Shown: positions 1 to 17,194 of the stretch, in pieces | Position numbering within the stretch: position 1 is the first letter of the stretch | Layout of the letters: each line of letters opens with the position of its first letter | DNA from: Elusimicrobiota bacterium | Lineage (GTDB): Bacteria; CG03; SLGR01; JAGXOG01 | DNA: 17,194 nucleotides | Assembly: GCA_051745145.1 (NCBI GenBank) | Contig: JBNJDT010000033.1 | Location: 1 to 17,194, forward strand | Direction: 5' to 3' | The notes under the pieces: generated by a model | What the model saw: the letters and a program-made list of their open reading frames with translations, nothing else | Database searches by the model: none | Told to the model about the DNA's origin: nothing | Program-made: the position numbers and the translations under genes

Positions 1-861
1 ATGCTTTATGACAGGGAAAAAGATTTGCTGGAGATAAAGGCATCCAGGGGGTTAAGCGAAAGAGCGATAGAAAATGTAAAACTTAAAATGGGGGAGGGAA
101 TTGGGGGGCGGGTTGCCCAGACCGGTGAACCTATCCTGATAAACGACACTACAAAAAACCATTTTTATAAAGATTTTTTTAAAGAGTCCGAAAAAGGGCG
201 TCCCCGGGAAACTTTACTTTGTCTACCTCTTAAATTTAAGGAGGATATACTTGGAGTAGTAACATTGGATTCTAAATTTTCCGGAAAGCAGTTTATAAGA
301 AACGATAAGAGACTTCTTTCTATACTGGCATCCCAGGCGGCAGTTGCTATAAATAACGCCCGGATGTATAAGATGGCAATTACAGATCCTTTGACAAAAC
401 TATATATGCGCCGTTTCTTTTTAACCCGTTTGGATCAGGAAATAGAGAAAGCAAAACGGTATAGCGGTAAATTTTCCCTATTATTTCTGGATATAGATCA
501 TTTCAAAAAATTTAATGATACCTACGGCCATCAGATGGGAGACAGGGCTCTTATGCATTTAGCTGATATAATGAAATCTACCACCAGAGGGGCGGATATA
601 TGCGGCAGGTACGGCGGCGAAGAATTTGTAATATTACTGCCGGAAACCCCTAAAGAAAGAGCCGTAATTCTTGCTGAAAGATTACGGGAAAAAGTTGATA
701 ATAGTACTTTTAAAGTAGACGGCAGAAAATATAAAATAAGAATATGCATCGGAGTAGCAGGGTATAATAGTTCTGTAAAAACTCCCAAGGATTTAATAAG
801 AGAGGCCGATAAAAAGCTGTATCGGGCTAAAGAAGAAGGAAGAAATAAGGTAGTATCTTAA
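1..861 (+). CDS. GAF-GGDEF diguanylate cyclase, probably 5'-truncated by the window edge
   Basis: GAF-like segment (GEGIGGRVAQTGEP...LCLPL...LGVV...LASQAAVAINNARMY) followed by a GGDEF domain: TDPLT, DIDHFKKFNDTYGHQMGD, active site RYGGEEF, RxxD inhibitory site (RGAD) five residues before GGEEF, and AD..LYRAK..GRN. The ORF starts at base 1 in the middle of the GAF domain, so the true start is probably upstream. Confidence 0.93.
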   Translation: MLYDREKDLLEIKASRGLSERAIENVKLKMGEGIGGRVAQTGEPILINDTTKNHFYKDFFKESEKGRPRETLLCLPLKFKEDILGVVTLDSKFSGKQFIRNDKRLLSILASQAAVAINNARMYKMAITDPLTKLYMRRFFLTRLDQEIEKAKRYSGKFSLLFLDIDHFKKFNDTYGHQMGDRALMHLADIMKSTTRGADICGRYGGEEFVILLPETPKERAVILAERLREKVDNSTFKVDGRKYKIRICIGVAGYNSSVKTPKDLIREADKKLYRAKEEGRNKVVS

Positions 862-897
862 AGGGTAGAATACTACAGTTTAAAATAAAGTACTGGC

Positions 898-926
898 TTG
901 ACTATAAATTAATTTATTAGTATAAA
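898..926 (+). promoter_or_regulatory. Putative sigma70-type promoter for the BMC operon
   Basis: TTGACT (898-903), a 17-nt spacer, then TATAAA (921-926), in the gap ahead of the first operon gene. Each hexamer is one mismatch from consensus. The spacer holds a perfect 14-bp palindrome, ATAAATTAATTTAT (904-917). Confidence 0.7.
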
Positions 927-937
927 TTATAACTAAA

Positions 938-1840
938 GTGAAAATATTAAGAAATGAAGACATTTTGGCCTCAAAGAAAAGAGGTAAGAGAAGGATAAGA
1001 GTACCTGAAAGTACAATGGTAACCCCCCTGGCAAAAGAGACCGCCGGGCGGTTTGGAATAGAGATAATTACGGAGGATATTATGAGAAAACCCTATATTG
1101 CCGGCAACTGGAAAATGAATAAGACAAATAAGGAAGCGGTGCAGATGGTTCAGGAATTTAAAAATTTGGTTAGTGATGTTGAAGAAGTGGATATGATGAT
1201 TGCTCCCCCCTATACGGCATTACCCGTACTTAATGAAGTGTTAAAAGATTCTAATATTATGCTGGGGGCCCAGAATATGCACCAGGAGACCAGCGGGGCG
1301 TATACCGGAGAAATATCCCCGGATATGTTAAAAGATACCGGCTGCGGATGGGTCATACTCGGACATTCCGAAAGAAGAGAATATTTCGGGTGTACCGACG
1401 AGCTGGTAAATAAAAAGTTAAAAGTAGCTATGGATAAAGATTTAAAACCGATAATTTGTCTTGGCGAAAAGCTTGAACAAAGAGAAGCAGGGAAGGCTTT
1501 TGATGTAATAAAAGGCCAGCTGGATATTGCTCTGAAAGATATTACTGCCGAGCACGCATCTAGTTTAACTATCGCCTATGAACCGGTGTGGGCAATAGGG
1601 ACCGGTAAAACTGCTACTCCCGAGCAGGCCAACGAAGTTCATGAATTTATAAGGGAAAATTTGAGCGAAAAATTTGGTCCCGAAATAGGTAGCGGGATAA
1701 GAATTCTTTACGGGGGCAGCGTAAAACCTTATAATGTAAAAGAGTTGATGCAGGAAGAAAATATCGACGGTGGACTGATAGGTGGAGCCAGTCTGGAAGC
1801 GGAATCGTTTTCAAAGATAGTAAAATTTAAAAATCAATGA
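938..1840 (+). CDS. tpiA: Triosephosphate isomerase with a 48-aa N-terminal extension; alternative internal start at 1082
   Basis: TPI motifs AGNWKMN, GAYTGEIS, ILGHSERR, AYEPVWAIGTG, LYGGSVK and GGLIGGASL. The long form starts at GTG 938. The TPI core starts at in-frame ATG 1082, preceded by GGAGG at 1072-1076. Confidence 0.95.
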   Translation: MKILRNEDILASKKRGKRRIRVPESTMVTPLAKETAGRFGIEIITEDIMRKPYIAGNWKMNKTNKEAVQMVQEFKNLVSDVEEVDMMIAPPYTALPVLNEVLKDSNIMLGAQNMHQETSGAYTGEISPDMLKDTGCGWVILGHSERREYFGCTDELVNKKLKVAMDKDLKPIICLGEKLEQREAGKAFDVIKGQLDIALKDITAEHASSLTIAYEPVWAIGTGKTATPEQANEVHEFIRENLSEKFGPEIGSGIRILYGGSVKPYNVKELMQEENIDGGLIGGASLEAESFSKIVKFKNQ

Positions 1841-2457
1841 TAGATGAGAGTAAATTAGAAGGGGAAATTTTACTGAGATTGGAAAGATCTCAAAAGCCGA
1901 TAATATGTAATGTCTCCAACAGGCATATACATATGACCCAGAAGCACGTGGAAAAACTTTTTGGTCACGGTTATAAGCTTACAAAATTAAGAGATCTTAT
2001 GCAGCCGGGAGAATTTGCGGCCAAGGAAACGGTAACTCTTGCCGGACCAAAAGGAAAGTTAGAAAGGATAAGAGTACTGGGTCCGGTTCGCGATTCCACC
2101 CAGATAGAGGTATCCCGGACGGATTGTTACACGTTGGGTATAGATGCTCCGGTTAGAAATTCGGGTAATGTAGCCGGAACTCCCGGAGGACGTTTGATCG
2201 GTACTAAGGGGTCAGTTCGTTTATCTAAGGGCATAATTGTGGCCCAGCGTCACATTCATATGACTCCGGCAGATGCCGGCGTATTTAAAGTAAAAGACGG
2301 TCAAAAAGTTCGTGTCCGTACCCGTCCGCCAAGATCAATTGTCTTAGAGGATATGCTGGTGAGAGTGAGTGAAAATTATTGTCTGGAATGCCACATAGAT
2401 ACCGATGAAGCAAACGCTTGCGATTTGAAAAGCGGAGATGAAGTTTTTTTAAGTTAA
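1837..2457 (+). CDS. pduL: PduL-type phosphotransacylase (BMC-associated)
   Basis: VSNRHIHM, L.QPGEFAA.E.V, VRVLGP-like IRVLGPVR..TQIEVS.TD, AQRHIHM and HIDTDEANA motifs. ATGA overlap with the tpi stop. The short amphipathic N-terminus resembles an encapsulation peptide. Confidence 0.93.
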   Translation: MIDESKLEGEILLRLERSQKPIICNVSNRHIHMTQKHVEKLFGHGYKLTKLRDLMQPGEFAAKETVTLAGPKGKLERIRVLGPVRDSTQIEVSRTDCYTLGIDAPVRNSGNVAGTPGGRLIGTKGSVRLSKGIIVAQRHIHMTPADAGVFKVKDGQKVRVRTRPPRSIVLEDMLVRVSENYCLECHIDTDEANACDLKSGDEVFLS

Positions 2458-2485
2458 ATTTTAAGTTATAAACAGGAGTTAAAAT

Positions 2486-2779
2486 ATGGATAAAGCTTTA
2501 GGAATGATAGAGACCAAAGGATTAGTGGGTATGATAGAAGCCGGCGATGCTATGGTCAAAGCCGCTGATGTTCGCCTGGTAGGGTATGAAAAGATAGGAT
2601 ATGGTTATGTCACGGTATTAGTCAGAGGGGAAGTGGCAGCCTGCCGGGCCGCCTGCGAGGCAGGGAGTATGGCCGCTCAGAAAGTCGGGGAGCTGGTTTC
2701 TGTCCATGTAATACCGCGGCCCCATGAAGATTTAGAGGGTAAATTGCCTATTACCCGCGAATTTTTTAATAATGAATAA
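2486..2779 (+). CDS. BMC-H hexameric shell protein (EutM/PduA-like)
   Basis: ALGMIETKG...[12 protein letters not shown]...[16 protein letters not shown]...[14 protein letters not shown] ribosome-binding site upstream. Confidence 0.95.
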
Positions 2780-3080
2780 AATGGAAAGAGAAGCACTGGG
2801 TATGGTGGAGACCCGGGGGCTTGTAGGCAGTATAGAAGCCGGTGATGTTATGGTAAAGACCGCTAGAGTGGAGCTGGTTAAATATGAAAAAACGGGAAAC
2901 GGGATTGTGACTGTATTGATACGGGGGCCGGTGGCAGATTGCCGGGCTGCAGTGGATGCGGCTTCAGCGGCAGTTGAAAAAATAGGAGAATTATTAAGTG
3001 CCCATGTAATACCATTTCCCTATGAAGATCTTGAAGACAGTTTACCGATAAATATAGAAAATATAAAAAAAAGAGGATAA
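2772..3080 (+). CDS. BMC-H hexameric shell protein, divergent paralog
   Basis: ALGMVETRG...[11 protein letters not shown]...[11 protein letters not shown]...HVIPFP. The start could be ATG 2772 or ATG 2781; both abut the upstream stop codon. Confidence 0.93.
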
Positions 3081-3083
3081 AAA

Positions 3084-3380
3084 ATGCAGTTTGGAAAAAT
3101 TACAGGTAATGTAGTTTGCACTACAAAAGACAGTAAAATAAAAGGCAGAAAATTAATGCTGGTTCAGCCGGTTGACGATAATCTTGACCCGGCCGGTACT
3201 CCCCTGGTGGGTCTGGATTCGGTGGGAGCAGGAGAAGGTGAGCTGGTGCTGTATGTAACGGGCTCATCATCCAGAATGACCGATATCACCGAAGACCGTC
3301 CGGTGGACTGTACTATAATGGCTATTGTAGATTATGTGGAAAAAGAGGGCCAGCTTATATTTGAAAAGCACAAGGAATAG
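3084..3380 (+). CDS. BMC-P pentameric vertex protein (EutN/CcmL family) no. 1
   Basis: G.ITGNVVCTTK...G.KLMLVQP...DSVGAGEGELVL.VTGSSSR...PVDCTIMAIVD. Confidence 0.94.
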   Translation: MQFGKITGNVVCTTKDSKIKGRKLMLVQPVDDNLDPAGTPLVGLDSVGAGEGELVLYVTGSSSRMTDITEDRPVDCTIMAIVDYVEKEGQLIFEKHKE

Positions 3381-3427
3381 AATCTAACCAAAATATCAAA
3401 CAAATTTAAGATATCGGAGGATATAAA

Positions 3428-4855
3428 ATGGATATTGATAAGCAACAAGTATCAAAAATTGTAAGAGAAGTGGTCAGTAAAATTGAGCAGGGTGACAGCC
3501 CGGCAGTATCTTCAATTTCCAGCGCCGGCTCTTCATATCTTTTTGATACTATGGAAAGGGCCATAAGTAAGGCAAAAGAAGCCCAGGCCCGGTTTGCGGA
3601 TATGGGACTGAAACTCAGAAGAAAAGTTATCTCTGAAATGCGCAAAGCTGCAAGAGAAAATGCCGAGTCCCTGGCCCGGTCCGCCCGTGATGAAACGGGA
3701 ATGGGACGGTATCCGGATAAGATAAAGAAAAATATGCTGGGTGCGGATAAAACTCCGGGGGTGGAAGACCTAAGCCCGGTTACCTATACCGGCGATGACG
3801 GAATGACTTTGGTAGAGAAAGCTCCTTTTGGGGTCATAGGGGCGGTAACTCCTTCAACTAATCCCACATCCACGGTAATAAATAATTCTATAAGTATTCT
3901 GGCGGCGGGGAACGCTGTGGTATTTGCCCCCCATCCGGCAGCTAAAAAATGTTCCCAGGAAGCAATTAATATTTTAAACGAAGCGGTTGTAAAAGCCGGT
4001 GGACCCGGGGGACTGATAACAGCTATGTCCGAACCTACCTTGGAAGGGGCCCAGGTACTGTTTTCTCATCCGGATATAAGAGTTTTACTGGTTACCGGAG
4101 GCCCTGCTGTTGTGGCCAAGGCCATGGAAAGTAATAAAAAAGTTATAGCGGCCGGGCCGGGAAATCCCCCGGCGGTTATTGACAGCACTGCGGATATTGA
4201 CCGGGCGGTGGATTCAATTATTAAGGGGGGAAGCTTTGACAACGGGATTCTGTGCACCGCGGAAAAAGAAGTTCTGGCAACCGACCGGGCGGCGGGGGCG
4301 GTTATTGACAGATTCAGGAGTGATTCCAGAATTTACGAATTAGATTCTCAGCAGATGGACCGCCTGGCGGATATTGTTATAGAAGAATCCGGCAAAGGAG
4401 GTTGCGAGGGGGCCATGAACCGGGAGTATGTGGGAAAAAATGCTTCCTATATAGCCCAGGCTATAGGACTTGATATCCCCCGGGATACAAGGTTTTTGTG
4501 GGGAGAAGTGGATAAAAACCATGATTTAATGTGGACCGAACAGCTTATGCCCGTTATGCCGGTGGCCAGAACGGGCAATATCCAGCAGACTATAGATCTG
4601 GCCGTAGAAATGGAGGGGGGAAACGGACATACGGCTATAATGCATTCTCTTAACGTGGAAAATCTGACTAAAATGGCCCGCAAAGCGGCCTGTTCCATAT
4701 TTGTTAAAAACGGACCTTCTTATATGGGGCTGGGCATGGGCCAGGGATATGCAACTATGTCCATTGCCACTCCCACAGGAGACGGTCTGGTCAAGGCCTC
4801 TCACTTTACCCGGCCGTTAAGATGTGTGTTAGTGGATAATTTCAGGATAGCATAA
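3428..4855 (+). CDS. CoA-acylating aldehyde dehydrogenase (EutE/PduP family) with N-terminal encapsulation peptide
   Basis: PFGVIGAVTPSTNP, PHP.A, VTGGP.VV, AGPGNPP, catalytic Cys in FDNGILCTAEK, EQLMP, HTAIMHS, IFVKNGPS and IATPTGDG. The N-terminal helix DKQQVSKIVREVVSKIE is followed by a Ser-rich linker. GGAGG ribosome-binding site upstream. Confidence 0.95.
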   Translation: MDIDKQQVSKIVREVVSKIEQGDSPAVSSISSAGSSYLFDTMERAISKAKEAQARFADMGLKLRRKVISEMRKAARENAESLARSARDETGMGRYPDKIKKNMLGADKTPGVEDLSPVTYTGDDGMTLVEKAPFGVIGAVTPSTNPTSTVINNSISILAAGNAVVFAPHPAAKKCSQEAINILNEAVVKAGGPGGLITAMSEPTLEGAQVLFSHPDIRVLLVTGGPAVVAKAMESNKKVIAAGPGNPPAVIDSTADIDRAVDSIIKGGSFDNGILCTAEKEVLATDRAAGAVIDRFRSDSRIYELDSQQMDRLADIVIEESGKGGCEGAMNREYVGKNASYIAQAIGLDIPRDTRFLWGEVDKNHDLMWTEQLMPVMPVARTGNIQQTIDLAVEMEGGNGHTAIMHSLNVENLTKMARKAACSIFVKNGPSYMGLGMGQGYATMSIATPTGDGLVKASHFTRPLRCVLVDNFRIA

Positions 4856-6181
4856 ATGAAAAAAGAAGAAATTTTACGAAAAGTTAAATCGGCCGGGGTA
4901 GTTGGCGCCGGAGGAGCGGGTTTCCCGTCTTATGCTAAAATTTCGGCAGATGCCGATGTTGTAATAGCTAACGGTGCGGAATGCGAACCGCTTCTGGCTA
5001 CGGATAAATTTTTAATGGAAAAGCACGCCCGGGAAATTGTGGAGGGACTAAGGTTAATAAAGCAGACCACCGGAGCTAATGAGCTGTATATAGCATTAAA
5101 AGCAAAGTATAAAAAAGCGGTTGCCAGTTTTAATAAAATACTGGGAACCAGTTCGGATATAGAGTTGTATAAACTTGATAATTACTATCCGGCCGGAGAT
5201 GAATTTGAACTGGTATACGATATAACCGGTAAATCAATTCCCGAAAGCGGACTGCCCCTGGATGTGGGGGCGGTAGTTACTAATGTAAATACCATTTTAA
5301 ACGTAAAAAGAGCGTTTACCGATGATAAACCGGTGACCACCAGGTGGGTAACGGTAGCCGGCGCCCTGGAAACTCCATATATGGCTGAAGTTCCGGTGGG
5401 GATAACTGCCGGGGAACTGATCCGGGCCGGAAAGCCAAAGGTCGAGGATTATGTTATAGTAGGCGGCGGTCCGATGACCGGGAGCATAGTTGACGAAGAC
5501 TATCTTATAGATAAAAGAGACGGGGGAATACTGGTATTACCCGAAGATAATCCGGCAGCTGTTAAGAAGAGCCGTACTATCCAATCTAATGAAAAGAGGG
5601 GCAAGTCCATGTGCGATCAGTGCTTTGACTGCTCTATTGTCTGTCCTAGAAACTTACTGGGGCACGATCTTTCCCCTCATAAAATGATGAGAAATTTATT
5701 TATAGCTCCGGAAAATTCTTCCGTGCATCTTACTAATGCATATCTATGCTGTGAATGCGGGTTATGTGATATGTTTGCCTGTCCTCTGGATCTTTCCCCC
5801 CGGGAAATGTTAGTGCAGGCCCGGGATACACTTCAAAAAGAAGGGGTGGAAAACCCCCATAACAACAAAAACCTTGAAGTACATCCGGAGAGAGATTTTA
5901 GAAGGGTAAATACCGATCGTTTAGTTAAAAGAATAGGATTGGATAAGTATGAAGGGCAGAAACTGGCAGTAAAAACTGTAAAAACAGATAAGGTTAAAAT
6001 ATCTCTTGCCCAGCATATAGGTGCTCCATCTGAGCCGGTCATCAGCAAGGGAGATAAAGTAAGCAGCGGGGATATAATAGCCAAAATACCGGAAGATACT
6101 CTGGGAGCTACGGTTCATGCCAGTATAGACGGAAAGATAACTAATATTACCGATAACAGTATTAATATAGCGGGAGGATGA
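4856..6181 (+). CDS. pduS: PduS-like (RnfC-related) NADH/FMN Fe-S oxidoreductase
   Basis: AGVVGAGGAGFP, NGAECEPLL..D, YPAGDE and GGPMTG motifs; two ferredoxin motifs (CDQCFDCSIVCP, CCECGLCDMFACP); C-terminal QHIGAP...VHASIDG. It starts immediately after the aldehyde dehydrogenase stop and is followed by a PduT-like gene. Confidence 0.92.
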   Translation: MKKEEILRKVKSAGVVGAGGAGFPSYAKISADADVVIANGAECEPLLATDKFLMEKHAREIVEGLRLIKQTTGANELYIALKAKYKKAVASFNKILGTSSDIELYKLDNYYPAGDEFELVYDITGKSIPESGLPLDVGAVVTNVNTILNVKRAFTDDKPVTTRWVTVAGALETPYMAEVPVGITAGELIRAGKPKVEDYVIVGGGPMTGSIVDEDYLIDKRDGGILVLPEDNPAAVKKSRTIQSNEKRGKSMCDQCFDCSIVCPRNLLGHDLSPHKMMRNLFIAPENSSVHLTNAYLCCECGLCDMFACPLDLSPREMLVQARDTLQKEGVENPHNNKNLEVHPERDFRRVNTDRLVKRIGLDKYEGQKLAVKTVKTDKVKISLAQHIGAPSEPVISKGDKVSSGDIIAKIPEDTLGATVHASIDGKITNITDNSINIAGG

Positions 6182-6191
6182 GAGAAAAAAT

Positions 6192-6740
6192 ATGAAAAAT
6201 GCCATAGGTTTAATTGAACTTTGCAGTATAGCAAAAGGATTTGAGGTAACAGACAGTTTATTAAAGACGGCGGGCAGCGAACTGGTCGAATCTCATTCGG
6301 TCTGTCCGGGAAAATTCATTGTTCTTATAACCGGCCGGACAGCGGATGTGGAAAGCTCACTGGATGCCGGGCTGGAGCTGGCCGAAGATGCTTTTGTGGA
6401 TAAACTTATGATTCCCAATATACACAGCCAGCTTGTTCCCGCTATACGGGGGATGAGTGATGTAACCGAGCTGGAATCCCTGGGAATAATAGAGACCTTT
6501 TCGGCGGCCTCCTCTATAATAGCGGCCGATGCCGCTGCCAAAAAGGCCAACATAGATTTAATAGATGTCCGTCTGGCCAATGCCCTGGGGGGAAAGGCTT
6601 ATGTTACACTAACCGGGGAAGTGGGAGCGGTCCGCTCCTCTGTAAATGCGGGTTGTATGTCTATTAAAGAGGAAGGAATTTTAGTCCGGCGGGTAGTAAT
6701 TCCAAGACCCCACAAAGATATGGCCCGGAGCGTTTTATAA
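6192..6740 (+). CDS. pduT: BMC-T tandem-domain shell protein, PduT-like
   Basis: Two BMC domains (AIGLIEL.SIAKG...D..LK; SLGIIETFS...AADAAAK...GGKAY...GEVGAV...VIPRPH). The pore Cys motif VCPGK, which ligates the 4Fe-4S cluster in PduT, is present. Confidence 0.92.
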   Translation: MKNAIGLIELCSIAKGFEVTDSLLKTAGSELVESHSVCPGKFIVLITGRTADVESSLDAGLELAEDAFVDKLMIPNIHSQLVPAIRGMSDVTELESLGIIETFSAASSIIAADAAAKKANIDLIDVRLANALGGKAYVTLTGEVGAVRSSVNAGCMSIKEEGILVRRVVIPRPHKDMARSVL

Positions 6741-6766
6741 TATGTCTACAAAGGAGATAAATTAGT

Positions 6767-7219
6767 ATGAATGAAATAGTGGTCGGATCGGATCACGGCG
6801 GCTTTGCCCTTAAAGAGGATTTAAAAGATTATCTTCAGGATAACGGGTACAATGTTGTGGATTTTGGCACTTATTCGGAAGAGTCGTGTGACTATCCCGA
6901 TTACGCCCAGCTTGTTGCACAGTCGATATCCAGGGGGGAGTACGAGAGGGGGATTCTGGTTGACGGTACGGGGGGAGGAGTTTGCCTTACGGCCAATAAG
7001 GTCAAAGGAGTGAGGGCGGTAACGGCCTATAACAGGTTGACCGGGGGATATGCCGCAGAGCACGATGACTGTAATGTTTTATGTCTTGGCGGTAAAATGC
7101 TGGGGCCTCTTTTAGCCAGAGATATAGTGGATGAATGGTTAAAAACACCTTTTGGCGGGGGAAGGCACGCCCGGAGGCTGAATAAAATCAAAGATATAGA
7201 GGATAAGTACTACAAATGA
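6767..7219 (+). CDS. RpiB/LacAB-family sugar-phosphate isomerase, Asp-type (no catalytic Cys)
   Basis: GSDHGGF.LK, DYPDYA, ANKVKGVRA and F.GGRH.RR motifs. The active-site loop reads VDGTGGG rather than CGTGIG, and HDD replaces HNN/HND. Confidence 0.9.
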   Translation: MNEIVVGSDHGGFALKEDLKDYLQDNGYNVVDFGTYSEESCDYPDYAQLVAQSISRGEYERGILVDGTGGGVCLTANKVKGVRAVTAYNRLTGGYAAEHDDCNVLCLGGKMLGPLLARDIVDEWLKTPFGGGRHARRLNKIKDIEDKYYK

Positions 7220-7665
7220 GGATAATAATAGGCTCCGATCACCGGGGTTTTAAGTTAAAGAAAGAATTAAGCGAATATCTTTCGGCAAAAGATTATGATA
7301 TCACCGATGTCGGACCACCGGATGAAGAATCGGTGGATTATCCGGAATACGCCCGGGAAGTGGGCCGGAAGGTTACCCGGGGCGCGGGGGATTTTGGTAT
7401 AGCCATATGCGGCAGCGGGGTAGGAATATGTATAGCGGTAAATAAAGTTCGGGGGATCAGGGCGGGTACGGCCAGGGAAGTTAGTGATGCAAAGATGATG
7501 AGAAAGCATAACAATGCCAATGTTCTGTGTATAGGGGCCGATGAAACAGATACCGGAACCGCTAAAGAGATGGTGGATGAATTTTTAACTACGGATTTTG
7601 ACGGGGGAAGACATAAAAGAAGAGTGAATTTAATAAAAAGGATGGAACAGGATGAAAGCCGCTAA
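7216..7665 (+). CDS. rpiB: Ribose-5-phosphate isomerase B-like, canonical Cys-type
   Basis: GSDH.GF.LK, DYPEYA, ICGSGVG, NKVRGIRA, HNNANVLC and FDGGRH.RR motifs. ATGA overlap with the preceding paralog. Confidence 0.9.
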   Translation: MRIIIGSDHRGFKLKKELSEYLSAKDYDITDVGPPDEESVDYPEYAREVGRKVTRGAGDFGIAICGSGVGICIAVNKVRGIRAGTAREVSDAKMMRKHNNANVLCIGADETDTGTAKEMVDEFLTTDFDGGRHKRRVNLIKRMEQDESR

Positions 7666-7957
7666 AGTAATAGGCCGGGTAGTGGCCACCCGAAAATATA
7701 AAACTATGAAAGGTAAAAAAATTCTCATGTTAAAACCCATGAGCTGGGAGGAAGTTGAGGAAGCTTACAAAAACAACCGGGAAGACGAAGTTAAAGATAA
7801 AGGGAAATCCATCCTGGCTCTTGATGCCGTGGGGGCGGGGGCTTCTGAGTATGTATTTTACGTTTCCTCCAGAGAAGCCTGCCACGCATTTGATGATTAT
7901 GCCATATGTAACCATGCGGTAGTGGGTATAATTGACGGGCTAGATATAAACCAATGA
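7652..7957 (+). CDS. BMC-P pentameric vertex protein no. 2, with a charged insertion
   Basis: AKVIGRVVATRK...GKKIL...ALDAVGAG..E.VFYVSSREA...AVVGIID. Overlaps both neighbouring genes. Confidence 0.9.
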   Translation: MKAAKVIGRVVATRKYKTMKGKKILMLKPMSWEEVEEAYKNNREDEVKDKGKSILALDAVGAGASEYVFYVSSREACHAFDDYAICNHAVVGIIDGLDINQ

Positions 7958-8250
7958 TTATCGGAAAAGTAATCGGTAATGTCTGGGCCACCCGTAAGCA
8001 TTCCGCTCTTACCGGAAAAAAATTATTACTGGTAAAACCGGTGGATGAGATATCCGGCGAACCAAACGGGGAAACTCAAATGGCAGTTGACCAGAGTATT
8101 GACGCCGGGCCCGGTGATACGGTCCTGGTTCTGGACGAGGGTTCTTCCTGCCGGCAGATTTTAGGTTATGAACAGGCCCCAACCCGGACAATAGTTGTGG
8201 GGGTTGTGGATAATGTTTACAGAGAAGGTAAATTTAAAAAATATCATTAA
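7954..8250 (+). CDS. BMC-P pentameric vertex protein no. 3
   Basis: GKVIGNVWATRKH..L.GKKLLLVKP...AVD..IDAGPGDTVLV..EGSS.R...IVVGVVD. ATGA overlap with the previous gene. Confidence 0.92.
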   Translation: MIIGKVIGNVWATRKHSALTGKKLLLVKPVDEISGEPNGETQMAVDQSIDAGPGDTVLVLDEGSSCRQILGYEQAPTRTIVVGVVDNVYREGKFKKYH

Positions 8251-8307
8251 AGAATAAGTTTTTAATATTATTATAAAAGTTAGACTGACAGAATAAGGAG
8301 GAAAAAA

Positions 8308-9732
8308 GTGGAAGAAAGTTTAATTCAGAAAATAACAAATGAGACAATGAACAGGATAAAAAGTGACAAAGGCGGTAAACGGGAGATACTGCTGATTTTT
8401 ATGGGGGGAGATCGGGAAGTGGATACTGCCCTAAACCAGATTAAGTGTTTAAAGGAGCTGGGGGCCCGCATGTCTGCTTATCTTACCGGGGCAGCCCATA
8501 AAATTATAGGCAGACAGAAAGTACTCCAGAGCGGCGTGGATAGAATTATAGAGGATAAGGATATATGGGACCGGTCACTTTTAGACCGTATAGACGGAAT
8601 AATAGTCCCCGTACTTACAATGAACGGAGCGTCGAAAATATCCAATATGGTAGCGGATAATCCCGCGTCCAATATAATATTGCTGGCCCTGCGGCATGAG
8701 AAGAAAATCTTAATGGCCAGGGATTCAATTATCTGCTGCGGCGGTCCCGAGCCCAAGGCCACGTCATTTTTTATGAGGCAGGTTAACCAGATGGTAAATA
8801 CCATTAAAAATCTGGGGGCAACTGTAACGGTGGCCAAAAATCTGGCCCAGCGAGCTACCGAGCTTTTTAATATGGACAGTAAAGTTAGAACAGTCTCAAA
8901 TTCTTCAACCTCATCATCGGGATTAAATAATAATTTACCCTGCGGGGGAGATGTGGAGGCCTGCGCAGAATGCGGACTGTGTGTAGTTAACAGGGAAGAT
9001 GAAGTAAGAGATATTGTAAATGCCGGAGCTTCAAGAATTTCCGCCAAACAGTTGGGAAATAATGTGGCTCAGGATATAGCCGGGCTGATAGACCACACCG
9101 ACCTCAATGCTGATTCTACCGATAAAGAGATAGGAGAGTTATGCGAGGAGGCGAAAAAATATAATTTTGCTACGGTATGTGTCAATCCCACAAACGTTAA
9201 ATTAGCCAGCCAGCTTTTAAAAGGAACCGATGTAGGGGTGACTACGGTAATAGGTTTCCCCTTGGGGGCTACGACACCTACGGTAAAAGCTATTGAAGCC
9301 AGGGATGCTATTGCTAACGGGGCAGATGAGATCGATATGGTTATGAACGTCGGAGCCCTAAAGAGCGGTAATTACCAGCTGGTAGAAGATGATATTAAAG
9401 CAGTCCGGGAGGCGACCCAGGGAAAAATTCTGAAAGTTATACTGGAAACTGCATTACTGGATGAAGATCAGATAAGAAAGGCCAGTCAGCTGGCCAAATC
9501 CGCGGGAGCGGATTTTGTAAAGACTTCTACCGGGTTTGGTCCGGGAGGAGCAAAAGAAGAAGATATAAGTGTTATGCGCGAAACCGTCGGAGAATCCATG
9601 GGAGTTAAAGCTTCCGGGGGAATTCATTCCAAGGAAGAAGCTCAGGGAATGGTGGACGCCGGCGCATCCCGGATAGGGGCATCGGCTTCGGTGGCCATAG
9701 TTACCGGCGGTGAGTCGGACAGCGCATATTAA
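8308..9732 (+). CDS. deoC: Deoxyribose-phosphate aldolase with N-terminal encapsulation peptide, flavoprotein-like domain and Cys-rich linker
   Basis: The C-terminal ~220 aa are Deo[35 protein letters not shown], Schiff-base Lys in [15 protein letters not shown] and GASRIGAS. The N-terminal ~250 aa are extra. GTG start with AAGGAGG at 8295-8301. Confidence 0.93.
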
Positions 9733-9766
9733 AAAAAGGATAGATAAAGATAAGGAGGAATAAAAA

Positions 9767-10063
9767 ATGGCAGAATCAAAACTTGCCTTAGGTATGATTG
9801 AGACGATAGGTTTAGTAGGTATGATAGAGGCATCAGATGCCATGGTAAAAGCGGCAAAAGTAGAACTGGCCGGATACGAAAAGATAGGACAAGGCTATGT
9901 TACAACCATGGTAAGAGGTGAAGTCGGCGCTGTAAGGGCTGCCGTAGAATCCGGTTCTCAAGCTGCTCAAAAAGTTGGGGAATTAGTCAGTGTTCACGTT
10001 ATACCTAGACCGCATGGCGATCTGGAGAGAATTATACCTCAAGATAATAACGAAAAAAAATAA
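9767..10063 (+). CDS. BMC-H hexameric shell protein (EutM/PduA-like), possibly the major shell protein
   Basis: ALGMIET.G...[11 protein letters not shown]...[20 protein letters not shown]...SVHVIPRPH. Strong TAAGGAGG ribosome-binding site. Confidence 0.95.
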
Positions 10064-10074
10064 ATTAATAGATA

Positions 10075-10112
10075 AAGCGTCTGTAATGTAAAAAGCTTCC
10101 CCAGGGACGCTT
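10075..10112 (+). other. Inverted repeat / possible RNA hairpin after the last BMC-H gene
   Basis: AAGCGTC (10075-10081) pairs with GACGCTT (10106-10112), extendable by TG/CA with a bulge. The loop is long and there is no immediate U-tract, so it is not a canonical intrinsic terminator. Confidence 0.35.
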
Positions 10113-10150
10113 ACGGTGTATTGTATTTATTTAAAATTAAAGATATATAA

Positions 10151-10435
10151 ATGAGAAAGATTATTGCCGATACAGTAGTGGATATAATAACAGAGAGTCA
10201 AATTTCTTCCCGATCCGAAGAAGAAGATGATTTTAAGAGAGGACCTCTGTTAGAAAAAGAGTATATAAAAAGCCGGACAACTTTTAAAAATAAGAAACCG
10301 TTAATTACTAAGGATGTTATAGAAAATAAGATTAACGAAGGGATAAAAAATTTAAAAGTTCCATCCAATGCTGTAGTTACTCCGTTAGCCCGCATGCTTA
10401 TAGAAGAGGGCAGGATAAATATTATTGAAGAATAA
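10151..10435 (+). CDS. Small BMC-associated hypothetical protein with a C-terminal 'IT..D...VTPLAR' module
   Basis: The C-terminal half (PLITKDVI...LKVPSNAVVTPLARMLIEEGRINII) resembles the TPI N-terminal extension and the EutQ N-terminal domain. The N-terminus is an amphipathic helix. No clear Shine-Dalgarno, so the start is uncertain. Confidence 0.7.
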   Translation: MRKIIADTVVDIITESQISSRSEEEDDFKRGPLLEKEYIKSRTTFKNKKPLITKDVIENKINEGIKNLKVPSNAVVTPLARMLIEEGRINIIEE

Positions 10436-10991
10436 TTTATCAGAAATTTCTTTAAATAAATATTTAAAGCAGGTATCATCTGAAAACAGTACTCCGGGCG
10501 GAGGGAATGTTCTTGGCGTAGTCAATTCTTTGGCCAGCAGTTTAATTTTGATGGCGGTCAGAATTAAAAGCGATACGGGGGTTGAAGAGAAATTAGAAAA
10601 AATAAAAGAAAAATCCCTCGATTTTGCTCAAAAGGACAGCTGTAAATTTGAAAAAGTAATGGAAGCGAGTAAAAATAAGAGCGATAAATTACCGGCAGCC
10701 CTGCAAGAAGCTGCCAAAGTATCGCTGGATACAGCCCGGCTTTCCCTGGAGCTTTTAAATTTAATTCAGAAATTAGAATTATCCGAATACGATAATCTTA
10801 TATCAGATATCTCAATTGCCGCCAAGCTATCTCGGGTCTGTATAAAAGGAAGTTTACTTAACTGTAAAATAAATTTAAATATGTTAAATGAGAAGTCTGC
10901 AGCGGAAGATATAAATAAAAAAAGAGAAGAAATTGAAGGTAAATTTAATGATATCAGCCTTAGACTTAGTAAAAAGAAAATTTGGCAATAA
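10425..10991 (+). CDS. Cyclodeaminase/cyclohydrolase-family protein (FTCD C-terminal / FchA-like)
   Basis: S...YL..VSS...TPGGG...G...SLA.SL..M..R, D...F.KVM.A, N.ISD...A and NC.INL patterns in an all-helical protein. The TTG start overlaps the upstream ORF by 11 nt. Confidence 0.78.
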   Translation: MKNNLSEISLNKYLKQVSSENSTPGGGNVLGVVNSLASSLILMAVRIKSDTGVEEKLEKIKEKSLDFAQKDSCKFEKVMEASKNKSDKLPAALQEAAKVSLDTARLSLELLNLIQKLELSEYDNLISDISIAAKLSRVCIKGSLLNCKINLNMLNEKSAAEDINKKREEIEGKFNDISLRLSKKKIWQ

Positions 10992-11100
10992 GTAAACAGG
11001 TAGTATAAGACTATAGGTCCAATAAATTTTCTTATCCTGCAAATATTACCGGTATTATAAAGAGATATCAGTGAGTTATAAATAAAAAAATACAAAGTAA

Positions 11101-13233
11101 ATGAAGCTAGATAACTATAAATTAAAACATACGCCCAGTCCTAAAGACAAAAACAGGTATAAATTAAGCCTGGGGGGAACTGAAAAAGAGGTAAAAAAAT
11201 TAGTAAATAAACTGGGCAATGTAAGCAGCCGTCCTTTTCCCGCCTCTGAAGAAAAATTTGAGTGGTCGCTATTTTTATATGATACTGATAAAAAATTCAG
11301 AAAAAAACTCAAAAAAAAATTAGATAAAATTGTAAAGTCCAAAAAAACAAAAGAGAAGTCCCGGCAAAAAAAAGATAAAAAGGAAGAACAAAATAAAAAA
11401 GAGGATACCTCTAATATTAAGCCGGCTGAAAAGAAAAGTAAAGAAAAAGAACCTGTAAGTAATCTTTCCTCCCATACCACATTAAAGGAAAACTATGTTT
11501 TTGATAATTTTATAGTGGGGACGAATACCCGGTTTACTTATGCGGCCTGTAAAGCTGTAGCAGAAAATCCGGGGGAAAATTATAATCCCCTGTTTATCTA
11601 CGGGGGTGTGGGGCTTGGAAAAACTCATCTAATGCAATCAATCGGTAATTATGTAAAACAAAATTTCCCGGATTACATGATAGTATATATTTCAACGGGG
11701 AAATTTATAGAGGAAGTAATAAATGCTATTGAAAAAGGGACTATAAACGAGTTGCGCAATCGATACAAGGATGTAGATCTTCTTTTAATTGACGACATAC
11801 AGTTTTTAGAAAAGTCGGAATCAACCCAGGAGGAATTTTTTCATATTTTTAATGATATGCATGATGTTAAAAAGCAGATTGTTATTACTTCCGATAAACC
11901 TCCAAAAAAGTTAACAACTCTGGAAGAACGTTTGAAATCCCGCTTTGAATGGGGTTTAACGACAGATGTAAAGTCCCCGAATTTCGAGACCCGGAAAGCA
12001 ATATTAAAGAGAAAGGCTACTAAGGCAGGTTTGGAATTGACGGAAGATATAAGTAATTATATTGCTGAAAGATTAACTTCCAACATAAGGGAACTGGAGG
12101 GAATTATTAATAGAATTGTGGCCTATAAAAATATTTCGGATGAGAATATGAATCTTGATTTAGTTAAAGATATAATAAGCAATATTTTACCCGGCGAACC
12201 TGAAGAGGAAGAAAAATCTGATACCCAGCAGACGCCGGCCGACGATACGCCCCCGCCGCCGGGAGGTGAGGGTTCGTATTCGCAGCAGACCCCTTCTTCG
12301 GTTCAGCAGCCCCAGCCCCAGCCTCAAGCTCAACCTCAATATTCCGCGCCCCAGCCATCGCCCCAGCAATCAGGTAAAATTTGTTCCAGATGTGGAAGTC
12401 CCCAAATAAGTTTTGTCCCTCAATATCAAAGATGGTATTGTGGAAGTTGTGGAATGTATGTCGAACCAAGTGTGCCAAACTGGCAATCATCCGGTCAGCC
12501 GGGTACCGGTAATTTTCCGCCCCCTCCCCCCCAGCATCAGCACCAGCCCCAGCCCCAGCAGCAACAGCCTCCACCACCTAATCAACAGGGTGGGGAAAAG
12601 AAATGTCCCACGTGCAGTAGTAATTTAGAATATATTTCTAAGTATGACAGGTATTATTGTAGAAATTGCGGCAAATATACCCAGCCGCAATCAGCTCAAT
12701 CCAGTCAAAACGTACCCCCGCCGCCTCAGTCGGAAGATAAGGCTCAGATTAAAACTCAGCAGGATGATACTGCGTCTGAGGATACAGAAAGCGGGGAGGA
12801 GCAAGAAGAAGCGTTTCGCCAGAAAATAATAGGCACAAAGAAATCTGATGTGAGGGAAATAAAAGCAGGTTACATATTGCCGGAAGGATCGCAACAGCTT
12901 TTTTCAGAAATTGTGGACAAATTGCATAAGCTGGCCCGCCAGAAAAAGATAAATTTTTATATACAGCCTGTATTTACCCATTTTTATTCTCCGGAGGTAA
13001 ATATAAATTACGATAAATTGGTTCATCTGGCAATTAACAATAAAGTCGATATTGCACTTTCCATGGAGCCGGGGGGGAATTTTGCAGTTGCCGATAATTT
13101 TAAAAGTGAAATTACTGCTAAAATGGAAGAAAAAGATATGCCCCTGGAAGTTTTGCCCCGTGAACCGATAAAAGACAGTTTTGCTTTAAATATAATGCTG
13201 GATATAGCAATTTGCGCTAAGAAAAATAAATAA
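11101..13233 (+). CDS. DnaA-like AAA+ ATPase lacking domain IV, with Pro/Gln linkers, two Zn-ribbons and novel N- and C-terminal domains
   Basis: Residues ~128-362 match DnaA domain III: Y.FDNFIVG..N, YNPLFIYGGVGLGKTHL (Walker A), LLLIDDIQF (Walker B), QEEFFH.FN, ITSD.PP, RLKSRFEWGL and NIRELEG. No RDHTTV-type helix-turn-helix follows. Confidence 0.88.
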   Translation: MKLDNYKLKHTPSPKDKNRYKLSLGGTEKEVKKLVNKLGNVSSRPFPASEEKFEWSLFLYDTDKKFRKKLKKKLDKIVKSKKTKEKSRQKKDKKEEQNKKEDTSNIKPAEKKSKEKEPVSNLSSHTTLKENYVFDNFIVGTNTRFTYAACKAVAENPGENYNPLFIYGGVGLGKTHLMQSIGNYVKQNFPDYMIVYISTGKFIEEVINAIEKGTINELRNRYKDVDLLLIDDIQFLEKSESTQEEFFHIFNDMHDVKKQIVITSDKPPKKLTTLEERLKSRFEWGLTTDVKSPNFETRKAILKRKATKAGLELTEDISNYIAERLTSNIRELEGIINRIVAYKNISDENMNLDLVKDIISNILPGEPEEEEKSDTQQTPADDTPPPPGGEGSYSQQTPSSVQQPQPQPQAQPQYSAPQPSPQQSGKICSRCGSPQISFVPQYQRWYCGSCGMYVEPSVPNWQSSGQPGTGNFPPPPPQHQHQPQPQQQQPPPPNQQGGEKKCPTCSSNLEYISKYDRYYCRNCGKYTQPQSAQSSQNVPPPPQSEDKAQIKTQQDDTASEDTESGEEQEEAFRQKIIGTKKSDVREIKAGYILPEGSQQLFSEIVDKLHKLARQKKINFYIQPVFTHFYSPEVNINYDKLVHLAINNKVDIALSMEPGGNFAVADNFKSEITAKMEEKDMPLEVLPREPIKDSFALNIMLDIAICAKKNK
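12226..12726 (+). repeat. Coding low-complexity Pro/Gln tracts alternating with a duplicated Zn-ribbon unit
   Basis: CAGCCC-type hexamer iterations near 12304-12336 and 12532-12570 encode (QP)n. The two units are CSRCGSPQISFVPQYQRWYCGSCGMY (12382-12459) and CPTCSSNLEYISKYDRYYCRNCGKY (12604-12678). Confidence 0.85.
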
Positions 13234-13316
13234 GAAATTTGAAAATAACTCTATAAAACGTAAAATTTATATATAGATATAAGTGTAATTTAATTAGTAC
13301 CGGGAGGCAGCTATAA

Positions 13317-13682
13317 ATGAGTAAAAAGATAATGTCAGTTGAAGATGACGCTACTACAATAAAGTTATTGAAATTTATGTTGGAAAAAAAAGGGTATAAG
13401 GTTATAAGCTTTAAAAATGGAAAGGAAGCTGTAGAAAATGTAGAAGAAGTGATGCCCGATTTAATATTAATGGACATTATGATGCCCGAGATGGACGGCA
13501 TCGAAGCTACAAAGAGAATAAAGAAGAAAGAAAAAGTTTCTGAAATTCCTATAATAATGCTTTCGGCGCTGGGCCAGGAGATGGAAGTAATGAAAGGTCT
13601 TCAGGCCGGAGCCGACGGGTATGTTGTAAAACCATTTGATTCGGAAGCATTATTGAAACAGATTGAAGAAAAAATTTCTTGA
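13317..13682 (+). CDS. Single-domain response regulator (CheY-like receiver)
   Basis: VEDD acidic pocket, phosphoacceptor Asp in ILMDIMMPEMDG, LSA, GADGY..KPF. No output domain. GGGAGG ribosome-binding site at 13302-13307. Confidence 0.93.
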   Translation: MSKKIMSVEDDATTIKLLKFMLEKKGYKVISFKNGKEAVENVEEVMPDLILMDIMMPEMDGIEATKRIKKKEKVSEIPIIMLSALGQEMEVMKGLQAGADGYVVKPFDSEALLKQIEEKIS

Positions 13683-13741
13683 ATTTATATAATAAATTTA
13701 CTATCATAAATAACTTTAAATAAAAATATTTAAAATTAATA

Positions 13742-13770
13742 TTGAGAGGGAAAAGTATTGAAATTATCGT
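13742..13770 (+). promoter_or_regulatory. Possible sigma70-type promoter for transketolase
   Basis: TTGAGA (13742-13747), 17 nt, then TATCGT (13765-13770), preceded by an AT-rich tract and followed by TAAGGAGG at 13781-13788. The AT-rich context makes chance matches likely. Confidence 0.4.
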
Positions 13771-13792
13771 ATAAATACAGTAAGGAGGAATA

Positions 13793-15823
13793 ATGCCTAC
13801 AATAAATTCTGAGACTGGAGAGATTAGAGAGAAATACAATGTAAAGGATTTGGAGAAAAAAGCTAAGGAAATGAGAGCTTACAATATGATAGCTCTCCAT
13901 GCGGCCGGGTCCGGTCATACGGGGGGGACTTTATCTATAATGGATATAACGGCTGCGCTTTATTTGGATATTGCTAAGCACGATCCCAAAAACCCGGAAT
14001 GGGAGGACAGGGACAGAATTTTCTGGTCGGCCGGCCATAAAGCGCCGTCGCTCTATGTCGGACTGGGTGCTGCCGGTTATTTTCCCATAGAAGAAGTTAT
14101 AAAGCTGCGTAAACTGGGTTCCGGTTTTGAAGGACACCCCAACAGACTTAAATTGCCGGGAGTTGAACTTTCCAGCGGATCCCTGGGGCAGGGGCTGGGA
14201 GTTGCAGTGGGGTCAGCCTTAAATGCAAAACTGGAAGATAAAGATTACAATGTATACTGTATTCTCGGTGACGGTGAACACGATGAGGGTTCTGTCTGGG
14301 AATCTATAATGAGTGCCAGTCACCATAAATTAGATAATTTAGTGGCTATTGTCGATCGCAATAAGCTTCAGATAGACGGGACAACAGATGAAATTATGTG
14401 TGTAAGTCCGTTAAATGAAAAATATGAATCCTTCTGCTGGAATGTCATAGAAATAGACGGTCATAATATGGAAGAAATTTTGAAAGGGTTTAAAGAAGCT
14501 GATAAAGTAGAGGGCATGCCTACGGTCATAATAGCTGATACAGTAAAAGGTAAAGGCGTCTCCTATGCGGAGGATGTGGTGGGGTATCACGGCACACCTC
14601 CCAAAGATGGCCGTTCCGGCGCAGAATCTCTGGATAAAGCTCTGGAAGATATAGGAGATCAGCAGTTTACTGAAGAAAAAGTTAATGAACTTCTGGAAAT
14701 AGCTTCTGATTATCAAGAAGAAGTTGATGAAAAAATTAAGAATAAAAAACCCAAATTTTCACGCGATTACTGGTGGAATTCTCAAAAGGACATGAAAGTT
14801 GAGATGGATGCTACGCGCAACGGTTTTGGGGATGCTCTGGAAGAACTTGGGGAGGATGAAAAAATTGTGGCCCACGGCTCCGATATTTCCGGTTCTATAA
14901 GAATGGATAAGTTTTATGCAAATCATCCGGAGAGAAAGAAAAGATTTTTCAGTGTGGGGATAGCGGAATCTAATATGGTGGAAGTCGGTTCCGGTCTGGC
15001 CCGGGAAAATAAAATTTCTTTTGTTGGATCTTACGGGGTTTTCTCTACGGGAAGGGCCTGGGAACAAATACGGACAACTACCTGTTACAATAATTTTAAT
15101 GTAAAGATAGCGGACGCTCACGGCGGTATTTCTGTAGGGCCGGACGGAGCTACTCACCAGGCGTTAGAGGAAATATCGTTGATGACCTGTCTGCCCAATA
15201 TGATAATGGTTGTACCCTGTGATTCTACAGAGACATATAAAGCCACTAAAGCGGTAACCTATAAAGACGGCCCGGCTACCATCCGGTATGCCCGGGAAGC
15301 AACGCCGGTAGTTGCTGATGAAAACACGCCGTTTGAATTCGGTATGGCTAACGTAATAAGATACCGGGGCAGGGCAGATAAATTTAAAGATGCTTTTGAG
15401 TGGGCACTTGGTTCGGATTATCAAAATGAGAATGAAGATTTAACTTTAATTGCCTGCGGGCCTATGGTCCCCGAAGCTATGCGGGCGGCCTATATTCTCA
15501 AAGAGGATTTTGGAATAGAAACCAGAATACTCGATGTTCATACCGTAAAACCGATTGATGAGAATACAATTTTAAAGGCGGTAGAAGATACCAACGCAAT
15601 TATAACTTGCGAGGAACATCAGGTTGGAGGTTTTGGAAATATTGTTGCCGGCCTGATAAATAAGAATAAAGATTTTAAAACTCCGGTTATTATGGATATG
15701 GTTGGGGTTGAGGATACTTTCGGAGAAAGCGGGGCCCCCTGGGAACTTATGATAGATTTTGGTCTGGTTGCTGAAAACATAGCCCAAAAATCCCGGAATC
15801 TTTTAAAGAAAAAAGATATTTAA
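13793..15823 (+). CDS. tkt: Transketolase, single polypeptide
   Basis: SGH.GG.LS, DR..WSAGH..P, GHP, GSLGQG, ThDP-binding GDGEHDEGSVWE...DRN..QIDG, GIAE.NM, GPDGATHQ, VKPID and EEH..GG.G motifs. Strong ribosome-binding site. Confidence 0.92.
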   Translation: MPTINSETGEIREKYNVKDLEKKAKEMRAYNMIALHAAGSGHTGGTLSIMDITAALYLDIAKHDPKNPEWEDRDRIFWSAGHKAPSLYVGLGAAGYFPIEEVIKLRKLGSGFEGHPNRLKLPGVELSSGSLGQGLGVAVGSALNAKLEDKDYNVYCILGDGEHDEGSVWESIMSASHHKLDNLVAIVDRNKLQIDGTTDEIMCVSPLNEKYESFCWNVIEIDGHNMEEILKGFKEADKVEGMPTVIIADTVKGKGVSYAEDVVGYHGTPPKDGRSGAESLDKALEDIGDQQFTEEKVNELLEIASDYQEEVDEKIKNKKPKFSRDYWWNSQKDMKVEMDATRNGFGDALEELGEDEKIVAHGSDISGSIRMDKFYANHPERKKRFFSVGIAESNMVEVGSGLARENKISFVGSYGVFSTGRAWEQIRTTTCYNNFNVKIADAHGGISVGPDGATHQALEEISLMTCLPNMIMVVPCDSTETYKATKAVTYKDGPATIRYAREATPVVADENTPFEFGMANVIRYRGRADKFKDAFEWALGSDYQNENEDLTLIACGPMVPEAMRAAYILKEDFGIETRILDVHTVKPIDENTILKAVEDTNAIITCEEHQVGGFGNIVAGLINKNKDFKTPVIMDMVGVEDTFGESGAPWELMIDFGLVAENIAQKSRNLLKKKDI

Positions 15824-15905
15824 CAGTATATTTAGTGACAATATAAATTTAATTCGGTAATTTGATAGAAAATAATTTAAAATAAGAGAGGAAGTGAATA
15901 AGTAA

Positions 15906-17194
15906 GTGACTCTGGAAAATTTTATAAAAGTGGCTGCCGGCGATTCGCCGGCTGATCTGGTGCTGAAAAATGCCAGTATAGTCAATGTGTTTTCCGGACA
16001 AATAAATAAAAATAACGTAGCTGTTTACGACGGCAAAATCTGTGGTATAGGGGAATATAAAGCTAAACGGGCAATAGATCTTAAAGGGGGATATCTTTTG
16101 CCCGGTTACATAGACGGCCATATACACATAGAAAGCTCTCTTATGACTGTTTCAGAGTTTGCAAAGGCCGTAGTTCCCCTGGGAACTACCTCAGTAGTGG
16201 CCGACCCCCATGAAATTGCCAATGTTCTGGGCCTGGACGGTATTAAATATATACTGGATTCTGCAAAATATCAGCCGCTGGAAGTGTATTTAACTCTGCC
16301 TTCATGCGTTCCGGCAACCCATCTGGAAACTTCCGGTGCTGTACTGTCCGCCGGTGATCTTTTCCCGTATCTTTCTGAAAAATGGGTAGTGGGCCTGGGT
16401 GAAGTAATGAATTTCGCCGGTGTTTTATCAACTGATAAAAAATTACTGGATAAGATAAAACTAATCAGTTCTAAAAGAATAGATGGACATGCCCCGGGAC
16501 TTTCAGGTAAAGATCTGGCAGCTTATATCTCAGCGGGTATAAAAAGCGATCATGAATCTACTACTTTAAAAGAGGCCCGGGAAAAGTTAGAAAAAGGGAT
16601 GCATATTATGATAAGAGAGGGGACGGCTACTAAAAATTTAGAGGATTTATTGCCATTGGTTAAGGCTAAAAACTCTGAAAATTTTTCTTTTGTCTCTGAC
16701 GACCGCTCCCCGGAAGATCTGTTAAAATTTGGACATATGAATCATATAGTAAATAAGGCCTGTAAAATGGGTATGGATCCGGTAATGGCTGTTAAACTGG
16801 CTTCAATAAATACGGCCCGGTATTTTAAATTATCAGAGCACGGAGCACTAGCTCCCGGATTTGTAGCTGATATGCAGGTATTAGAATCTTTTGAAGATTC
16901 AGTCCCGTCGATGGTTTTTAAACGGGGTAAACTGGTCGCAGAAAACGGGAAATTAAAATCCAGGGAAGTCACCCCGCGCGATATTCCCATAAGGGGCTCA
17001 ATGAACGTAAAGTGGCTGACTCCGGAAGATTTTAAAATTAAAGTAACAGATAAAAAAGTACGGACCATTAAGCTGGTTTCTTCCCAGATTGTTACAGAAC
17101 AGGAAAAATACACCCCGCCCGCCGAAGACGGTTATCTGGTTTCGGATCCTGACCGGGACCTGCTTAAAATTTGTGTGGTTGAAAGACACAGGGC
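15906..17194 (+). CDS. ade: Adenine deaminase (AdeC/Ade type), 3'-truncated by the window edge; not in the supplied ORF track
   Basis: Manual translation from GTG 15906 is open to the window end: (M)TLENFIKVAAGDSPADLVLKNASIVNVFSG...PGYIDGHIHIESS...GTTSVVADPHEIANVLG...PSCVPAT...GLGEVMN...IDGHAPGL...SDHES...IREGT...SDD...GHMN...GALAPGFVAD...VVERH. Confidence 0.93.
   Translation, partial: MTLENFIKVAAGDSPADLVLKNASIVNVFSGQINKNNVAVYDGKICGIGEYKAKRAIDLKGGYLLPGYIDGHIHIESSLMTVSEFAKAVVPLGTTSVVADPHEIANVLGLDGIKYILDSAKYQPLEVYLTLPSCVPATHLETSGAVLSAGDLFPYLSEKWVVGLGEVMNFAGVLSTDKKLLDKIKLISSKRIDGHAPGLSGKDLAAYISAGIKSDHESTTLKEAREKLEKGMHIMIREGTATKNLEDLLPLVKAKNSENFSFVSDDRSPEDLLKFGHMNHIVNKACKMGMDPVMAVKLASINTARYFKLSEHGALAPGFVADMQVLESFEDSVPSMVFKRGKLVAENGKLKSREVTPRDIPIRGSMNVKWLTPEDFKIKVTDKKVRTIKLVSSQIVTEQEKYTPPAEDGYLVSDPDRDLLKICVVERHR

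Follow-up and report, generated by a model that had tools for sequence, protein, structure and literature searches.

The TPI gene at the head of a microcompartment (BMC) operon carries signals for two in-frame starts. In the reading that we favour, with a probability of about 0.68, this single tpiA gene of an Elusimicrobiota-type genome gives rise to a long form that is docked through an N-terminal module and to a short form that is cytosolic. We infer the synthesis of both proteins, shell binding by the module, and a division of labour between the forms. The window, which is the whole analysed stretch of 17,194 nucleotides, contains the following features.

898..903, + strand: -35-like hexamer TTGACT, read from the sequence
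921..926, + strand: -10-like hexamer TATAAA, 17 nt 3' of the -35-like hexamer and 11 nt 5' of GTG 938
938..940, + strand: GTG at which the 300-aa long form would begin, without a Shine-Dalgarno sequence (SD), aligned with the starts of orthologues
938..1081, + strand: 48 codons of an alpha/beta module like the EutQ N-terminus and a 4-residue hinge, predicted from dN/dS, AF2, and a profile search
1072..1076, + strand: internal SD GGAGG, within the codons ACG GAG GAT, from the sequence and duplex energy
1082..1084, + strand: in-frame ATG (Met49), start of the 252-aa short form, after a 5-nt spacer following GGAGG
1082..1840, + strand: TPI core (TIM barrel), stop included (Pfam PF00121, E 2.3e-99)
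1837..2457, + strand: pduL (PTAC), with an ATG that overlaps the TPI stop (ATGA), without an SD (energy +0.7), from profile and sequence
2486..10063, + strand: rest of the SPU-type BMC operon, with three BMC-H, one BMC-T, three EutN, AldDH, PduS-like, two RpiB, and Flavoprotein-like+DeoC aldolase genes
10298..10432, + strand: another copy of the module, forming the C-terminal part of a 94-aa protein (ORF 10151-10435), from the module profile and alignment

The -10 box, the SD-less GTG, the 48 open codons, the GGAGG, and the in-frame ATG had all been described in the initial annotation and are confirmed in the sequence. In the proposed mechanism, the strong sigma-70-like promoter 11 nt before GTG 938 would produce a leaderless or nearly leaderless mRNA, and ribosomes starting at the 5' end of this mRNA would synthesize the 300-aa product. 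Residues 1-45 of this long form would fold as an EutQ-type alpha/beta module, through which TPI would attach to the microcompartment shell or core. The GGAGG at 1072-1076 would recruit ribosomes to ATG 1082 and yield a 252-aa TPI for cytosolic glycolysis. That in this lineage of small-genome bacteria a single TPI is shared by glycolysis and the SPU microcompartment through leaderless plus internal-SD initiation on one mRNA is, in our estimate, an even bet. The assignment of the long form to the organelle and of the short form to the cytosol may be too clean, because TPI is a dimer, in which long and short chains could mix.

The TPI gene and its operon

The SPU-type BMC operon begins with the TPI gene. 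The frame from position 938 is open until the stop codon at 1838-1840 and comprises 300 codons. Residues 52-297 of the product correspond to positions 1-244 of the 245 positions of the PF00121 profile, with a score of 332 bits compared to the cut-off of 20.1; the match starts at residue 52, and the first 48 residues are outside TIM. Residues K59 (in NWK), H143 (in GHSERR), and E215 (in YEPVWAIGTG), which we take to be the catalytic Lys, His, and Glu of TPI, are invariant in alignments of 11 and 17 sequences. A second tpiA, which the initial annotation had considered, was not found, since the genome of the window (G000, completeness 92.6%) has a single TIM-family match. Each of the 19 genomes bearing the extension has one TPI gene, and the two matches in G013 are halves on separate contigs. 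The genome also encodes FBA class II, two PFKs, GAPDH, and PGK, and because these glycolytic enzymes are present, some TPI must have access to the triose phosphates of the cytosol. There is no tpi downstream of pgk in G001, G010, G015, and G019, where other genes are found; the G000 contig stops 105 nt past pgk, and the G004 locus is too short for this comparison.

The overlap of the pduL start with the TPI stop indicates that pduL is co-transcribed with TPI and probably translationally coupled to it. Within the operon, BMC domains are encoded at 2486, 2772, 6192 (tandem), and 9767, EutN domains at 3084, 7652, and 7954, the Aldedh domain at 3428-4855, and the DeoC domain at 8308-9732. The DeoC aldolase and AldDH, together with the BMC-H, BMC-T, and three BMC-P genes, identify the operon as an SPU locus. 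PTAC, PduS-like, and two RpiB genes have been described for the SPU1, SPU4, and SPU7 loci (PMC11585597).

The gene was compared within a set of 41 genomes, consisting of G000 and 40 related genomes; since the relatives are kin, the ortholog counts given below overstate independence. The extension is present in 19 of the 41 genomes, including G013, in which the gene is split over two contigs, and G007, in which the extension is interrupted. All 19 have matches to the BMC shell domain PF00936, and no intact extension occurs in the 17 genomes that lack a PF00936 match. The fusion is found across six GTDB families of the phylum. The initial annotation had also raised the possibilities of a recent fusion of two genes and of a sequence error at the junction. 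Both are excluded, by the orthologues in six families and by two RNA-library contigs from other samples, spanning 947-1864 and 1013-1291, which bridge position 1082 without insertions or deletions.

A wider search of genome contigs with a degenerate DNA pattern, built from the module motif, a gap, and the N-terminus of TPI, returned 102 stretches, 80 of which were fetched. The TPI core is present in all 80 and an in-frame upstream module in eight, whose titles name Elusimicrobia or Elusimicrobiota seven times and Candidatus Sumerlaeota once. Because at least two of the eight repeat loci already compared, the search added no independent lineage. The pattern is narrow and covered 80 of the 102 stretches, and provides no basis for claiming absence elsewhere.

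Two translation starts

Between the closest upstream in-frame stop, TAA at 923-925, and GTG 938 there is no other common start codon. In an exact alignment, the orthologues have ATG in this column in 16 cases and GTG in G001, so that GTG replaces ATG as the long-form start only in G000 and G001. The anti-SD duplex energy before GTG 938 is +0.9 kcal/mol, indicating that there is no SD. The long-form start is similarly without an SD in 17 of 18 loci (-3.0 kcal/mol or weaker); the exception is L015, with AGAGGA before the start and an energy of -5.8.

The promoter at 898-926 scores 5+5 of 12 matches in a looser scan. A stricter consensus scan does not call it, because the rule demands T at position 6 of the second hexamer, and the sixth base of TATAAA is A. 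The -35-like hexamer is TTGACT, TTGACA, or TTGATT at an equal distance in 17 of 18 orthologous loci. A promoter-like pair is positioned 3-11 nt 5' of the long-form start in 17 of the 18 loci, at a distance of 5 nt in eight, 6 nt in five, 11 nt in three, and 3 nt in one. Under a strict criterion (at least 9/12 matches, at least 5/6 in the first hexamer, and an end 3-13 nt before the anchor), the pair precedes 15 of 18 orthologous long-form starts compared to 21 of 4,932 internal in-frame control anchors, which is more than expected by chance. The promoters of G000 and G001 are near-identical, and the identity between the two sequences, 73-85%, drops to 30% immediately 5' of the -35-like hexamer. 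Because the promoter ends 11 nt before the start, and 5-6 nt before an ATG in 13 of the 18 loci, its geometry predicts a leaderless or near-leaderless mRNA. By E. coli standards, the GTG behind the predicted leader of ~3-6 nt in G000 and G001 is a poor initiation site. Contigs from four metatranscriptome runs, in which 5' ends are not visible, leave positions 849-946 uncovered, and one match starts at 947. An RNA element in the 5' region is ruled out by the fold of 933-1110, which is no better than those of shuffled sequences (z -0.12), and by the only Rfam match, which is at chance level (E 0.65, 15 bits compared to a gathering score of 55). The consensus scan of the + strand between 938 and 1082 detects no internal promoter for a short transcript.

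The duplex energy at ATG 1082 is -9.5 kcal/mol, which is stronger than at any of the gene's 284 other in-frame positions and places this SD among the strongest of the 21 starts in the window. The fusion, internal SD, and ATG, whose conservation the initial annotation had proposed as a check, are kept in all 18 extended orthologous loci. The SD energies range from -8.0 to -11.8 kcal/mol. The SD-like run is present in all 18 despite differing residue pairs and phases, and the linker residues vary (TEDI, REENN, MEGF, NGGQL, TEEL, REDI, RRRI, SGGAS, TGGKS, KGGKQ, and KKEKK). Unextended TPI forms in relatives bear the same SD, and the retention of the SD and ATG could partly reflect inheritance from an unfused ancestor. 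The gene caller's record for this window (P0003) is the 252-aa short form starting at ATG 1082, and a length of ~300 aa is found in just four of 120 relatives among the matches listed. The long form is missing from databases because gene callers choose the SD-led internal start.

The N-terminal module

The 48 codons had been read as a recognisable module rather than an untranslated leader, and this view is upheld by the dN/dS of the extension, the AF2 model, and the likeness to EutQ. The dN/dS is 0.06-0.62 in the 10 of 12 pairs with estimable dS, and the extension is, as judged from these values, under purifying selection. Length differences of the extension among orthologues are whole codons. 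An in-frame stop is located 0-4 codons upstream of the aligned start in nine of the first 12 loci examined. Residues D8, I9, P30, A32, and E34 are invariant across 17 long forms, and the alignment shows that the module is conserved along its entire length. The AF2 model of the module has a pLDDT of 91 and contains two helices and four strands in the order strand-helix-strand-strand-helix-strand, whereas the hinge residues 47-49 have a pLDDT below 50 in the full-length model.

The module alone has no Pfam match, even at E 10. A Foldseek search of the PDB with the module model gives nothing at E<=0.001, and the best hits, parts of eIF5B with E values of 0.25-0.5, are taken as a generic likeness of small alpha/beta folds. 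A profile of the module finds 300 proteins at E<=0.001. Among the 110 proteins scanned of the best 150 matches, the module occurs with EutQ (14), PTAC (8), RpiB (6), Flavoprotein (3), Ldh (2), and aldolase II (1). It is positioned at residues 3-47 in all six EutQ-family proteins checked. Residues 3-47 of E. coli EutQ match the module profile with an E value of 4.5e-7 among 16 Eut proteins, a weak score of 19.7 bits. The module of the window does not match the Pfam family PDU_like (PF15953); seven of the 18 modules match positions 113-152 of its 153 positions, the best with E 0.0098 and 16.3 bits (cut-off 27), and no match across the 41 genomes exceeds the cut-off. The EutQ similarity and the sub-threshold PDU_like match suggest that the module may bind the shell.

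The N-terminal H1/H2 region of Salmonella EutQ binds the EutL/EutM interface, and EutQ residues 1-99 target GFP to the compartment (PMC12487888). The EutQ H1/H2 region and the module share a two-helix layout and the 19.7-bit profile similarity. In contrast to EutQ, the module is joined to TPI by a 4-residue hinge and is not followed by a flexible region, cargo-binding H3/H4, or a cupin. Helix 2 of the module contains a motif that weakly resembles one in the peripheral-subunit-binding (E3-binding) domain of 2-oxoacid dehydrogenase E2 (PF02817), (V/I)(T/S)P-x-A-(K/R)-E/x-A-x-x-x-G-I-(E/D). The PF02817 matches are weak, with E ~1.3 over 18 residues for E2 chains in the PDB and E 0.11 for one of the 18 modules, and reach E<=0.001 in four of the 110 module-bearing proteins. 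The module differs from PF02817 in that the likeness covers ~18 residues and is not significant for this protein, and in the order of its elements.

Encapsulation peptides are defined as lone amphipathic helices, longer than 10 residues (~18), on unstructured, poorly conserved linkers (PMC11585597). A canonical helical peptide of this kind is ruled out here by the two helices and four strands, the 4-residue hinge, and the full-length conservation. Similar to the peptides of PduP, PduD, EutC, and EutE, the module is an N-terminal add-on missing from non-BMC homologues and presumed to target cargo, but its ~45 residues form a conserved domain of two helices and four strands. TPI is frequent in SPU loci, and the TPI of SPU4 is predicted to have an N-terminal extension, which automatic annotation misses (PMC11585597, Commun Biol 2024). 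The extensions in that study are helices on disordered linkers, unlike the folded domain described here, and the word isoforms does not occur in its text (PMC11585597). Its Table S2 lists the SPU1 TPI without an extension, and in rows 2-32 of its locus table all Elusimicrobia entries are SPU1 (PMC11585597). The TPI of locus L114 carries the extension, and its title organism is filed as SPU1 within those rows (PMC11585597).

Alternative explanations and significance

It is unlikely that the long form alone is made, with the undocked long form supplying the cytosol and the internal GGAGG and ATG being leftovers of the ancestral tpiA or, for example, a folding pause. The fusion derives from a normal SD-led tpiA, in which both signals would have pre-existed, and docking need not be complete. 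However, although the core dS is saturated between lineages and the linkers have changed, the SD remains within the top 0-4.6% of the in-frame positions of each gene and the ATG is kept in 18 of 18 loci; furthermore, a pause site would need no ATG 5-9 nt downstream. The long-only reading is also countered by G007, a genome that is 97% complete, has one TPI, and retains only a 23-position remnant of a BMC domain. Its extension has TGA at codon 13, whereas the SD, ATG, and core are intact. The internal start must work in G007 because the extension contains a stop, and this genome, as read from its sequence, appears to be a natural knock-out of the long form, which shows that the internal start can suffice alone. 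Some BMCs do without the long form, since in G006 and G009 TPI heads the BMC locus, yet the extension is absent.

Less probable is a reading with two forms in which the module, instead of placing TPI inside the organelle, tethers it to the outer face of the shell, another cargo enzyme, or the 94-aa protein, or regulates TPI. In contrast to canonical encapsulation peptides, the module folds as a domain, and its weak likeness to the E2 domain that binds E3 points to a fold for protein docking in general. Nevertheless, it co-occurs with shell genes and decays where these are nearly gone, and related modules are found on PduL, RpiB, and EutQ-family proteins. In addition, the matching EutQ region binds the shell and is needed for the integration of EutQ into the BMC (PMC12487888). 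The least probable of the explanations considered is that the short form alone matters in this genus, with GTG 938 barely translated and the extension decaying as in G007, G006/G009, and G011. Such decay would fit the GTG start found solely in G000 and G001, the distance of 11 nt rather than 5-6 nt between the -10-like hexamer and the start, the gene caller's choice, and the dN/dS of 0.62 for the G000/G001 extension, which is the highest of the pairs. It is opposed by the frame, which is open in both species, and by the retention of the promoter and the five invariant residues. The extension dS of this pair is 0.21 compared to 1.84 in the core, the reverse of what relaxed constraint would produce, and a strain variant in an RNA library has one difference in the extension, 1028 C>T, which is synonymous.

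The preferred reading, with a docked long form and a cytosolic short form, has precedents. CcmM35 is translated from an internal start that has a ribosome-binding site of its own. In PduB/PduB' and in yeast HTS1 and VAS1, two in-frame starts determine whether the product carries an N-terminal part for targeting or binding. PduB belongs to the shell proteins, whereas HTS1 and VAS1 rely on two transcript sets and, for targeting, on a mitochondrial presequence; the likeness to the TPI gene is that alternative in-frame starts add or omit the N-terminal part. For CcmM, one gene yields a full-length and an N-terminally truncated form, the balance of which matters (PMC13370225). Like CcmM58/CcmM35, the TPI gene belongs to a BMC system and is predicted to encode a long and an N-truncated form. 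CcmM is a scaffold with both forms inside the carboxysome, whereas TPI is a housekeeping enzyme, the short form of which is wholly without the docking part, and the start of the long form is SD-less and near the mRNA 5' end.

The cargo enzyme of a BMC is commonly viewed as a dedicated paralogue with a helical encapsulation peptide. The locus described here suggests that one gene may instead supply both organelle and cytosol with an essential enzyme of central metabolism. If this is true, the relative strengths of two initiation routes with different mechanisms would determine the ratio of long to short form, which could shift under conditions favouring leaderless translation. TPI would then be the first housekeeping enzyme split in this way between a bacterial organelle and the cytosol, a prokaryotic counterpart of the mitochondrial and cytosolic dual targeting by alternative start codons. 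The EutQ-type module of ~45 residues may be a portable docking domain of TPI, PduL, RpiB, LDH-like, and aldolase proteins, and, if portable, it would give compartment engineering a new type of targeting tag.

Start signals of the TPI gene

The window holds a bacterial microcompartment (BMC) operon of the sugar-phosphate (SPU) type. The TPI gene is positioned first, and its stop codon is overlapped by the ATG of pduL. Downstream of pduL are genes for two BMC-H proteins, EutN, aldehyde dehydrogenase, a PduS-like protein, a tandem-domain BMC-T protein, two RpiB, and two EutN; these are followed by a DeoC-type aldolase with a Flavoprotein-like N-terminal half, BMC-H, a 94-aa open reading frame (ORF) without an assigned family, and an FTCD_C-like gene. 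The TPI gene, on the forward strand, begins as follows.

Features at the start of the TPI gene
ends at 861: GGDEF gene, upstream of TPI
898–903: -35-like hexamer TTGACT, read from the sequence
921–926: -10-like hexamer TATAAA, after a 17-nt spacer and 11 nt before GTG 938
938: GTG, start of the long form, opening a frame of 300 codons with its stop at 1838–1840
1072–1076: internal Shine-Dalgarno (SD) run GGAGG, 5 nt before ATG 1082
1082: in-frame ATG inside the 300-codon frame, start of the short form

The initial annotation described the -10 box, the two starts, the internal SD, and the 48 open codons between the starts, and positions 898–1084 read as it stated, which confirms the two sets of start signals. 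An in-frame TAA lies at 923–925, so that no common start codon of the frame precedes GTG 938. The Pfam TIM model spans only residues 52–297 of the long form, and its first 48 residues have no match in Pfam. The energy of the anti-SD duplex is +0.9 kcal/mol at GTG 938 and -9.5 kcal/mol at ATG 1082, in agreement with the claims that the long form lacks an SD and that the TPI core has its own. None of the 284 other in-frame positions in the gene has a duplex as strong as the one at ATG 1082, which is on par with the best gene starts of the operon. The SD run requires ACG for threonine and GAG for glutamate, which represent 18% and 28% of the respective codons in the genes of the window. Against a promoter at 898–926, a standard consensus scan does not list the site, because the scan demands a final T that TATAAA does not have.

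Both sets of signals are conserved. The analysis included 18 loci, without that of genome G013, in which the junction is not assembled. All 18 loci have ATG as the internal codon, and the internal SD has energies from -8.0 to -11.8 kcal/mol, within the top 0–4.6% of the in-frame positions of each gene, so that the fusion and the internal SD, whose presence in orthologues had been singled out as a check, are retained throughout. The residues that bear the SD vary among Glu-Asp or Glu-Glu (GAG GAN), Glu-Gly, Gly-Gly (GGA GGN), Arg-Arg (AGG AGG), and Lys-Glu (AAG GAG), and the run is in different phases, indicating that the nucleotide run is conserved and not the peptide. The long-form start is without an SD in 17 loci, the exception being L015 with AGAGGA. 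A promoter-like pair precedes the long-form start by 5 nt in eight loci, 6 nt in five, 3 nt in one, and 11 nt in three (the window; G001, the second species of the genus; and G008). A test that asks for 9 matches out of 12 shortly before the anchor, no fewer than 5 of them among the 6 positions of the first hexamer, is passed by 15 of the 18 pairs and by 21 of 4,932 internal control anchors. G000, the genome to which the window belongs, has 123 strong promoter-like sites, and 10 of these abut, at 3–12 nt, an ATG or GTG at the head of an open frame of 80 codons or more, which suggests that leaderless genes may be ordinary in this organism. The comparative evidence supports the interpretation that the gene may encode two isoforms.

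The extension and its link to shell genes

The 48 codons preceding the TPI core evolve as coding sequence under selection. At the aligned long-form start, 16 loci have ATG, while G000 and G001 have GTG. Nine of the first 12 loci examined have in-frame stops 0–4 codons before this start, and the extensions differ in length by whole codons. The dN/dS of the extension is 0.06–0.62 in 10 of 12 pairs with estimable dS, the highest value belonging to the window and G001. For this pair, the dS of the extension (938–1081 against 1501–1644 of the aligned locus L003) is 0.21, about a ninth of the 1.84 of the core, and identity, 30% just before the -35 hexamer, is 73–93% from that hexamer on. The low dS and the step in identity argue against decay of this extension and for an added constraint on its DNA or RNA; no RNA structure explaining the low dS was found. 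A sequence error at the fusion had also been considered. Two RNA-library contigs of other samples, both from study P1 and covering 947–1864 and 1013–1291, bridge position 1082 without insertion or deletion, although they are no proof of transcription, as such libraries may contain DNA. The longer contig has ten differences from the window, and the single one within the extension is synonymous.

The extension is linked to shell genes. Among 41 genomes searched, including G000, TPI was found in 40. The match covers all 300 residues in 18 genomes, and G013 is a nineteenth case, with the extension at the end of one contig and the core at the start of another. Each of these 19 genomes has BMC shell-domain matches, and an intact extension is absent from all 17 genomes that lack such a match. 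One of these 17, G011, retains a decayed remnant. Five genomes lack the extension although they have BMC matches: in G006 and G009, TPI heads the locus with only debris upstream; in G034 and G038 it is located away from the BMC locus; and in G025, which is 63% complete, no TPI was found. In G006 and G009 the extensionless TPI follows a GGDEF gene, as in the window, and the gap of about 150 nt contains stop-ridden traces that by eye resemble a decayed module.

The most informative relative is G007, in which the BMC domain is reduced to a fragment of 23 positions and the shell genes are lost; tpi, pduL, and rpiB remain side by side, with rpiB directly after pduL. The extension has a TGA at codon 13 and has lost an invariant proline. 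The SD, ATG, and entire TPI core are intact, and the genome is 97% complete with one TPI, so TPI translation in G007 must rely on the internal start.

The initial annotation asked whether the genome has another tpiA. The only TIM-family match in G000 (1.8 Mb, 92.6% complete) is the gene described here. G000 also encodes class II fructose-bisphosphate aldolase, two phosphofructokinases, GAPDH, and PGK, and triose phosphates therefore arise in the cytosol. The pgk contig stops 105 nt past pgk, which leaves some doubt about a tpi there; genes other than tpi follow pgk in G001, G010, G015, and G019, and the G004 locus is too short to be read downstream of pgk. TPI is a single-copy gene in each of the 19 genomes with the extension, the two matches of G013 being the two halves of its gene.

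Identity of the module

An AlphaFold2 model from an alignment of 18 sequences shows a compact domain (pLDDT 91) with the order strand-helix-strand-strand-helix-strand. In the full-length model it lies ahead of the barrel, and residues 47–49, exactly at the internal start, form a hinge of low confidence. The extension does not fit the definition of the canonical encapsulation peptide (Table S2 legend, PMC11585597). A search with a profile of the module returned 300 proteins at E ≤ 0.001 among 1.84 billion. Pfam partners were scanned in 110 of the best 150 and include EutQ (14; module at residues 3–47 in six of six checked), PTAC (8; C-terminal in two of two checked), RpiB (6; at either end), Flavoprotein (3), LDH (2), and class II aldolase (1). 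Residues 3–47 of Escherichia coli K-12 EutQ match the profile with E 4.5e-7 among 16 Eut proteins (19.7 bits). In EutT of E. coli K-12, residues 22–42 show a weak match to the latter half of the profile (E 0.0019 in the set of 16 proteins). Two further leads are weaker: seven of 18 modules align with the final 40 positions of Pfam PDU_like at scores under its cut-off, and the second helix bears some resemblance to the E3-binding domain found in E2 acyltransferases. A Foldseek search of the module against the PDB returned nothing significant.

A second copy of the module lies further along the operon.

10151–10435: 94-aa ORF without a Pfam family, the last 45 residues of which form the second module copy

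Its first 18 or so residues look by eye like an amphipathic encapsulation-peptide helix; the ORF has no SD, and its end is overlapped by the FTCD_C-like gene. The product is a candidate small shell-cargo adaptor.

In the DeoC-type aldolase (8308–9732), the fused N-terminal half comprises about 250 residues and matches Flavoprotein weakly; the gene has a GTG start preceded by a strong SD. Elsewhere, free-standing proteins of about 260 aa combine a Flavoprotein-like part with a C-terminal docking module (protein record P0141). Directly past the BMC genes, 11101–13233 encodes, without an SD, a protein of 710 aa that has a DnaA-type ATPase domain and weakly matches a FYVE-like zinc finger. Outside the window and apart from the main locus, G000 contig C4:25876–26715 has three BMC (PF00936) domains in one open frame of 317 aa. 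This arrangement, unusual for a shell protein, is also present in G001, G002, G003, G004, G008, G009, G010, G013, and G017.

Proposed production of docked and free TPI

PduB/PduB' is an example of a gene with two forms. Carboxysome examples are CcmM and, via a frameshift, CsoS2 (PMC13370225). N-terminal extensions of SPU enzymes have been published, with the remark that annotation misses them; TPI is listed there with a helical peptide in SPU4, a tail in SPU7, and no extension in SPU1 (PMC11585597). Rows 2–32 of the locus table in that study file Elusimicrobia genomes under SPU1, and one organism in these rows is the named source of L114, a public stretch whose TPI carries the extension. The word "isoform" does not occur in PMC11585597, and nothing on TPI isoforms, internal TPI starts, or a EutQ-type module on TPI was found in open-access papers and preprints.

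The comparisons establish the conserved start signals, the selection acting on a module that accompanies shell genes, and the presence of one gene copy; both TPI products, their ratio, the binding partner of the module, and the localisation are inferred. One promoter would give an mRNA that begins at, or a few nucleotides before, the long-form start. Leaderless-type initiation would then produce a 300-aa docked TPI, and SD-dependent initiation at 1082 a 252-aa free TPI. TPI is a dimer, and mixed dimers of long and short chains could therefore bring short chains into the compartment. In the lumen of the SPU compartment, TPI would convert glyceraldehyde 3-phosphate released by aldolase, as proposed in PMC11585597.

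What the first reader, a model, noticed from the sequence alone, without database searches (positions are those of the whole stretch)
8308..9732. DeoC fused to an encapsulation peptide, a flavoprotein-like domain and a Cys4 linker
Seen: 474 aa, about twice a normal DeoC. The order is an amphipathic helix ([17 protein letters not shown]); a Rossmann-like domain (ILLIFMGG...YLTGAA..IIG...[30 protein letters not shown]...KKILMARDS); a Ser/Asn linker; C-x6-C-x2-C-x2-C at 8941-8982; then a complete aldolase with its catalytic lysines. A further CC pair lies in the Rossmann-like domain. Established: the middle domain pattern fits the HFCD/Flavoprotein-type proteins found as stand-alone genes of unknown role in several BMC loci, and aldol cleavage needs no redox cofactor. 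Inference: the fusion links that flavoprotein family to the signature enzyme, as a scaffold or as a flavin/Fe-S redox sensor or relay to PduS/PduT.
Basis: partly seen in the sequence, partly recalled or inferred. Interest (0 to 1): 0.72.

Follow-up and report, generated by a model that had tools for sequence, protein, structure and literature searches.

The report
Trimer-forming arm on microcompartment aldolase
This gene joins the deoxyribose-phosphate aldolase of a known kind of bacterial protein organelle to a flavoprotein-shaped domain that lacks its family's catalytic motifs and is predicted to form trimers, so it likely cross-links the organelle's enzyme cargo rather than passing electrons; the same fusion was already reported in archaea.

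Summary
8308-9732 is one 474-aa frame: N-terminal helix, HFCD/PF02441-fold domain (over Pfam cut-off; structural Z 18.9), linker, Cys4 motif, intact DeoC/DERA, in a sugar-phosphate (SPU1-like) microcompartment locus. It is conserved in 9 of 26 genomes of its phylum and in other lineages. It is not new: a 2025 preprint (PMC12747264) reports Flav+DERA in Hodarchaeales, and this scan noted it before on other DNA. The redox reading is weakened: the Cys4 module belongs to targeted DERAs generally (5 of 76 carry the flavoprotein domain); the CC pair is not universal; the catalytic His and PxMNxxMW motifs are absent; likely flavin-contact positions are altered; 11 related genomes keep PduS without this domain. 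The domain is predicted to form the family's homotrimer (score 0.94, controls 0.00), and its stand-alone relatives sit in the pduM gene slot and share PduM's tail. Best reading (0.55): trimer domain plus dimeric aldolase cross-link the enzyme core. Flavin or Fe-S relay: 0.2. Cofactor binding could not be tested.

The parts
8296..8301 (+). Shine-Dalgarno-like AGGAGG, 6 nt before the GTG start
   Evidence: sequence
8308..9732 (+). Fusion gene, 474 aa: targeting helix - HFCD-fold domain - linker - Cys4 module - DERA
8314..8367 (+). N-terminal helix (residues 3-20), putative encapsulation peptide
   Evidence: model helix 3-20; aligns to N-termini of stand-alone relatives; hydrophobic-moment test uninformative; absent from three Elusimicrobiota fusions L056-L058
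8371..8877 (+). HFCD/PF02441-fold domain (residues 22-190), no catalytic His or PxMNxxMW, predicted homotrimer
8878..8940 (+). Ser/Asn-rich linker (191-211), variable in length and sequence
   Evidence: alignment; pLDDT under 50
8941..9048 (+). Cys4 module (C212, C219, C222, C225) followed by a helix-strand ending AGASRI that repeats the last helix-strand of the aldolase barrel; general to targeted DERAs
9070..9732 (+). DeoC/DERA TIM barrel with D343, K405, K434
10151..10435 (+). 94-aa gene carrying the C-terminal TPLA tail domain that stand-alone flavoprotein relatives and PduM carry; the missing end of the ancestral protein, as a separate gene
   Evidence: TIGR02536 positions 149-206; profile match to stand-alone family 95%; syntenic in relatives, absent where shell genes are lost
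938..8250 (+). Upstream SPU microcompartment genes: TPI with TPLA-type extension, PduL, 2 BMC-H, BMC-P, AldDH, PduS/MNdh, PduT-type BMC-T with CPGK, 2 RpiB, 2 BMC-P
9767..10063 (+). BMC-H shell gene directly downstream

Best explanation
This is the deoxyribose-5-phosphate aldolase of a sugar-phosphate microcompartment, and its flavoprotein-fold arm likely works as a packing scaffold: the arm is predicted to form trimers, the aldolase is expected to form dimers, and the two together would cross-link the enzyme into a network that the N-terminal helices likely tie to the rest of the core and the shell. Shown: one frame, fold, loss of the HFCD catalytic motifs, gene context, phyletic pattern. Predicted: the trimer. 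From a paper on a relative: the DERA dimer and helix-dependent recruitment. Inferred: the network, and that any bound flavin is structural or absent. The Cys4 module is a separate, older part of targeted DERAs, most likely a one-metal (Zn or Fe) knuckle that orders the N-terminal extension.
For: Fold: model pLDDT 94; the top 11 structural matches are all HFCD-family proteins, Z 14.7-18.9, rmsd 2.4-3.0, next row 10.6. Trimer: score 0.94, best of 3 controls 0.00, runs agree in at least 95% of contacts, partner pLDDT at least 91; the mark was reached by 20 of 30 solved homo-pairs and 1 of 23 single chains; the interface holds conserved T104, N106, K110, M114, D117, L125, G170. No catalysis of the known kind: PxMxxxM in 0 of 33 fused and 0 of 146 stand-alone domains, no conserved His, while the genome's own CoaC keeps both. 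Likely flavin-contact positions (which ones contact flavin is recalled, not from a call) differ in the fusion: G107 in 24 of 33 fused against T/S in 137 of 146 stand-alone; D35 in 31 of 33 against 15 of 146. Decoupled from PduS: 10 of 10 genomes of family f9 plus G002 have PduS but no microcompartment-type copy of the domain was found; their DERA carries short T-x-G-T-S-G-K repeats in its place. Tied to the shell: in the window's order the three genomes without a BMC domain have a bare DeoC at the same site and a fourth has a decaying locus with only the last ~45 residues of the domain. Structural kin: stand-alone relatives are helix-domain-TPLA tail proteins (124 of 150 hits by a tail motif); in Ilyobacter one lies in the order pduL-X-pduN-pduO-pduP where E. 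coli has pduM, and in 9 of the 12 stand-alone loci PduL lies directly or nearly upstream with a BMC-P gene downstream in 11; the tail matches PduM at 98% probability. PduM links core and shell (PMC9132943, PMC11463388, passages). DERA dimer: PMC11585597. Trimer-plus-dimer precedent: CoaBC (PMC7794376, passages).
Against: The trimer resembles solved HFCD complexes, so the pass may be from memory; in HFCDs the same interface forms the flavin site (PMC7794376), so its conservation does not separate scaffold from flavin binding. T60, T104, N106, K110, D117 are kept, and 8 of 33 fused domains keep T107. The best structural match, DmrB, is a redox cage protein. Homology of the PduM body to this domain was weak (2% probability; 0.2% directly), so the PduM link rests on tail, helix and gene slot. 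The domain is dispensable in most SPU DERAs, so it is not an essential scaffold. Only 2 of the 4 losses are clearly from the fused lineage: G020 and G024 DERAs fall outside on long branches. The full-length model gave no domain arrangement (pTM 0.48).
Confidence: 0.55

Rival explanations
1. The domain binds FMN and, perhaps with an Fe-S or Fe centre in the Cys4 module, acts as a redox buffer, sensor or relay for PduS/PduT.
For: HFCD fold with the T-x-N...K...D motif kept; top match DmrB is a redox-transfer flavoprotein; every locus with the fusion that I could read in full has PduS and PduT; PF02441 proteins were raised as possible acceptors in PMC11626177 (passage); CxxCxxC spacing is ferredoxin-like (recalled); C143 is kept in 17 of 19 fusions.
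Against: 11 phylum genomes have PduS without the domain; the same paper places the acceptor outside the shell and notes no specific co-occurring acceptor, whereas this protein is expected inside; Cys4 occurs without the domain in 71 of 76 loci (10 of the 76 frames are cut at the 5' end) and the domain without Cys4 in P0019; no Fer4 Pfam match for the module; CC replaced in several orthologues; G107 and D35 substitutions.
Confidence: 0.2
2. The domain is a passenger: a neighbouring accessory gene fused to deoC long ago, is kept mainly because it carries the targeting helix, and is lost whenever a short linker can replace it.
For: Fused and unfused DERAs are interleaved on the tree (8 changes, at least 4 forced); complete SPU loci lack it; one origin of the fused domains is not rejected (p-AU 0.64).
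Against: 55-73% identity across an order with invariant interface residues; retained in distant bacteria and archaea; kept in L056-L058, which lack the N-terminal helix.
Confidence: 0.12
3. The domain has a new catalytic or ligand-sensing role in the lumen (for example on a thiol, CoA fragment or sugar phosphate), using the GGD loop and C143.
For: G33-G34-D35 is specific to fused domains (31 of 33) and C143/C144 lie at the subunit interface, where HFCD active sites form (PMC7794376).
Against: No known HFCD catalytic motif; C143 and C144 are not invariant; no missing step in the SPU pathway calls for it (PMC11585597).
Confidence: 0.1

Closest known systems
Flav+DERA of Hodarchaeales and other archaeal microcompartments (bioRxiv preprint PMC12747264)
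   Same: DERA fused behind a flavoprotein domain, mostly 470-497 aa in the supplement rows seen, in an SPU locus with PduS/PduT, PduL, AldDH, RpiB; predicted targeting peptide, reported as needed for recruitment to shells.
   Different: Here bacterial; the preprint calls the fusion uncommon in bacterial loci and gives no function, oligomer, cofactor or Cys-motif analysis in the sections I read.
SPU DERA, SPU1 subtype (PMC11585597; PMC8217296 supplement)
   Same: Same enzyme set and BMC-P triplet; the SPU6 DERA printed in the supplement has the same order helix - Cys-rich stretch - GA-x-R - barrel.
   Different: About 170 extra residues of HFCD fold inserted after the helix; the catalogue says only that SPU1 extensions 'do not resemble EPs'; two separate BMC-H genes stand where relatives have one tandem gene.
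Stand-alone BMC 'flavoprotein' (PF02441) / eut_hyp (TIGR02536) accessory proteins, e.g. in SPU4, GRM3, EUT2 loci
   Same: Homologous helix plus domain (profile match 100%, 163 columns).
   Different: They end in a TPLA tail; here the tail is replaced by Cys4-DERA and sits on a separate 94-aa gene and on TPI.
PduM (TIGR04493, PF15953)
   Same: N-terminal signal helix, TPLA tail and pduL-X-pduN slot shared with the stand-alone relatives; HHpred likeness to flavin-binding Rossmann folds noted in PMC11463388.
   Different: No direct HMM match to the fused domain; body homology weak; the fused protein lacks the tail.
HFCD enzymes (CoaC/HAL3, EpiD, UbiX, DmrB, DpaB); CoaBC as a trimer-plus-dimer fusion
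   Same: Fold and predicted trimer interface.
   Different: No catalytic His, no PxMNxxMW, 13-21% identity in structural alignments.

Membership tests
DeoC/DERA class I aldolase | TIGR00126 over cut-off; catalytic Asp and two Lys | tested here: met
   286 vs 117.3 bits; D343, K405, K434 invariant in 13 of 13
SPU microcompartment | DERA + AldDH + RpiB-type protein + three BMC-P in one locus | tested here: met
SPU1 subtype | PTAC, TPI, PduS with pore-Cys PduT, signature genes next to two BMC-P, Elusimicrobia-labelled hosts | tested here: met
   relatives' record titles mostly read Elusimicrobia; definition read
SPU1 subtype | Second BMC-Ts without pore Cys; KAA(N/D)/PQPH partner BMC-H | tested here: inconclusive
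   Window has two overlapping BMC-H genes (2486-3080) where G002, G012 show one in-frame tandem match; motifs read KAAD/PRPH and KTAR/PFPY. The catalogue's HMMs were not available.
PF02441 Flavoprotein / HFCD fold | Profile score over cut-off and HFCD Rossmann fold | tested here: met
   29.8 vs 22.7 bits; Z 18.9, rmsd 2.6, 158 aligned
HFCD proteins | Homotrimer or dodecamer | tested here: inconclusive
   Prediction supports a trimer (0.94 vs 0.00) but may reflect likeness to solved complexes; no measurement
HFCD Cys decarboxylases (CoaC, EpiD, HAL3) | Active-site His (EpiD H67) and PxMNxxMW motif | tested here: not met
   Both absent in the window's domain, motif in 0 of 33 fused; present in the genome's own CoaC
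HFCD proteins | Bound FMN/FAD | not testable with these tools
   FMN rode along but is not scored; site partly kept, partly altered
PduM (TIGR04493/PF15953) | Family HMM match | tested here: not met
   No match for residues 1-195 at E up to 10
PduM-like accessory proteins | Homologous body between signal helix and tail | tested here: inconclusive
   Whole-length profile match to stand-alone relatives 95.9% is driven by the tail (98%); body alone 2% with a shallow 14-sequence PduM alignment
eut_hyp (TIGR02536) | Whole-protein score over 152.6 bits | tested here: not met
   15.4 bits for the fusion, 29.7 for the 94-aa gene
4Fe-4S ferredoxin-type domain | Fer4 profile match for the Cys4 module | tested here: inconclusive
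   No Fer4 family listed for residues 207-256; module poorly modelled; metal not testable

The most novel reading that the evidence does not exclude
The signature enzyme is its own core organiser: a natural three-fold plus two-fold fusion that self-assembles into a cage or condensate, built from the same accessory family as PduM, so that the unexplained 'flavoprotein' genes of PDU, EUT, GRM and SPU loci are full-length PduM-type core-shell linkers and not electron carriers; the Cys4 knuckle with its duplicated barrel strand would be a metal-dependent latch common to all targeted DERAs.
Probability: 0.3. Interest if true: 0.65.

Novelty: new member of a known kind. Interest (0 to 1): 0.36.

Why it matters
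The role of PF02441 proteins in microcompartment loci has been flagged as open since 2014 (PMC4207490) and again in 2024 (PMC11626177), and PduM's mechanism is unknown. This fusion puts the domain on an enzyme with a simple assay, and relatives supply natural variants (with and without domain, Cys4, targeting helix, shell), so scaffold against redox can be tested on one protein. If it is a trimer-dimer cross-linker it offers a portable way to load cargo into engineered shells. The architecture itself is already reported, which caps the surprise.

Tried and rejected
Read-through or mis-assembly: rejected. Cys4 as part of the flavoprotein fusion: rejected. CC as an invariant redox pair: rejected. 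Cys decarboxylase activity: rejected on motifs. Word-index search for close stand-alone copies of the domain: 0 of 33 candidates; a profile search found them. Foldseek with the full-length model returned only DERAs in the rows shown. Designed TIM-barrel and KRas rows are repeat or DeoC-column noise and were ignored. Hydrophobic moment was uninformative. PduM HMM over three genomes holding stand-alone relatives: 0 of 3. Direct PduM-versus-fused-domain profile comparison: no support. The protein atlas gave no result for the module. The EpiD structure paper was not held, so which residues contact FMN is recalled. Contigs from RNA libraries cover the gene, but they cover the whole window and do not show transcription or level. 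Literature: no paper with PduM+flavoprotein+microcompartment; no description of a DERA Cys motif surfaced; subscription papers, figures and one scanned supplement were not visible and may bear on this. Dropped rows: 4 of 80 loci gave no parsable frame; 2 of 182 sequences too short; trees used a subset of the stand-alone proteins (44 of 146; 41 after leaving out 3 fragments and CoaC).

Full report
Observation. The window's + strand holds one 474-codon frame at 8308-9732. Pfam gives Flavoprotein PF02441 at residues 40-137 (29.8 bits, cut-off 22.7) and DeoC at 260-458; NCBIfam gives deoC at 286 bits against 117.3. The four cysteines lie exactly at 8941-8982 and the aldolase residues D343, K405 and K434 are present (the match to E. 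coli D102, K167, K201 is by motif, numbering from PMC11585597). The fusion is not an assembly slip: a search with residues 20-200 found 12 proteins of 467-476 aa among 728 candidates, all with DeoC; 9 of 26 genomes of the phylum have the whole domain in one frame with DeoC; an independent contig spans 8329-10253 without gaps. It is the only deoC match in this genome.

Context. The gene lies among TPI, PduL, three BMC-H, three BMC-P, AldDH, PduS, a CPGK-type PduT and two RpiB-type genes. This is a sugar-phosphate-utilising (SPU) microcompartment, closest to SPU1 (PMC8217296 supplement); close relatives are mostly titled Elusimicrobia. DERA is the SPU signature enzyme, shown active and dimeric after removal of its extension for an SPU6 homologue (PMC11585597).

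The middle domain. With a 150-sequence alignment the model of residues 1-191 has mean pLDDT 94. The top 11 structural matches are HFCD-family proteins (DmrB Z 18.9, rmsd 2.6, 158 aligned; UbiX, CoaBC, TvaF, MrsD, PPCDC, EpiD, HAL3, DpaB, CypD), then a drop to 10.6 (Foldseek agrees; sequence profiles agree). It is not an HFCD enzyme of the known kind: the genome's own CoaC keeps the active-site His and PAMxxxMW, the fused domain has neither, and the motif is absent from 33 of 33 fused and 146 of 146 stand-alone domains. The T-x-N-(T)-x-x-K...D motif is kept, but the Thr is Gly in 24 of 33 fused domains against T/S in 137 of 146 stand-alone ones, and the first loop has Asp35 in 31 of 33. That these positions contact flavin is my recall; these counts are over related sequences and are not independent. 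Three copies of residues 22-190 were predicted to bind (score 0.94, best control 0.00; runs agree in at least 95% of contacts; pLDDT at least 91; the mark was reached by 20 of 30 solved homo-pairs and 1 of 23 single chains). The interface holds the conserved residues 104-118, 125, 142-144 and 170. The pass may come from likeness to solved HFCD trimers, and FMN was not scored.

Where the domain comes from. A profile search of 1.84 billion representatives gave 495 hits; of the best 150, 124 end in a TPLA-type tail by motif and 8 are DERA fusions (7 by motif plus P0016). Stand-alone forms (helix-domain-tail, about 250-280 aa) lay in microcompartment loci in 12 of 12 loci read. In Ilyobacter the order is pduL-flavoprotein-pduN-pduO-pduP; in E. 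coli it is pduL-pduM-pduN-pduO-pduP. PduM matches the stand-alone family at 95.9%, but this rests on the tail (98%); the body alone gives 2%, and PduM against the fused domain 0.2%. [quoted passage not shown] In the window the tail is not lost: it is on the 94-aa gene at 10151-10435 and on the TPI N-terminus. One origin for the fused domains is not rejected (p-AU 0.64; the free tree needed 5 changes), while fused and unfused DERAs interleave (8 changes, at least 4 forced): an old fusion with repeated loss fits, repeated gain is not excluded.

The Cys4 module is separate. All readable extended DERAs of the phylum have it, including family f9 and G002, which lack the flavoprotein domain. A DNA pattern for the module alone returned 120 or more metagenome stretches; of 80 fetched, 76 gave a frame, 76 of 76 continue into DERA, 5 carry the flavoprotein domain, 1 an RpiB (10 are cut at the 5' end). 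The pattern demanded three Cys, so it shows linkage, not conservation. The SPU6 DERA in PMC11585597's supplement has a like Cys-rich stretch. One fusion, P0019, has no Cys there (1 of 9 checked). The module ends in AGASRI, an exact repeat of the barrel's last strand (a repeated 6-mer in 32 of 3000 shuffles), which suggests an internal duplication. No Fer4 family matched and the model is unreliable there. A single-metal knuckle is my inference.

Phyletic tests. Within the order, 11 of 14 genomes have a BMC domain match. G013, G020 and G024 (80, 85, 97% complete) have none and carry a bare DeoC at the same TPI-RpiB-DeoC-cyclodeaminase site; G018 (97%) has shell-gene stubs and a DeoC with only the end of the domain. 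G013 and G018 nest among fused DERAs; G020 and G024 do not, so two losses are clear. The whole extension therefore serves the organelle. Against a PduS relay: 21 of 26 genomes have PduS, and in 11 of them (10 of 10 f9, G002) the only profile matches to the domain body are single weak hits in 181-201-aa frames (409 in G002) that also occur in genomes without shells; I identified this as CoaC in G000 only and infer it for the rest; G011's DERA start is cut by a contig end. PMC11626177 places the electron acceptor outside the shell and finds no dedicated partner.

Mechanism. A three-fold domain on a flexible linker to a two-fold enzyme would cross-link into cages or a network, as CoaC trimers and CoaB dimers do in CoaBC (PMC7794376), and would display many targeting helices. 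I put this at 0.55, a flavin/Fe-S relay at 0.2, a passenger at 0.12, a new ligand role at 0.1. Nothing here measures cofactor or assembly.

Novelty. [quoted passage not shown] I found that paper before consulting the scan's notes, which list the same architecture on other DNA several times. What I did not find in print are the trimer-dimer reading, the PduM slot and split tail, and the Cys4 module.

What I saw of each paper: PMC11585597 parts 1-4 of 10, supplement 2 part 1, supplement search; PMC12747264 passages, sections 6-8, supplementary table rows; PMC8217296 passages, supplement 4 part 3 and searches; PMC4207490, PMC11626177, PMC11463388, PMC9132943, PMC7794376, PMC8549060 passages; PMC9303578 and PMC9324843 passages, not used; PMC305864 not held.

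Noticed in passing
L082:2814-3743 (G000:C4:25813-26742): Satellite shell gene with three PF00936 domains in one 309-aa protein, found as three matches in one 300-324-aa frame in 9 of the 14 genomes of the order. The catalogue pages I read mention double and quadruple BMC-H fusions; I did not see a triple.
   Followed up: partly
window 6767-7665: Two tandem RpiB paralogues: the first has Asp at the catalytic-Cys position (SPU type), the second keeps Cys, like a LacA/LacB pair. Genomes that lost the shell keep the one closer to the second. PMC11585597 says all SPU RPIs have Asp.
   Followed up: partly
window 938-1090: TPI carries an N-terminal TPLA-type domain shared with PduM, EutQ and eut_hyp tails; no match to it in shell-less G013, G020, G024, so it may be a second microcompartment-targeting module.
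   Followed up: partly
window 10151-10435: 94-aa gene with a TPLA tail and a conserved N-terminal D-x-x-V-D motif, syntenic across the phylum and missing where the shell is lost.
   Followed up: partly
window 11101-13233: 710-aa DnaA-like ATPase with a Pro/Gln-rich linker, two CxxC..CxxC zinc ribbons and no match to the DnaA DNA-binding domain; conserved beside the locus in the order and in some Elusimicrobiota, also where the shell is lost.
   Followed up: no
window 2486-3080: Two overlapping BMC-H genes where G002 and family f9 show one in-frame tandem BMC-T match: a natural BMC-T fission or fusion.
   Followed up: partly
L019:4780-6520 (G018): Microcompartment locus caught in decay: stubs of BMC-P and BMC-H, AldDH/PduS/PduT not found, DERA keeps Cys4 and a domain remnant.
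   Followed up: yes
L022, L029, L056-L058 (DERA N-termini): Two to three short T-x-(G/S)-(T/S)-(S/A)-G-K repeats between the helix or flavoprotein domain and Cys4 in f9, G002 and Elusimicrobiota DERAs; role unknown.
   Followed up: no
P0060: A different fusion of the same family: PduL-like domain in front of flavoprotein domain and TPLA tail, 477 aa.
   Followed up: no
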